In this document: positions 1-64,000 of the stretch, in pieces
Layout of the letters: each line of letters opens with the position of its first letter
How positions within the stretch are numbered: the stretch's first letter is position 1
Virus record (IMG/VR): IMGVR_UViG_3300026334_000001
Coordinates: 26,053 to 90,052 of that record
DNA from: a virus
Direction: 5' to 3' (one strand)
Length of the DNA: 64,000 bases
Program-made: the position numbers and the translations under genes
The notes under the pieces: model-generated
What the model was told of the DNA's origin: nothing
Seen by the model: only the letters and a program-made list of their open reading frames with translations
Databases searched by the model: none

Positions 1-453
1 TCTGGTTTAGCTAAAGCTAACATTCAACAAGCTTTTAGAACGGCTCAAAAAGGATTAACTTCTACATCATCGGGTGGTACAGCAGCTAATCTTGGAGCAG
101 CATATGCTAAAACACTAGATGCTCTTAATCAAGCTCAACAAGCAGAGAATGTAAGAAGAGATCAGTATAGAGGAGAATTTGCTCAAAGAATGGGTGCTAC
201 TCAAGCAGCTAATGTAGCTATAACTAATCAAGCATTAGATCAAGAACTCGCATTAAAAAATAGAAAATATGCAGAATTACCAGTAGCAGCAAGAAATGCA
301 CTTCTTCAAGGTATAATGGGTAATGTTGCAGTTAAACAACAGAAGGAATTAGACAAGACGAAGATGGCTTTGTCTGGTTATCTATATGATCAAGGAACAG
401 GAGTAATGGGAAGATTACCTGCTGATCTTAAAAAACGTTTGGGTATAATATAA
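1..453 (+). CDS. Virion cargo/ejection protein, C-terminal part (5'-partial)
   Basis: Frame 1 is open from base 1 (SGLAKANIQQAF...) through the ATG at 190 to TAA at 453. Ala/Gln-rich, and lies directly upstream of the RNAP-region cargo genes. Confidence 0.6.
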   Translation, partial: SGLAKANIQQAFRTAQKGLTSTSSGGTAANLGAAYAKTLDALNQAQQAENVRRDQYRGEFAQRMGATQAANVAITNQALDQELALKNRKYAELPVAARNALLQGIMGNVAVKQQKELDKTKMALSGYLYDQGTGVMGRLPADLKKRLGII

Positions 454-496
454 ATATTATTTATATTTAGGAGATTTATTATTAAGATATAATCTC

Positions 497-2359
497 ATGC
501 CCGAATATAATACTAACTTACAATTTCAACCATACGTAACTCCTTATGCTGGCGCGCCAACTAAGGAGTTTGACGTTTTGGGGCAAACTCTATCTAATAG
601 ATACGAAGAGAATCTAGCTAAGATGGATGAATTAGATATGTATGTGAATAAGATGCAAACTCTAGCAGGAGATCAACCTTTGAAGCAACAATTAATATCT
701 GATACAAGAGGTATTGTTTCTGATATTAGAAAAGCAGGTAATTGGGAAAATGCACGTAATCAAGTAAGAGAAGTTGCTAGACGTATTGGTGGAGATGCTG
801 TTCTTGGAAAAGCCCAAGAGAATTACAAGAAAGCACAAGAGATGCAAGATATAATGGCTAAGATGAAAGTTCAAGGTCAAACACCTCTTGTATTTGGTGA
901 TGTATCTAATTTTACTACTGTTGATCCATCTACAGGACAAGTAAGAGATTTTACTCCAGATGTACAAAAGCAATTGGATTACGATACTAGAAGAAAAACA
1001 TACTTCGATCAAATGGAAGCTGATGCTCAAGCAGCACAAGGTGGAGGGTATAGACAAAATCCACAAACAGGAGTATGGGAACAAGTATCTAGTGGTCAAA
1101 GTGTAAAAGGAATCTTTGAACCTAAGATCAGAGCGCAAGCAGCTAGAAGTATTGGTAATTACTTAACTACTGATGAAGGTCAACAAGAATTTAGAGTGCT
1201 TACAGAGAAACATGGTTTTACTCCACAACAAGCTAAAAATGAACTACAACAGAGATTGTATAATACTGGAATGGAGAAAGTATTTAAGCAAGTATCTAGA
1301 GAGCAACAAGCACAAATGGTTCCTGGTCAAATGGGAGCTGGAGCAGGGGCAGGATATAGTCCTTTCGATCAAACTGTAACAGTTAAGACAGAAGTAACTC
1401 CAGAGGGCAAAGCAAAAGAATTCAGAAATACTATTAGTAGTGCATTTGATACTAGTGTTCCAATAGAGCAAAGAAAGAATCAGCAATATGAATTAACTAC
1501 TAAGTTAGAGCATATGGCTAAAACTGGAGATGCAGATGCTAAAAAGTATGCTACTCAATATCTTAGTTTGATTAACGATGTTAAGAATACATATAAAGGA
1601 AAAGCAGATGATGTAATGAACATTATTACTAATGGTAAGATTGATGATGTAATTGCTAATACTCCTGTATTTGGAGAGAAGTTAAATAAATTATATCAAA
1701 ATTTTGCAGGTCTTAAAGGAGAATCAACTAATCATCCATTATTAGGATTTGATACTCATTTTGAGAATCAGTGGGAAGCAGTTAAACCAGATAGGCAAAT
1801 ACCTATGGTTAAACCTGACTTAAGTAAATTAACTTCAGATCAACGTAGTACAGTTAAAGCCGCTGCTACAGATTATAATAAAGAAGATTTTACATTTGTA
1901 AGATCAGATAATCCTAAAGTTAAATCTATGGATGACCTTGAAGGAGATGTTAAAATTAAAGCTGTATCTAGAGGTAAATTGATGAGTGGTTTAGGAACTG
2001 GTTTATTAATAGAAGATAGCAAAGGAAATCAAGTATGGACTACTCCTAAATCTAAAGAAGTAACAAATAGCTTCTTACAACAATGGGGAATGCCAGAACA
2101 GATATATCTTAATGATGTAGCTACAGGAAGTCAAGGATTAAATCAAGCTCTTACAGATTATCAATTAGTAAAAGCAGGTAGAGTTGAACCTAAGATGGCT
2201 CAAGGTGTATTAAAAACAATGTTTGATTATTCGCATATCTTACAACAAGCTATGCCTGATGAACCAGAAGCAAAAAATCTGTATAAAACAGTAGGTAATA
2301 AGAGAGAGATCAATACAGAGAACTTAATGAAACTAGCAGAAAAATATCAATATAAATAA
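497..2359 (+). CDS. Putative virion cargo/ejection protein (620 aa)
   Basis: Helical, Gln-rich ORF immediately upstream of the giant RNAP gene, the position of cargo proteins in crAss-like phages. Function inferred from synteny. Confidence 0.55.
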   Translation: MPEYNTNLQFQPYVTPYAGAPTKEFDVLGQTLSNRYEENLAKMDELDMYVNKMQTLAGDQPLKQQLISDTRGIVSDIRKAGNWENARNQVREVARRIGGDAVLGKAQENYKKAQEMQDIMAKMKVQGQTPLVFGDVSNFTTVDPSTGQVRDFTPDVQKQLDYDTRRKTYFDQMEADAQAAQGGGYRQNPQTGVWEQVSSGQSVKGIFEPKIRAQAARSIGNYLTTDEGQQEFRVLTEKHGFTPQQAKNELQQRLYNTGMEKVFKQVSREQQAQMVPGQMGAGAGAGYSPFDQTVTVKTEVTPEGKAKEFRNTISSAFDTSVPIEQRKNQQYELTTKLEHMAKTGDADAKKYATQYLSLINDVKNTYKGKADDVMNIITNGKIDDVIANTPVFGEKLNKLYQNFAGLKGESTNHPLLGFDTHFENQWEAVKPDRQIPMVKPDLSKLTSDQRSTVKAAATDYNKEDFTFVRSDNPKVKSMDDLEGDVKIKAVSRGKLMSGLGTGLLIEDSKGNQVWTTPKSKEVTNSFLQQWGMPEQIYLNDVATGSQGLNQALTDYQLVKAGRVEPKMAQGVLKTMFDYSHILQQAMPDEPEAKNLYKTVGNKREINTENLMKLAEKYQYK

Positions 2360-2362
2360 GGT

Positions 2363-5300
2363 ATGTCAAAGAAAAGAAGTTTACCACAAGCTCCAATAGA
2401 TTATACTAATCCATCGGATGAAGATATTGCAAGAGGGTTAAAACAATATGGAGTTAGTCCTTACTTAACGCCAGCTCGTCCAGAAAGTGCTATTGAATAT
2501 GGTACAGATGTAAGTCAGTATGGAACTGGACTTATAGGAGAAAAAGGTGGTGAAGGTTTCATAACTGCTCCCGAAGAACAGTTTCAAGATATAGCTGCTC
2601 AAAATCAAGGAGCTGGTTCAATGCTCTTAAGAGGAACAGGTAGATTACTTGGAGGAGCTGCTATGAAAACTCTTGAAGGGTTTTCTTTGTTAGGTTCTGG
2701 AGTACTAGGAGGTATATATGATGCTACTGGATTAGATCAAGCTATTGGTGGTAAAGAAATGACTTGGGATGATTATGTAGATAATCCTGTTAATAATACT
2801 TTATTCAAAGCAGAAGATTGGATGAAGAGTAAAATGCAGATTTATAAACCAAGTGATTGGAATAGTAAGTCTTTTCTAGAACAAGTTTCTTCTGGTGCTT
2901 GGTGGGCAGATGAAGGATCAGATGCAGCTGCATTTGCTCTATCTACATTACTTCCAGCTGGATTATTAGGAGATGCTGGTATAGGTGCTAAAATGATGGG
3001 AACTGTTGGAGAAGGTGCTGGTATGATTGATGAAGCAGGACAAGTACTTAATTCTGGAACTAAAGTAGCTAAAGCTCTTAATGGTGGAGCTAAAGCTTTA
3101 AATAAAGTATCACAAGCATTAAATTTTGGTGAAGTTGGAATGCTTAACTTACCAAAGACAGCAGGAACAATAGATAACTTAGTTACTAATGCATTGATGA
3201 CTACATCAGAAGCTTTATTTGAAGCTAGAGATACTGGTCAACAAATGAAGCAGGAAGTAGTTAAGAAGTGGAATGAAACATATCCAAATCAGAAAGTTAG
3301 TGACTTTGAAGAACTACCAGATCAAGTTAAGCAAACAGAGAAAGAAAAGATGTCTGGTAATCAGAGAGATACTTTCTTAGCTAACTTAGCAGCTCTATCA
3401 TTTACTAATAAGTTTGAAACAGCATTATTAAATAAGTTTGGTTCTCAAACTGCTAAAGCAGGTCTTAAAGCTTTGGAGGTATCAGATGAATTACTTACAC
3501 CAGCAGCTAGATTAACTAAGAAAGGAATTTCAGGTTTCTTTGAAAATACAGGTTTAAAATCTGCATTAAAAGAAGCTGCTACTGGAGCATTTATGGAAGG
3601 TATCTTAGAAGAAAATATTCAAAGTGCTATTCAAAATGTAAGTCAACATTATAGTGGTAATGGAAAAGATAACTGGTTTTTAGATGCTTTAGATTATACA
3701 GGTGATGTTGTTAAAGGATCATTTGATAATTTATCAGATCAAGAAGCATGGAAGTCTATTGGTTCTGGTATGGTTATTGGTGCATTAAGTGGTGTAATAG
3801 GTGGATTTAAAGAACACAGACAAGAAGTAAAAGATGCTAATCATGTTGCAGGTAGATTAAATGAAGCTACTAATAACTTCTTAAATGTAGGAAATGCTTT
3901 ATACGAAAGAATTCCAGTTATTGATGAACAAGGTAATCCAACAGGAGCTACCAAAATTAAATTAGATCAAGAAGGAAATCCATTATATAATAATGAAGCT
4001 CTTAATAGATTCATGGCTAATCAAGCTATGGTTTCTTCATTAGAATCAATTGCAGATCTTTATCAATCTACAGGAAATGAGGAGATAGCAAGTTACGTTA
4101 AGAATGAAGCTTTCTCTAAATGGGCGCAAGCACATTTAGAATCTGGATTAGGAGAAGAAATGTATGCCAAGTTAAAGAAACTTGGAACAATGAAAGATAC
4201 GGATCTTCTACAATCTAATATACCAATTACTACTGTACAAGGAGAAAAGGTATCTTCACAAGCAATAGCTAATCAATATATAGCTAAAGCTAAGGAGTTA
4301 GAAGCAGATTATAGACAAATATCTAAAACAATACCAGCTGAACAATCAGGTCGTATTGATAATGCATATCAAACTAAATCTAGATTAAGGGAATTAGGTA
4401 AACTTAAGGATGCTTTAAATTTAAAGCTAGGAGATTATCAGAATAAAATTAGATCTGGTAATGATACAGTTGATCTTATTAATAGAAAGGTAACTCAATT
4501 AGAAGCATCTAAAGCACAATCGGAGTTCTTTGTAAATGCTAGTGGAGAAAATGCACAAGCTTATTTGAGTTCATTAGATAGACTTGAGAAAGAAATAACT
4601 CAATTAAAAGCAGATAATAAGGATATGTTACAGGATCAAGGTCATGATGTAACTCCAGGTATTGAACCTATTCCTTATCAAACAGCTGGAATGTTTAAGT
4701 CTGATTTTCAAGATTACACTAAAACTAATGATAAACTTGCTGCTATTGAAGGTGGTTCAGCAGAATTAATGGATCATTATAATGGTGTTATTGATTATAA
4801 AAATGGCGAAGAGTTTTATAATAACTATCTAAATCAAGGAGTTGCAGGACATAATCTTAAATCTGAACTTGAAAAAGCTGTAACTGAACAACAAGCAGTT
4901 GTAGATAGACAAGAAGAAGATCAATGGCGAGAGTTTCAAGATAATCTTAAACAAGGAGATTTCTTAGAAACTCCTACTGAACAAGGTTATGTAGCTAAAG
5001 ATGCAGATGGAAATTTAACTTTTAATAATAGAATTATAACTCCAGCAGTTCTTAGAGCATTACAACCAACTAAAGTTAGTGAAGCTGATGTAGCTTTACG
5101 TAAACAAGAAGCTTTAGATAATACTCGTAGAAATCAAATGCAAGCTAGAGTAACTGGTAATCTTCAAGATATATCAGTACTTAATGATGCTATTAGACGT
5201 GGAGAAGATGGATTATTGAATAATCAAATTGAATTAGAAAAATTAATAAACAAATCAAATGGTAAAGCTAACAGCACTCAAAATCAAATTGCTAAACAAA

Positions 5301-8300
5301 TTGAAGCAGTTAAGGGCACGATAGATGAAATTCAATCTGGATTAGATGTAGCTAATCAAAGAAAGAGTAATCTAGAACAAGAAACTACTAACTACCTCCA
5401 GATGTTAGAATCTGGAGATGTAGTTGGAGTAGCGGAAGTAGAAAGTGAATTAGCAGAAGTTAATAGTCAAATAGAAGAACTTAATCATCAAATCTCCTTA
5501 ATGGAGAAGTTAAAGGATGAAGGCAATAAATTCCTTTCTTTCCTAGAAGATTTATGGAAGAAAGCTTTTCCTAATAAACGTAGACAATTAGAAAAAGGTC
5601 GTCAAGAATATACTGATGTTAAAGAAGAGATTCAATTAAGTAAGCAACAATTAAAACAACTTGATGAAAACATAGCTAATACATCTACTATTTTAACTCA
5701 ACTTAATAATAGATCAACTGTTTTACAGAATGAAATAACTCAATATCAATTAGCAGCAAGAGCATTCTCTCCTGTAATTAATACTAAAACAGAAGAAGGA
5801 GTTCAGAATAAAGCTAATCCAGTAACAGAAGATCAAGAAGGTATTACTTATAATTCAGCTAGAAATCCTGATGTTAGTGGAGCATTTACTTTTAGAACTA
5901 CTGGTTTTCATGGTAACGATAAAACAGGTCTTAATCCAAAAGAATCACAAAGAAGATGGTTTAAATGGGCAGAAAGAACACCTCTCTCGGAATTAAAGAA
6001 TCTAAAATTAAGAGTTGTAACTATTAATGATGAAACTTATGGAACAGGGAAGATTAACGACCTTTTTCGGGACGAACCTATGGAGTACAAGACAGAACAC
6101 GATCTTAAAGTTGTGGTTGTTGACTCAAGGGGAAATGCGATTGACTATATGGGAGGACCAGTTCATACGAATCTCTTATTGCCAAAGGATAATGTAAGTG
6201 ATTATAAATATGGAGATGGTTCATCTATGTTTATTAATAAGACTGGTATGAGTGATGCTGCTATTAAAGAGAAGAATGATACATATAAGAAATTCACTCA
6301 ATCTTTAAAAGATGCCAAAGAACCAGTATATCTAGAGATTACAGGAAAATCTAATGGAGTTAAAGCTAGAGGAGAAAGAACTTCTATTAGAGAAGTTTTT
6401 GGAACTGAAGATATTAATCTTCAAGTTGTAACTAGTGAAACTATTACAACTGCTGATGGTACTTCAATAAGTGCAAGACCTGGAACTGTTATTACTATAG
6501 TTGATGGAAGAGTTACACCATTATTGACTAGAAAATTAAGTTCAGAAGAGGGCAGTAAAGTATTAGATTTACTTAAAGATTATTCTAAATTAAGAGAGAA
6601 TAAAAAAGCTAATGCTAAAGAACTTAAAGATGGATTGAGTCAGTTAAAATCAATTGTCTTCATGGGAGATACAGCAGATCCAGCTACTTCTATGGGATTT
6701 GTGACAGGAGAGAATAATTTTAAGTTTGGAAACGCTCTTATTAGTATTAAGGAATTACAGTCAGGAGAATTCGATCCACAAATTAGAGCTTTCTTAGAAA
6801 ATAAATACCATCAAGTTAGTAATGATTGGTTGAAATCAAAAGCATCATATGAAGATGTATTTGGTAAAAAATGGAATTCTTACAAAGATTATTTAATTGG
6901 AGAAAGAGATAATCCATTAGATGCTCCACTTACTAGTGATTTAGTTCCTGTTACTGATGATATTAATAAACCATCATTCTATAGTACATATGTAACTTTT
7001 GGTACAGATATTAAAAATTCACCTAAAGCTGAAACTAAATCAACTAAAACTAACGTATCTATTCCTGTATCAACTGTTAATGAAGAAATTCAAAATAGAG
7101 ATGAACAAGTAGTTCCAGTTAAGAAAAGTATCTTTAAAAAGAAACAAGCCTCTCCTGTAGTTGAAACTAAATCAACTAATCAAGTAACTGTTATAACTGA
7201 AGATACTTTATTAGAAGAACCATCTTATGAACCAACATTTGAACCTCCTACTGGAACAGTTCAAAAGTTTGCAGATGTTATTAAAGGAAAACCTGTAACT
7301 GAAGTAAAAGCTCCAGAAGCAGAATTAACTGATGATGATATTGAAGCTATGATTGAAGCTTCATTTACTCCTAAGAAGAAAGAAGAAGTTGTAATGGGAG
7401 TTGTTCCTGTAGATCCATCTGATTTATTTTTAGATGCTACAAGAATATCAGAAAATTATGTTAAAGAAGATACAGGTAAAGCACAAGCATGGTTTAAACA
7501 AAATATAGGTGAAAATGTACCATTCCATTTAGTTAATGGTCTAGTTAATCAAAGAGCTTTCGGAATGTTTAGTAAACATGGAGAAGTTCTTATATCTGAT
7601 TTAGCAGTTGAAGGTACAGTATATCATGAATCATTCCATGCAGTTACTCAATTAGCTTTAGGTAAAGATGAACGTAAAGCTTTATATGATAATTATAGAA
7701 AAACTAGAAATGTAGATCTTTCAGATAGAGATGTAGAAGAAGAACTTGCAGAAGAGTTTAGAACTTACATGCTATCTCAAGGAGAATATAAAATACCAGA
7801 GGCTAATTTCTTTAAGAGATTATGGAATGCTATTAAGAAAGTAATTGGTATTCCACAAGATAAAATTGAAGAGCTATATAAAAATATATCTACTGGAAAG
7901 TTTAAAGGTTTAACAGCTAAAGAACTTGATGGTGGTAATATATATTCATCAATATTATCAGATTATTCAGTTTCATTTGCTAAAGAACTGATGGAAGGAA
8001 TGACGACATACTTTATGAGGAATCTATTTAAAAATGGATTCTCTGTAAAGGATATAGTAAAATTTCAAGAAGATACTTTAAGTAAAGATAGTGCAGATAG
8101 AATAGCAGGTACATATAATAATATTCTATCAAATATTGCTTTCATGTGGTCAGATGAAAAACTGGCTGGAATGGATAAAGATACTGCACAAGAGTTTAAA
8201 GATTCAAGAAACTTTGTAACAGCTAACTGGAAAGGTATTGTTCAAGAACATAATACCTATATGCAGAGATTTGGTATCAATATGAGTTTTGAAGATACTA

Positions 8301-11300
8301 TTTATAGTTCTGTTACTGAAGAAGATAGAAATAAAGATACATTAGGTATCATTAATAACTTTGAATTCTCTACTAGAGATGGAATGCCTAATTCAGTTAA
8401 ATTATTATTTGCTGCATTACCTTCATTAGATAAAGATGGTAAAGTGGCAACTAATGCAATTGGATTACATGGTATATCAGATTATACAGCTAATCAAAGA
8501 TTACTACAAAATAAGTTATCTAATGTAAGTGACTTTAAAGAACAAGTTTCTATTATTAAAGATCTAATGAAAGTTAGACCTGAATTCAAGTATTTATTAC
8601 AATATCTTGGAGTACAAGATGATAATGAAACACCATCAACAGCGGGATCAGATATATTTGATCTTCAAATGGCATTTAGACAGCAGTTTGATAAAGCTAA
8701 ATACAGTCCACAAATTATCATTTATGATGAAGGAACTATTAAAACTGTAGATGCTGATGATGATCGTATTGTAAATGCTATATCTACTGAATGGCAGAAT
8801 AATTTGAAAGCTAAATTATCTACTGCTAATATACCATCAATTCAAACTAATGATTTAGGACAATTGGTATATAATGCAGATTATCTAGTTAATAAGTATT
8901 TCAAACCGTCTACAGTTAAAAAAGGGAGATTAGTACTTAAAGATGCTGGAAAAGAATCCCTCCTTTCTTTCTATAAGGATTTAGGTATTGAATTTTCAGA
9001 TAAAGATAATATTGATTATGGTAAGTTAGCAGATAAATCTTACTTCATAATGAATTCAATTCAATCGCATCCAGAAGAATTGAATTTATTTGCTAAACCA
9101 CATAACTTAAGAGGTGACTTGGCATCACTTCTAGAAGAAGAGGTGAAGTCTAGAGATGATCTTTCTGACAATCAACATATTAATCCTGAAGGAAAGACAG
9201 TTTATAGTATTAGTTTAAATAACTATCTTTCACAAACAGTAAATGTATTAAATAGAGTTATTCCAGATCATCTTAAATGGAATGAGAAAGATAGAATTGG
9301 TAATCCATTTGTAAGGAATTCTCAATGGGGAAAGAAATTTGCAGCTGGAAATAAGATGAAATTAGTAATGTTAGAAGGTGCTGGTATTGCTGAGGCTGGA
9401 ACAGATGCTAAAATGGCTGATGATCTTACTAGAGGTGATACTGGATCAGTACAGTTTCAGAAAGTGTTAGATGGAGTTTATCCCCTTCTACAACCAGGAG
9501 ATAAGAAACTTGCATATGGATTTAGCTTTGGAGAAGAGATATCTCCTAAAATGAAGTATGAAGAAATGGTATCTCAATTAAAAGGGTATCTATCTGATGA
9601 GTTATTATCATCATGGATGTTGAATGTAGAAGGTATTGGAGCTGATGTTAAGAACTATAAATCATTAGGAAAAGATCTTCGTTCATTTAAAGGAGCTATT
9701 ACTGGTTATGAACAATTAATTAAAAAGAAAGTATCTAGACAAACTATACTTAATCATATTGAGAATTTTGTAAATAGTGATGAAGTTACTAAACAAGTAG
9801 AAAAATGGTTTGATAATAAAGTTGATAAAAATATAGAAGAACTAAAAAATTATCAAACTATTAAAGAATCTAAATTAGGGGTATTTACATTATTAGGTAT
9901 TAGTGAAGAAACTGCTGAAAAATATGCAGGTAAGAAAAACAATCTTTCTACACAAGAGATGAAAGATTTAGTTAAGTTTTTTACTTATGGTTCATTGCAT
10001 GGTAATATAGAACAAACTAAATTATTTACAGGAGATACAGCATTCTATGAATTTACATCTAAGAAAGTTGACTTCTTTAAACGTGTATCTGGTTTAATTG
10101 GTACTGGTAAAACAGCAGCTATAGGAGAACAAATTAATAATTGGTTTAATACTAATTTTAAACAACAATATATAGATAGAGATGGTAAAATAGTTGATGG
10201 TAAAGTTAGTGATGGTAAGATTAATACTGTAGTTTTTAATGATGTTAAAATAGCAGCAGAAAACTATAATGGTTTATTATCTACTATGGATTCATTAGGA
10301 TATGATAAAGAATATTCTAGAGGATTAATGAAAGCTTATTCTGAATCAGCTGATGAAGCAGATGCTCAAGGTTATATTACAATGCCAGAATATAGAGAAT
10401 TCCTTAAAAGAACTGGAGATTGGAAAGATAGTCATGAAGTTGCTTATCAAAAAATGTTGAAAGGAGATAGATTAACTAAAGAAGATATATATAGATTCCC
10501 ACCATTAAAGCCACAGTATTTTGGTAATCAACAATATGGAGAATTATATGTACCTACATTCTATAAATTTTCAGTAATGCCATTAATACCTCAAGTTATT
10601 AGTGATATTAAAGCTAATGGATTGAAAGATCTAATGGATCAAATGCATGAACAACAAATAGGTATTGCTACATTTACTTCTGGTAATAAAGTAGGAGTTG
10701 TAAATACACATGACTTCTATGATGAAAATGGAAACGTTAAACAACAAACTTATACTCCTCAAGTTGTAGGATATGAAGGAATGAAAATTCAGTTAGATAT
10801 TTCTCCAGAAGTTAAAGATAAAGTTACATTTGGTACTCAATTCCGTAAGTTGGTATTAATGAATCTAAAAGGAAATTCATTAACAATTGATGGAAAGAAA
10901 GTAGATGGTAATGAGCTAATCAAAAAATATAGCGGTCTTATTGATAAGTTAATACAGATTGATACTGAAAATTTAACTAAGAAATTAGGTATTGAGAAAA
11001 AAGGAGATAAATATAAGATCAATAATGTTAAGTATCTTAAAGAAACTCTTGTAGAAGAATCGGTAAGAAGGGGAGTTGCTTCTAATCTAATTGAAGGAAT
11101 TGAACAAGTATTTGATGCTGATAAACCATACATGGACTTATTAGTAACCAGAAACAAAATGGAGAATATCTTAATGTCAATGGTCAATAATAACTTGATC
11201 AAACAGAAGATGTTCGGGGATATGAAAGTTCAAGGAGCTTCAACAGGATTTGAGCAAACAGCAAGAAAGCAAAGTTCTGTTAATGATCAAGCATGGGCAT

Positions 11301-13912
11301 CTAATTTAGAAGCTCTTAAGTTTTATGATTTTAAAGATGGTAAAACACAAGCAATGGAAGTATATTTACCTCATTACTTTAAGGAGTATTTTGATAAGAA
11401 TATAGATATTAATGATTTACCAGAAGAGTTAAAGAACTTTGTAGGTTTTAGGATTCCAACACAAGGGTTGAATTCAATTGAAGTAATCAAGATCAAAGGA
11501 TTTCTTCCACAAGAAGCTGGTAATATCATCATTACTCCATCAGAGATTGTTACAAAAGCAGGTTCCGATTATGATATTGATAAATTGACAGTATTCTTCC
11601 CTAACTATAAAGTAAACTATGATATGAAGCAAATGAGAAATGATTTTGCTAGATATGTAGTAGGTACTGGAGGAGAAGTTAGTGGAGAAGAATTAACTAA
11701 TTTAAAATCAATTATTGATAAAGGTAAAGAAGAAGATTCTGATGACATACTTTTAGGAACTCTTCTAGGAGAAAAGGATAGGAATGTATATCAACAGTTT
11801 AAGGAGTTCCAGAAAGAGATGAAACAAGATTATGTTTCTGGAGTTGATTATATTAAATATGAAGAAGGAACTAACGATAAGAAAGCTATTCAGAATGAGA
11901 TTATCAAAATGGCTTCTGACATGGTATCTGCTCCAGAAAACTTTGCTGGTTTGATGACTCCCAATTCTACAGATATTATTAAAGGTGCTGCTAATGAAGT
12001 AAGAAAATTAAAAGGATTAGATCAGAAAGAAGCTGCTACAATTGATAATTTAACTGACTGGTCTTATAACTTAGATGTTAGAAGTAAATACCTATTAGGT
12101 AAAGCTGGTATTGGTCATACTGCATTACAAAACGTACATCATGTTCTTAGTCAAATTGCAGATCTTACAGTTAGCAATCCTGATGTTAAAATTGAATTAG
12201 ATCATAATCTTAAAGATGGTAAGATATTTTTAGGAGGTATTTATGATGCTAATAATAAAACTGATAGTAAATCATATAAGACAATTCTAGATGTAATATC
12301 TGAATTTGCCAATGGTTTCTTAGACGTAGCAAAAGATCCTTTCTTAAAGGATATTAATGCAAACGTAGAAACAATTAATACTTATATGTATTTAATCAGA
12401 GCTGGAGTACCTGTTAGACAATCAGTTCTTTTCATGACACAACCAATTATTACAGATTACTTAGAAGCATTAGAGAAAAATGATTCATTATTCTTGAAGA
12501 ATGTAGAACAACAGAAATCTAAAAAACAGTTAAGAACTGAAGTTGAAGCTAAATATAAATCTACTGCTAAGATTGGAGATTATAAAGCTGCTATCAGTGA
12601 AGCTAACTTAGCTAAGTATCTTAAAGGAGATGTAGATAATGCAGTTCAATTAAGAATACTTTCTGATTATTTTGCTTATAAAGAACAATCAGATAAATTA
12701 GGAGATCTAGTAAATGCTACATCTCAAGATACCAGAGGTACAGGTGCTTCAATGACAGAGGCTCAATTAGTTCAGAATAAATATAATGAAGTTGTTAAAG
12801 AAAAATACTTTGATAATATTCAAGAATTTATGAACCAGACCTTTCTAGGATCGTTTAAAAAATCTGTGGATTTATCTTTGTCTTTATATCAAGATTTATT
12901 CATCACCGAGCGACCAGAAGTTAAGTCATTTTTCAATCAATTAACTATGCAGTTACCAAAAGTGATGAAACAAGATACAAGGGTGAAATTATTGAATATG
13001 ATGAAGAATGATTTTATTCAATACATATTCCAAAACTCTGCATCTAGTTATAAAGATCAAAAAGGTAAGACAGTTGAAGGAGGTAAATTAGGTTATAGAA
13101 CAAGAGAGTTTTTTGCTGGAACAGATTCAATTCCTTATAAAGTTGCAGAGATTAAGAGAGATAAAACTAATCCTCTTCATGATAATCTTCTTATTAATGA
13201 GTTGTATGTAATTACTGGTAATAGTAAAGAATCTACAAATGTAACTACTGAAGGAACTAATAACTTAAAATTATTTAATAAAAGAATGCCTGTTGATGAT
13301 AGTAATAGACTAACAGAAGCATGGAAGGAAATATTTGATACAGATAAAACTTTTGGTGATACTTTATTAAAATTTAGTATATTGCAGTCTGGATTAAATA
13401 GTAGTCCAATTAGTTTCATGAACTTTGCTCCTAATGATGAATATATTAGAGTTGCAAAACAAGTGATGGAAGCTTGGTCAGATTCTCCTATGACAGCAGA
13501 TTTTCTGGAGATGTACTATCAAAACAATTACAAAAGTAATGATTTAGTTCCTAATGTAAAAAGAGTGGAGGTTAGAAATGGTATTGCTAAAATTAGTGAT
13601 ATAAGATATACTAATTCTCCTTACATTAAAACTTGGATTAAAACTACTGCTAACAAAGGATTCTTTAGATTATTGAAGAACACTAATACACAAGTAGATA
13701 ATAATACAATCTTTGAAGAAATAGATAAGAGAGGAAATGGATATCAATTCAAAGAATTTACTACTGGAATTGGAACAATGTTAGTAGATAATAAAGCAGG
13801 TTATAATCCTAGAGTTCAAGAAAAGACTAAAGACGATTATAAAGTTAGTTATACACCTCCATTTGACACTAAAGATGTTCCTTTGGAAGAAGTAAATAAA
13901 TGTGGAATATGA
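2363..13912 (+). CDS. Virion-packaged DNA-dependent RNA polymerase of crAss-like phages (3849 aa)
   Basis: GFRIPTQG...KAGSDYDIDKL with catalytic DxDxD (nt ~11567-11581); ADAQGY, LKPQYFG and FGTQFRKL motifs; zincin-like HESFH...EEELAEEF; Gly-rich hydrophobic N-terminus and coiled coil. Confidence 0.9.
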   Translation: MSKKRSLPQAPIDYTNPSDEDIARGLKQYGVSPYLTPARPESAIEYGTDVSQYGTGLIGEKGGEGFITAPEEQFQDIAAQNQGAGSMLLRGTGRLLGGAAMKTLEGFSLLGSGVLGGIYDATGLDQAIGGKEMTWDDYVDNPVNNTLFKAEDWMKSKMQIYKPSDWNSKSFLEQVSSGAWWADEGSDAAAFALSTLLPAGLLGDAGIGAKMMGTVGEGAGMIDEAGQVLNSGTKVAKALNGGAKALNKVSQALNFGEVGMLNLPKTAGTIDNLVTNALMTTSEALFEARDTGQQMKQEVVKKWNETYPNQKVSDFEELPDQVKQTEKEKMSGNQRDTFLANLAALSFTNKFETALLNKFGSQTAKAGLKALEVSDELLTPAARLTKKGISGFFENTGLKSALKEAATGAFMEGILEENIQSAIQNVSQHYSGNGKDNWFLDALDYTGDVVKGSFDNLSDQEAWKSIGSGMVIGALSGVIGGFKEHRQEVKDANHVAGRLNEATNNFLNVGNALYERIPVIDEQGNPTGATKIKLDQEGNPLYNNEALNRFMANQAMVSSLESIADLYQSTGNEEIASYVKNEAFSKWAQAHLESGLGEEMYAKLKKLGTMKDTDLLQSNIPITTVQGEKVSSQAIANQYIAKAKELEADYRQISKTIPAEQSGRIDNAYQTKSRLRELGKLKDALNLKLGDYQNKIRSGNDTVDLINRKVTQLEASKAQSEFFVNASGENAQAYLSSLDRLEKEITQLKADNKDMLQDQGHDVTPGIEPIPYQTAGMFKSDFQDYTKTNDKLAAIEGGSAELMDHYNGVIDYKNGEEFYNNYLNQGVAGHNLKSELEKAVTEQQAVVDRQEEDQWREFQDNLKQGDFLETPTEQGYVAKDADGNLTFNNRIITPAVLRALQPTKVSEADVALRKQEALDNTRRNQMQARVTGNLQDISVLNDAIRRGEDGLLNNQIELEKLINKSNGKANSTQNQIAKQIEAVKGTIDEIQSGLDVANQRKSNLEQETTNYLQMLESGDVVGVAEVESELAEVNSQIEELNHQISLMEKLKDEGNKFLSFLEDLWKKAFPNKRRQLEKGRQEYTDVKEEIQLSKQQLKQLDENIANTSTILTQLNNRSTVLQNEITQYQLAARAFSPVINTKTEEGVQNKANPVTEDQEGITYNSARNPDVSGAFTFRTTGFHGNDKTGLNPKESQRRWFKWAERTPLSELKNLKLRVVTINDETYGTGKINDLFRDEPMEYKTEHDLKVVVVDSRGNAIDYMGGPVHTNLLLPKDNVSDYKYGDGSSMFINKTGMSDAAIKEKNDTYKKFTQSLKDAKEPVYLEITGKSNGVKARGERTSIREVFGTEDINLQVVTSETITTADGTSISARPGTVITIVDGRVTPLLTRKLSSEEGSKVLDLLKDYSKLRENKKANAKELKDGLSQLKSIVFMGDTADPATSMGFVTGENNFKFGNALISIKELQSGEFDPQIRAFLENKYHQVSNDWLKSKASYEDVFGKKWNSYKDYLIGERDNPLDAPLTSDLVPVTDDINKPSFYSTYVTFGTDIKNSPKAETKSTKTNVSIPVSTVNEEIQNRDEQVVPVKKSIFKKKQASPVVETKSTNQVTVITEDTLLEEPSYEPTFEPPTGTVQKFADVIKGKPVTEVKAPEAELTDDDIEAMIEASFTPKKKEEVVMGVVPVDPSDLFLDATRISENYVKEDTGKAQAWFKQNIGENVPFHLVNGLVNQRAFGMFSKHGEVLISDLAVEGTVYHESFHAVTQLALGKDERKALYDNYRKTRNVDLSDRDVEEELAEEFRTYMLSQGEYKIPEANFFKRLWNAIKKVIGIPQDKIEELYKNISTGKFKGLTAKELDGGNIYSSILSDYSVSFAKELMEGMTTYFMRNLFKNGFSVKDIVKFQEDTLSKDSADRIAGTYNNILSNIAFMWSDEKLAGMDKDTAQEFKDSRNFVTANWKGIVQEHNTYMQRFGINMSFEDTIYSSVTEEDRNKDTLGIINNFEFSTRDGMPNSVKLLFAALPSLDKDGKVATNAIGLHGISDYTANQRLLQNKLSNVSDFKEQVSIIKDLMKVRPEFKYLLQYLGVQDDNETPSTAGSDIFDLQMAFRQQFDKAKYSPQIIIYDEGTIKTVDADDDRIVNAISTEWQNNLKAKLSTANIPSIQTNDLGQLVYNADYLVNKYFKPSTVKKGRLVLKDAGKESLLSFYKDLGIEFSDKDNIDYGKLADKSYFIMNSIQSHPEELNLFAKPHNLRGDLASLLEEEVKSRDDLSDNQHINPEGKTVYSISLNNYLSQTVNVLNRVIPDHLKWNEKDRIGNPFVRNSQWGKKFAAGNKMKLVMLEGAGIAEAGTDAKMADDLTRGDTGSVQFQKVLDGVYPLLQPGDKKLAYGFSFGEEISPKMKYEEMVSQLKGYLSDELLSSWMLNVEGIGADVKNYKSLGKDLRSFKGAITGYEQLIKKKVSRQTILNHIENFVNSDEVTKQVEKWFDNKVDKNIEELKNYQTIKESKLGVFTLLGISEETAEKYAGKKNNLSTQEMKDLVKFFTYGSLHGNIEQTKLFTGDTAFYEFTSKKVDFFKRVSGLIGTGKTAAIGEQINNWFNTNFKQQYIDRDGKIVDGKVSDGKINTVVFNDVKIAAENYNGLLSTMDSLGYDKEYSRGLMKAYSESADEADAQGYITMPEYREFLKRTGDWKDSHEVAYQKMLKGDRLTKEDIYRFPPLKPQYFGNQQYGELYVPTFYKFSVMPLIPQVISDIKANGLKDLMDQMHEQQIGIATFTSGNKVGVVNTHDFYDENGNVKQQTYTPQVVGYEGMKIQLDISPEVKDKVTFGTQFRKLVLMNLKGNSLTIDGKKVDGNELIKKYSGLIDKLIQIDTENLTKKLGIEKKGDKYKINNVKYLKETLVEESVRRGVASNLIEGIEQVFDADKPYMDLLVTRNKMENILMSMVNNNLIKQKMFGDMKVQGASTGFEQTARKQSSVNDQAWASNLEALKFYDFKDGKTQAMEVYLPHYFKEYFDKNIDINDLPEELKNFVGFRIPTQGLNSIEVIKIKGFLPQEAGNIIITPSEIVTKAGSDYDIDKLTVFFPNYKVNYDMKQMRNDFARYVVGTGGEVSGEELTNLKSIIDKGKEEDSDDILLGTLLGEKDRNVYQQFKEFQKEMKQDYVSGVDYIKYEEGTNDKKAIQNEIIKMASDMVSAPENFAGLMTPNSTDIIKGAANEVRKLKGLDQKEAATIDNLTDWSYNLDVRSKYLLGKAGIGHTALQNVHHVLSQIADLTVSNPDVKIELDHNLKDGKIFLGGIYDANNKTDSKSYKTILDVISEFANGFLDVAKDPFLKDINANVETINTYMYLIRAGVPVRQSVLFMTQPIITDYLEALEKNDSLFLKNVEQQKSKKQLRTEVEAKYKSTAKIGDYKAAISEANLAKYLKGDVDNAVQLRILSDYFAYKEQSDKLGDLVNATSQDTRGTGASMTEAQLVQNKYNEVVKEKYFDNIQEFMNQTFLGSFKKSVDLSLSLYQDLFITERPEVKSFFNQLTMQLPKVMKQDTRVKLLNMMKNDFIQYIFQNSASSYKDQKGKTVEGGKLGYRTREFFAGTDSIPYKVAEIKRDKTNPLHDNLLINELYVITGNSKESTNVTTEGTNNLKLFNKRMPVDDSNRLTEAWKEIFDTDKTFGDTLLKFSILQSGLNSSPISFMNFAPNDEYIRVAKQVMEAWSDSPMTADFLEMYYQNNYKSNDLVPNVKRVEVRNGIAKISDIRYTNSPYIKTWIKTTANKGFFRLLKNTNTQVDNNTIFEEIDKRGNGYQFKEFTTGIGTMLVDNKAGYNPRVQEKTKDDYKVSYTPPFDTKDVPLEEVNKCGI

Positions 13913-16900
13913 ATTGTATCTTAACAGCACATCCAACTTATAAAGCACTTGTAGAAGCTGGTTATAGTAAAGATCTAATTAATAGGGCTTGGTATCTAAT
14001 AAATACCAAGTCTTTTAATGATTGGTATGGTGAAGGTAATAAACATCAAGATGATAATAGTCCAATCATTACAAAAGATCTTAAAGTAATAAATGAAACT
14101 GGTCAAGCAGTTTCTCTTGATGATATAGTTGGTTATGGTTTTGTAACTGATGTAAAAGATATCAAACAAAAGTTGAAATATCCTAATTCTCCTTTTAGAT
14201 CAGATGAAAGAGAGAAGTATCGTTTATTTAAACAAGAAGATTATAAACAAGCACTAGCTGTTGCTGCTAAGATTAATACAACTTGGGATAATGTAAAAGC
14301 TAATGTAGAAAGAGCTGTTGGAGAAAAAGGAGATCAGAGAAACTATTTTAGAGTTGTTCTATATGATAACTTTAATAAAGATGAAGCTTTTCAACAACGA
14401 GAAGATGTAAAAGAAGTTACTAAACAATGGGATAAACAACTTGATGATAAGATGAAATCTTATCTTAATAAGTTGGGAATTTCCTATGAAGGAGTAAAAG
14501 CTATTTATGATAAGGCAACTGGAGAAGAAATTCCTGCTATTGCTGTAGCTGATATGGTTAATAAAGTAGTTAAAGTAGTTGAAGGAAAAGCTGGTATAGA
14601 TACATTACCAGAAGAAACTGCTCACTTCTTTGTGAAGATGATTGAAGGATCTCCTCTTTATAATTCAATGTACAATGAGATTACGAATTTTGATGTATAT
14701 AAAGAAGTTGTTAATGATTACTCTGAATTATATAAAGGTAATGATAAGCAACTTAGAGAAGAAGCAATTGGAAAGATGATATCTCAACAAATTGTAAATC
14801 AATTTGAAGATGCTAAAAAAGATAGAGCTGATAGATGGTGGAATAGAGTTTGGAAGCTTATAAAAGAAAAAGTTTTAGGTATAGATTCTAAACAACTACA
14901 AGATGATATTACTAATCTTGCTCCATTTAGTGATGCAGCTAAACAAATACTTGAAGAACAAAAAGTAGATAGAAGAGAAACCAATCCTTCTTTCCTAGAA
15001 GAAAAAAGTGAGCAGGAATATTATCAGTTAGATAAGCAAGATAAAATAGTAAAAGCTATTACTGATACTCAAATTGCATTAGATAGTTCTACTGATAAAT
15101 ATTTCTATATGGAAAATGGAAATAGAGTTGAAGTTAGTAAACGTGTTTCAGATAGAGTAAAAGAAGCTAATATTAAAAGAGGTTTTGGTAAATTTAGTGA
15201 GGCACAAAAAGAGAAATTTACAAAGTATGCTATAGCTGGAACAAGAGGACATGCAGATTTAGCTAATATAATTGATAGAATAACAGCTGAAAAAAATGGG
15301 CAACTTATACCATCTAAAACAAATTTATCTGGAGAAAATGTATATAATATTCTAGAAAATTGGATGAAAGATTTTATATCTAAATTTCCAGCAGGTACTA
15401 AATTTCTTTCAGAACAATCAATTCTAGATAAAGCTGCTAGTGAAGCAGGTACAATGGATTTACTAGCTATTAGTCCTGAAGGAGTTGTAGATATCTATGA
15501 TTTTAAGTTTATTAACTTTGAGAATAAAACAGAGATTCCTTGGAATAAAGAGGAAGATTATAATATTCAATTAGGAAGATATAAACAAATTCTTAAAGAA
15601 AGATATGGAGTTAAAGAGTTTGGTAAATTAAGAATCTTACCAGTTGCAGCTACATATTCAGAACAACATGTTCTTAAATCTATAGAAGTTAATAAACAGA
15701 TTGTTCCATTAGAAGGAAAGAAAGCTTATCTTAATCCATTACCTATGTTTGATGAAATGACAGGTAATGAAGATAAAGATAGATTACTTCAAGTGGCTCT
15801 TAAAGATAGAGAAAGATTGTTAGGAATGCATCCAAAAACAGCAGAAGAAACAGAGTATAAACAAGATAAGCTAAAGAGAATTAATAAAGCTATTAAGGAA
15901 ATACAATTAACAGGCAATATAAAAGAATTTATTAATAATGCTCTATATACTCTTAATAAAGTAAGAGATACAGGATTTGAGAAATTAGATGGTAAACAAT
16001 TTCATGCTTTTCAAGATGAATTAACTTTTTATTCTAATTACTTAATAGATAGTATTGGAGATGAAATGGATAAATTAGATAAAGATACTAAAGATGCAAT
16101 TTCAAAAGTAGTATCTAATTCTCAGTTAATGTTAAAACATGCTACTAAAGAAGTATCTAATAGATTAAAAGGTTATTTTGGAGATGATATAGAAACTCCT
16201 CAAAAAGAATCGGGTCTTTGGACTAGAATGTTTAGAACTTTGAGTCAGCAAAACCATCCTAAAATAGCAGCATTCTATAAATTGGTTCAAAAATCAATAG
16301 AAAAAACAAGAAAAGCTCATGATGAATTAAATGATAATATAAGAAAAACTGTAGATGCATTAAAAGAATTCCAAAAAGGAAAAGGAATAACTGGAACAGA
16401 TGTTTTTAATTATATGCTCACTAAAAATAATAAAGGTGGGTGGGATATGATCTCTAAATTTAATCCTGAATCATATAAAACACTTAATTCTTATAGAGAA
16501 AAAGGAGGTGAAGATGCTCTAAGTTGGATAAAGAAAAATATGACTTTTAATCAAACTGCATATAATGAAACTCTTAATGAAAAAAAGAGAATCTGGAAAG
16601 ATATGTATAAGTTTGATGATGATGCTGTAGGTAAATTTAATGAAAGAGTTAAACAATTTGAAAATAAATATGGTAATAATGATAAAGGTTTAATCAATAA
16701 TAAAGATAATAAATTTCTATCTTTTAAAGATGATCATTTATCAAAAGAGTATAAGAATATATATGCTACAGGAAATGAAGCATTAAAGAATTTCTATGAA
16801 TTATTTCATAAAACTTCATCAGATTTTCAAGATTATACAGGATTGACAAAAGGAGGTGAATTTGTATGGAATATTTCTAATGATCTAATAGATAGTATTG

Positions 16901-18708
16901 GAGAAAATGGATTTGGAGTTTTTAAACATATGAGTTCAGTATGGGAACAATTAGAAGCTAATAAATCAGCACCTTCTATTGGTATGGTAGATCCTACAAA
17001 CGGAGAAAAGTTAAAAAAGATTCCAGTTTATTATGCATATGATAATTATAAAATAGATAAAAAAACAGGAGATAGAGTAATAGATAATAGTGCTCAATCT
17101 AAAGATCTTGGACGGGTTCTTTCATTAGTAGGTGCAATGGCTTATAACCATAAACATATGGAAGAAATTGAAGGAACAGCTAGAATGTTAGAAAAAACAT
17201 TAGCATTAGATACAACTATAGTAACTGATGGTAATGGTAATCCTATAGTTAATACTCTTACAGGTAAAGTACAAACTGCTATTGGAAGTGCAACTAATTT
17301 AGAATCATTACAAGATTTCATGAACTATTATTTATATGGAATCAAAATGAAGACTAAAGATTATGCTTTTAACTTCTTTGGTCATCAATTAAGTATGTTA
17401 AAATCTTTTAATATGCTAAGTAATATGTATACAACCAAATCAATAGCAATGAATCCTATTTCTATCATATCAAATGCTGTGGGAGGTAATTTGAATGCTA
17501 GAATAATGGGAGCTAGATCTAAATTCTATTCAAATACACAGTATACTAATGCTATGTATAATTTAATAGCTAGAAGAGATAGTAAATCAATGGCTTTAAT
17601 GGGATATTTTGATTTAGCTCACGGTCAAGATATATATAAGAAAGCAATCTCTTTATCAGTTAGTGCTTTAACTAAGAATCTAACTTATGATAAGTTATTT
17701 ATAGGTCAGTTAGCCCCAGAAGCTAATATTAGAAATTCAGTTTTACTTGGTATGTTACAAGCACATACATTAGAGAATGGTAAGATTGTTAAAATAACAG
17801 ATGAAAAAAAAGGGGCAACTTCCCTCTTAGATCATATAGAGATAAAAGATGGAAATCTAGATTTTAAAGGAATTTCTGACCAAGAATTAACCAAATTTAG
17901 AAACAGGGCACTTAACGTAGGAGATGACTTACTAGGTAATAATACTAGAGATGATATTAGAGCAGTACACTTATCTATGATGGGTAGAGCTTTGATGACT
18001 TTCAGAAATTGGATTCCTAGAATGCTAGATGAGAGATATGGAGAATTAAGATATAATCAAAATCTAGAAGAGTATGAATTAGGTAGATATAGATCTTTCT
18101 GGAATCAAGTAGTTAATAAACAAATTCATAAATTAGCATTTGATATGATTAAAGGATTTGGAGTATTTGGTTATGCTGGAAAGTTTGGTAATGTAACTGT
18201 AGAACATGCAAAAAGATTATATGAAGAAGCAATAGCTAAAGAACCTGGATTAGCAGATAGAATGACAGAAGATCAATATGTACAATTACATCTTGAAAAT
18301 TTAAGAGCTAATATGATGGAAATATATCTTGTAGCTGGAATGGTTTCTCTTTTAGCAGCTGCTAAACCAGACGATGATGATAAAGATAATCAAAGTTCTC
18401 TTAATAAATATTTAGTTAAACAGTTGGATAGAAATCAATCAGAATTATTGTTCTTTTATAATCCTCAAGAATTTAATAGAATATTAAAATCACCAATACC
18501 GATAACTAATCTATTAAGAGATTACATTGGATTAACCAAAGCTATAGCATTTGAAACTGCTGAAGGAGTTACTGGAAAAGAAGATATAACAAAGAAGAAT
18601 GAAATACCAAAGTATGCAATGAGAGTATTACCTGTTTTAAATGGGTTTGAATCAATACTATCATATATAAATGAAGATTATGATAAGACTGATCCAAGAT
18701 CAAAATAA
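13909..18708 (+). CDS. Large virion cargo protein with degenerate zincin-like and PD-(D/E)XK nuclease-like domains
   Basis: PEETAHFF...EEAIG; GTRGH...AGTMDLL...IYDFK...QLGRY. ATG at 13909 overlaps the upstream TGA (ATGA); the ORF track starts it at 13900. Confidence 0.65.
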   Translation: MNCILTAHPTYKALVEAGYSKDLINRAWYLINTKSFNDWYGEGNKHQDDNSPIITKDLKVINETGQAVSLDDIVGYGFVTDVKDIKQKLKYPNSPFRSDEREKYRLFKQEDYKQALAVAAKINTTWDNVKANVERAVGEKGDQRNYFRVVLYDNFNKDEAFQQREDVKEVTKQWDKQLDDKMKSYLNKLGISYEGVKAIYDKATGEEIPAIAVADMVNKVVKVVEGKAGIDTLPEETAHFFVKMIEGSPLYNSMYNEITNFDVYKEVVNDYSELYKGNDKQLREEAIGKMISQQIVNQFEDAKKDRADRWWNRVWKLIKEKVLGIDSKQLQDDITNLAPFSDAAKQILEEQKVDRRETNPSFLEEKSEQEYYQLDKQDKIVKAITDTQIALDSSTDKYFYMENGNRVEVSKRVSDRVKEANIKRGFGKFSEAQKEKFTKYAIAGTRGHADLANIIDRITAEKNGQLIPSKTNLSGENVYNILENWMKDFISKFPAGTKFLSEQSILDKAASEAGTMDLLAISPEGVVDIYDFKFINFENKTEIPWNKEEDYNIQLGRYKQILKERYGVKEFGKLRILPVAATYSEQHVLKSIEVNKQIVPLEGKKAYLNPLPMFDEMTGNEDKDRLLQVALKDRERLLGMHPKTAEETEYKQDKLKRINKAIKEIQLTGNIKEFINNALYTLNKVRDTGFEKLDGKQFHAFQDELTFYSNYLIDSIGDEMDKLDKDTKDAISKVVSNSQLMLKHATKEVSNRLKGYFGDDIETPQKESGLWTRMFRTLSQQNHPKIAAFYKLVQKSIEKTRKAHDELNDNIRKTVDALKEFQKGKGITGTDVFNYMLTKNNKGGWDMISKFNPESYKTLNSYREKGGEDALSWIKKNMTFNQTAYNETLNEKKRIWKDMYKFDDDAVGKFNERVKQFENKYGNNDKGLINNKDNKFLSFKDDHLSKEYKNIYATGNEALKNFYELFHKTSSDFQDYTGLTKGGEFVWNISNDLIDSIGENGFGVFKHMSSVWEQLEANKSAPSIGMVDPTNGEKLKKIPVYYAYDNYKIDKKTGDRVIDNSAQSKDLGRVLSLVGAMAYNHKHMEEIEGTARMLEKTLALDTTIVTDGNGNPIVNTLTGKVQTAIGSATNLESLQDFMNYYLYGIKMKTKDYAFNFFGHQLSMLKSFNMLSNMYTTKSIAMNPISIISNAVGGNLNARIMGARSKFYSNTQYTNAMYNLIARRDSKSMALMGYFDLAHGQDIYKKAISLSVSALTKNLTYDKLFIGQLAPEANIRNSVLLGMLQAHTLENGKIVKITDEKKGATSLLDHIEIKDGNLDFKGISDQELTKFRNRALNVGDDLLGNNTRDDIRAVHLSMMGRALMTFRNWIPRMLDERYGELRYNQNLEEYELGRYRSFWNQVVNKQIHKLAFDMIKGFGVFGYAGKFGNVTVEHAKRLYEEAIAKEPGLADRMTEDQYVQLHLENLRANMMEIYLVAGMVSLLAAAKPDDDDKDNQSSLNKYLVKQLDRNQSELLFFYNPQEFNRILKSPIPITNLLRDYIGLTKAIAFETAEGVTGKEDITKKNEIPKYAMRVLPVLNGFESILSYINEDYDKTDPRSK

Positions 18709-18714
18709 AAGAAA

Positions 18715-18741
18715 AAACCCTAACTTAATAAGTTAGGGTTT
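18715..18741. terminator. Bidirectional intrinsic terminator between convergent modules
   Basis: AAACCCTAACTT-aat-AAGTTAGGGTTT perfect inverted repeat flanked by A/T runs. Confidence 0.85.
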
Positions 18742-18749
18742 AATTTTAA

Positions 18750-19049
18750 TTATACAGTTGGATATGTTTTTTCTTCTTCTGCTAATTTACTATTAGCTAA
18801 AGCTAAATGAGCTTTAAGATTAGCAACTTCTCTTATTTTATTTCTATAAGCATCATTAAAATTCTTTAAATCTTGTTCTATTTCTTTTATACGCTCAAAA
18901 TCTCTAACTTCTACATCTACATCCACTATGGTTCCAGTTCTAAAATCTAATCCTTTTTCTTTAATAGCTTTTTGTAAGTCAAGAATGATATCTAAATTAT
19001 CAGCAGTATCTTCAACTACCATCTCTAATATAACATGTACTCTTTTCAT
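18750..19049 (-). CDS. Hypothetical protein with C-terminal coiled coil
   Basis: 99-aa ORF in the minus-strand operon. Confidence 0.6.
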   Translation of the reverse strand: MKRVHVILEMVVEDTADNLDIILDLQKAIKEKGLDFRTGTIVDVDVEVRDFERIKEIEQDLKNFNDAYRNKIREVANLKAHLALANSKLAEEEKTYPTV

Positions 19050-19063
19050 AATTTATTTTTAAT

Positions 19064-19579
19064 TTATTTTTTAATTGATTTTGTAACTGGTTTACTATTA
19101 CTAGAAGTAACAGTTTTATCTATATCTCCATCACTACCTTTATTAGCTTCTGCTGTACGTGCTATTATACCAGGAGATACAGTACAATCTTTAGGTGTAT
19201 ATGGTGCTACTCTAGTTGCTTTTTCTTTAGCATTAGCTTCTAGAAGATCTCTATAAAGATGATTGATATTCTTTAAAGAATTCTTAACTAATTGTAGTTC
19301 TTTTTCTGAATCTATTAATGATGTATTTAGTTCTCTATTACTAGTATCTAAATTAAGATACTTTTTTTCAGCTTCTATTCTTAAGTTATTTGCTCTTTCT
19401 AAAGCTCTGCCTTGTTCATCATACATTTTATAAAGACTAGCATATGTGTCTTCTTTTGATAATATCACATCTCTATACTCAGCTATTTTTCTATTAGTTC
19501 TTCTTAAAGAAGACATTAATGTTATAGTCATCACTAAGAAAACTCCACTAAGAATCATAAATAATAATTGTTGTGTCAT
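19064..19579 (-). CDS. Membrane-anchored coiled-coil protein
   Basis: N-terminal hydrophobic helix (LLFMILSGVFLVMTITLM) followed by a heptad-rich region. Confidence 0.6.
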   Translation of the reverse strand: MTQQLLFMILSGVFLVMTITLMSSLRRTNRKIAEYRDVILSKEDTYASLYKMYDEQGRALERANNLRIEAEKKYLNLDTSNRELNTSLIDSEKELQLVKNSLKNINHLYRDLLEANAKEKATRVAPYTPKDCTVSPGIIARTAEANKGSDGDIDKTVTSSNSKPVTKSIKK

Positions 19580-19606
19580 TGTTATCTGTTTTTAAATTGT
19601 TTAAGT

Positions 19607-20170
19607 TTACTTCTCAAGTTCTTTTCTTTCAGAGATTAAATCTCTATTATTTGCTGATTCCTCATTGAAACCTTTTTCTACTGGGAATCTAATGTAAAGT
19701 TTATCAACTACATTTTGCATAGCTTGTTCTAAATCAACTCTTAGATAATGAGCAACATGACCTACTGAATTAAGATACATTATTAAAGCTTCTTGCTTAT
19801 CTCTTTCTAATATTACTTTTCCATAAGCAAATTGTTTCTTAACAAGATCTGCATAACGACATGCATTTTTACCAACAACTATAACTGCATTACCAATAGT
19901 AGCTCTTTGTGGTTTAGGAAATTCATAATCATCTAAATCCATACCAATATTAGTAGCTTCATTAGCCGCATACCATAAACCATCAGCTAGTTCTTCACCA
20001 ATATTAGGTTTATCAATATTTTCAACTGCATCTACTAATTCTTCCCATTCTGTTACCATACCCAATGCCATATGCAAACTATTAGCTAATTCTGCATCTA
20101 AACATGGAAATTTTTCTTCTAATTTTGGATTAGTTCGTTTTACTTCCTGTTGGAAGACATTTAATTTCAT
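19607..20170 (-). CDS. MazG-like NTP pyrophosphohydrolase
   Basis: HMALGMVTEWEELVD...IGEELADGLWY (ExxE...ExxD) and C-terminal NVVDKLYIRFP. Confidence 0.75.
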   Translation of the reverse strand: MKLNVFQQEVKRTNPKLEEKFPCLDAELANSLHMALGMVTEWEELVDAVENIDKPNIGEELADGLWYAANEATNIGMDLDDYEFPKPQRATIGNAVIVVGKNACRYADLVKKQFAYGKVILERDKQEALIMYLNSVGHVAHYLRVDLEQAMQNVVDKLYIRFPVEKGFNEESANNRDLISERKELEK

Positions 20171-20716
20171 ACAATACCGTTAAAGATTTTAATTAATTGA
20201 TTCTTCCATTTTGTTATCTTCTTTATTTTGCCTTTTTATAACGTAATAGACTTGTTAATAATGAGTATAAATATACTCTTTTTTCTTGAATGTATATCAA
20301 GATAAGTGAAATTAATAGATATTTCATAATTGATTCTATAAAGAGCGTGATAAATCAATAATATCTATTACTGAATGCTATATATCTAACACCAATAACA
20401 CCAAGATTCCTAATATAACTCCTACTAGGAATCCCATAAATACAACACCTAAAATTTCTTTTAGATCTTTTTTCTTCCATTCATTCATAAATAGTTGATT
20501 TTAATTAAGTTACGAAATTTTAATCATTAAAAAACTCACTAAGTTTTAATTTAGTGAGTTTGGCACAAACAAAAGCAGTTAACCCAAATTTGTCAATGAA
20601 AGAAGGTATTACAAAGATACCAAAATCCACCAATTCTCCTATAAGGATTGCATTATTTATTTGCTAGTTTAAAAATCCAAATATATTTCGTATATTTCTA
20701 TCTAAATCTTAAAACT

Positions 20717-20947
20717 ATGTGTAACTGTTGTAATACTAGAGTCAGCAAGATTGATTGTTGCTCTCTAATAGCTGATACTACATTAGCTGTTTTAAAAGTA
20801 TCATCTAATGATGCTTTTTTTACACCTCAATTTTCTACTCCTGTTCTTTTTAGTACTCCTTCTATACCAGTAGTTAATTGTTGCTGTACTCCTAGACATC
20901 ATAATAGACATTCTTCTTTTCTTGAAGCTAAATTTAAACGATGGTAA
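20717..20947 (+). CDS. Small Cys/His-rich protein (76 aa), opposite strand to neighbours
   Basis: ATG at 20717 in an A-rich context; MCNCC...DCC...NCCC...HHNRH; GTATATTTC promoter-like element upstream. Confidence 0.5.
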   Translation: MCNCCNTRVSKIDCCSLIADTTLAVLKVSSNDAFFTPQFSTPVLFSTPSIPVVNCCCTPRHHNRHSSFLEAKFKRW

Positions 20948-20965
20948 CTAGTAGCCAAGCGATTA

Positions 20966-21214
20966 TTAAATCGTTTGGCTATTTATTTTTGTATTAGCTT
21001 CATATTCTGAACCGAAATTACCTAAGAATTTAGTAACACCTTTTACCTTTTTAAACGCTAACCATCTATTACCTTTGATAGGAATTATAAATTTAGATCT
21101 AGGTAATTTAACCTCAATTTCTGATACATTTTCTACAGTATCTTTAATTGCTTCCTCTAATTCTTTAATATATTCACTTCTCTTTTTCAGTCCAAATGCT
21201 TTACCTCTATTCAT
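20966..21214 (-). CDS. Small protein with AP2-like DNA-binding C-terminus
   Basis: RWLAFKKVKGVTKFLGNFGSEYEA matches the AP2-domain pattern (W...LG.F..E.EA). Confidence 0.5.
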   Translation of the reverse strand: MNRGKAFGLKKRSEYIKELEEAIKDTVENVSEIEVKLPRSKFIIPIKGNRWLAFKKVKGVTKFLGNFGSEYEANTKINSQTI

Positions 21215-21443
21215 AACATTAATATCTTAGTTTAGATTAAATACAATTATATTGTACCACCCCTAACTCCTGCATCTAGAGTGTCCGCCTACGGATTATA
21301 TGCCAAAATTGATGCAAAACATTTGTTCCATTGCTAGAAAATATCGATTCTAATGAACTTTTAAAGGTGAAACATATCTTCTGATGGAACGATTTACATG
21401 ATCCAACCATGCTATTTCAAAAGGAGTTTGGAGGGCTTTGGGT

Positions 21444-21585
21444 AAAAGAAAACCCCCTGCAATTTTGGCGAAGCAGGAGGTCAATAACGTAGCACACGTT
21501 GTATTTCTAATATAAAATCTTCTTGGTAAATACTTTACCGTATGCTACTAATAACCAACTGTCGCCAAACAGCCATATGTCATTA
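21444..21585 (-). ncRNA. Putative structured ncRNA/attenuator with loop-loop complementarity
   Basis: TATCTTTA promoter-like element at 21590-21597; hairpin GGCUGU-UUGGCG-ACAGUU; 10-bp stem GUAGCAUACG/CGUGUGCUAC; terminator CCUCCUGC-loop-GCAGGGGG-UUUUCUUUU. 5' end approximate. Confidence 0.55.
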
Positions 21586-21612
21586 GATGTAAAGATACGA
21601 AAATATTTCATA

Positions 21613-22305
21613 TTACCAAACTATTTTTTCTTTTTCCATATTCTCTAACCAGAGATTTGTGTTAATGAAGCAATCATTAGATCTCCATTTACGTTTCTCA
21701 TAGCTACTAGCCGCTGGATGTTCACATTCAATAATATAATTCCCTTGATTTATATACTTTTTATATTCCTTCGCATCATTACCCCATAATAAAAAAGCAA
21801 CTTTTCCTCTTGATGGAAATTTTTTGATTACCTCTATAGTAAACTCCTCCCAACCTTTACCTTCATGTGATTTAGGCTTACTTTTCTCAACTGTTAAAAT
21901 TGTATTAAGTAAAAGAACTCCTTGTTTAGCTAAATATTCTAAACAAGGATTCCTATCTAAATACATACCAAATCCTATCTGATCTTCCATTGCATCATAT
22001 ATTTTATTAATTGATGGATTTAGCACAGGAAATTCTAAACTCTCTTTCATTGAGAAGGCTAATCCATCTGCACTTCCATTATGATATGGATCTTGACCTA
22101 AGATAACAACCTTAACTTCATTAAATGGGGTTAATTTGAATGCTTTAAACATATCTTCTCTTGCAGGAAATACATTTACTTCTTCTCTTCTTCTAGCTAA
22201 GAATTTACCAAGCTTAATCATGTAATCTTTCTCAAATTCCTCTGATAATTGATTATACCATGATTCACCCATTAATTCTATACGTTTTGTTCTCGCATCT
22301 GACAT
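21613..22305 (-). CDS. ung: Uracil-DNA glycosylase (family 1)
   Basis: VILGQDPYH, GLAFS, GVLLLNT, LLWG and HPAA motifs. Confidence 0.95.
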   Translation of the reverse strand: MSDARTKRIELMGESWYNQLSEEFEKDYMIKLGKFLARRREEVNVFPAREDMFKAFKLTPFNEVKVVILGQDPYHNGSADGLAFSMKESLEFPVLNPSINKIYDAMEDQIGFGMYLDRNPCLEYLAKQGVLLLNTILTVEKSKPKSHEGKGWEEFTIEVIKKFPSRGKVAFLLWGNDAKEYKKYINQGNYIIECEHPAASSYEKRKWRSNDCFINTNLWLENMEKEKIVW

Positions 22306-22898
22306 ACACCTATTTTTACAAGAAATGGATAAATTTTAGCTATTAAATCTTCTTCTGTACCATCATTAACTACTTCATAATCCCATTCCTTATAGGAAGA
22401 TAAGCCTGTTTCTGATGCATGATTTTTCTGATCACCAAATATTGTAATCTCTTGATGTTCAGGTCTAGTTATCTTAATTAGATATCCTCCAGCCATCTTT
22501 ACAAATCCAGCTTCATTTTCAAATCTAGTATCAGTAATGATCCAATTTCTATGAGATTGATATTTACCTAATAAAGCATAACACCAAACATTCTCATTGA
22601 TGTTTCTACCTACTTCAGTTCCCATCTTTTGCATAAACTCTCTAATTGTCATATTCAAATTAGGAATCATTGCATTATAATACTCTCTATCATAGAAATG
22701 CTCTATTGGAAGACCAGTTATAATACTACATACATGCTTGAGAGGATCGGCAAATTTCTTTACCTGAAATGCTACAAAAGATTTAATACCTATCTTATTC
22801 TTAGTAGATATAATATTATCTTTCTTTTGTAAATCTATAATTATATTAGCTAAAGTGTCCTTGCCACTTCCTGCTACCCCTGAAATCGCTAGTATCAT
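22278..22898 (-). CDS. Deoxynucleoside monophosphate kinase
   Basis: GVAGSGKDT, FADPLK, REFMQKMGTE, ITDTRFENE and HASE motifs. Confidence 0.9.
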   Translation of the reverse strand: MILAISGVAGSGKDTLANIIIDLQKKDNIISTKNKIGIKSFVAFQVKKFADPLKHVCSIITGLPIEHFYDREYYNAMIPNLNMTIREFMQKMGTEVGRNINENVWCYALLGKYQSHRNWIITDTRFENEAGFVKMAGGYLIKITRPEHQEITIFGDQKNHASETGLSSYKEWDYEVVNDGTEEDLIAKIYPFLVKIGVCQMREQNV

Positions 22899-23051
22899 TT
22901 ATAATTTATCAATTAATTTACCAATAATATTACTAACTCTATTACTCCAACCTAATACATCAAGAAGCATAGCTGGTACAACTGTAATACAAGCAAAACC
23001 TAAAAAGGTTATACTTATAAGTACTAATATGAAAATACCAACTCTTCTCAT
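22899..23051 (-). CDS. Small membrane protein (50 aa; not in ORF track)
   Basis: MRRVGIFILVLISITFLGFACITVVPAMLLDVLG...; fills the gap exactly, overlapping the upstream stop and abutting the downstream start. Confidence 0.55.
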   Translation of the reverse strand: MRRVGIFILVLISITFLGFACITVVPAMLLDVLGWSNRVSNIIGKLIDKL

Positions 23052-23422
23052 GACTTAGATATTTTTAACCAATGTTCTAACTTCACATAGACTTTATCTT
23101 CTCCTACCGAATCCAAATACATTATCTGACCTTGCTTAAGAGCATTTACAGCAAGTATCTTATAAGTATTGTATTTTGTTTCAAATTGTATTCCATCTAC
23201 AACTCTAACAAGTACTAGGGGAATTGACCATGCATTTAATTTACGATAAACGTTATTTTCATCTTCTAATTTTTCATATACCAAGAAAGGAGCATTATTT
23301 CGCTCCTTCTCGTATACTTGACCTATCTTTCTAACTCTCTCATCTTGAAGATGTAAAGTAACCTTACCATTGATTATAACATACTTATTGCCATAATCAT
23401 CTCTAAGGGTTTTGTTGATCAT
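23048..23422 (-). CDS. Hypothetical protein
   Basis: 124-aa ORF overlapping its neighbours in the operon. Confidence 0.6.
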   Translation of the reverse strand: MINKTLRDDYGNKYVIINGKVTLHLQDERVRKIGQVYEKERNNAPFLVYEKLEDENNVYRKLNAWSIPLVLVRVVDGIQFETKYNTYKILAVNALKQGQIMYLDSVGEDKVYVKLEHWLKISKS

Positions 23423-23693
23423 CTTGTTTTGGTACTAATGATATAACTTGAACTTCTGTGACAGTAGGATCATTTATTGGAAATGATCTTATAATAATAG
23501 GAAAATTAACAGAATAATCTTCTAATCCAGCTTGTATTGTTTTAACAACTATATGATCTGTATCTTCTATTGCTATTTTTTCTTTAATAGCCTCTTGAAA
23601 AGATTCTACTAAATTCTCTTTAACTTCTACAATAGCTTGCATATGACGTTCTATTGTAACTATTTCAGTATATTTAATTATAAAGTCTGCCAT
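23403..23693 (-). CDS. Hypothetical protein
   Basis: 96-aa ORF in a tightly packed operon. Confidence 0.55.
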   Translation of the reverse strand: MADFIIKYTEIVTIERHMQAIVEVKENLVESFQEAIKEKIAIEDTDHIVVKTIQAGLEDYSVNFPIIIRSFPINDPTVTEVQVISLVPKQDDQQNP

Positions 23694-24697
23694 TTTTCTA
23701 AATTTAAAACCATATTACCATATAAATGTTCTTCATAAGACATATTCCAAAGATTATTATCTATATGATATTGAATTCTATTTAATAGACTTACAATTTC
23801 ATGATAACCTTCTTCTATAACCTTTTCTTCTATCTCCCAAACAACACATTGATATAAACCAAATGTTTCTACAACTACATTTTTATAAATAAATTTGTAT
23901 TGATAAGCATCTAGAATATCATTTTGTGATAAAAATTCTGAAACAGCTCTTTTATAGAATGCTAGTTGTCTATGATATCTCCAAAACTTAATAGTTTCTG
24001 GAAATAGATATGCTGATTTTGATGTAGTCTTAATATCAGTTATTGTAATAGTCTTATCTTCTAAATCTATTTCAACATCATCAAATTTAGCTTTACATTT
24101 TAATCCCATCCATTCAAAGAATACTACTTGTTCTTTATAGTATAGTTTATCAGAGAAATCATCTTTCCAGAATAATAGTTTATTAGCTGCATCATTAGCT
24201 TTAATAGAAGCAGTACATTTTTCTACTGTTTCTTTAACTGCTTTAGTTAAGAACTGCTTTCCACTATTAGCTATGTCTAAAGCTTCAATAACATAAGGAA
24301 CTATCTTAGGACAAGCATTTTTCATAACTGCTTCATCTCCCCACTTAGCATTCCAACCTACAGTTCTACAAACTTGTAAAGTTAATAAATCTAAATCATA
24401 AGGCTCAGAAACTAAACCTTCTGTAATAGACTTAACTAGAATATCTGCAATTTGACCAAGTGTTTCTGCGGGTTTATCTATTTCTGCAACTATAAATGCA
24501 TCTGGATTTTCTGCCCAAAGATGTATTGCTGAACCTTGTATTAATGATCTATTTTCTTTTTCTTCTTTATTATCATTAAAGAACTCCAAAAATTTTAACG
24601 GGGAGCCACCCTGCAAAGAATTTATATGTGATAAACTAGAATTAGAAACTACAATATCATCTGCTGTACCTACTTTATAATAATCTTGATCTTTCAT
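23678..24697 (-). CDS. PD-(D/E)XK exonuclease (RecE/exonuclease VIII-like)
   Basis: VSNSSL, GSAIH, EQ...KAKFD...DIKTT and YHRQLAFY motifs. Confidence 0.85.
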   Translation of the reverse strand: MKDQDYYKVGTADDIVVSNSSLSHINSLQGGSPLKFLEFFNDNKEEKENRSLIQGSAIHLWAENPDAFIVAEIDKPAETLGQIADILVKSITEGLVSEPYDLDLLTLQVCRTVGWNAKWGDEAVMKNACPKIVPYVIEALDIANSGKQFLTKAVKETVEKCTASIKANDAANKLLFWKDDFSDKLYYKEQVVFFEWMGLKCKAKFDDVEIDLEDKTITITDIKTTSKSAYLFPETIKFWRYHRQLAFYKRAVSEFLSQNDILDAYQYKFIYKNVVVETFGLYQCVVWEIEEKVIEEGYHEIVSLLNRIQYHIDNNLWNMSYEEHLYGNMVLNLEKWQTL

Positions 24698-24699
24698 TA

Positions 24700-25011
24700 T
24701 TACTTTTGATTAGTTCCTTCTACATTTCTTTTCTTACGATCAGATGTTCTTTTTTCTAACCACATCAGAGATTCTTCTAATTTAGTTATCACAATAGCGT
24801 TTTCTCTACATGGAAATTTACCTTGAAGATACTGCATTCTATTAATTAGCATTTCTAATATTTCTTCATTTGTAGTACCATCGTTAACTGTTACTAATTC
24901 TGTAGAACCTTCTTCTACAGGTACTTTATGAATGAAACTAATCACTTGAGAACTTTCTTTATTCTCAAAATTACTTACTGAATATTGGTGACCTGTTACT
25001 AACTCTTTCAT
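24700..25011 (-). CDS. tad1: Tad1-like (Thoeris anti-defence 1) immune-signal sponge
   Basis: GTTNEEILEMLINRM...FPCRENAIVITKLEESLMWLEKRTSDRKKRNVEGT mirrors the Tad1 C-terminal signature (REN...EE.LMW..R..DR..R.V.GT). Confidence 0.8.
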   Translation of the reverse strand: MKELVTGHQYSVSNFENKESSQVISFIHKVPVEEGSTELVTVNDGTTNEEILEMLINRMQYLQGKFPCRENAIVITKLEESLMWLEKRTSDRKKRNVEGTNQK

Positions 25012-25012
25012 A

Positions 25013-25189
25013 TTAATGTATCCAATTTTGAATTAATGTATAATTTGTATCTGGGAAATCTTTAGTAGTAGATAATATAGGTACTATTTTAATGCCTTTA
25101 TTATCTTTAAGTTTAACATGAGTTGGACCTACTAATTCAACTATCTCGTATTGAGTTCCTCTATAATAAACTAATTCTCCAATTTCCAT
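25013..25189 (-). CDS. Small hypothetical protein (58 aa; not in ORF track)
   Basis: MEIGELVYYRGTQYEIVELVGP...; fills the gap between thyX and tad1. Confidence 0.5.
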   Translation of the reverse strand: MEIGELVYYRGTQYEIVELVGPTHVKLKDNKGIKIVPILSTTKDFPDTNYTLIQNWIH

Positions 25190-26127
25190 TCTTTTTTAAT
25201 TACTCGTGAATCCTTTTTGTTTTCTCCATCTAACATTTTGCGATAGGGAATAAACCCTTTTATATTACCGCACCATCCACGATCTTCTACAATTAATCCA
25301 TTTTTGGGTTTAGTATGAGAATATGCTATTAATTCATCTGATCTCATGCATCTACACGTATGTTCAAAAGGACTGAAATGACCAGACATTAATAATCTAT
25401 CATGTAATTTAATATCATTAAGATAGTTATCTGATTTTCCCTCTTCTCCAACAATAGTATAACTAATTCTTGCACATCGAGAAACTGAAATCTTAATTCT
25501 AAGATTATTAATATGTTCTATAATATCAGTATTACTATAAGGAACTTCTCTTAATAATTTATCCATATCTATACCATCTCCGAATGGAATATGGTATTCT
25601 CCTTCTTTTAATGATTTAGGAGTTGAATTATTATACTCTTCCATCATAACTCTAGCTAATTCTGCTATATGAATTTCAGCTGCTTCATGATTACGCAAAG
25701 CAAAGAAATTCTCAAATTCTGATGCAGTTATAATAGCTGTATGCCACATGAATGGTTCTAATAAACGATTACATATCTGCTTTGTTACTCCCAATTCAGA
25801 TAATTTAACAGCACAATCAACTGCTTCATCTCTAGCACCTAACCATTCAAGAACCAATAAATCTATCTCTTTTTGATCTTCTACATATTCAGTTCCTTGC
25901 ATTCCTTTATGATCCTTCATCCATCGTATAGGAATGAAAGGATTATTTTCTACAGCTTCTATCATCCTTTCAAATGGTATAGCTCTGCTAGATGCTGAAT
26001 TTCTACTTAATACCCTGTGAGTGTTCAGCTCCGCCAAGATTATACGCGGAAACGTCACTACAAAGGTTGTTAATCTGTGATTTGCTGGCGATAAACTATC
26101 TGCCACGATTTTAGCTTCTATTTTCAT
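25171..26127 (-). CDS. thyX: Flavin-dependent thymidylate synthase
   Basis: AELNTHRVLSRNSASSRAIP, KQICNRLLEPF, CARISY and GHFSPFEH motifs. Confidence 0.9.
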   Translation of the reverse strand: MKIEAKIVADSLSPANHRLTTFVVTFPRIILAELNTHRVLSRNSASSRAIPFERMIEAVENNPFIPIRWMKDHKGMQGTEYVEDQKEIDLLVLEWLGARDEAVDCAVKLSELGVTKQICNRLLEPFMWHTAIITASEFENFFALRNHEAAEIHIAELARVMMEEYNNSTPKSLKEGEYHIPFGDGIDMDKLLREVPYSNTDIIEHINNLRIKISVSRCARISYTIVGEEGKSDNYLNDIKLHDRLLMSGHFSPFEHTCRCMRSDELIAYSHTKPKNGLIVEDRGWCGNIKGFIPYRKMLDGENKKDSRVIKKEWKLEN

Positions 26128-26618
26128 TGTGCTTTAATTTGTGCTTCTGTTAACCAACCATACTCTCTTCCAGTATTATCTTTAATAGCATACATATTAA
26201 CACCTTCTTTTGGATCTTTCTGCATATTAGATATTTTTCCTCTTATTCCAACAAGATTAATAGGTAATCCCATACCATCAGTACTATAAATAGGATTTGA
26301 ATTAACTACTACTACATTATCACCTGTTGAAAATAATGAAATAGTAACATCTTGTATATTACCACCCCCATTTCTAAAACTAGAAATAATTGATCTTCTA
26401 AAATTTTCTAAAATATCTCTTGCTTGATCTTTACTAAATGGAACTGATGGTTTTTGTGTTTTATTAAATACATTATTTAATCTAATAACATCATGTAAAG
26501 AAAACACTTCTGAATGTTGATTAGTTAAATTAGCATCAACTATAGTAGTGTTTATTTGACCTCCATTATCAACAAATAATAACCAATTATACTTTACTAT
26601 TTCATTCTGATTTTCCAT
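26124..26618 (-). CDS. Hypothetical protein
   Basis: 164-aa ORF overlapping its neighbours. Confidence 0.6.
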   Translation of the reverse strand: MENQNEIVKYNWLLFVDNGGQINTTIVDANLTNQHSEVFSLHDVIRLNNVFNKTQKPSVPFSKDQARDILENFRRSIISSFRNGGGNIQDVTISLFSTGDNVVVVNSNPIYSTDGMGLPINLVGIRGKISNMQKDPKEGVNMYAIKDNTGREYGWLTEAQIKAQ

Positions 26619-27303
26619 AATGTTTACTTGTTTTAATACAATCTCTTTCGTCTGTGTAAATTTTAAATACTAACTTTCTATCTTCTGAATTTTCAATTGG
26701 ATAGAATAATGCAACTGGAGGTTGAGTTATGTATTTTCTATGATCATCTGGAATAATACGCTTACTTTTATATTTGATAGTTTTAGTTTCCTTATCTATA
26801 TAAGGACTACCTTGAAGAACATCAGGAAAGCATTTAAGTATCATAAGATATCTATTATCTATATCCCATTGTATATTCTTCCTTTTCTTTTCATCATAAA
26901 ATTCATCATAGAATGTATCATATGCTTCACAAAGAATTCTAATTGGAAAATTTGTAATTGGATCTAATTTCTCTACCTCTGGAATTAACTGTGCTTTTAT
27001 TGCACCTATGATCTTACTACGATCATAATCAGTTAATGTTAATTGATGTAATTCTTGACCATTAATTACTTTCCATCTAGGAGTACCAGCTGATTTAGGA
27101 TTTTTAACTACTTTTTCTTGTGTATCTATTTCAGTTAAAACATCATTCTTCCACTCATAATCAACTCCTATCTTTTCACTATACTTTAAAGGAAGTTTTT
27201 CTCCTTTTTTATAATGATTAGCTCTTCTTTTCTCTGCTACTTTAACTGCTCTTATGTATTGATGAATAGTTACTGTAGCTATTAAATTTTTATCTACCGA
27301 CAT
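26602..27303 (-). CDS. RusA-like Holliday junction resolvase
   Basis: WDIDN...LKCFPDVL...IIPDD fits the RusA DxDN...K...D...DD pattern. Confidence 0.65.
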   Translation of the reverse strand: MSVDKNLIATVTIHQYIRAVKVAEKRRANHYKKGEKLPLKYSEKIGVDYEWKNDVLTEIDTQEKVVKNPKSAGTPRWKVINGQELHQLTLTDYDRSKIIGAIKAQLIPEVEKLDPITNFPIRILCEAYDTFYDEFYDEKKRKNIQWDIDNRYLMILKCFPDVLQGSPYIDKETKTIKYKSKRIIPDDHRKYITQPPVALFYPIENSEDRKLVFKIYTDERDCIKTSKHYGKSE

Positions 27304-27490
27304 ACTTCTTGACTAAATCAAAATTATCTAAAAAAGCTTCAATATTAGCATATTCTTTAATATGCTCTTTTCTTGAAGCTTCTCTTATTTTAATCTTACC
27401 TTCTACAGTTTTCATTTGTAGATCATAAAATACTTTATTATAGTAACCAGATACATTTTCTGATATACATCTTGCTCTTACTAGAATCAT
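27290..27490 (-). CDS. Hypothetical protein
   Basis: 66-aa ORF overlapping its neighbours. Confidence 0.55.
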   Translation of the reverse strand: MILVRARCISENVSGYYNKVFYDLQMKTVEGKIKIREASRKEHIKEYANIEAFLDNFDLVKKYVGR

Positions 27491-28476
27491 ACTAACTCGT
27501 ATTTTGCTTCTTCTATTAAATCTAACATATATTGCAGACCATAGTGCTTGCAGTGATCTGTAAAATCCTTTGGTTCTGACTGCCTTCTAAATAAACCATT
27601 TGATTCAAATAGCAAAGGTTTAGTACCATACGTTTTTCTCATTATTTGAGCCATTCTCATTCCAGCTCTATCTCTATCAAATAGCGAAAAAACATTAAAA
27701 AATCTATTCTCTAAGCCACAATACTCCTTCTCTCCTATAAGGATTGACTCTGCTGCTGGAGCAAGTGATGGTATTTCAAATCCATCAAGAGCCATCACAT
27801 CTTTATATGACTTAGTTATTAGAAGACTCTCTCCTTCTTCTGGTAATTGATCCCATCCTTCTAAAATATCTCCAGTTGCTTGAATGAATTTAAAGAACTT
27901 CCTTTTTGGAAAATATAATTTATATCTGTACTCTCCAAAATGGTATGCATAACCAGGATCTTTTTCTACATAATTATAGCTAAGATTACCATTTATCCAT
28001 GCCATATCTAAAGGATACACATTAAATTTAGCTAAAGCAGCTTCACTTACAAAATTATCTCTCCAAAACTTAATATCTGCTTTTGACCATCCTCTACGTT
28101 TAATACGTATTTCTGTATTCTTCCTAACTCTTTTATGAACTTCTTCTAGGAAAGAAAGTGGTTTGTAGTCAATATTTGTTCTTGATAACTGAAAGTCATT
28201 AGCTATGATTTCTAATGCTTTAAAGAAGTTAACTCCAAATAATCTCTGCACTACATTGAAGCAATCTATATTATCTCCTCTTGCAAAATCTTTAAATTTA
28301 AGAAGACCTCTTGAATCAAAATAGAATCTGCAATCTGCATGATTATCTGACCTCAAAGGATTACGAAAATAATCATGAGTATTAGGAAATAACCCCAAAT
28401 ACTTAAAGAATATATCTTCTTGGGAAATCCTATTTAATATAAACTCTCTTGTAATATCTTCTTTATATTCAAACAT
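27487..28476 (-). CDS. DNA primase (DnaG-like, TOPRIM)
   Basis: NPLRSDNHADC...FKDF N-terminal domain; ITKSYKDVMAL, FDRDRAG and KDFTD motifs. Confidence 0.85.
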   Translation of the reverse strand: MFEYKEDITREFILNRISQEDIFFKYLGLFPNTHDYFRNPLRSDNHADCRFYFDSRGLLKFKDFARGDNIDCFNVVQRLFGVNFFKALEIIANDFQLSRTNIDYKPLSFLEEVHKRVRKNTEIRIKRRGWSKADIKFWRDNFVSEAALAKFNVYPLDMAWINGNLSYNYVEKDPGYAYHFGEYRYKLYFPKRKFFKFIQATGDILEGWDQLPEEGESLLITKSYKDVMALDGFEIPSLAPAAESILIGEKEYCGLENRFFNVFSLFDRDRAGMRMAQIMRKTYGTKPLLFESNGLFRRQSEPKDFTDHCKHYGLQYMLDLIEEAKYELV

Positions 28477-28493
28477 TTATTAGAAATTAAAAA

Positions 28494-28512
28494 GGGGAGC
28501 TATTAACTCCCC
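28494..28512 (-). terminator. Intrinsic terminator
   Basis: GGGGAG-ctattaa-CTCCCC with adjacent A-run (U-tract on the minus strand); near-identical copy at 45881-45903. Confidence 0.75.
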
Positions 28513-28521
28513 TTTATTAGA

Positions 28522-29118
28522 CTAGAAATCTGAATCAACTTTTTGACCACCATTTAAAGAAGATACTTCTGTATCTGGAGCAGCATTAAGTGAATTGAAA
28601 TATGCTGAATTAGCTTTGATATGATTTTTATCAAACTCTAGCATATCACCTGCTTTTACAATGAATGGCAAGTATTTAGAGAAATCGCTAGTTGCTTTAC
28701 CATTGTAAACATTACCTACTACAATGAAATCAACTTTAACTCCTTTATAAGAAGTACCAATAGTTTGAACAACCCAGTTTGCATAATCATCAAAATTATT
28801 ATGATTTTGATATAAACGATCTTTAGCTACAAACTTAGACATAATATGACCAACACGTTTAGCCATATTTAAAGCTTTTGCTTCTGCATTATCGTCTTCT
28901 GGAAGAACAGCATATTCAATATGTTGATGTGCTTTTCCTTCTGCTGTCTTGAATGTAAATACAAGACGTGCTTTTAACTGCTCTGATTCTCCTTCTGCAT
29001 TTTCCTTAACTGGTCTACTAATTTCCACCCCTGTCATTTCTGCATTTGTGTATTTAGCTGGTTGCAATTTAGGGGTTGAAATTCCTTCAAAGTTAGTTTT
29101 TTCGTTAGTACCGAACAT
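28522..29118 (-). CDS. Putative single-stranded DNA-binding protein
   Basis: Next to primase; beta-rich N-terminus; acidic-aromatic C-terminus (...VDSDF). Confidence 0.5.
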   Translation of the reverse strand: MFGTNEKTNFEGISTPKLQPAKYTNAEMTGVEISRPVKENAEGESEQLKARLVFTFKTAEGKAHQHIEYAVLPEDDNAEAKALNMAKRVGHIMSKFVAKDRLYQNHNNFDDYANWVVQTIGTSYKGVKVDFIVVGNVYNGKATSDFSKYLPFIVKAGDMLEFDKNHIKANSAYFNSLNAAPDTEVSSLNGGQKVDSDF

Positions 29119-29228
29119 AATTATAAGATTTAAATTTTTAAGATATTATTTTAAAATGGAATTTTTCTAAGGAAAGAAAGGGGAACCAATTTAATGATTC
29201 CCCTTGTTTAATAAATATGATTTAACTA

Positions 29229-29798
29229 TTAGAAGTTATCATCATCTGCTTCTTGAACATCAGCAGTTTCTTCTACTGCTACATCTTCATCTTCTGCTGT
29301 ATCTTCATCAGTTTCTTCATTATCAGCAGTTGTTTCAACTGAACTAATAGCGTAGATACCATGACACAAAATACCATTTACCTCGGTATCTTGACCTACT
29401 AAAGACAACTCTAAAAGTTGAGCTTTGTAGCTATCTTCTTGAATAGTACCTTGACCGATCAAAGCATTCTCCAAAATTGAAGACTTAAATTTACGACCTT
29501 TTTCTGCATCAGCAGCTAATTTCGCAGTACGTTTTAGTACAGTAGCATTATCATTATCTACGGTAGCTAAATATGGAACTCCATCTGGAGAAGTGATTTG
29601 CATCAAACCTACATTTGACAAATTCAATTCTTCAAATTTAGCATCTGCAATGGTAAATACTGTTTCAACTTTCTCTACTCCACCTTTCTTAGAGATGAAC
29701 TTCTTAAATTTGAAACTGAATTTTTGACCTTTAGGACGACTAGCTGAAGTTTTAGTGTTTGCTGTTTTAACTGCTTTAAAATTTGCGAAATTTAACAT
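29229..29798 (-). CDS. Hypothetical protein with long acidic tail (SSB-like)
   Basis: Basic N-terminus, tail ...DNEETDEDTAEDED...DDDNF; own promoter upstream and terminator hairpin at ~29179-29204. Confidence 0.5.
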   Translation of the reverse strand: MLNFANFKAVKTANTKTSASRPKGQKFSFKFKKFISKKGGVEKVETVFTIADAKFEELNLSNVGLMQITSPDGVPYLATVDNDNATVLKRTAKLAADAEKGRKFKSSILENALIGQGTIQEDSYKAQLLELSLVGQDTEVNGILCHGIYAISSVETTADNEETDEDTAEDEDVAVEETADVQEADDDNF

Positions 29799-29856
29799 GA
29801 CATTTTTGTTTTAAGGGTTTATAAAATATTTGTTTCTGTTTGTTATTTACAATAAT

Positions 29857-29888
29857 CAAAGATACAAAACTTAGCTTGTATCTGCAAA
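29857..29888 (-). promoter_or_regulatory. Bacteroidota sigma70-type promoter
   Basis: Minus strand TTTG (29888-29885), 20-nt spacer, TATCTTTG (29864-29857): the -33/-7 consensus. Confidence 0.8.
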
Positions 29889-29916
29889 AAAATTTAAAAA
29901 TAATTACAACTACTAT

Positions 29917-30636
29917 CTAATTGCCGTAATCTTCTAAAATCCTATCTACTATCGTTTGATAGTTATTTGAAATTTCATACTGTTCCCAATAACCTTGAGG
30001 ACTTCTAGCTGTATTATATCCAGAATTTGCAGTAGTTAATTTATACCTATTTACATCTGTATGTGGTAAATTAGCATCAACTTTTGTATAATAGGTATGA
30101 GAAAGATTCAATCCTTCAACTCCTAATTTGGTAGCCATTTTACCTAAGATTCTTAATCTTTGTCGGATTTCTCCAGCTTCAGCTTTATAATCTTCAATAT
30201 GACCATTAATAAAAATAATTAAAGTACCTTTTCTTTTACCATGAATACCAAAAATTTGCTTCTTTACTGTTTCATAGTCTTCTACTTCCTTATAATTCTT
30301 TTTACTATTATCAATTGGATATTTATTTCTAGCTCCAAAGAAAGTTAATGGTTTTCCATCAGCATTTAACCAAGCCGTTTCTTCTGGATTTAAGAAAGAA
30401 CCTCCTACTGTCTTCCCCGTTCCTTCATGTCCCAAGACTTGAACCAAAACCACATCATCAAGTCTTTTCATCCAATCATAAAGATCTAGTATTTCAGTAC
30501 CGTAATCTCTCCACATATCGTAGTTAGCTTTACCTACATCCTTTAGATGTCTTAAATACAGCTTATTTTGTACACCATTTATGGTATCCAATATTATACT
30601 TCTGTATTTCTTGTCATTCATTACTATTTCACTCAT
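29917..30636 (-). CDS. AAA_24/Sak4-like P-loop ATPase with rearranged motif order
   Basis: IILD at aa 14-17, GHEGTGKT at aa 69-76, LNPEETAWLNADGKPL, RILGKM, TARSP. Confidence 0.7.
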   Translation of the reverse strand: MSEIVMNDKKYRSIILDTINGVQNKLYLRHLKDVGKANYDMWRDYGTEILDLYDWMKRLDDVVLVQVLGHEGTGKTVGGSFLNPEETAWLNADGKPLTFFGARNKYPIDNSKKNYKEVEDYETVKKQIFGIHGKRKGTLIIFINGHIEDYKAEAGEIRQRLRILGKMATKLGVEGLNLSHTYYTKVDANLPHTDVNRYKLTTANSGYNTARSPQGYWEQYEISNNYQTIVDRILEDYGN

Positions 30637-30637
30637 T

Positions 30638-31597
30638 TTAATAATCTTCTATTTGATTAAATCCTAAATTATGACGCATCATTAGATTTCCTGTCCATCC
30701 ATCTCTTTGTTTGAGAATACATTCAATCATTAAATGATCATATTGATCTGGATTGTTTGGATTAATACCAGTTGGAATATCTTCCCATGATGTAAGACCA
30801 TAAAATCCAGGTCTATGTAGAGCCATCACTATATCAGCACATTGAAAAACACTATCCGATCCGAATATATCACTAGAAACTGGAGTATTCTTTCCAATAT
30901 CATCTCTACCTCTAGCTCCAGATTCAATATTTCTATTCATCTGACTCAAAAAGATATTGATATGTTCATAATCATTCTTAATTTTCATTCCTGCCATCAT
31001 AAACTTAGATATTAATTGTTCTTCTGATCCTTCATTATCTCTTGATACTAATCTTGTATGATCTACAATATTAACAATGGTATGTTTAGGATACTTATTT
31101 GTAATCTCTATCTTTTGTTTCTTCCAAGCATTTACTGATTGTGATATTTGACTCATATAAATTGGATATCCTTTAAAAGAATCACCAATTAACTTTAATC
31201 TTGTAAACTGTTCTTCTGTTATTGTATTTTGAAAATCCAATAATTGTTTTACAGTCATTTGAGCTTCTCTACTATACATCCTTAATACTGATCTAAAATC
31301 AGCCATCTCCCATGTATCATACAGAATTATTAGTTTGCCATTATAATGAGGATTAATTCTTGGATCTACAAAGTCGCGCATCATATGTATAACCTTTGCA
31401 GTTTTACCCATACCAGTTCTAGCTGCTAAAACCATCTGATCTGTTGGATACAATCCTCCAATCTTTTCCTTTTCTTTCCTAGAAGAAGTAACTAGAGGCT
31501 TTAACTTACCACTTCTAATTAATTCAATCCTTTCATTAGTTTTATCAACTACTTTTGAAATGTGATTGTAATTAGTAGATTCTAGGTTTAACTGCAA
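30638..31597 (-). CDS. dnaB: DnaB-like replicative helicase
   Basis: AARTGMGKT, IVDH, FLSQMNR and SDIFGSDSVFQCADIV motifs; no N-terminal domain. Confidence 0.85.
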   Translation of the reverse strand: MQLNLESTNYNHISKVVDKTNERIELIRSGKLKPLVTSSRKEKEKIGGLYPTDQMVLAARTGMGKTAKVIHMMRDFVDPRINPHYNGKLIILYDTWEMADFRSVLRMYSREAQMTVKQLLDFQNTITEEQFTRLKLIGDSFKGYPIYMSQISQSVNAWKKQKIEITNKYPKHTIVNIVDHTRLVSRDNEGSEEQLISKFMMAGMKIKNDYEHINIFLSQMNRNIESGARGRDDIGKNTPVSSDIFGSDSVFQCADIVMALHRPGFYGLTSWEDIPTGINPNNPDQYDHLMIECILKQRDGWTGNLMMRHNLGFNQIEDY

Positions 31598-32135
31598 CTT
31601 TATCTCCTTCCTTTTGTAAGACTAACCAATACTGACTTGTAACAAATTTATCAATCTTCATTGTTGCATATCCATTATTATTCTTTTTATAATCCTTCAC
31701 TATATTAATAATATCTAAATGAAGGAATTTATTCTTCTTAATAATCTGGATATATCTTTTTTTTAATTCAGCTTCATCAGAAAAAGTCAATCCTTTAGCT
31801 GGAACTTTAATTCCATTAACTACTAATTGATCTGGATATTCTTTAAAGAACTCCTCTACTGCTTCTTCTGGCTCTACTAACATAAATTCGGTAAACTCTA
31901 ATGTTACACATAAATCTATGATGTTAAATACATCTGCTTTAGGATTCATATTTAATATAAATCCTTTATCTATTAGATTGTGTAAATCTTGCTTCTCGAA
32001 TAAACCTACTTCGTTAATATACTGTTGTAATAAAGAGTATTCTTTATTGTACAGCAAATAACAAATGTAAAATTGATTAGGTGTAATTTTAGTTCTACAC
32101 AAAAACTCCGTGTACTTGTTGATGTCGTAAATCAT
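31572..32135 (-). CDS. Hypothetical replication-associated protein
   Basis: 187-aa ORF overlapping the dnaB start; wHTH-like N-terminus; EFFKEYP motif. Confidence 0.55.
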   Translation of the reverse strand: MIYDINKYTEFLCRTKITPNQFYICYLLYNKEYSLLQQYINEVGLFEKQDLHNLIDKGFILNMNPKADVFNIIDLCVTLEFTEFMLVEPEEAVEEFFKEYPDQLVVNGIKVPAKGLTFSDEAELKKRYIQIIKKNKFLHLDIINIVKDYKKNNNGYATMKIDKFVTSQYWLVLQKEGDKVAVKPRIY

Positions 32136-32340
32136 TTACTTCAAAATCCTCTGGTATCTCTATTACTTCATTAAAATTAACTACTTCCCAAATTTCTCCT
32201 ATTGCTATATTAAGATCACTATTTGATGCGACTGCTCCAAAGTGATTTAGTAAAGCTTCATTGATCTTTTCATTGGGACTATAAGGATTTAAATCTTCCT
32301 TAGTGAATACAACTGATAATCTAAATATTAGTTCTTGCAT
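32095..32340 (-). CDS. Hypothetical protein
   Basis: 81-aa ORF in the operon. Confidence 0.5.
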   Translation of the reverse strand: MQELIFRLSVVFTKEDLNPYSPNEKINEALLNHFGAVASNSDLNIAIGEIWEVVNFNEVIEIPEDFEVNDLRHQQVHGVFV

Positions 32341-33725
32341 AATTCAAAGTTTAAATCTTCTTGTACAACAATTTCATCTATCGAATCTACCCACTTAATT
32401 CCTCTTTTTCCTTTTTGTTTCTCCTTTAACCATTTCTCCTCTTGAGATTCTTTGATATAAAGATTAACAATAATACTAACCTTATCTGCATTTGAATAAT
32501 CTACTCTTATTGCTCGCCCTGTTCTCTGATTATCTTGACGCTTTCCTGAATTGTAACTAGCCATAATAGCAAGTCCTATACTATGAAAATCAAAACCTTC
32601 ATCTAAAGATTTCACTGTTGAAAGAACATCTACTCCAGAATCAGCTTGTTTAAATAACTCTAAAGATTCTTCTTTAAGTCTATTACCACTTATTTTTTTA
32701 TCTTTATAAACTACTTTAACTTCGCCTTTTTTAGAAACTGTTTCTATTCTCTCTGTTCTTACAATACTTTTGATTTTTGTATGATAAGCTCTTGCTTTAT
32801 TACCTAAAACTTCTGCTAATTTATCTGCAAATTCAGTATCTTCTGCAAAAGTCATAGTTTTGAGATTAAACTTATTAACTAATTCTTTAACAGCTTGTAT
32901 TTTAACAGTAGCTCTATAAATTAGTTTCTTTCTTTCTCTCATTGCCCATGACCATTGTTGTGCAGCTTTTCCTACATTCTCTGGCGACCAATAATGCTCT
33001 CTTGTTCCATCCCAATCATTTCTGGTTGCTACAGATACTCTCCATTGATCTCCTGTTTTATAAACTTCTCCAATCTTAGTAGTCATCCCTTTACCAGTTG
33101 AACAAGCCATAGCTAAACTGAATTCAAATCCAAACTTTGCAAAGTTCTTATTGAATATAGAATGAATCCTATCATACTCAATTCTATCTTCTTCTGATAG
33201 ATCTAAACCCCAATTAAAAACTTTATAATCAGAAACATAACCTTGTCTTCTTGCTTCTTCTAAAGTTATTTCTTCTATTACAGGACATAGATTTTGTATG
33301 ATCTCATGTTTGCCATCTATTCTTTCAAGAGTAGCAGTTAATCCTAATACAAATTTATAAGTAGTATTATCAAAAGTCTTACCAAACTCCTCCGAAACGT
33401 AATGATGAATTTCATCTAGCACTAATAAATCACATACATGTAAATATCTTATATACGTATTGACTACGTAAACATTAACATTATGTAAATTATGCTTTTG
33501 AATATGCCCATTATTACCAACCCAATCTTCTAATAACTTTACAGATGGGACTACTACATTAACTGTAGCATTTGGATACTTTCTATGCATTCTCTGTATT
33601 GCAAGAATAGCTACATATGTTTTCCCAAATCCGGTAGCCCCGATCAAGCATCCACAGGCTTTATTCTCTACCCACTTCTGAACTATTTGTAATTGCCTCT
33701 TGAGCTTCTTTTCATTTATTTCCAT
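32328..33725 (-). CDS. Superfamily 2 DNA helicase
   Basis: ATGFGKT, LDEIH, LTAT, LDEGFD and QRTGRAIR motifs. Confidence 0.9.
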   Translation of the reverse strand: MEINEKKLKRQLQIVQKWVENKACGCLIGATGFGKTYVAILAIQRMHRKYPNATVNVVVPSVKLLEDWVGNNGHIQKHNLHNVNVYVVNTYIRYLHVCDLLVLDEIHHYVSEEFGKTFDNTTYKFVLGLTATLERIDGKHEIIQNLCPVIEEITLEEARRQGYVSDYKVFNWGLDLSEEDRIEYDRIHSIFNKNFAKFGFEFSLAMACSTGKGMTTKIGEVYKTGDQWRVSVATRNDWDGTREHYWSPENVGKAAQQWSWAMRERKKLIYRATVKIQAVKELVNKFNLKTMTFAEDTEFADKLAEVLGNKARAYHTKIKSIVRTERIETVSKKGEVKVVYKDKKISGNRLKEESLELFKQADSGVDVLSTVKSLDEGFDFHSIGLAIMASYNSGKRQDNQRTGRAIRVDYSNADKVSIIVNLYIKESQEEKWLKEKQKGKRGIKWVDSIDEIVVQEDLNFELCKN

Positions 33726-33937
33726 TATTTTGTTGTTACTAATTCAAATCTTGGCACATTTTTCTTTGGATGTATTGCAAAGAAACCTTCTAATGGTCTT
33801 GTATATGCTTTTCCTGTATCAATATTAGCATAAATGACAACCTCTGTTTGTGTTTCTTCTGCCTCTGCAAATCCTAGTATTACATAATAACCGCCTTTAA
33901 AGTGTTTATAACATCTTTTAATTAATGGCTTCTTCAT
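33725..33937 (-). CDS. DUF1653-like small protein
   Basis: YKHFKGGYY...VIY...YTRPLEGF...PRF. Confidence 0.8.
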   Translation of the reverse strand: MKKPLIKRCYKHFKGGYYVILGFAEAEETQTEVVIYANIDTGKAYTRPLEGFFAIHPKKNVPRFELVTTK

Positions 33938-34329
33938 CCTTTAATAATTCTAGATTTGATAATACTCTGAATATCCACTTCTGCTTGCACTTCATCTGTC
34001 TTATTTAAATCACCTAGTTTCTCTTGTAGAGCTTTTAATCTACCAATACTACTAAAAGAACCTTTTACTCTTCTTATAATTTTATTAGCATGAATAATTC
34101 TTTTAGCTAAAACTTCATAATCAAAAGACATTTCTCCTATTCTAAATTCAAATGTATTAAATTGTGAATTCAATCTTACCCAATTATGACATCTTCCTAT
34201 CATTCTAGAATTATAATGACCTTTATATTCCCATGTATCTAATTCTGCTAAAATCCAATCTTCATTTTCTTCAATCCAAGAACGATCTACCTTATCAAAT
34301 ATATCAGTTGTATCAACATGATAATGAAT
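33934..34329 (-). CDS. Putative amidoligase (COOH-NH2 ligase type 2-like), exon 2
   Basis: IHYHVD...WVRLN...TFEFR; joins in frame to exon 1 (...EGSG|IHYHVD), giving 234 aa. Confidence 0.7.
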   Translation of the reverse strand: MHYHVDTTDIFDKVDRSWIEENEDWILAELDTWEYKGHYNSRMIGRCHNWVRLNSQFNTFEFRIGEMSFDYEVLAKRIIHANKIIRRVKGSFSSIGRLKALQEKLGDLNKTDEVQAEVDIQSIIKSRIIKG

Positions 34330-35544
34330 CATTTTGTTATCTTAAAGGCTTTTTATCCTTTAATTCTTATACTACAAAATATCTCGTATAAGTTCGGCAT
34401 ATATTTTCTTCCTCTATTTTTAATATTAGTAGGAAGTGGACACTCTTGGGAGAATTATATTCTATTAACTGTAATAGGTTCATCTCCTATGCTCTACACT
34501 ATTCTCCATTGTTTAGATGTAGAATTAGCACGGTATCCAAAGTATTGTTCAAATTTTATCTTTTTTCTAACTAAAAAGCATTTACTACCTTCATACAAGT
34601 ATTCATATATTTCTCCTATTTTTATAGTTCTATTCCTATTATAATCAAATCTTAATAAGAAATAATTACAAGTTTTTCCTGCATGTTCATATATCACAGG
34701 TTTTATATCAAATAGTTCTTGGAATATATTTGCTATTTGTTCCGTGAATATTTTTGAATTAAATACAAAACTAAAATTAAAAAATATTTGAGATCCTTTA
34801 TTTTTATGAAATGATACTGAACCATCTCCATCAAAATAACCCCTTATGAAATGTCTTATTAATTCTTTTGGTAATAAATTAAAATCAAAATTAAATGAAT
34901 GATCGTGAGTTTTATTAGGTATAATCTTATATTTGTTAATTAGAGTATTACAAATCCTTCTTGAATTAATCTTTAAATTAACTTGTTCTTTTCTAACCTT
35001 CACTCCTGATTGATTGTTTCTAAAAAATAGTTTTGAATTTGGACTGATTTCTTCTTTTATTAATTTTATTACTTCCAAATCATCAACACTATTTAAAAAT
35101 ACTAATCTTTTACTATCTTCATTAACTCTTTCAGTTACTTCAATGCTTCCATCTGCAATAATAAATCCTAGAATATACGCTTTTTCTTCTGTATCAATAT
35201 TATCAAAATAATCTTCATTATGATTATAATATTGATTTATATTCTTAACTACTAGTTCTTCTTTTTTAATAACCCACGTAGCTTTATTATATTCTATATC
35301 TAATATTTTACAGATTTGTCCTACACAATATCCTTTTTCTAGATAATCTTTTAGCAATACAATTTTTTCATTTTCTATTCCTCTATCTGGAGGAGCAATT
35401 TTAAAATTTGAGAAATCCATAGTATATAGTATTTGTATACCACAATATAGATATTTCTCTAGAAAAATCAAAAATTATTTATTTTGTTCACCGTTTTTGC
35501 CCAATTTTTCATATAGATTACTCTATAAGGTGGCATTCATTTCT
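34330..35544 (-). mobile_element. Group I intron (1215 nt) carrying a LAGLIDADG endonuclease
   Basis: 5' exon ends in U (GUGGU pairs with intron GCCAC, U.G wobble); P10 AAUGAAU/AUUCAUU; terminal G at 34330; P3 UGGGCA/UGUCCA; P4 ACGGU/ACCGU; P7 G(A)GCAUA/UAUGCC; P8 CUUCCU/AGGAAG. Confidence 0.88.
34494..35471 (-). CDS. Intron-encoded double-motif LAGLIDADG homing endonuclease (true start possibly ATG at 35420)
   Basis: AYILGFIIADGSI and HFIRGYFDGDGSV motifs. Confidence 0.9.
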   Translation of the reverse strand: MIFLEKYLYCGIQILYTMDFSNFKIAPPDRGIENEKIVLLKDYLEKGYCVGQICKILDIEYNKATWVIKKEELVVKNINQYYNHNEDYFDNIDTEEKAYILGFIIADGSIEVTERVNEDSKRLVFLNSVDDLEVIKLIKEEISPNSKLFFRNNQSGVKVRKEQVNLKINSRRICNTLINKYKIIPNKTHDHSFNFDFNLLPKELIRHFIRGYFDGDGSVSFHKNKGSQIFFNFSFVFNSKIFTEQIANIFQELFDIKPVIYEHAGKTCNYFLLRFDYNRNRTIKIGEIYEYLYEGSKCFLVRKKIKFEQYFGYRANSTSKQWRIV

Positions 35545-35853
35545 ACCACTCCCTTCATTAAGAGCAGAATTTCGTTTTAATTGAGTACAGATATTAAATA
35601 AACAAATCAAACCTTTATGACCTGCTGGAATACGATATCTTTGCTCTCCTTCTCCATTATTAACATCCATTATATCTGGAATAGATGTAAAAGCTACTTC
35701 ATTATAATTTTCACCTTTACTACATTCTATTTCAAATCCTGTAGAATATGGAAGATAACTATCTGCTGCTTTAGCTAAACGATCATTTCCATGCGCTGCT
35801 AAAGCTAGAGGAGCATAATATATACACTCCTCCAGAATAGACTTTTCTTGCAT
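35545..35853 (-). CDS. Putative amidoligase, exon 1
   Basis: STGFEIE...GEQR...NEGSG ending at the intron 5' splice site. Confidence 0.7.
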
Positions 35854-36299
35854 TAGTATTCTCCGTTACGTTTTTCTCCAGTTTTAGCAACTGGTTGTGG
35901 TGCAGCTCTTTCTACAGCAAATAAAGATTTTAAAAGAGCAATATCTTCTTCAGAAACTTTACCATCTCTAATCTCTTTAGCTAGATCAGCAACTACACTA
36001 GACTTAGCTTTTTTCTCAATCTTCTCTGCTTTAACTGCACGTTTAGCTGCTTTAACTGCTGCTTTAGTTTCAACAATGATTTGTTCTTTAACTTCTTCTT
36101 TAGCAGTTGCTTCTGGAGTTAATGCTTTTACAACAGCTGCTAAACCTTTCTTAGTTCTCTTAGCATTGTATTCAGTAATCATATCCTTAAAAGGTTGAAG
36201 AGCTTCTTTACTACCTGTTTTAGTATAAACAGTTTCTCCAATGATTACATTTAGGTTTCTACCTATTTGTTTAAATTTAATTTCTGGTGACTTTTCCAT
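35853..36299 (-). CDS. Lys/Ala-rich hypothetical protein in the rIIB position
   Basis: 148 aa with KAAVKAAKRAVKAEK; immediately follows the rIIA-like gene. Confidence 0.55.
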   Translation of the reverse strand: MEKSPEIKFKQIGRNLNVIIGETVYTKTGSKEALQPFKDMITEYNAKRTKKGLAAVVKALTPEATAKEEVKEQIIVETKAAVKAAKRAVKAEKIEKKAKSSVVADLAKEIRDGKVSEEDIALLKSLFAVERAAPQPVAKTGEKRNGEY

Positions 36300-36305
36300 T
36301 TTAGA

Positions 36306-38218
36306 TTAATTTGTTTGTGCAATAATTTGTTTAGCTTGTTCTAATAACTCTTCTTCATGTGGTTGAAGTATTATATAATGCTCTGCATTTAATTTCTTCT
36401 TCTTCAACTTCATAAAGTCAATTATCAAATCTGAATTACCTTCTACATCTCTAGAAGAAATAAGTGTCAATAACTTAAGTCCTTCCTCATATTTCAATAC
36501 TTGTTTTAATGTATCTCGTATTTCTTCATCCCACCAATTATTCTCCTCCATCATTGTATAACATTCTGATAGAAATTCAGTAGTACAATATCTAGCATTA
36601 CTAGTATGTCTTCCAACATAATTACTAAGTTCTGCTATTCTATCTGTATGTTCTGCACAGATCTTACGATAAGCATAATGAGTTAACTGAATCTTATCAG
36701 TCATATTCTCTCTAATGTAATGAGCTGTTATTGTCTTAATAAAAACTTTGTTTCTATTAGATATGAATTCTTCACCTGTCATACAATTTGACTGATTTAC
36801 TAAATACTTATGATTACTTTTAGCAGTTGTGAAAACCCTAATTTTATGTTTATGTAAGCCACCAACATTTCTCCAGTTACCTGCATAACTAAGAGATTTC
36901 TTTCCCGATAACATTAAAGCAATCTCCTTAATTAATTTCTTATTTTCTGGAAGATCATAGATAATAAGTTCAGATTTTACTTTATTTAAATCTAAAATTT
37001 CTTTCTCTTCTACTCCAGTACTAAAATAAGTAACATTAATTTCATTCTTGCCAAGCTTATTAGTTACTCTTCTTTCTCTTTGAGAATCTATCCACTCTTT
37101 AGGAATGTTAGTTTGCTCATAACTATGAGATTGTTCTACTAAATAATCTTGTAATACTTTTTTTACCTTTTGAAATAACTTTACTTTGTTAAGACCATTT
37201 TGCATGTATGGTGTATTAACTAAACCTAAAGCTTTATTCCATTGATTAAAAGATAAAGTACTCTTTCTTACTAATGCAAAATTCTGCAAATAGCTATTCT
37301 TTCTTGTTACTACTTCTCCTTTAATACGATATAAACTACCTCTTCCAATATGATCACATTTGTGAACCTTAGTAGAATTCTCCTTTTTAAGTAATCTTCC
37401 ATTACTATATACAGCACTCACATAAAAAGGAAAATATGGGTTGTCTGTTGGTATTTCAATACCTAAGTTTTCTAATCCTTTTAGAGAAATAGGATGTAGA
37501 TCTGGAATAGCTATTTCTTTATACCATTCATAATTACTACCAGTTCTAGGATTCTTACCGTACTTCTCTTTAAATCCTATCTTCAATGATATACCTTCAG
37601 TTAATTTGATCATCCTATAAGGAGAATCTTTAAGCTTTACATATTCACTAATAGTAGTACAAATAGCAGCATCAGATTTAGATAATTCTATTAACTCCTT
37701 TTTAGCTAACTCTATTTTATCTAGAATTAATTGTTTAGCAGTTTCATCATATCTTAATTGCTCTCTATTTGGAGTAACCATTAGTTCTCCTATATTAAAC
37801 TTAAGACCGATACCAATAGGAATTGTTTCTATACCTAAATAATTGTAATCAATTGGATATGCTACTTTACCAAGAACTATATGAATATCATCAGAATACT
37901 TACAATCATTTCTATACTTAAAATGCTTACCTTCATAAATCTTATAATCATTATTAAATGTTGCAAAACCTTGAACGTATACATTATCGAAATAAGCTAA
38001 TTGAGAATTTAAAGCATTACGAAACTTTTCAAAATCATTATAGTTTTTAATAGCTATCTTTATTTCAGTACCATTTCTATCTGATGTTGGTTTTTCATAT
38101 ATTTTATTTAACTTCGGCTTAGGATGATCTTTATAAAATAAATATAAATACTCAACTCCATTACTAACAGTCTTAATATAGAATTGATCTACATAACTGA
38201 ATGGGGATTTAGAACCTA
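36306..38218 (-). CDS. rIIA-like GHKL ATPase, exon 2
   Basis: Frame is open from 38216 (GSKSPFSYVD...NGTEIKI...MVTPNREQLRY); spliced product 757 aa. Confidence 0.8.
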
Positions 38219-39193
38219 CGTTCTATTTGTCTTAGATTACTCTAAGGATCGGACTATATCATCACTTTAATCTATAAAGATTAAAGGCTGGACGCTGTAT
38301 CTGGTTATTAAGGAAACTATATTCCTCCAGTAGTCTCTGAACCTTCATCAGATGTATCTGATGCTTGGCTGCTGATTGCCCTCGATTTCTTCGATAGGGT
38401 TTCCAGCAATTCATCCAGTTTTAATTGGTCTAGGTCTTTCTCAAAACACCATTTGAATCCATAAGCATTTCTATTATGTTTAACTGCTTCTCCTATTTTA
38501 TTTCCAGCTGTTTCTACTTTTCCTTTAATATTTAAAGTTTCAGCAGCAGCAGGAGCAGAAGAATAAACATCTAATACCTCTAATGTGTCTTTATCTAATT
38601 TAAAAACTCTTCCTTTTTTCCCATCATAATGTTTTCCTATTCTCTTTAATGAGGCTTCTAACATTATTTTTTTAGCTTCTTCTGTATGTTTTTTACCATA
38701 AAAAGGATGATTTTCTCCTTCAAATCTTCCTTTTAAAGAATTTGAAATTTTTTCTTTCACCTCTTGTGTTGGACTTATTCCAACATTCCATACTTTAAAT
38801 CCATTAATATAAAGCTCTTTTTTGGAAATACTCATTTTTTCTTTTGATTCCTCTGTATGTTTATATCCAGTAGTACTATTTACACTTGGAGAAATATTAT
38901 AGTATGGTTTATATGTATCTATATAATATTGCTCTCTTTCAAGTAATATTTCTATACTACATTCCTCTATAATATAAGCTTCAAATACCTCTCCATATTT
39001 GTTATACACATTTTGGAGTTTTGCATTTTCATGCTTACCTATTTTTAAACGAGAAAAATGAGAATTAATTCTGACTTTTAAATTATTAGTGCTACCTATA
39101 TAGATATCATCATTATAAGTATTTCTAAGCACATAAATTCCTGATTTTTTTGAGATTGTATCCATCCCGAAAGATACAATTAATTAGTGACAA
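38219..39193 (-). mobile_element. Group I intron (975 nt) carrying a GIY-YIG endonuclease
   Basis: Splicing restores GGFG-L-GSK (GGT T|TA GGT); IGS ACCUAGACCAA pairs with both exons; terminal G at 38219; canonical UUCAGAGACUA and GAUAUAGUCC; P3 CUGGAUG/CGUCCAG; P4 UUGCUG/CAGCAG. Confidence 0.92.
38317..39165 (-). CDS. Intron-encoded GIY-YIG homing endonuclease with NUMOD3-type repeats
   Basis: GIY...YIGS...R; HTEESKEKMS and HPFYGKKHTEE repeats; C-terminal AYGFKW. Confidence 0.9.
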   Translation of the reverse strand: MDTISKKSGIYVLRNTYNDDIYIGSTNNLKVRINSHFSRLKIGKHENAKLQNVYNKYGEVFEAYIIEECSIEILLEREQYYIDTYKPYYNISPSVNSTTGYKHTEESKEKMSISKKELYINGFKVWNVGISPTQEVKEKISNSLKGRFEGENHPFYGKKHTEEAKKIMLEASLKRIGKHYDGKKGRVFKLDKDTLEVLDVYSSAPAAAETLNIKGKVETAGNKIGEAVKHNRNAYGFKWCFEKDLDQLKLDELLETLSKKSRAISSQASDTSDEGSETTGGI

Positions 39194-39554
39194 AACCAAA
39201 TCCTCCTATGAGGTCATTCGTATTACGCTTTGTTGAAGATAAATATTGTAAAAATACTCCGTCAATAACTGTGGGTGACATACCTAAGCCCACATCTTTA
39301 AATATGATGTAATAGCTTCCTTCTTCATATCCCCCCTTAATTACAACTGCATCATCAACCTTAGCTTCTGTATGAGAATCAAAACAATTTGATGTTATCT
39401 CTCTTACAATAGATCCTGTTGGATCTGAATAGAATTTACTAGATACTAGTTCAAAGAAAAGAGAAAGATTTTCAGTCTTTAGACTTGCCTCTTTCTCTTC
39501 AAAACCACATCCAGATTCTTCTATTTCTAGTTCATTAACTTGAAATATCTGCAT
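39194..39554 (-). CDS. rIIA-like GHKL ATPase, exon 1
   Basis: YSDPTGSIVREITSNCFDSH...DVGLGMS...SSTKR...IGGFG (Bergerat-fold motifs). Confidence 0.85.
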
Positions 39555-39750
39555 CTTTGAATACGTTATTAGATGTTTCCCAATTATTAATTATCTTATT
39601 TAATAAAACTATAGAATCATTCACCATAGATTTTTCTATTATTGTCAAATGATCTTTATCGAAAAATTGTAAAGTTTTAAGTGCTAAGGCTACTCTACCT
39701 TTAGAGCTACCCCTTCTCCACCAGAAGTCTTGTTTAGGCGATCTTTCCAT
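39535..39750 (-). CDS. Hypothetical protein
   Basis: 71-aa ORF overlapping its neighbours. Confidence 0.5.
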   Translation of the reverse strand: MERSPKQDFWWRRGSSKGRVALALKTLQFFDKDHLTIIEKSMVNDSIVLLNKIINNWETSNNVFKDADISS

Positions 39751-40256
39751 TATCTTTTAGATTGATGATCTTTACGAAAAGTTTTCATATCTTTATAAGC
39801 TCTAAATCCATAACTAGATTTGTTATTGATGTATTGTAATAACTTAGATTTACATTCATCTACTCTAGTAAAATCATATCTTGCTTTAAAGTTTGTAAGA
39901 CATGCTAATAGAGTTGACTTATCCATATTAATTACAACACTAAATACACCTACTTTAGTTTCAACTTCTACTTCTCTGAAAGTATCTAATGGAGTACCAG
40001 AAGCTAAAGCAGAATCATTCAATTTTGCTTTTAACTTTACTATCTGCTGCTGATTCTGAAACCTAACTTTCTTTAACTCTGCTATCTCTACCTCTTGTTC
40101 TCTTACCTTAAGTCTTAAGTTAAATTGTGGATGTTTGAGAATACCAATCCCGAAATAATGCAAACATTTCTCAAATCCTTTTTTGAATTCCTCACTTGCA
40201 GAATCATCATAATTCTGCTTGTAGATTGTATCTACGGTTTCATATACCTCAAACAT
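39750..40256 (-). CDS. Hypothetical protein
   Basis: 168-aa ORF with a central coiled coil. Confidence 0.6.
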   Translation of the reverse strand: MFEVYETVDTIYKQNYDDSASEEFKKGFEKCLHYFGIGILKHPQFNLRLKVREQEVEIAELKKVRFQNQQQIVKLKAKLNDSALASGTPLDTFREVEVETKVGVFSVVINMDKSTLLACLTNFKARYDFTRVDECKSKLLQYINNKSSYGFRAYKDMKTFRKDHQSKR

Positions 40257-40429
40257 AGTTTTAATTAGTTAATAACTTGTAAATAAATAGCTTAAATTTG
40301 TACCACTTAAATTTGATAACATTTTTAAACGTGAATAACTCTTCTATCTTTCTTACTTTCCTATTTGATTCATCATACTCAAAAAGAACCCAGTATATCT
40401 TACGAGCTACTGGATTAAGTGGTGGTTTT

Positions 40430-41629
40430 CTAACTCTCATAATTTCTAAACGCTATTGCTATAGGAAATCTAGGTAACTTACTATCAGTAATACCAAAAT
40501 GCTTAATTGTTAAAGGTAAACCTATAAGTCCCAATTCTGCGGAATAAAGTTCTTCTTTATATTTTAATCCTCCAGACACCTTAGCTTTAAATTGAGTTAA
40601 AATAGCGCCTTCTGATGATTTACATACAGCAATAAGATCTTCTACTCCTCTAGCACCATATTCAAATCCTATAAATTCAAATTCTGTAGCATCAAATTCC
40701 TTGTATTTAAGAAGATTCTTTGATCTGAATCCCTGCTCATATATAGAATTTTTCATCCTCAACATTACACCTTCATAACCTAATTCTATATAAACAGAAA
40801 ATAATGATTGTACCTCTTCTTTATCTGCTACTTCATATGTTTTAACTGTAGATATATGTACACTCAATATATTTTTAATATGGTCTTTAACTTCTAATAC
40901 TCTTTCTTCTTGATTATTTTCATTAACTATATCATATACTCTATATGAAAGAAACTTAGTATTATCATTATTCTTCTTTACTGCTGATACTATATCTTGA
41001 AATGACATAATATCACCATGAGCATATATCTCACCATCAAAAATAAATGGTTCAAATGACCCAAGATCTTTTAATTCTTCTACATAATTAGATATATCTT
41101 CTTTAATATGATCTAATGTAGTATATTCTTTACCACTTCTAGATAAGAAAGTAATATCATCTACATCGTTAACAATACATAAACATCTAACCCCATCCAA
41201 TTTAGGTTGAAGATAACAAGGGAATTTTACATTAGACCAATCTTCTTTAACGGCTTGGGCTAACATTGGTTTTACATTACCCTTTGCATCTGTATTGAAT
41301 TTAGGAAGGTATTGTTCTAATATATATTCTAACTGACAATCTTCTAGGATTGTTGTAGGTATCTTAAGATCTTCTATTGAAATATAGCCATCATCTTTTT
41401 TCTTTCTCCATGATGAAACAGCTTCAGCAATAGCTTGATCATAAATAGATCTATTTTGTTTTCCTTCAGCTATATTCTCTACATATCTTTGTTTCTTTCC
41501 ATCTAACTGTCCTTGTAATGTAATTATTTGAACTTCTTCTGTAGATAATATTTTTTCTACTGATATTAACCATGACTGAATTTTCCCAGTCTTGGTTCTT
41601 TTATATAATTTCTCTAAAGTAACATTCAT
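40430..41629 (-). CDS. ATP-dependent DNA ligase
   Basis: QPKLDGVR, FDGEIY, YEGVMLR, LLKYK and PRFP motifs. Confidence 0.92.
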   Translation of the reverse strand: MNVTLEKLYKRTKTGKIQSWLISVEKILSTEEVQIITLQGQLDGKKQRYVENIAEGKQNRSIYDQAIAEAVSSWRKKKDDGYISIEDLKIPTTILEDCQLEYILEQYLPKFNTDAKGNVKPMLAQAVKEDWSNVKFPCYLQPKLDGVRCLCIVNDVDDITFLSRSGKEYTTLDHIKEDISNYVEELKDLGSFEPFIFDGEIYAHGDIMSFQDIVSAVKKNNDNTKFLSYRVYDIVNENNQEERVLEVKDHIKNILSVHISTVKTYEVADKEEVQSLFSVYIELGYEGVMLRMKNSIYEQGFRSKNLLKYKEFDATEFEFIGFEYGARGVEDLIAVCKSSEGAILTQFKAKVSGGLKYKEELYSAELGLIGLPLTIKHFGITDSKLPRFPIAIAFRNYES

Positions 41630-41913
41630 TTTTTTCTTCCTTTACTTCGGTTATAATTTAACTTACTTTTTACTCCTCCAAAATAAATAATCCAATTTCT
41701 TTCAACTTCATTAACATTTGTACCAGTATACAATACCGTGAATTCAAATGCCTTTTCTCCTAGAAGATTATAATCTTGCTGTAATTCTTTATTAAAATGA
41801 CGTATGTTTCTTAATTGATGTAAATGAGAACTCCATCGAGTCTTTAGATTCTTTGCTTGACCTATATATACTCGACCAGAATATCTATTCACTATCGCAT
41901 AAACTCCTGTCAT
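41626..41913 (-). CDS. Small GIY-YIG nuclease
   Basis: GVY...YIGQ...R...E...YN. Confidence 0.8.
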   Translation of the reverse strand: MTGVYAIVNRYSGRVYIGQAKNLKTRWSSHLHQLRNIRHFNKELQQDYNLLGEKAFEFTVLYTGTNVNEVERNWIIYFGGVKSKLNYNRSKGRKK

Positions 41914-42077
41914 TCTAGATCTTCAAAACTAATTACTTCCAGACAAGTATTACAACATTTACCTTTAAATTTACCAGTATGGAATTCCTTCTCTACTGGT
42001 TCTCCTTTACAAGTTTCGCAATTTGCTATTCTTCGTTGTCTTGCTCTGTTGTTTGTTGTTCCTTTTCGCTTTGCCAT
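41910..42077 (-). CDS. Small CxxC...CxxC zinc-finger protein (55 aa; not in ORF track)
   Basis: MAKRKG...CETC...CCNTC; its stop overlaps the GIY-YIG start (ATGA). Confidence 0.55.
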   Translation of the reverse strand: MAKRKGTTNNRARQRRIANCETCKGEPVEKEFHTGKFKGKCCNTCLEVISFEDLE

Positions 42078-42217
42078 TGATTATCTATTTTAGATTCTAA
42101 AACTTCACATTCGATATCTATACATTGAGTACCTATCGCTCTAATATTTTGAAGTTTATGACATAATATTTGATACCTAGTACTAAATATTTCTCTTACT
42201 TGTTGAGCTGTTGTCAT
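42026..42217 (-). CDS. Hypothetical protein
   Basis: 63-aa ORF directly downstream of polA. Confidence 0.45.
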   Translation of the reverse strand: MTTAQQVREIFSTRYQILCHKLQNIRAIGTQCIDIECEVLESKIDNQWQSEKEQQTTEQDNEE

Positions 42218-42227
42218 ATCTTCAATC

Positions 42228-44309
42228 TTATTTAACCCAACAACGCGCTACATGCGCATCTGCTTTCATCTCTGTAAATCCTTCTAAGTATCTTGTTGCT
42301 ACTTCTCCCATAATTCTTTCAACATGTTTGCTGTTATCTTTTCCTTTATGTTTCATTACAATCTCATCATGAACTTGTAGTAACATTTGACCTTCTAGAT
42401 TATTATCTCTAAAATACCTATCTATTTCTACCATCGCCTCTTTAATCATGTCGCTCTGCGTTCCCTGAATGCGGGTGTTGCGCGCTTCTGAACCAGCCAT
42501 AGACATCTCTTCTTTAGAAGGATCAGAAAACATCCTCGGAAACCATCTTCTTGAATTAGTTCTTGTATTATGTAAGACTTTTCCTGTTTGATGACATTCT
42601 AATGTAGCTCTTTCTACCATCTTAAATGTTTCTGGAATCTTATTTTTGATGATATCAATAACTATCTGTGCTTCTTCTTCTGATATATTGATAGTCTTAG
42701 CTACAGTTGTAGCTTTAGCACCATAAACAACTCCAAATGTTACAGATTTAAATGCATCTCTAATATTCTTATTTACTTTTTTACTGACTTCGTAAGTCTT
42801 AGATAATTCTAGAAGCTTTTTATACTTCTCTGATTCTTTATCCTTTACTTTTGATGCTTTATTAGCAAATATAGCTCTCCAACATAAAGTAGCCATAGGT
42901 GAATGCAAATCATCTTCTTCAACAGCCCACTTATATAGATTAGCATCTTTAGCAAATGCACACATAATGATAGTTTCAGCACCTACTAAATCGCTTGATG
43001 TTATCCACCAATCATTATCTATTTCTTCTTGTGTTAAAGTAAAGCAATTTCTATAATCATTACTCTTTGGAATCTGTTGTGAATTATAATAGCCATGCTC
43101 TTCATCTCCACTAGCTAATCTTCCAGTTGATGTCATGCATTGCCTATAAATAGTATGAATCTTATTTGTTATCTTATTTAGATAACCTATCTTGGTAGTA
43201 GAACCTTTACCAATAGAATAATTAATGAATCTTTCTCCAAATGAATTTAATTTCTTATCCACCTCTTTGTAAAAGAGGAGTAATCTAATAAATTCATTTA
43301 AAATTGTATGACTATTATCATTAAGATATAGATTTAAAGCTCCTATACCAACTGAATCTTTTTCTTCATAAACCTTTTTATAACCTTCTTTTCTTTTAGT
43401 TACTATAGTAGGTCTTTCTATCTTAAGCTTGTCAAATAATTCAAGTATTTGTTTAGGTGATGAATAATTAATCTTAGCTTTATTCGGAGCTTCTTTAATA
43501 GATGATCCACCAAATATATCAAATTGATTAACTTCTATTTTATGCCTTTCAAGCCTAAATTTCTTCTCTATTAGACCTGCATTCATCAACTCTTCATCCA
43601 TCTGACATTCTAACTCGAACATCTTTTTCTTATTAGCCTCAATATTCTGCTTCCATTTCTCTTTATCTAATGTGAAACCTTCTAGTTCCATATCAGCTAA
43701 GATTGGTATTAAAGGCAATTCTATCTTCTCTATAAGGAATCGTATATCGAATTTATCTATATACGCTTTCTGCTTCTCTCTCAATTCAAATAAAGTAAAC
43801 ACATCATTTGCTGCATATTCTATATGTCTATTCTCAAACATAAATGATGCATCTTTATTAGCGAACTCTTCTCTAGTATCCTTACTTTGAGGAAACATCT
43901 TTCCACATCTTCTCTCATAAGAATCTTTTAAGTTATTCAAACGACCAGAACCAAGACCTAATCTTTGCTCTACTACCATTGTATCATATACATTACGTAT
44001 ATCAACACCTTGTCGTCTAGCAATTTTAATATCAATCTTAATATTATGACCTATGAATAGCTTATGTTTAAATGGCTCCAGATAATCTAACCTAGTGTAA
44101 CAAAGATCATCTACAACAAACTGATTATGTTGATCTCCTAAAACTGTTAATAGTGGAACTGCATAGAATTCATTGATCTTCGTAAATTCTTTATCCAATC
44201 CTATTACTTCTAGAGATGAAAGATATGAATTAAGATGATCTAAGTTATCTTCAATAGTTATGAACTGGGAGTTCACATTATACTTCCTAGTTGTTATAAA
44301 ATAAATCAT
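42228..44309 (-). CDS. polA: Family A DNA polymerase with 3'-5' exonuclease domain
   Basis: Exonuclease motifs GLDKE, GHNIKID, YAAND; TGRLAS; RDAFKSVTFGVVYG; IQGTQSD; QVHDEI. Confidence 0.92.
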   Translation of the reverse strand: MIYFITTRKYNVNSQFITIEDNLDHLNSYLSSLEVIGLDKEFTKINEFYAVPLLTVLGDQHNQFVVDDLCYTRLDYLEPFKHKLFIGHNIKIDIKIARRQGVDIRNVYDTMVVEQRLGLGSGRLNNLKDSYERRCGKMFPQSKDTREEFANKDASFMFENRHIEYAANDVFTLFELREKQKAYIDKFDIRFLIEKIELPLIPILADMELEGFTLDKEKWKQNIEANKKKMFELECQMDEELMNAGLIEKKFRLERHKIEVNQFDIFGGSSIKEAPNKAKINYSSPKQILELFDKLKIERPTIVTKRKEGYKKVYEEKDSVGIGALNLYLNDNSHTILNEFIRLLLFYKEVDKKLNSFGERFINYSIGKGSTTKIGYLNKITNKIHTIYRQCMTSTGRLASGDEEHGYYNSQQIPKSNDYRNCFTLTQEEIDNDWWITSSDLVGAETIIMCAFAKDANLYKWAVEEDDLHSPMATLCWRAIFANKASKVKDKESEKYKKLLELSKTYEVSKKVNKNIRDAFKSVTFGVVYGAKATTVAKTINISEEEAQIVIDIIKNKIPETFKMVERATLECHQTGKVLHNTRTNSRRWFPRMFSDPSKEEMSMAGSEARNTRIQGTQSDMIKEAMVEIDRYFRDNNLEGQMLLQVHDEIVMKHKGKDNSKHVERIMGEVATRYLEGFTEMKADAHVARCWVK

Positions 44310-44333
44310 GATCTTTAAGACTTTAGTTAATGA

Positions 44334-44363
44334 AAACCCTGTTAATATTAATTAACAGGGTTT
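44334..44363 (-). terminator. Intrinsic terminator
   Basis: AAACCCTGTTAAT...ATTAACAGGGTTT inverted repeat. Confidence 0.75.
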
Positions 44364-44391
44364 AAATAAATACATTATCAATTAAAGCACC

Positions 44392-44715
44392 TTATTCAGT
44401 TGGCTTACCCATGTCAACCCACTTATAATAATACTTTACTTGTTTAGCATGACCAGTTTCTCTTAAAACTTTACATGCCATTTCAATTGCTGAACAAACT
44501 AACGCATCCCTATCTTCTTCACTTTCATCCCAAAGTAATTTAGGATTAGCTGCAAAGCCAGATACAATTCTAGTAGCAGTTTTCATAAGTTTTTTAAACT
44601 TATTCTTTAGTTTCTTCTTTTTCTTCTTTTTGTCTTTCTTGTGTTCTGAATCTTTCTTTTCTTTAACAACTTTGGTATCTGATACCTCCATTGCTTGAGT
44701 AGCGTAATCTTCCAT
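44392..44715 (-). CDS. Hypothetical protein with poly-Lys segment; paralog of the next gene
   Basis: KKDKKKKKKLKNK, then ...SGFAANP...AIE...TGHAKQVKYYYKWV. Confidence 0.65.
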   Translation of the reverse strand: MEDYATQAMEVSDTKVVKEKKDSEHKKDKKKKKKKLKNKFKKLMKTATRIVSGFAANPKLLWDESEEDRDALVCSAIEMACKVLRETGHAKQVKYYYKWVDMGKPTE

Positions 44716-44780
44716 ATTTATAAAATATTTTATATATCAAAATACAAAATATTTTAAAGAAAAATTAGGCTATTTTTTAC

Positions 44781-45194
44781 TTAAAGATTAGGATTCTCAT
44801 TAACCCAATTGTAATATTCTTTTACCAGTTCTGAATGACCAGTTTTAGAGAAGATTCTAGCAGCTACTTCAATAGCTTGATTAGCTATAATCTCTGTAGC
44901 ATTAGGAGTTGCATTATTAGATAACATACCAGATGCTATACATATAGATGCTTGTGTAATACTTTGAAATTTAACAGCTGGAGAATTCATTCTTTCTATT
45001 TGTTTCTTTAAAGCTTCTAGAGCAGGATTAAGAACTTCTTGTTCCTCTTTTGTAAACTCAATCTCTTTTGGTAATTCTTCTTCAATATTTTCTTCCTCTG
45101 TAAATATTTCTTCTACAACTGGGGAACCAGAAGCTTCACCAACTATAGGTGTGTTTTCTGTTGTTTCTTCTTTTGGAGTGCTTTCGTGTTTCAT
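44781..45194 (-). CDS. Hypothetical protein with acidic N-terminus; paralog of the previous gene
   Basis: ATG at 45194 (MKHE); EEIFTEEENIEEE, then ...SGMLSN...AIE...TGHSELVKEYYNWV. Confidence 0.65.
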   Translation of the reverse strand: MKHESTPKEETTENTPIVGEASGSPVVEEIFTEEENIEEELPKEIEFTKEEQEVLNPALEALKKQIERMNSPAVKFQSITQASICIASGMLSNNATPNATEIIANQAIEVAARIFSKTGHSELVKEYYNWVNENPNL

Positions 45195-45216
45195 TTTGAA
45201 TATATTTTTTTGAAAG

Positions 45217-45552
45217 TTACAAATTATCAAGCTTTTCTTTTAGTTTTTTGTTAGCTAATCCAACTTTCTCCAAGTCTGATTCCTTATCACTCGCTTTCTT
45301 TATAAAGAATGCTGGAGAATGTGGGAGTGAATATATACCAATAGCATTATTCTCTCTTTCTAACATTCTACGTTGAAATTTTAATCTACTTAAAATATCC
45401 TCATATACTTCATCATCTATCCAAGCAGTCTTATATCTCTGAATATCTTCAGAATGATTATTAAGAATATCTACTATTTCTTTAGCAGCTAAATTCTTAA
45501 TGTTAAACATCTGATCTTTATAACTCTTGAAGTATAGCTTCAGTTTTCTCAT
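45217..45552 (-). CDS. Hypothetical protein
   Basis: 111-aa ORF. Confidence 0.55.
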   Translation of the reverse strand: MRKLKLYFKSYKDQMFNIKNLAAKEIVDILNNHSEDIQRYKTAWIDDEVYEDILSRLKFQRRMLERENNAIGIYSLPHSPAFFIKKASDKESDLEKVGLANKKLKEKLDNL

Positions 45553-45853
45553 CTTTGTTTAATTCTTTTAACTTTCTTTTAATTGACGTACCAATCGTTT
45601 TCACTAAATATTGATATTTATTACCAAAATCTATATGTGCTTTAGATGTTCCAGCAGCACTAAATATACTAGGTATTAATTTTCTATGTTTAATCTCTGC
45701 CCTTAATTCCTCTTCCAATTGAACATCTATTTCCAGCTGCTTAATTGTATCCATCTGTCTTCGTTGCACTAATAATAAAGCACTTTGAAGATGATCATTT
45801 TCCATATCTGACATAGGCATAAAACCCCTATCTTTTGTTTTCCAAAGTTTCAT
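45518..45853 (-). CDS. Hypothetical protein
   Basis: 111-aa ORF; WKTKD...MSDMENDHL N-terminus. Confidence 0.6.
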   Translation of the reverse strand: MKLWKTKDRGFMPMSDMENDHLQSALLLVQRRQMDTIKQLEIDVQLEEELRAEIKHRKLIPSIFSAAGTSKAHIDFGNKYQYLVKTIGTSIKRKLKELNKDEKTEAILQEL

Positions 45854-45880
45854 TCTGTAATGAATTAGATTAATGAAATT

Positions 45881-45903
45881 AAAGGGAGCTATTAACTCCC
45901 TTT
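45881..45903 (-). terminator. Intrinsic terminator (copy of the 28494 hairpin)
   Basis: AAAGGGAG-ctattaa-CTCCCTTT. Confidence 0.7.
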
Positions 45904-45908
45904 ATTAA

Positions 45909-46565
45909 TTACATAACTTCTACTGATGCAGTTTCCTTAACTGTTGCAGCTGTAAGATCAATTGATGGAATATTTTGTTTAACTTCTACACGATAGTCAA
46001 CATCAGATTTACCATCTTTACTGAATTCAATACGTCTGTACACTTTCTTTCCATTCTCTTCAATAACAGTACCTTCAGAGTTTTTAACTACCTGACGATC
46101 TGCTACATTTTGACGGAAAGCTTCTGCACATTGATCATTCCATCTTCCTGTCACATCTAATCCATTTTCTTCTTGGAATGTAATGTTGAAAGCTTCACTT
46201 GTAAATCCATCAGCCGTAACCTTATTTTGCTCTTCTGTCAAAATAGGATTATTAGATAAAATCTTGTAAAGGACTGCATCTGGCATAGATTGAATCTGTG
46301 CTAATACACTTGCTTCATCAATTCCTGTTGGAACTGTAACCCAAGCAACTCTGGTTTCATTAAATGAAGCTCCAGAACCTAAATCTTCTACTGCAAATAA
46401 ACCATCTGCAAGACTGTTAAATCCTTTTGTAGATGGATATTCTTTAGTAATTACTTGACGCAATTGAGCTTGATCAGTCTTACCATTAATTGATGGCTTG
46501 ATATTGTCAACTGTAATTGCATTGAAAATTGTTTTAACTCCTGATTGTGAAATAATAGTTTTCAT
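45909..46565 (-). CDS. Hypothetical protein (218 aa), own transcription unit
   Basis: Long ORF followed by a terminator. Confidence 0.65.
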   Translation of the reverse strand: MKTIISQSGVKTIFNAITVDNIKPSINGKTDQAQLRQVITKEYPSTKGFNSLADGLFAVEDLGSGASFNETRVAWVTVPTGIDEASVLAQIQSMPDAVLYKILSNNPILTEEQNKVTADGFTSEAFNITFQEENGLDVTGRWNDQCAEAFRQNVADRQVVKNSEGTVIEENGKKVYRRIEFSKDGKSDVDYRVEVKQNIPSIDLTAATVKETASVEVM

Positions 46566-46952
46566 TTTCTTTTAAATTAACTTGTAAATTAATATGTCAG
46601 TTTATACAATTTGCACTCCAAATTGTTAAAGAGTTTATGATTGATTTATAGAATCTGCAAAAACAAGGAAAGTAGAAATTCATCTACTTTCCTAAAAGGG
46701 TTGATCGGGCATCACTCCGATTAACGTTCCACCACTCTAATTTTTGGCATGGTATTAGAGAACCATATAAAAATTTTTATAATTCCTTGACAACAAGAAA
46801 CTTAATATGTATATTTTAAATAAAAACCGATGTAAGTAGTTAGGCACTCTCATTAATACATCAAATAGTTTGTATGTATTGATACTACAACAAAAGAAAA
46901 CACAATAACAAAAAACAAATCTATTATTTCACGCTTTCTAAATTTATATATT

Positions 46953-47771
46953 ATGAATCCAGTAATTAGTCCTGAATCATATCAGGTTGCAGCAGGTCCA
47001 GGCGCAGGTGGCGGCTTTGGAGGTGGAGGCTTTGGTGCTTTCGGTCTTGTAGGTTTAATTGGTCTTTTAGGTCGTAGAGGTCTTGGTGGTGGTGATGATG
47101 ATTGTCCCCGTAGTGATAATGGCGGAGGTGCTTTAGGTCACATTGCTATTCTTCAGAAACTTGGAGATATCCAAAACGAGATTGCTACTGATAGTTGTGA
47201 TGTACAAGCAGCTATTGCAGCTGCTACATCTAGTTTAAAAGATAGTACTCAGAATCAAACTTTGTTTTTACAAGGTATTTTGAATACTAATCAATTATCT
47301 GGTCTACAGGCTCTTGCTAATGTTAAAGATACAGTCCAAGCAGGTATAGCTATTAATACACAACAATTGTGTAATCTTAGTTCAGCCATGCAAGAAGGTT
47401 TCTGTGAAGTTAAAACAACAGTTCATACCGATGGAGAAGCTACTCGTGCATTAATTAATGCTATCAATAGCGAAACCTTAAATCGTCAATTGACTGATGC
47501 CAAAAATGAGTTAATTGAATTACGTACTGAAGGTCGTAGTCGTGGTTTTGCTAGAGAAACAGAAGTTACTGTAACTCAAAACGTTAATCAGAATCAACAA
47601 CAACAACAGCAGCAACAACAATTCAATGACGTACATCGTAGATTGAATGAGTTGATCTTTGCTTTTGAGATTCAGAATCAACGTCAACAAGCAGCTAATA
47701 GAACTGTACAGTTTGGTACCGGAAATATTGCAACGCCCTCAAATACAAACACAGCTAACCAAGTTGGTTAA
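46953..47771 (+). CDS. Gly-rich membrane-segment, coiled-coil, poly-Gln protein on the opposite strand
   Basis: GGGFGGGGFGAFGLVGLIGLLG, long helical region, Q10 tract; own terminator. Confidence 0.8.
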   Translation: MNPVISPESYQVAAGPGAGGGFGGGGFGAFGLVGLIGLLGRRGLGGGDDDCPRSDNGGGALGHIAILQKLGDIQNEIATDSCDVQAAIAAATSSLKDSTQNQTLFLQGILNTNQLSGLQALANVKDTVQAGIAINTQQLCNLSSAMQEGFCEVKTTVHTDGEATRALINAINSETLNRQLTDAKNELIELRTEGRSRGFARETEVTVTQNVNQNQQQQQQQQQFNDVHRRLNELIFAFEIQNQRQQAANRTVQFGTGNIATPSNTNTANQVG

Positions 47772-47814
47772 TTAAAAGATTGCCGATAACGGTGATATCC
47801 TTGAGAGGGAGAAG

Positions 47815-47844
47815 AAAGGCGGTTAGAGAAATCTACCGCCTTTT
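47815..47844. terminator. Bidirectional terminator
   Basis: AAAGGCGGT...ACCGCCTTT between convergent genes. Confidence 0.8.
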
Positions 47845-47848
47845 ATCT

Positions 47849-48274
47849 TTAAACTATATGTAATTTTATTTTCTTCAATTTATATACATACCTTTTATCA
47901 GCTGCATATTTAATACGATTAAGAAATGTATAATAATTCTCATTATTTCTTAGTTTATTCTGCACTCTATACTTATAATCTTTAATACATGCATTATAAC
48001 TCTTGTATTTTTCATATCTAGTTATCCATCTCTTTCCAATTTTATAATTTCTAGTTAGACTAAAGATATTATGATCTTTAATCGCTCTTCTAGATTTAAA
48101 ATGACCAGTTTCAAGAACTGCTATCCTAACAACTTTATCTGGATATTTGATGTTATGTTTTATCAACATATCATACAACTTCTTTTGATCTATTTTCTCT
48201 GCTCTACCTTGTAAAACAAAAAAGGTTAGCAGAATTGCTAACCCTAATTTAAATACCTTCATTATAGTTTCCAC
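47849..48274 (-). CDS. Secreted glucosaminidase-like (GH73-like) peptidoglycan hydrolase
   Basis: Signal-peptide-like N-terminus; AVLETGHF...NIF...YAADKRY. Confidence 0.65.
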   Translation of the reverse strand: METIMKVFKLGLAILLTFFVLQGRAEKIDQKKLYDMLIKHNIKYPDKVVRIAVLETGHFKSRRAIKDHNIFSLTRNYKIGKRWITRYEKYKSYNACIKDYKYRVQNKLRNNENYYTFLNRIKYAADKRYVYKLKKIKLHIV

Positions 48275-48501
48275 TTTAATTTATATCTATCAATAAAATC
48301 TTGAGGGAATTCACTCCTCCATCTACACTCAGGACAAACAAATTGTTCTCCATCCCATTTAGTACGAGGATTATTACAACCTCCTTTAAAATCTCTTGCC
48401 GTAATATTAGGACAATATCCAGTATATCCTTCTACAGTCATTAGATTTTCTCTTACTATAGTTTCTTCAGTCATTTTTCCTCCTTTGTTCTTATTAGCCA
48501 T
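48262..48501 (-). CDS. Small Cys-containing (Zn-ribbon-like) protein
   Basis: YCP...GCNNP...CPEC. Confidence 0.55.
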   Translation of the reverse strand: MANKNKGGKMTEETIVRENLMTVEGYTGYCPNITARDFKGGCNNPRTKWDGEQFVCPECRWRSEFPQDFIDRYKLKWKL

Positions 48502-48550
48502 AATAATCCAATTACAGCTATTATATCTACTATAAGAAATGCTTTATCTA

Positions 48551-48736
48551 TCATAACATTGGTGCTTCGTTAGGGTATGCATTATTATAACCTTCATTAT
48601 AAGCTTCTTCTTGAGTTGCTTTAATAGTTTTTAAAGCTTTATTTACATCTTTCATACTTAAATGTAATTGAATTTCCGCTAATATTTCTGTTGCTGTTTT
48701 CATTATGCAGGAGTTTCTATCTTGGTATTGTGACAA
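48551..48736 (-). CDS. Hypothetical protein
   Basis: Short ORF; probable start at MKTATE. Confidence 0.4.
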   Translation of the reverse strand: MSQYQDRNSCIMKTATEILAEIQLHLSMKDVNKALKTIKATQEEAYNEGYNNAYPNEAPML

Positions 48737-48877
48737 CCATCTGAATAACCTTTATCATAATACTTTTCAAATGCTTCTGCAATTATTTTAATAGCTTCTT
48801 TTCTTGTTAATACATCATCTAATGCATTATACAAACCTTCTGGGGTGTACATAATTAATTGATTTAAGTTTTTTAAT

Positions 48878-49096
48878 TTATCTATAAATAACTAAGTAAA
48901 CCATAGCTATCCAACTGACGAATGCAGTCATCAATAACCATACTTTAGATACCTTATATCTTTTCTCTCTTTTATCTTTCTCTTCAGCTAATGCTTCTAA
49001 AAATAGAAACGAAGTACAAGTGGCTAGAAATAAAATGAGTATTTTTAGTATCACCATCCATGATAATACCATACTAATTGTTAATAAAGTTTTCAT
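48878..49096 (-). CDS. Small two-helix membrane protein
   Basis: Two hydrophobic stretches separated by a charged loop. Confidence 0.55.
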   Translation of the reverse strand: MKTLLTISMVLSWMVILKILILFLATCTSFLFLEALAEEKDKREKRYKVSKVWLLMTAFVSWIAMVYLVIYR

Positions 49097-49261
49097 TTAG
49101 GGATTGTATTTAGAATTAATTCATTTCTTAATTAACAAGACGAGGCTATAACTCCATTGTTATAACCTCTTCACAATTACGTATTGTACTATCTTGTAAT
49201 ATTGTTAGACTTTTTGTATTAACCAAAATACACCACGTGGAGGTAATCTAACTTGTATTTC

Positions 49262-49597
49262 TGGAGATGTAGGGATTCGAACCCTAGTCTAGCTGAACCA
49301 GCCTTAGAATAATCACTTACAGGTTTTGCTATTTAAAGTATAGCTACTCATTAACCAAACAACTTATTCTTATGAAATCTTTTTTCTTATAGGAGAAATG
49401 ATAAACTCCTGTTATTTAACTAAGCTGCTAATGCTACTTTGTTAAATTGGCTTGTCAGCATTGATACTACTTTAGCACCAAAGTTTGCTGATTCTTGTGA
49501 AAATTTGCCTGTTATTGTTTAATACGCATTTAGATGTACTGTATTTACCATCACCTGTTACTCTATACTTAATCCCCTATCAATTCCATTCATCCCC
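49262..49597 (-). ncRNA. ssrA: Transfer-messenger RNA (tmRNA)
   Basis: 5' GGGGAUG pairs with 3' CAUCUCC-A, giving the G3.U alanine identity pair; T-arm UAGGG-UUCGAAU-CCCUA; tag ORF 49509-49420 GKFSQESANFGAKVVSMLTSQFNKVALAA*; CCA not encoded. Confidence 0.93.
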
Positions 49598-49676
49598 GAT
49601 TGTTATAAGCTTAAAAAAAAGCAGGATCATTCTGGGAGAAATCACCTGCTCTAACATTCACCTACGAAGTGTTTCT

Positions 49677-49931
49677 TTAATATGTCTTACTTAATTTCAT
49701 TGTATTAATATTATACGTACTTTGAAAATCGCAAATATCACAATGTGTTAATTTTGTTACTTTGTCGCTTAATGTTATATCTTTACCACAAGTGTCCACA
49801 AGATGACTGTTACATCTTGGGCAAAGTAAACCATTTTTGAGAGAGGCAAATTTAGTTTTCTTCATGATTGTCATTGTTGTCATCTCCTTCCTAAGCATCA
49901 TTTGAGTTGCTTGATGTAAAGATAACAACAA
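49677..49931 (-). CDS. Small Zn-finger protein
   Basis: CPRC...CDIC; start codon uncertain. Confidence 0.5.
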   Translation of the reverse strand: MLLSLHQATQMMLRKEMTTMTIMKKTKFASLKNGLLCPRCNSHLVDTCGKDITLSDKVTKLTHCDICDFQSTYNINTMKLSKTY

Positions 49932-49956
49932 TTATACCATCTTGCAAATTTTATTA

Positions 49957-50133
49957 TTAATTTAATCTACACCATGTTGCAGACTCTAATTGGTCTTTTG
50001 CAATATCTTCTGCCATTTGTTGTACTTTAGTTGGTACTGTGCCATCTCCTTTTAAAGATGTTAAAATAGCATCTGATGGTTTTATAATCTGGGTAGAACC
50101 GTCTTTTCTTTTAATAGTTATCACTACTGACAT
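49957..50133 (-). CDS. Small hypothetical protein (58 aa; not in ORF track)
   Basis: MSVVITIKRKDGSTQIIKP...; overlaps the end of the upstream gene. Confidence 0.45.
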   Translation of the reverse strand: MSVVITIKRKDGSTQIIKPSDAILTSLKGDGTVPTKVQQMAEDIAKDQLESATWCRLN

Positions 50134-50398
50134 AATAATCTTCGTTGTTTGTTAATTCCTCTAATAAAATTGATACTTCTGCTTTATCATTTACAGTTGG
50201 ATAAGTATCACTCCAACTTTCAAAGTAATGCGGTTGAAATTGTGGATTTTCTCTATTACCAAAATATGGTCTTAGTTCCCATTGTTTACTATTTGAAACA
50301 TCCTTTGTTTCAATAACTAGACAATTAATACCATCTAACTTGATGTGTGCTTCTCTAACCTTGTCAGAAAGCAGCTCGAATTTAAGATTGTTGAACAT
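50111..50398 (-). CDS. Hypothetical early-region protein
   Basis: 95-aa ORF. Confidence 0.55.
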   Translation of the reverse strand: MFNNLKFELLSDKVREAHIKLDGINCLVIETKDVSNSKQWELRPYFGNRENPQFQPHYFESWSDTYPTVNDKAEVSILLEELTNNEDYYVSSDNY

Positions 50399-50453
50399 AG
50401 CTTATAGGATTTAATAGAGAGCGCCTTAAAGCTAATAAAAACTACCAAATTCG

Positions 50454-50762
50454 CTAATCTACATCGCGGATTACTTTATCTAGTTTTGCTATCTGCTGAT
50501 TAATATCAACATCAAAGAATCTACCAGATTTAAAATCTTCTAACATCTTCTTTTGCTCTATTATGACTTCTATCATATTAGGCATGTTACATGCTAGTCT
50601 TGCATTAGCTTCTTCTTGTGCTAGTTTAACTGAATCACTTAGATCATTATCAAATATAGGAGATAATCTTAATACCTCTATACCTTTATGATTACTTATT
50701 ACAATGCTAAAATCATCTTCATTCTTCCTAGAAGAATAAGGACCTTCGGTATAACTACCCAT
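50454..50762 (-). CDS. Phage protein of the 'T.GP...ANARL...P' (Ead/Ea22-like) type
   Basis: YTEGPY...EEANARLACNMP. Confidence 0.55.
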   Translation of the reverse strand: MGSYTEGPYSSRKNEDDFSIVISNHKGIEVLRLSPIFDNDLSDSVKLAQEEANARLACNMPNMIEVIIEQKKMLEDFKSGRFFDVDINQQIAKLDKVIRDVD

Positions 50763-50966
50763 GTCTTAATTATCTTTTCATTATCTATGGTTTTTACAGA
50801 GATGCTCACAACTATTATAGGCTTATATTTAGGTTGTGAATCTTATGTTACTCAGCTTCAAGAGTACATCTCTGCTATCAAATCTACTTGTGGATTAGCC
50901 CAGGTCTGCTCTAACAGTCTTCCACAAGTTGCTATCTTTAGAATAGCTAGATATTTGAATTCTTTA

Positions 50967-51206
50967 TTATAATCCTAAATCTCCAGGATCTCCATATTCT
51001 AAATCCCCTGTCTGATCTTCATCATCCCAATATATAGCACCACTAATAAGATCTTGTTTAACAACTCTTTTTACTTGACTTTGTCTTTCTATTAATTGTT
51101 TCTGTATACTCAATTCGGGATGAGCAGTCATTAAAACTTTTATTAATTTCTCTAATTTGTCTATCCTACCTAGTAGTTCGACTCTTTCTATTGGACTAAA
51201 ACACAT
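50967..51206 (-). CDS. Hypothetical early-region protein with acidic C-terminus
   Basis: 79-aa ORF. Confidence 0.5.
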   Translation of the reverse strand: MCFSPIERVELLGRIDKLEKLIKVLMTAHPELSIQKQLIERQSQVKRVVKQDLISGAIYWDDEDQTGDLEYGDPGDLGL

Positions 51207-51534
51207 AACATATAATTTTAAATTAAACTAATGATTCACTAGGCTAAACAGGATGTTCTTCACTACACCCATATTCAAAGATTTATGAACGCTTCTTGAC
51301 TTTATGTTATCTCACTCTAACTCGTAGAGAACAATCATTAGTTATATTGTTAATGTAATAAATAAAATAACCAAGACCAAAGAACAGATACTATAAAGTA
51401 TACAAGCGTTGTTATTGGCATATCTGACCTTTCATATTCATTTACTGCTTCATATATTGTAGCTCTTATTACTATCATTGTAAGAAGTAAAGCTAAACAG
51501 AACACTATTACTGGTAACATATTTTTGGATCTCC

Positions 51535-51834
51535 TTATTCTTCAATAATACCATCATTCCAATGACCTAAAAATAATGTACCATCATTAGGATTATTATC
51601 ATAACACCATATTAGATCATACATATGTTGATCTGGATCTATATTATCACAATAATGTTTTTGCATTAACATTATATACTCATATACTGAAACTGTAAAA
51701 GTAGTAGTATTCGAAAATGTACCACTTTCTTGTAATAGACGTTTTAATTGAATAGGTTTTACTCCTTCTTTTGGTTTCTCACCAAATACAATTGCTTTTG
51801 ACATATGATTGTTATTTAATAACTCCAATTGCAA
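51535..51834 (-). CDS. Hypothetical early-region protein (probable start ATG at 51804)
   Basis: MSKAIVFGE...; the upstream in-frame extension overlaps an RNA stem. Confidence 0.55.
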   Translation of the reverse strand: MQLELLNNNHMSKAIVFGEKPKEGVKPIQLKRLLQESGTFSNTTTFTVSVYEYIMLMQKHYCDNIDPDQHMYDLIWCYDNNPNDGTLFLGHWNDGIIEE

Positions 51835-52041
51835 TAGAACTTAGTTATGCATAGCTACTCCTCGATAGCAATATAGCGTTCAACATAATTTATTAAAGAC
51901 TATATCTAATCTCTAGTTCTATTGCTTGGAGTTAATTCCTTTAAATTGTTTGATTGATTGTTAATGAATATATTTAAATATCTTCATTAACTTTGCTTTG
52001 CTGTAAAGAATAGAGAGTGTAATTAAGATAGACAGCATATC

Positions 52042-52479
52042 TTATTGATCTTTTCTTCCAATATCATTTCTATAATGATTATTTTCATAATGATTATTTT
52101 TAATATCTGATTTAATATTCTCTACACATTTCTTACCATTGTTACTTAAACCATCTATATCCCATTTCCCATTAGAATCATGTAAGCGTTGAATATCAAC
52201 TAAAAATGATTGACCTAATAATCTCATGTATAATGGTAATTGATTAAATACTTTATCATATGTAACACCAGAATTAAATGAACCTATATTATCAAGTTTA
52301 ACTTGTAAATCGGATGATAAATGTCTACCAATAGCACATCCTTCAGTTGTATTATCTGAACCAATTGGACTATATTTACAATGTCCTCCTTTAATACATC
52401 TATTAAGATTAGAGTAATGATTGATTGTGTCCTCTAAGAACTTCAATCTTCTTATGTTAAGCTTTTCTTGTAATTCCAT
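52042..52479 (-). CDS. Hypothetical early-region protein
   Basis: C.Y...CAIG...Q.LHD pattern seen in small phage proteins. Confidence 0.6.
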   Translation of the reverse strand: MELQEKLNIRRLKFLEDTINHYSNLNRCIKGGHCKYSPIGSDNTTEGCAIGRHLSSDLQVKLDNIGSFNSGVTYDKVFNQLPLYMRLLGQSFLVDIQRLHDSNGKWDIDGLSNNGKKCVENIKSDIKNNHYENNHYRNDIGRKDQ

Positions 52480-52490
52480 AATAAATTGAT

Positions 52491-52814
52491 TTAAAAGTCA
52501 TTTGTACAACCATTATATGCAAAGGAACCATCCATATTCCTTTCATCGTAATAATCATTATATTTGGTTGGTCTTTGCTTGAATTGTATTCCTGTATTTT
52601 TAGTAACTGTTGTTATTAGAGCATCAAATTGCCAATCAGATATCCATCTCAATGTACAATTAAAATTTCTAGCTTTATTAACTGCTTGTATTTCTTTAAT
52701 TGATTCTATTAACTTATCTAATGGCACTTGTTTCTTTTCTACAAAGAATTTATACCAGCGTTGTTGAATGTGTTGGTTCTTCTCTGAAAACCAAATATGT
52801 TTCTTAATCTTCAT
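52491..52814 (-). CDS. Hypothetical early-region protein
   Basis: 107-aa ORF. Confidence 0.55.
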   Translation of the reverse strand: MKIKKHIWFSEKNQHIQQRWYKFFVEKKQVPLDKLIESIKEIQAVNKARNFNCTLRWISDWQFDALITTVTKNTGIQFKQRPTKYNDYYDERNMDGSFAYNGCTNDF

Positions 52815-53342
52815 GATTGATAAATATTAAATCAATAACTCCTCTTATGATTGAGGAGTTATTAATTACTTATTCTTTAGTTGTTTTACAATGTATTTAG
52901 CAGTTTCCCATCCTGTTAATAGAATGATGCTAAATATTATATGATGTACAATATATGCATCATGACAGAGAGCGTTAATCATGTTCATTAGTTGTAATGT
53001 TTATGATCGTGAATTACAGAACGTATTGATTGTATGATAGTTACGATAACTATGCCAATCATAATAACTGCAACTCCTTTGTTGTCAGCTACTTGTGTGA
53101 GGATGTAATTAAACATAGCTTGTTTTGTTGATGATTGTATAATTGGTTAACTGATGCTTCTGAATGTAGTTGTTTATAATGCGTTCAGTAGCAGATGATG
53201 GTCTGTTTACAACTATGAGAACTCCTAGAGCGGTCATAGTAATTTGGATTAGATTCATAGGATAACTATATATATAATATAGGCACTTTTTAGAGAGCTA
53301 TGATCGAAATTGGTATGAGTAGGAGTAATACCTCCTACTATC

Positions 53343-53660
53343 TCATCTCCTCTTCATCTTGTTCATCTTTCTATCATCAGAATAGATATCTTCAAGCATA
53401 TCATGTGTTGTAATTGATATGTTTTCATCATCTTCACCGATAACACACCATACAATTAGATTAACAAAGAACATAATCATACATAATAAAGAGAATATCT
53501 CTGTAAACAATTCGAAGTCAGGATTTTTATCGTCCACAGCCTTGATATATAAGGCAGTAAATGCAACAAATAATACAGCAGATAAGATAATTGCTTCACG
53601 ATTAAGCTTTTTTCTAGTGTTCATAGCTTTGGAGTTGGTTATATTGGTGATAGAAGACAA
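53343..53660 (-). CDS. Two-helix membrane protein
   Basis: Two hydrophobic segments; probable start at MNTRKK. Confidence 0.5.
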   Translation of the reverse strand: MSSITNITNSKAMNTRKKLNREAIILSAVLFVAFTALYIKAVDDKNPDFELFTEIFSLLCMIMFFVNLIVWCVIGEDDENISITTHDMLEDIYSDDRKMNKMKRR

Positions 53661-53828
53661 TATTTGAGGAGAATTTAAACCTCATGAGAATCGTCTGTAT
53701 GAAATTTATTCTGAGAAATTCCTGTAGAATTAAAAATTTATCCATTTATAAATCCAATCCTATTCTCCTAAAAGGAGTTGATAGAATTGGAGTTAATATA
53801 AATGCATATATAAAAATGAATTCAATGC

Positions 53829-54101
53829 CTAAGCATTGAATTCAACTTGGTAAATCCCTTGTGGATTTGGTTCGCCTTTGAAACTGAATGAATCAGCATT
53901 GTCCTTAGCGAACTGCAAAGATTCAGCACTTGTGCTAGAATCTTCAAGTTCTAAGAACCCCATTTTAGAACCTGACTCGATTCCGTGAGTGAAAGTTTTC
54001 TCCGAGAAAACTAAATACTTGCTAGATTTTGATAATGAAATTTGCATGATTTTTAAATTTTGATGGTGGAATAATAGACGGGGGAACTTCAATCCCCTCA
54101 A
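53829..54101 (-). CDS. First gene of the leftward early cluster (probable start MQISLSK)
   Basis: ORF adjacent to the divergent intergenic region. Confidence 0.5.
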   Translation of the reverse strand: MRGLKFPRLLFHHQNLKIMQISLSKSSKYLVFSEKTFTHGIESGSKMGFLELEDSSTSAESLQFAKDNADSFSFKGEPNPQGIYQVEFNA

Positions 54102-54126
54102 GACTAGGGGGTGGTGATTTGGATGT

Positions 54127-54214
54127 CATACTAATACACCTACTTGTCTAACTATTTTAGTAATATCTCTCATACTCGTATATCTCCTTGTCTACAGCTT
54201 CTGTAATATTTCCT
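54127..54214. repeat. Imperfect 44-bp tandem repeat (2 copies)
   Basis: CATACTAATACACCTACTTGTCTA...GTAATAT at 54127 and CATACTCGTATATCTCCTTGTCTA...GTAATAT at 54171. Confidence 0.55.
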
Positions 54215-54513
54215 ACACTTAAGGTACGGGTACTTCAATACACTCATACTCCTGCATCCCTTTATTCAACTCATTAAAAATTTTACCAAAAAATTTATAC
54301 CAAAATTTACATTGCCAAAATTCTAACTGCATAGTTAATATCTTTACTTATAGGAAGAATGGATTTTTATCAGTCATAAAGATTTAAATTGACATCTAAG
54401 AATTATAATAAAGGAAGTCTATAATAGACTGATTATCAATACTATTTACAATCAATATGAGATAAATTTTATCATAATTTTGATAAATGAATAATTATAC
54501 TTATCTTTAGATC

Positions 54514-55002
54514 ATGGGATTAAAGGATAAAGAAATCTATAATAAAACTCCTTTTGTGAAGATAGGAGTGATAGAGGAAGAAAGAAAGAAGAAAGTATAT
54601 GGAGATACAGAAGAGTTTGCTTCTTTAGATACAGGAGATATAATGGAAGTTGTTAAGAAAGAATATAAAGTATTTATTGTCCTAGAAGATAAGAGAAAAT
54701 ATGTGAAGTTATTTATTGAGGAGGATGATTATTCATATAAGAATATAATGAAGTTAGGGAATGCAGCATTAAGATTTTTATTATGGATAATGGCTAATGT
54801 AAAACCTAATAAGAATATGATTTATATAGATAGTAATATTCTATTAAAGAATTGCGGATATAAGGAAAGTTCAACTGCTATTTATTACAAAGGGGTTGAG
54901 GAGTTAATAGATAATAAATTTATAGCTAAATCAGAAGATGCTAACAAATATTGGATTAATTTAAACTACTTTACAAATGGAAAAAGAATTGGAAATGATT
55001 GA
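54514..55002 (+). CDS. RepL-like winged-helix replication protein
   Basis: YYKGVEELIDNKFIAK...YWINLNYFTNGKR resembles the RepL C-terminal motif; first gene after the strand switch. Confidence 0.6.
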   Translation: MGLKDKEIYNKTPFVKIGVIEEERKKKVYGDTEEFASLDTGDIMEVVKKEYKVFIVLEDKRKYVKLFIEEDDYSYKNIMKLGNAALRFLLWIMANVKPNKNMIYIDSNILLKNCGYKESSTAIYYKGVEELIDNKFIAKSEDANKYWINLNYFTNGKRIGND

Positions 55003-55615
55003 TCCAGTATCTTTAAGGAAAATTAAATTAACTGAAAGATTACTAGTAGGTATTTATTTTTTATGGTATGAAGATGAATTAGTTTATATAGGACAAAGTG
55101 TTAACATAGAGAATAGAGTAAAACAACATTTATATGATAAGTATTTTGATTGCTATTCTTATGTGGCGGTAGAAGAAAAAGATTTAGATAGAGCAGAGTT
55201 AAATTATATTGAAAAATATAAACCATTTTATAATATAGATTTAAACTTTAATGCTATTAATGTACGTTCTTATTATTTAAATGAAGATAAATCAAAGTTA
55301 TATTTCAGAATACATTCTAGAAAATATATATTTAAAAGATGTGATACTTATATAATAGATTATAATGGTGAGATAGTTGGAGAAGTAAAAGATAGAATAG
55401 GTTATATAAGAATAGATAGATGTAATTACATATTCAAGAATTTAAAGATAGAAGAAGATAGAACATATAAGTTAAGATTTGGACAGTATAAAAATAAAAA
55501 TCTAAAGATAATACCTAGTAGTTATTTATTATGGGTATATAAAAATATAAAAACAAATTATGCCGATAAGAAAGAAATAAGAATAGAATTAAAAAATAGA
55601 GGTTGTAATATATGA
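54977..55615 (+). CDS. GIY-YIG domain protein with C-terminal FG.YK...P..YL.W (DUF3820-like) motif
   Basis: GIYFL...YIGQS...R...E...YN; LRFGQYKNKNLKIIPSSYLLWV. Confidence 0.7.
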   Translation: MEKELEMIDPVSLRKIKLTERLLVGIYFLWYEDELVYIGQSVNIENRVKQHLYDKYFDCYSYVAVEEKDLDRAELNYIEKYKPFYNIDLNFNAINVRSYYLNEDKSKLYFRIHSRKYIFKRCDTYIIDYNGEIVGEVKDRIGYIRIDRCNYIFKNLKIEEDRTYKLRFGQYKNKNLKIIPSSYLLWVYKNIKTNYADKKEIRIELKNRGCNI

Positions 55616-58210
55616 AGATAGATGATTACTTAGGTAATGGAGTAATGGTATTTAGATATACAAATGATGAAGGTGTTATAATAACTACATCTATTAAACA
55701 TATTCCTTCTTGGAATGGTCCAATTAATAAGTTATTTGATGAAGAAATGCCAATTGAAAAGCAAGATGAATACTGGAAGAAACATAGTAAATAATAAATG
55801 ATAAAATGAAACTGATAAAAAGTAATGCTAAGTTTAGTGGATATGTATTAGAACAGGAAGGCATTTATGATAAGATAGTTAGAGATTTAGTGGTTGATTT
55901 TGCAGAACATCTTCATAAAGAAAGTTTATTAGAAGTTACTGAAAGAAGTGTAGCACCAGATAATCCAACACATATGGATTCTAAATTGATTGAAGTAAGA
56001 GGATTGATAATGACTCATAATGAGTTACAGGAAATAACAATGCATTTGGGAGTTATTGATGCTGTTATTCCTAGAGAGTATAGACATAAAGTAGATAGAA
56101 TTAAAGAATTATTAGCGGATAAATAAAATGGAAAGAAGTAAACCACAAGTAGTAATTGATTTAGCAGAATACAATGAATTACTAAAAATAAAAGAAGATA
56201 GTAGAATACCTGAAGATCAAAGAGAGCTATTAAATGCTTTAGCTAAAGCATGTTTAGCTCCACAACATAGTCAGATAGAACATATACCTACAGGAAAAAG
56301 AATGATAAATAGTGTTAATGGTTATACATTTAAGATTAGTCATGATGTAAGAAGTATAAGTCCTAATTTTGATGTTGATTATATAAAAGGATAGTTATGG
56401 GAGTTACACAGTTTGAATTTATAGAACAATTAGAAAGTCTTCATGAACAGATAGTTAACATTGTTGAAGATAGAACTAAAGCAGAAATTAAATCTAATTA
56501 TTTAATAGGTAATTTTAAAGTAGTAGATACTTATTTAAGATATATATATGATGGTCAGATGCCAGATTGGACACAGCCAGTACTTGTACAGATAGGAGAT
56601 TCAGTATTAAGATTACTTAAGACTTCTAATATGGAAGAAGAGGAAGGATTAATAGTATGTTAGTATTTAAAGAAAGTAATGAAGATATAAGTAAAGAATT
56701 ACTAAATAAACTAATAAGATCTAGATTAAAAGGAGAAACAATAGTATATGGTAATACCGATCTTAAGGGTGGAAAATATGATGGTATTAAAATGAAAGGA
56801 GATACTTATCTTCTTGATTCAAAAGAAGATAGAGAAAAGTTATTAAATTATTGGGTTCCAGAAGATGCAGAGGAACTTTCAATTCTCCTAGAAGGATTAC
56901 TTCCCGAAGGAATGTATAAAATGGGGGATGAGTATTTTGTAGCTCATACAGGAAAGATAGGATATATAGATTATATTTTATCTATCGGGGATAAATTAGG
57001 TTATCAAGAAGCATGGCAATTATTTAAAAATAAAAAATTATAACTATGGATTTCACTAACTTTACAGTACCAATTAAACCTAAGAGTAAACAGGATCAGA
57101 ATGATAGAAGATATACTTTGACTGTTTTTAAAGGTGACATATCTCATTTACATTTATTAGATAAGGAGGAATCAAAAGAAGTGATGAAAGTAGAATGTAG
57201 ACAAGATAAAGTTAAAGCTAATCTATCAGCAATTTATAGTATTTATAAAAGAGCTAATATAAAATTAGAGTTTAAAGATGTTACAAGAGATTCTTAAATT
57301 CTTTCTCCAGAGATCAGTTAATCAAGGAGGAGAAATGATTAAAGATTTTAATCAGCAGATTGAAGATGCAAGAACAGATTTGCACACTCATGTTTACGGT
57401 AAACCTCCAGAAATAAGAAAGAAAGAAGAAAAGAAGCTGGAAACACCAGATGAATATTTTCATAGAATGACTAATAATAAGTTTAAGAAATGATAAATGG
57501 AGATAAATAGCTATCCAGAATTAGAATCTTTTCTTCTTAAAGAAACTAGAGGTAATAAGAAAGCTGAAATAATCTTACCAGAAAAGTGGTTCTACTTTCT
57601 GGTAAGATTAATAAACTTTCAATTAAAATTAGATATCAACGATAGAGAGATAGTTGAGTTTACAGTTGTAATAAATCATACAAGATGTAAAGTTAATAAG
57701 AGGGGAGTTAGTAATGATCTTTAGAGGTAGAAGAATCCATAAACAATGGTGTGAGTATGATGAAGAAAGTGTTCATTATATAAAGATGCAAGATAGAAAA
57801 GATATAATTATTAGAGCTGGCTTTAATCTAAGAGATGTAAGACATTGGGAAGAGTATGATAACTCTGATAATTACTATAAAAATAATGATCCATCAACGG
57901 TAATCTTTTTTGAAGGAGGATTTAATATGGTTATCTTAGTTAAGTTTGATTTATTTGATCGTATTATGGAAGACTTTGATAAGAAGTGTTCTAATATTTT
58001 ATTCAATTAGTTATGATGTATAATCCAGCAATTGTATGTACAGATCATCCAACTAATTATAAAAGAATAGGTACGTATACTTTAAGTAAACATAAAAGTT
58101 ATCAACAGATTTACGGTTATTGTGATTGCTGTAAGACAGAAAGTAACTTAGCTTTTGTAGAGAATAAATTTTTAGTTTGTAGAAAATGTAATACTAAATA
58201 TAAACAATAA
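55612..58210 (+). other. Cluster of ten small hypothetical CDSs (55612-55794, 55806-56126, 56128-56394, 56397-56663, 56657-57043, 57046-57297, 57278-57493, 57497-57724, 57714-58010, 58013-58210)
   Basis: Tightly packed co-directional ORFs of 60-128 aa; the last carries CDCC...CRKC. Confidence 0.6.
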
Positions 58211-58749
58211 TGAAAACAATCAACGAAGTAAAAGAACATTTGATAAAAGGAGGAATTATAAAATCTTTAATTCTTGCTCCTAATACTTTAATAAAAATAG
58301 AAGATACTCCAGAAGTAGGTACATTAGCATTGACAAGTAATGATAATAATCAATCTTGGAGTAATAATGGTTTAGATATTGATTCTTTTTATTTAGCTGC
58401 TGGAAAAGATGAATTTGAAATTATATATACTGATGATACAGTAAGACCACCAGATAGTTTAAAAATAGCAACTGGAACAAAATACAGAAAGCTACCAGTA
58501 GTAATTGAAGCATTTAAATATGGTGTAGATAATAGACCTGAATGGTTTTGTGATAAAGTAACTTCAAATGATATTACTACTTATTGGGGAACAGATTTAA
58601 GACATCCAGAAGATTACTATTGTGAGATAAAAACATTAGAAGGAGTAATGAGAGGTGACTGTTATGATTATATTATTAAAGGAGTTAATGGAGAAATATA
58701 TCCTTGTAAACCAGATATATTTGAAAAGACATATGAACGAGCAGAATAA
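58210..58749 (+). CDS. Two-part protein with a widespread phage C-terminal domain of unknown function
   Basis: KYRKLPVVIEA...IKTLEGVM...DYIIKGVNGEIYPCKPDIFEKTYE. Confidence 0.7.
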   Translation: MKTINEVKEHLIKGGIIKSLILAPNTLIKIEDTPEVGTLALTSNDNNQSWSNNGLDIDSFYLAAGKDEFEIIYTDDTVRPPDSLKIATGTKYRKLPVVIEAFKYGVDNRPEWFCDKVTSNDITTYWGTDLRHPEDYYCEIKTLEGVMRGDCYDYIIKGVNGEIYPCKPDIFEKTYERAE

Positions 58750-58781
58750 TTTGTAATAGTTATTTTAAATGTATAAGTTTG
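58750..58781 (+). promoter_or_regulatory. Bacteroidota sigma70-type promoter for the packaging operon
   Basis: TTTG (58750-58753), 20-nt spacer, TAAGTTTG (58774-58781); overlaps the hairpin GGTGAG...CTCACC with a T-run. Confidence 0.6.
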
Positions 58782-58936
58782 GTGAGTTATGAAATATAGC
58801 TCACCATTTTTTGTTTTATGGAATGATGTCAACTCTTATCTTCTAGGAATGAAAGAGAAGTATAGTCAATTCAATATGGGTTTTAACTATGAGGTTTTCA
58901 TTTCGGAGAAAGGTTATAGATTAACATTATGTCCTT

Positions 58937-59152
58937 ATGAAAATAGATAATACAACTTATAAGATACTAGAAGAAGTAGCTACATCTAATGGAGTTACTA
59001 TGAAAGAAGTGGAGAAAGCTTTAGATGGTTACTATAAAGCTGTAGCAGATACAATAAAAGAAACTGAACCTGTAGAAATCAAGATGGATTTTCTAGGTAA
59101 GTTTATACCGAACATGAAAAAATTTAACGATGATAGGTCTAATAGTAATTGA
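58937..59152 (+). CDS. HU/IHF-like DNA-binding protein
   Basis: ILEEVA...MKEVEKAL...IKMDFLGKF; precedes the terminase genes as in crAss-like phages. Confidence 0.6.
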   Translation: MKIDNTTYKILEEVATSNGVTMKEVEKALDGYYKAVADTIKETEPVEIKMDFLGKFIPNMKKFNDDRSNSN

Positions 59153-59753
59153 TGAAGATGGATTACCTACTTTTAATCCTGAGTTAAGGATGATAAAAGA
59201 GTATAAGGTAATCATTGAAAGAGATAGAGGATCTAAAGGTGATAGTCAAGGAAGAAAAAAGAGGTTAGCTACTATGGAGTTAGCCTTTATTTATTTCTAT
59301 TCAGATTTTAGATCTCCTTATGTAAGTAATTATTCAGAGTCAGAACTTGAACCACGTATTAAAAAGAGGTTAGGGTTTGATGATGATTGGAAACCAGATG
59401 AAGCTGTGTGGGAAGCAATTAAGATCTATAAGCAAGATCAAGAAACTCCATCAATGAAATCTCTACATGATATTAAAACAGCTTTATTTTCTGCTAATAG
59501 ATTGACTGGTCTTGTTACTAAACGATTAGATGATCGTATAACACAAGCAGAAGAGTTGATGATGAATGATTCAGCACAAGGAACAGAAGTATTAGATAAA
59601 GCATTAGCAGATTTAAGTAAAGTAATTGAAGTATCTCAAAAGATACCTACCCATTTAGATGCTGTAGCAGCAATGGAGAAGAAAGTGAAAGCTGAATTTG
59701 AATCTAATACAAAAGGAAGAGCAGGAAAAACAGTTAGTACATGGCAGCTTTAG
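59130..59753 (+). CDS. Putative terminase small subunit
   Basis: Immediately upstream of terL; helical protein with ELAFIYF..D.RSPY and ETPS motifs. Confidence 0.55.
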   Translation: MIGLIVIDEDGLPTFNPELRMIKEYKVIIERDRGSKGDSQGRKKRLATMELAFIYFYSDFRSPYVSNYSESELEPRIKKRLGFDDDWKPDEAVWEAIKIYKQDQETPSMKSLHDIKTALFSANRLTGLVTKRLDDRITQAEELMMNDSAQGTEVLDKALADLSKVIEVSQKIPTHLDAVAAMEKKVKAEFESNTKGRAGKTVSTWQL

Positions 59754-61825
59754 GACTAGTTAATACTCAAGCTTTCAGAGAAACTGCCACTTATTTCGAT
59801 AAGCATAAGCAATATGAAGCTGGTATTCCAGGAACTCTTGAAAATAAGGAATTCTGGAATAGAGAAATAGATAGATGTTTAAATGGATATACAACTGGAG
59901 GTATTTATATTTCTGGTTATTACTATTTCTATTTAAATTTTTGTAGGATTCAAATTGTAGAAGAAACTTATAAGGAAGTACATAAGACTAAAGTAAAACA
60001 TGCTCGTAAAGCAGGAGAAAGAAAAGAATCATTTCCAGATTTCTGGGATGTTGACTATGTGTATTTTACAGCATTAGATATTGCACAGAATGGAATTGAT
60101 AAAGGAGATTTATTGAAGTTACCTGTATCAATTAATATTAATGAAGATAGTTTAGGAGGTGGGCATCATATGGCTTGGCTAAAACCACGTGGTGTAGGTG
60201 CATCATGGAAAGGTGGATCATTAGCAGCAAGGAACTTCTCTTTGATTCGACAAAGTAAGAGTTATATGATGGCTAATGAGAAGGAGTTCTTAACAAAGGA
60301 TGGTATCTTCTCCAAGTTCTTAGAGTTTAAGGATTGGTTAATTGTACATGCAGAAGGTATAGGTAAAGTATCTGAATTCAAAGAGGATAGAAATAACATG
60401 CATATTCGTGCATCTATTGATATCGAAGGTATTGAAAGAGGATATATGTCAGAAGTGTTTGGAGTTTCACTTCAAAATAACTGGCAAAAAGCACGTGGTA
60501 AACGTGGTCAATTAATCTTATGGGAAGAGTTAGGTAAGTTTCCTAATGCAGATAAAGCTTGGGAGATAGCAAGACCATCAGTAGAAGAAGGAGATGTTAA
60601 CTTTGGTACCATGATTGGGTTTGGTACAGGCGGTACAGAAGGAGCTAACTTTGAATCTCTTGAAAGAATGTTTTATGATCCTTTATCATATAATCTAATA
60701 GCATTTGATAATATATGGGATGAAGGAATGTCAGGTACTAAGTGTGGTTTATTTACACCTGCTTATTATAACATTAAGTTTAAAGATGCTCAAGGTAATA
60801 GTAATAAGGAATTAGCTAAAGATTATTTTGATGGAGAAAGAGAGTTAGCACAGAAAGCAAAAGATCCAAGTTTACTACCTAGAAAGAAAGCAGAAGCACC
60901 TTATACTCCGAAAGAAGCAGTTCTAAAAGGGAGTGGTAATATTTTTATGTCAGATGAATTGATTAATCAAAGACAAAAGGTATTCGTTAGCAGATCTTAT
61001 GAAACTCTTGGTACAAAAGGTTATTTTAAAAGAGAAGGTTTTGACTTGAAGTTTAAACCAGATCCTCTATTAAATCCTATTCACTTATTCCCTCATAAAG
61101 ATAGGTATCAAGATTATAGTGGAGCAGTAGTAGTTTATGAAGCTCCTTATAAAAAAGATAGTAAAATTCCAAATAATTTATATAAATTGTGTCTTGATAC
61201 ATATAGGCATGATTCGACTACTGGAGATTCAGTAGGAGCTGCATATGTAATCAAACAAGCTAATAATTTTACAGCGGATAAAGGTGATAGAATTGTAGCA
61301 AGTTATGTAGGTAGACCTAATAGTCAAGAAACCTTTAATAAGGTTGTATTTGAATTAGCAGAATACTATAATGCAGAGATAGCATTTGAGAATGATGAAC
61401 CAGGAGATGTAGTGGGATATGCTAAAAGACATAAAAAGATACATATGTTAGCTGAAGAATTTGAGTTAGCATATGATGTCACTCTTCAATCAGCAAAGAC
61501 TAAGAGGGGATTTGGAATGCATATGGGTTCTGGTAAAGAGAACAAAAGGAAGAAACAAGGAGATGTGTATATTAAAGAGTGGTTATACACCATCAGATAC
61601 ACAGCAGAAGATGGAACAGAGATTCTTAATTTACATACAATATTTGATCTAGGTTTACTAGATGAATTAATGGCATATGGTGAAGGTAACTTTGATAGGA
61701 TATCAGCATTAAGGATAGGAATTTATCATATGCAAGAGTTACTGTATACCGAAACAGTGCCCTCTTTACCTATAAGAAGTTCGATAGATGATTTTTTTAG
61801 TAGAGATTTTTTTCCAGATAACTAA
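59741..61825 (+). CDS. terL: Terminase large subunit
   Basis: ISGYYYFYLNF, LKPRGVGASW (Walker A variant), WEELGKF, FGTGG, LDTY and GNFDRISA motifs. Confidence 0.92.
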   Translation: MAALGLVNTQAFRETATYFDKHKQYEAGIPGTLENKEFWNREIDRCLNGYTTGGIYISGYYYFYLNFCRIQIVEETYKEVHKTKVKHARKAGERKESFPDFWDVDYVYFTALDIAQNGIDKGDLLKLPVSININEDSLGGGHHMAWLKPRGVGASWKGGSLAARNFSLIRQSKSYMMANEKEFLTKDGIFSKFLEFKDWLIVHAEGIGKVSEFKEDRNNMHIRASIDIEGIERGYMSEVFGVSLQNNWQKARGKRGQLILWEELGKFPNADKAWEIARPSVEEGDVNFGTMIGFGTGGTEGANFESLERMFYDPLSYNLIAFDNIWDEGMSGTKCGLFTPAYYNIKFKDAQGNSNKELAKDYFDGERELAQKAKDPSLLPRKKAEAPYTPKEAVLKGSGNIFMSDELINQRQKVFVSRSYETLGTKGYFKREGFDLKFKPDPLLNPIHLFPHKDRYQDYSGAVVVYEAPYKKDSKIPNNLYKLCLDTYRHDSTTGDSVGAAYVIKQANNFTADKGDRIVASYVGRPNSQETFNKVVFELAEYYNAEIAFENDEPGDVVGYAKRHKKIHMLAEEFELAYDVTLQSAKTKRGFGMHMGSGKENKRKKQGDVYIKEWLYTIRYTAEDGTEILNLHTIFDLGLLDELMAYGEGNFDRISALRIGIYHMQELLYTETVPSLPIRSSIDDFFSRDFFPDN

Positions 61826-61827
61826 AG

Positions 61828-64000
61828 ATGATAAGACCAAAACAACGTATTACAACAGCAGATAGAACAGAAGATTGGTGGAAAGAGTCTGCTAGATGGT
61901 TTGCTGATTCATGCATTCCTGCAATGGATCAAGTAGAAGCGCAGATTTTATATAGAGCTGCAAATGGACAGCTTCAAGAAAATGATTATCTTTATGTAAC
62001 TAATCCTTTTAATAGTAAAGATCCTAAGTTTACAAGATTTCCAGCTAAGATTAGAAACTTTGATATTATATCTACGAATGTAATGTTGATGATGGGAGAG
62101 AAGAGGAAACGTGGATTAAGATATACAGTAGTAGCTAGAGATTCTGATATTGATAGTCAGAGGAAAGAATTAGAGAATCAGTTAGTAGAGAAGTTGTTAG
62201 TGCAGCAGATTATGTCTGAACTACAACAACAGACTTTACAAAATGGTGAACAATTCGATGTAGAGGTTTCTCAACAGTATTCAGTAGAGAAGATTAAGAA
62301 AATGGTAGATAGCTTGCCAGATAAGTTAGCTATCATGGGACAGGAAGCTCTAGATTATATAAGAGATTATAATAGATTAGATAGTATCTTTGCAGAAGCA
62401 TGGTATCATTTCTTAGTTACAGCTAAAGCGTTTACTTATAAAGGAATTTATAAAGATGAAGTTATAGAAAAAGCAGTTTCTCCTAAAGAGATTTGGTATT
62501 TAGCTAATAGTCATGATACATTCTTAGAAGATTGTGAAGCTATTAAACGTCTTGTAAGAATGCCTCTTACAGAGGTGATAGATAAATTCCAAGATATGAA
62601 AGGTTTTACTGATGATGTTATCAGAGAATTAGAAAGTAGACTTGGGTATGATGGAGGAGAAGGATTCTATCCTAAAGCAAAACTAAATGGATATACTGAT
62701 CAAGATACATGGGCAAATGAAGTTAGATCATCATCAGCTTTATGGAACAAGTTATCTAATGATGATAGTAAAATCTATTCAGATCAAGAAGGAATTCAAG
62801 TAGAACATATTGTATGGACTACTCTTATTAAAATTGGTAAAGTATCCGGAGCTAATATCTTTGGAGAAGAGTTTGAAGAAGAAGTCGATGATACATATAA
62901 AGCAATTCCAGGAGAAGAAGTAGAGTGGACTTGGGTAAAGCAGAAATGCGAAGCTTATATCATTGATGATAAATATATTGTAGGTTATGATTTCATTAAT
63001 GAATTAAGAGGTTCTATTAATGAACCTAATGCAGTAAAGAATCCTTACAATGGGAAGATCTTAGCAATGAAGCATACTGATCCTATGTCAATTGTGAAGA
63101 AAGGAATACCATATCAAATTAAATATAATATAGTTCATTATTATATAGAAAAATCATTTGCTAAAAACTTAGATAAGATTACTGTATTTCCTTTAGGATT
63201 GATTCCTAATAAGGAAGGTCACTCAATGGAATCTACTATGTATTATGCTAGTGCATTTGGTTTTATGTTTCCAGATGAAACAAGTAAGAATTTTCAAACT
63301 GCTCTTAATGGAGTGAAGATATTAGATGCAAGTTTAAGTCAACACATCAATAGATTATATGAATATCTAAATGTAATTAAAGAAGAATGGGATGCATCAA
63401 TAGGAATGAGTGGACAGAGGAAAGGACAGATGAATGCATCAGATGGTAAAGCAGTTGCACAAGAAGCTATATTCAGAAGTTCTATTATGACTGAAGAATA
63501 CTTTACACAGTTTGAAGAATTAGAGGAATCGGATTTAAATGGATTATTAGAGTTAAGTAAATATGCATTTAGCGAAGGAAAGAAAGCTAACTATATAAAC
63601 TCTGATTTAAAGAGAACAATGTTACAGATTGATCCTAATTCTTTCTGCTTTTCAAAGTATCTAGTGAGAGCTTCTAATAGTGGAAAAGACTTAATGAATT
63701 TAGAAGCTGTAAGAGCGCAAGCAACTCAATTTGCACAGAATGGTGCTTCTCCTTCTACAGTAACTAAAATTATAACAGCTAATAATGTTAGTAAGTTAAT
63801 GGAAGAATTAGAAGATCTTGAATTGCAATTTGAAGCTAAACAACAAGCAGCACAGAAAGCACAGAATGATGCAATGATTCAAGCAGAACAAGTTAAAGCT
63901 GATAATGATCAAGCGAAGAGAGAAGTAGATTACTATAAGATTGATAAAGATTACGAAAAAGCAGTTGAAGTTGCAAGGATTGGAGCAGAGAGTAAATTAA
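61828..64000 (+). CDS. Portal protein (3'-partial; not in ORF track)
   Basis: ATG at 61828 (MIRPKQRI...FPAKIRNFDII...GEKRKR); reads open to the window end; directly follows terL. Confidence 0.85.
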   Translation, partial: MIRPKQRITTADRTEDWWKESARWFADSCIPAMDQVEAQILYRAANGQLQENDYLYVTNPFNSKDPKFTRFPAKIRNFDIISTNVMLMMGEKRKRGLRYTVVARDSDIDSQRKELENQLVEKLLVQQIMSELQQQTLQNGEQFDVEVSQQYSVEKIKKMVDSLPDKLAIMGQEALDYIRDYNRLDSIFAEAWYHFLVTAKAFTYKGIYKDEVIEKAVSPKEIWYLANSHDTFLEDCEAIKRLVRMPLTEVIDKFQDMKGFTDDVIRELESRLGYDGGEGFYPKAKLNGYTDQDTWANEVRSSSALWNKLSNDDSKIYSDQEGIQVEHIVWTTLIKIGKVSGANIFGEEFEEEVDDTYKAIPGEEVEWTWVKQKCEAYIIDDKYIVGYDFINELRGSINEPNAVKNPYNGKILAMKHTDPMSIVKKGIPYQIKYNIVHYYIEKSFAKNLDKITVFPLGLIPNKEGHSMESTMYYASAFGFMFPDETSKNFQTALNGVKILDASLSQHINRLYEYLNVIKEEWDASIGMSGQRKGQMNASDGKAVAQEAIFRSSIMTEEYFTQFEELEESDLNGLLELSKYAFSEGKKANYINSDLKRTMLQIDPNSFCFSKYLVRASNSGKDLMNLEAVRAQATQFAQNGASPSTVTKIITANNVSKLMEELEDLELQFEAKQQAAQKAQNDAMIQAEQVKADNDQAKREVDYYKIDKDYEKAVEVARIGAESKL

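Follow-up and report, generated by a model that had tools for sequence, protein, structure and literature searches.

A Sak4-Like RecA-Fold ATPase of FpV4-Like Phages with the Walker B Block Encoded Ahead of Walker A

A gene in a 64,000-nt stretch of phage DNA (hereafter the window), part of a complete phage genome of 90,052 bp, encodes an AAA_24/Sak4-like ATPase in which the block carrying Walker B (block B) precedes the P-loop block carrying Walker A (block A), with the sensor block (block C) at the C-terminus. The gene reads B-A-C, whereas its relatives read A-B-C, a conserved and rare non-circular permutation. The protein is very probably a working, core-only RecA-fold ATPase of the Sak4 type, naturally permuted but with its fold kept, and the permutation very probably arose once. 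We also consider it likely that this is a once-arisen non-circular block swap within a RecA-fold catalytic core, that the same active site still assembles, that the swap is fixed in a crAss-related clade, and that it is undescribed in the literature searched. No description of a permuted Sak4 or RecA-type P-loop ATPase was found in that literature, drawn from non-subscription journals. To our knowledge, and in the same literature, Walker A always comes before Walker B in RecA-type P-loop cores; we know of no other RecA-type ATPase in which block B does not lie between blocks A and C. These cores are among the most studied folds, and an exception is relevant to how proteins evolve and are designed and to folding pathways. 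A conserved exception with intact catalytic residues would show that neighboring core blocks can exchange with the fold unharmed. If the proposal is correct, the order in which the strands of an ASCE core are synthesized is inessential for folding or catalysis.

In the ORF list of the window, the gene is an uninterrupted minus-strand frame of 239 codons plus a stop (Table 1); upon translation, the plus-strand frame across the same positions is riddled with stops. All motifs quoted in an earlier sequence-only reading of this DNA were found in the translated 239-aa ORF. The Walker B motif (hhhhD) is SIILD (aa 13-17) within YRSIILDT (aa 11-18), with the D17 codon at nt 30586-30588, and YDMWRDYG occupies aa 39-46. 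The Walker A motif (GxxxxGK[ST]) is GHEGTGKT (aa 69-76, nt 30409-30432), and LNPEETAWLNADGKPL spans aa 82-97. The C-terminal part contains IIFINGHIE (aa 140-148, H146 codon at nt 30199-30201) and TARSP (aa 209-213, R211 codon at nt 30004-30006).

Table 1. Positions in the window of the permuted ATPase gene, its three blocks, and the neighboring genes.
Feature	Coordinates	Strand	Basis
Whole ORF, permuted Sak4-like RecA-fold ATPase, order B-A-C	29917..30636	-	phrog_2872, AF2, 8rc5 match
Block B, aa 7-57: Walker B strand YRSIILD and two helices, N-terminal	30466..30618	-	homologous to P0083 74-120
Block A, aa 58-135: beta1, Walker A GHEGTGKT, beta2 with N91/D93/K95, linker helix	30232..30465	-	homologous to P0083 4-73
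Block C, aa 136-239: beta4 with H146, GKM...VEG, TARSP with R211, C-terminal helix	29920..30231	-	homologous to P0083 121-218
DnaB-like replicative helicase, upstream, one base before the ATPase start	30638..31597	-	Pfam DnaB_C E 2.8e-25, phrog_19 E 5.8e-21
189-aa ORF, downstream, acidic tail ...DDDNF	29229..29798	-	no Pfam/PHROG match; Atlas best 0.86, weak
198-aa second downstream ORF, acidic tail ...DSDF, candidate DUF669-type SSB partner	28522..29118	-	Atlas lead only
DNA primase, at the far end of the helicase-Sak4-two ORFs-primase block	27487..28476	-	phrog_12622 E 1.1e-39

The block order was established by sequence comparison. The PHROG family phrog_2872, "Sak4-like ssDNA annealing protein", matches the ORF in three stretches (E 1.9e-26). 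An HMM built from the permuted family (A1, profile positions denoted h) was aligned with the nearest canonical relative, P0083. Block A of P0083 (residues 4-73) matches h59-130 (E 7e-21), block B (74-120) matches h4-53 (domain E 2e-8), and block C (121-218) matches h129-230 (E 1e-27). The three tiled A1 stretches are found in 48 canonical proteins, and blocks A and C only are found in 46 more. An hhalign comparison of A1 with A2, which represents 60 canonical relatives, affords two alignments. The first joins 62-239 to 2-221 (E 1.2e-48) and leaves the canonical Walker B block unaligned, in a gap of ~45 residues; the second joins 7-78 to 72-152 (E 2.6e-12, probability 97.6) in swapped order. 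The same swap is seen when Pfam AAA_24 is aligned with relatives: model positions 60-131 match residues ~2-66 of five of them (E 1e-5 to 1e-6), positions 5-58 match residues ~58-120 of two others, and canonical P0083 is covered over 3-189 of the 195 positions (E 1.2e-10). The sequence-only reading had proposed a relocation of the Walker B block to the N-terminus with no shift of the C-terminal half, which the tiled A1 matches and hhalign bear out, and it had predicted two local alignments in swapped order, which hhalign and, on the relatives, Pfam AAA_24 returned. The contrary outcome that it named, one colinear alignment placing a Walker B downstream of the P-loop, is absent, the colinear hhalign alignment skipping block B. 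Because the chain runs Walker B, Walker A, beta2, GH strand and the colinear order Walker A, beta2, Walker B, GH strand is absent, we file the ORF with the Sak4 family as a permuted variant, distinct from its ordinary members.

The swapped block order is far beyond chance. If it were an artefact, it would stem either from misassembly or from a fortuitous resemblance of the N-terminus to Walker B, and nothing was found in favor of either. The block B homology (second hhalign alignment) and the lack of any further hhhhD block from Walker A to beta4 both speak against an artefact, as does recurrence. The B-A-C order is present in 111 of 229 retrieved proteins, the profile matches among which came from the best 150 of 1668. 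It also occurs at 32 loci in IMG/VR and in the genomes of the isolates FpV4 and Fpv3. The same order in related phages, a check proposed in the sequence-only reading, is therein observed. Because it recurs in many independent assemblies, the order is not an assembly artefact, the other outcome by which that reading could have failed, and we regard the artefact explanation in both its forms as refuted. No permuted member was seen outside FpV4-like phages (29 Flavobacterium phage records) and metagenomic contigs related to them. A tblastn search with two divergent permuted members as queries returned 29 Flavobacterium phages, a few canonical matches, and nothing else. A one-pattern scan of a genome collection yielded one locus, on a contig of a metagenome-assembled genome, and is uninformative on prophage copies.

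The rearrangement also affects detection of the family. The window protein obtains 10.9 bits (E 0.41) with Pfam AAA_24 (PF13479), below the cut-off of 27, and this model has 0 matches at E ≤ 1 in the whole 90,052-bp record, which at this level holds no second AAA_24 gene. Because the blocks are permuted, the AAA_24 score is divided into two local matches; the swap halves the domain score, and Pfam AAA_24 therefore misses permuted proteins. A precomputed PF13479 assignment is carried by nine of 83 homologues, one of the nine being canonical. When these nine were rescanned, permuted P0060 (28.7 bits), permuted P0070 (30.4 bits), and canonical P0083 (42.0 bits) exceeded 27 bits, P0021 stood at 27.1 bits, and the remaining five fell slightly under 27. 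A recombination gene of FpV4-like phages is easily annotated merely as "hypothetical".

The residues of the catalytic site are retained among the 111 permuted proteins down to about 36% identity. D17, G69, G74, K75, D93, and N224 are each present in all 111, and H146 in 109; D17 aligns with an aspartate in all 48 canonical proteins whose block B aligned. Two positions distinguish the groups. R211 is found in 109/111 permuted proteins, whereas canonical Sak4 proteins usually have lysine in TAKSP (K 82/94, R 12/94 in the same column). Similarly, E71 is present in 96/111 permuted proteins, where the P-loop reads G[YH]EGTGKT, as compared to 2/94 canonical ones. In view of the K-to-R replacement in TAKSP and of the P-loop glutamate, the swap may accompany altered regulation. 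A low Pfam AAA_24 score might also be expected of a decayed pseudo-ATPase, its active site broken by the rearrangement and the protein kept as a structural or DNA-binding scaffold. Consistent with this notion, the Walker A mutant K30A of PA73 Sak4 is reported to cut recombineering only 1.7-fold, and the same authors had previously supposed recombineering to be possible without the ATP site of PA73 Sak4 (PMC5928155). However, the invariance of D17, K75, and D93 and the near-invariance of H146 at such divergence are unexpected for a dead site, which makes a pseudo-ATPase barely credible. The suggestion in the sequence-only reading that the intact frame encodes a rewired but possibly functional protein is probably correct, and the protein is most likely a working recombination ATPase.

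The origin of the permutation was addressed with unrooted trees built from the columns of blocks A and C, with block B excluded. Both FastTree (95 permuted and 94 canonical rows) and IQ-TREE (48 and 46 rows) require one change of order, with a support of 96 and an SH-aLRT of 99, respectively, and in both a single branch separates the permuted proteins from all canonical ones. These trees are unrooted, and the profile matches behind them were the best 150 of 1668; they are consistent with a rearrangement that arose once. In the proposed course, a single event would have converted a canonical Sak4 gene that occupied the same helicase-Sak4-primase locus in crAss-related phages. The sequence-only reading had seen in the likeness of VQVLGHE and IFINGHIE a trace left by duplication and recombination. 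This suggestion is not upheld: canonical P0083 already has LGVEGTGKT in its normal N-terminal P-loop strand, and no B-A-B-C or A-B-A-C intermediate occurs among the 229 proteins. The idea that the "VLGHE" of beta1 is a hybrid strand left by a beta4/beta1 junction was dropped for the same P0083 motif. P0152 (298 aa) and the longer P0115, P0118, and P0124 were considered as B-A-B'-C intermediates and rejected; their extra sequence is an insertion in a block A loop that lacks hhhhD. Introns were likewise rejected as the cause of the swap, since the interruptions in relatives fall within blocks and away from the junctions: those at profile column 38/39 interrupt block B, and those at column 67/68 the Walker A codons.

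The effect of the swap on the fold was examined by structure prediction. The AlphaFold (AF2) model of the window protein has a pLDDT of 92 and a pTM of 0.90, with a pLDDT of 97 for strand 11-17 and 96 for residues 51-60. Its block B elements (E11-17, H19-34, and H46-58) match E78-82, H84-94, and H102-118 in the model of P0083 (pLDDT 96.7), and the secondary-structure elements of the two models are the same block by block. Among 48,161 solved chains, the Sak4 structure 8rc5_1A ranks at the top (VIA-align wide; Z 9.5, rmsd 3.2, 143 residues aligned, model residues 60-236). The canonical P0083 model aligns with 8rc5 at a Z of 16.7 over 189 residues (1-218). The 46 fewer residues aligned in the permuted model correspond approximately to the length of block B, which the aligner, being sequential, cannot align. 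Foldseek against the PDB returned nothing at E ≤ 0.001, its best matches being RAD51 paralogues and 8rc5 (E about 2e-3 to 7e-3); the permutation evidently hampers this sequential 3Di-based search. Matches to CoaBC and other Rossmann-like proteins (model residues 9-239, Z 4.7-6.5) were set aside as too weak to hint at a central N-terminal strand.

Covariation was analyzed in an alignment of permuted proteins only (111 rows, Meff 96), in a zero-sum gauge and after the gappy columns had been dropped; a first run that kept gappy columns was discarded because its top pairs were gap artefacts. The block B strand, h6-12, couples in parallel register with h80-86 (beta2) at z 4.8, the highest of all offsets at this Meff of 96, and its second-best coupling, to h132-140 (beta4), is weak (z 2.4, same Meff). 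A canonical-only alignment of 48 rows gave a top offset of 70 (z 3.0) without a clear strand partner. We infer that strand 11-17 still lies between beta2 (87-91) and beta4 (138-144), as in the normal fold, which would place D17 beside K75/T76 of the P-loop, D93, and H146. The placement of D17 next to K75 draws on model confidence, on covariation at an Meff of 96, on elimination, and on the known RecA topology; AlphaFold and covariation share one alignment and are not independent.

In the proposed architecture, block B (~50 residues, the Walker B strand and two helices) would be encoded first with the three-dimensional fold retained, and no more than two loop connections would change, each by one neighboring strand: the last helix of B would feed beta1 instead of beta4, and the last helix of A would feed beta4 instead of beta3. 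The first of these connections bears on whether the fold is domain-swapped, as the sequence-only reading had suggested it might be; in such a fold, block B of one subunit would complete the core of its neighbor, and a complete ATP site would be present only in oligomers. The linker from the last helix of B (ending at aa 58) to beta1 (starting at aa 62) has 3 residues, as compared to 9 residues between the corresponding helix and beta4 in the canonical model, and RecA-type proteins function as oligomers. However, the predicted monomer has block B packed onto its own chain, in cis, at the pLDDT values given above for strand 11-17 and residues 51-60, no observation here requires swapping, and nothing in the model points to it; we judge a domain-swapped fold to be quite improbable. 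A homodimer prediction with ATP and Mg scored 0.01 (mark 0.42) and speaks neither way on self-association. The permuted chain differs from those of known rearranged P-loop NTPases. The circularly permuted GTPases of the YlqF/YjeQ type order their motifs as G4-G5-G1-G2-G3 with fold and active site kept, and Walker A is still ahead of Walker B. Whereas theirs is a circular permutation, the ORF carries an exchange of two neighboring internal blocks that is unreachable by a circular shift. A natural non-circular permutation is described in the HK97 capsid fold of Bordetella phage BPP-1 (PMC3863775); that is a structural capsid protein, whereas the present case concerns an enzyme core with ordered catalytic motifs.

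The closest known system is the Sak4 family (HK620 HkaL, 8rc5, PF13479, and PHROG 2872), which resembles the ORF in all three blocks and in its RecA-type fold. The two share Walker A, the Walker B aspartate, the GH sensor strand, and TA[KR]SP, are of the same size without extra domains, and occur in phage replication or recombination modules, the ORF possibly near a DUF669-type SSB. They differ in that the family reads A-B-C and the ORF B-A-C, and in that the ORF lies below the Pfam AAA_24 cut-off. P0083 is colinear with HK620 HkaL, annotated as Sak4-like, over the full length of P0083 (31.5% identity, E 2e-18). HK620 Sak4 is reported to bind and anneal DNA in an ATP-dependent manner, with stimulation by its cognate SSB, and up to 80% of sak4 genes are reported to adjoin an SSB gene (both PMC5928155). 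A phage protein with 68.75% identity to a Sak4-like annealing protein is described as cooperating with a DUF669 SSB in recombination, and Sak4-SSB pairs are now in use as recombineering tools (both PMC13687109). The divergent permuted clade may have practical interest for such applications. In the window, the candidate SSB is the 198-aa ORF, which has no direct Pfam or PHROG match; Atlas structure rows named DUF669 match it at TM 0.63/0.73 and 0.47/0.50, and an Atlas feature match of 0.95 leads to a cluster with DUF669 in 14% of its members. The ATPase of this roughly 90-kb FpV4-like phage is predicted to act in ATP-dependent single-strand annealing or recombination-dependent replication and would work beside the phage DnaB-like helicase, the primase, and the candidate SSB.

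Instead of annealing DNA as a recombinase, the same permuted chain could chiefly assist the replicative helicase as an accessory ATPase, for instance as its loader or as a replisome factor. Its gene begins one base past the stop of the DnaB-like helicase gene, and in the uncultured phage cr108_1 (Crassvirales) the helicase and Sak4-like genes are annotated as adjacent and overlapping. Moreover, an "AAA domain ATPase" (ATP_43b, at most a candidate for the Sak4-like family) is reported to make up, together with DnaB, primase, and SNF2, the four best-conserved genes in the replication block of crAss-like phages (PMC7886860). By contrast, the full-length alignment of P0083 with HK620 HkaL, an annealing Sak4 (PMC5928155), the best solved structural match, itself a Sak4 annealing protein, and the presence near the ATPase gene of an exonuclease-like gene (phrog_412) and a possible SSB, as in recombination modules, all favor an annealing role. 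We regard a helicase accessory as possible but rather unlikely and retain the recombination ATPase as the preferred assignment.

The locus places permuted and canonical forms in the same setting. The order helicase-Sak4-two ORFs-primase is common to the window phage and, by annotation, to FpV4 and cr108_1, where gp023 fills the same genomic slot as the ORF (helicase, Sak4-like gene, two small ORFs, primase) with the normal A-B-C order. If the assignment is correct, permuted and canonical orthologues at one locus constitute a natural matched pair for the study of swap evolution. Cellulophaga phage phi14:2, likewise of the Crassvirales, has a similar but looser locus, annotated as a Sak4-like gene, one ORF, and then primase, with the DnaB gene four genes upstream; its g034 keeps A-B-C, and A1 matches all three blocks of both g034 and gp023. 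The window phage, cr108_1, and phi14:2 are all large, at about 90-100 kb, with mostly Bacteroidota hosts.

Translation of the minus-strand ORF for the 239-residue Sak4-like ATPase recovers every motif quoted in the sequence-only reading at its given residue number, and stops occur throughout the plus-strand reading of the same interval. That earlier reading had proposed a non-circular permutation in which the Walker B block (block B) precedes the P-loop, or Walker A, block (block A), followed by the GH-strand and C-terminal block (block C). HMM tiling and profile-profile alignments bear this out. The PHROGs match of the window protein, to Sak4-like phrog_2872 (E 1.9e-26), is split over three stretches. 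As anticipated, the two halves of Pfam AAA_24 align separately and in swapped order, a pattern seen across relatives: residues 7-73 of the window protein correspond to profile positions 61-132, residues ~2-66 of five relatives to positions 60-131, and residues ~58-120 of two relatives to positions 5-58. The canonical relative P0083 aligns colinearly (3-191 to 3-189). An HMM built from 41 members of the permuted family (A1) was run on all 229 retrieved proteins, which comprise the word-index search homologues and the best 150 of 1668 profile-search matches. It aligns as one colinear full-length stretch, the permuted order, to 111 proteins, as three tiled stretches in swapped order to 48, and through blocks A and C only to 46; the other 24 are fragments or special cases. 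P0083 is tiled exactly, with block A at 4-73 (E 7e-21), B at 74-120 (2e-8), and C at 121-218 (1e-27). When A1 is compared with an alignment of 60 canonical proteins, the colinear alignment (62-239 to 2-221, E 1.2e-48) places no Walker B after the P-loop and leaves a gap of ~45 residues exactly over the canonical Walker B block, and a second alignment joins 7-78 to 72-152 (E 2.6e-12). The chain order of the window protein is B-A-C, as compared to A-B-C in its relatives, and no circular shift of A-B-C yields it. No leftover Walker B was found between Walker A and the GH strand of the window protein, and no leftover block at its canonical N-terminus position. The earlier suggestions of a duplication relic and of a domain swap are not supported. 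The protein is homologous to the Sak4/AAA_24 family but lacks its colinear motif order and, for that reason, scores below the Pfam cut-off (10.9 bits versus 27), so it is filed as a permuted variant rather than an ordinary member. In the main texts of the openly searchable literature, no report was found of a Sak4, RecA-fold, or P-loop ATPase in which Walker B comes before Walker A. The swapped order is confirmed here: a textbook enzyme core has been rearranged in a way that is clean, conserved, and of a rare kind, and matched orthologues of canonical order exist.

The gene is very unlikely to be an assembly artefact or dead, because the B-A-C order recurs in many loci and in isolates, key residues are invariant, and no second AAA_24 gene was found in the same phage record, which is 90,052 bp long, carries direct terminal repeats, and is estimated to be complete. 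The word-index search returned 83 homologues among 260 candidates, and an exhaustive profile search returned 1668 proteins at E <= 1e-3, 52 of them at E <= 1e-30. The permuted order is also present in 32 IMG/VR loci, whose contigs span roughly 6.5 to 105 kb; among isolates, tblastn matches 29 Flavobacterium psychrophilum phage records, and gp58 of phage FpV4 is colinear with the permuted profile. D17, G69, G74, K75, D93, and N224 are invariant in all 111 permuted proteins, H146 and R211 are conserved in 109 each, and the aligned Walker B position is Asp in 48 of the 48 canonical proteins with block B aligned. Four metagenomic permuted proteins (P0152, P0115, P0118, and P0124) are longer, at 265-298 aa; in their block A, 30-90 residues are inserted in the loop region that joins the NxDxK strand to the linker helix. 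A single-pattern scan of the genome collection gave one match, a permuted homologue 36% identical over residues 14-233. Its contig (18,953 bp) belongs to a metagenome-assembled genome labelled uncultured Neisseriaceae, but may derive from a phage and have been binned together with bacterial sequence.

The fold was modelled by AlphaFold2 with A1 (pLDDT 92, pTM 0.90), and the N-terminal strand (11-17) is predicted at pLDDT 97. Predicted secondary-structure elements match block by block with the model of P0083 (pLDDT 96.7): block B is modelled as strand-helix-helix, block A as strand-helix-strand-helix-strand-helix, and block C opens with a long beta4 hairpin. In a VIA-align search of 48,161 chains, the solved Sak4 chain 8rc5 ranks first for both models, with Z 9.5 and 143 residues aligned over 60-236 for the permuted model and Z 16.7 and 189 aligned over 1-218 for the canonical one. 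The 46 aligned residues lost approximate the length of block B, as expected if chain order alone differs. To probe where block B sits, covariation was computed on the 111 permuted rows alone (Meff 96). Profile columns 6-12 (aa 11-17) couple best, in parallel register, with columns 80-86 (aa 85-91, beta2; z 4.8, the top of all offsets) and next with columns 132-140 (~aa 136-144, beta4; z 2.4); in the combined set, 5 of the 60 best pairs fall on this one beta3-beta2 diagonal. The RecA/ASCE sheet order is 5-1-4-3-2, with the Walker B strand between beta2 and beta4. On that topology, the swap would change just two connections and move each over by a single adjacent strand, which would account for its being tolerated; we infer the three-dimensional placement of block B from the model, the covariation, and this topology.

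By homology to HK620 Sak4, and given published work on Sak4 and DUF669 SSBs, the window protein probably serves the phage replication module as an ATPase for ATP-dependent single-strand annealing or recombination, and we infer its catalytic and annealing activity by analogy. In the proposed active site, K75 and T76 would belong to the P-loop and D17 would be the Walker B residue; D93, at the position of the catalytic acid after beta2, presumably plays that part as in RecA, H146 is taken by analogy to be the gamma-phosphate sensor, and R211 perhaps acts in trans. The ATPase gene starts one base past the stop of the DnaB-like helicase gene, a tight coupling with which a replisome-accessory role, the less likely reading, would also be compatible. 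For an annealing or recombination function, PMC5928155 describes DNA binding and annealing by HK620 Sak4 as ATP-dependent and boosted by the cognate SSB, and states that up to 80% of sak4 genes have an ssb neighbour, frequently a DUF669 one. In PMC13687109, phage DNA breaks are mended through recombination by a Sak4-like AAA protein together with a DUF669 SSB, and PMC4889955 makes the case for DUF669 proteins being acidic-tailed SSBs. Downstream of the ATPase gene, a 189-aa ORF and then a 198-aa ORF precede a DNA primase gene (phrog_12622); further members of the minus-strand block are an SF2 helicase, thymidylate synthase, dNMP kinase, DNA ligase, and an exonuclease-like gene that could encode the nuclease partner of an annealing protein. 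The 198-aa ORF resembles DUF669 models (Atlas TM 0.63/0.73) and is a candidate DUF669-type SSB, which stays a lead because it has no Pfam or PHROG match; the 189-aa ORF has no clear relative in the Atlas. Against the other 50 loci, tblastn of both ORFs found nothing, bar one weak match of the 189-aa ORF in L008. Both are fast-evolving, and their acidic tails with a terminal F are as in SSB-type proteins.

Coordinates of the permuted ATPase gene, its neighbours, and interrupted relatives
Feature	Coordinates	Strand	Remarks
Permuted Sak4-like ATPase ORF, 239 aa	window 29917-30636	minus	single ORF
DnaB-like helicase gene	window 30638-31597		Pfam DnaB_C, E 2.8e-25
189-aa ORF	window 29229-29798	minus	acidic tail, ends ...DDDNF
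198-aa ORF	window 28522-29118	minus	acidic tail, ends ...DSDF; two genes downstream of ATPase
Exonuclease-like gene	window 23678-24697	minus	phrog_412 'exonuclease VIII', E 9.9e-25; ~5 kb from ATPase
Fpv1 permuted Sak4-like gene	L003 (NC_031914.1) 1555-3064		exon 1 1555-1677; exon 2 2399-3064
Fpv1 group I intron	L003 1652-1885		between the exons; Rfam RF00028, 59.3 bits
Interrupted permuted gene	L031/L032 2781-4576		
Interrupted permuted gene	L033 2873-4428		
Interrupted permuted gene	L035 4001-5071		

To keep the location of block B from influencing the result, trees were restricted to the columns of blocks A and C; the 24 fragments and special cases were left out and near-duplicates thinned. 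FastTree, run on 95 permuted and 94 canonical rows after thinning at 80% identity, separates all permuted rows from the canonical ones by one branch (SH-like support 96), a split that IQ-TREE recovers under a mixture model (SH-aLRT 99) with 48 permuted and 46 canonical rows. A single origin fits these trees but is not proven, since they are unrooted and the canonical rows are those nearest the profile. By path length, the nearest canonical rows are P0083 and P0116. P0083 is colinear with HkaL of HK620, the biochemically studied Sak4 (31.5% identity, E 2e-18), and with Cellulophaga phage phi14:2 g034, the uncultured crAss-like phage cr108_1, and 26 Bacteroides phage records; the order is canonical in phi14:2 g034 and cr108_1 gp023. 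PMC7886860 names an 'ATP_43b AAA domain ATPase', to which the permuted gene might correspond. cr108_1 has the same neighbourhood as the window, namely replicative helicase, Sak4-like gene, two small ORFs, and primase, and FpV4 has a Sak4-like gene, two ORFs, primase, and UDG. From this shared neighbourhood, the permuted gene appears to be a positional orthologue of the canonical Sak4-like gene found in crAss-related phages, and to have been rearranged at that locus in the FpV4-like lineage.

Several permuted genes are interrupted. In Flavobacterium phage Fpv1, the gene is split inside block B, between ...WKD and YG..., by a group I intron followed by a 195-aa ORF whose start resembles GIY-YIG; the record's annotation as a Sak4-like protein covers only exon 2. 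This split accounts for the matches of 22 of the 29 Flavobacterium phage records, which begin at residue 50. In L031/L032 and L033, an insert of about 850-1100 nt occupies the same site in block B, and Rfam detected no intron there at the gathering score or at E <= 0.05. The L031 insert holds a 251-aa ORF with two motifs that resemble LAGLIDADG. A further interruption in L035, ~375 nt without an ORF or an Rfam match, lies inside the Walker A codons, with exon 1 running to ...GSPG and the profile match picking up again at column 68.
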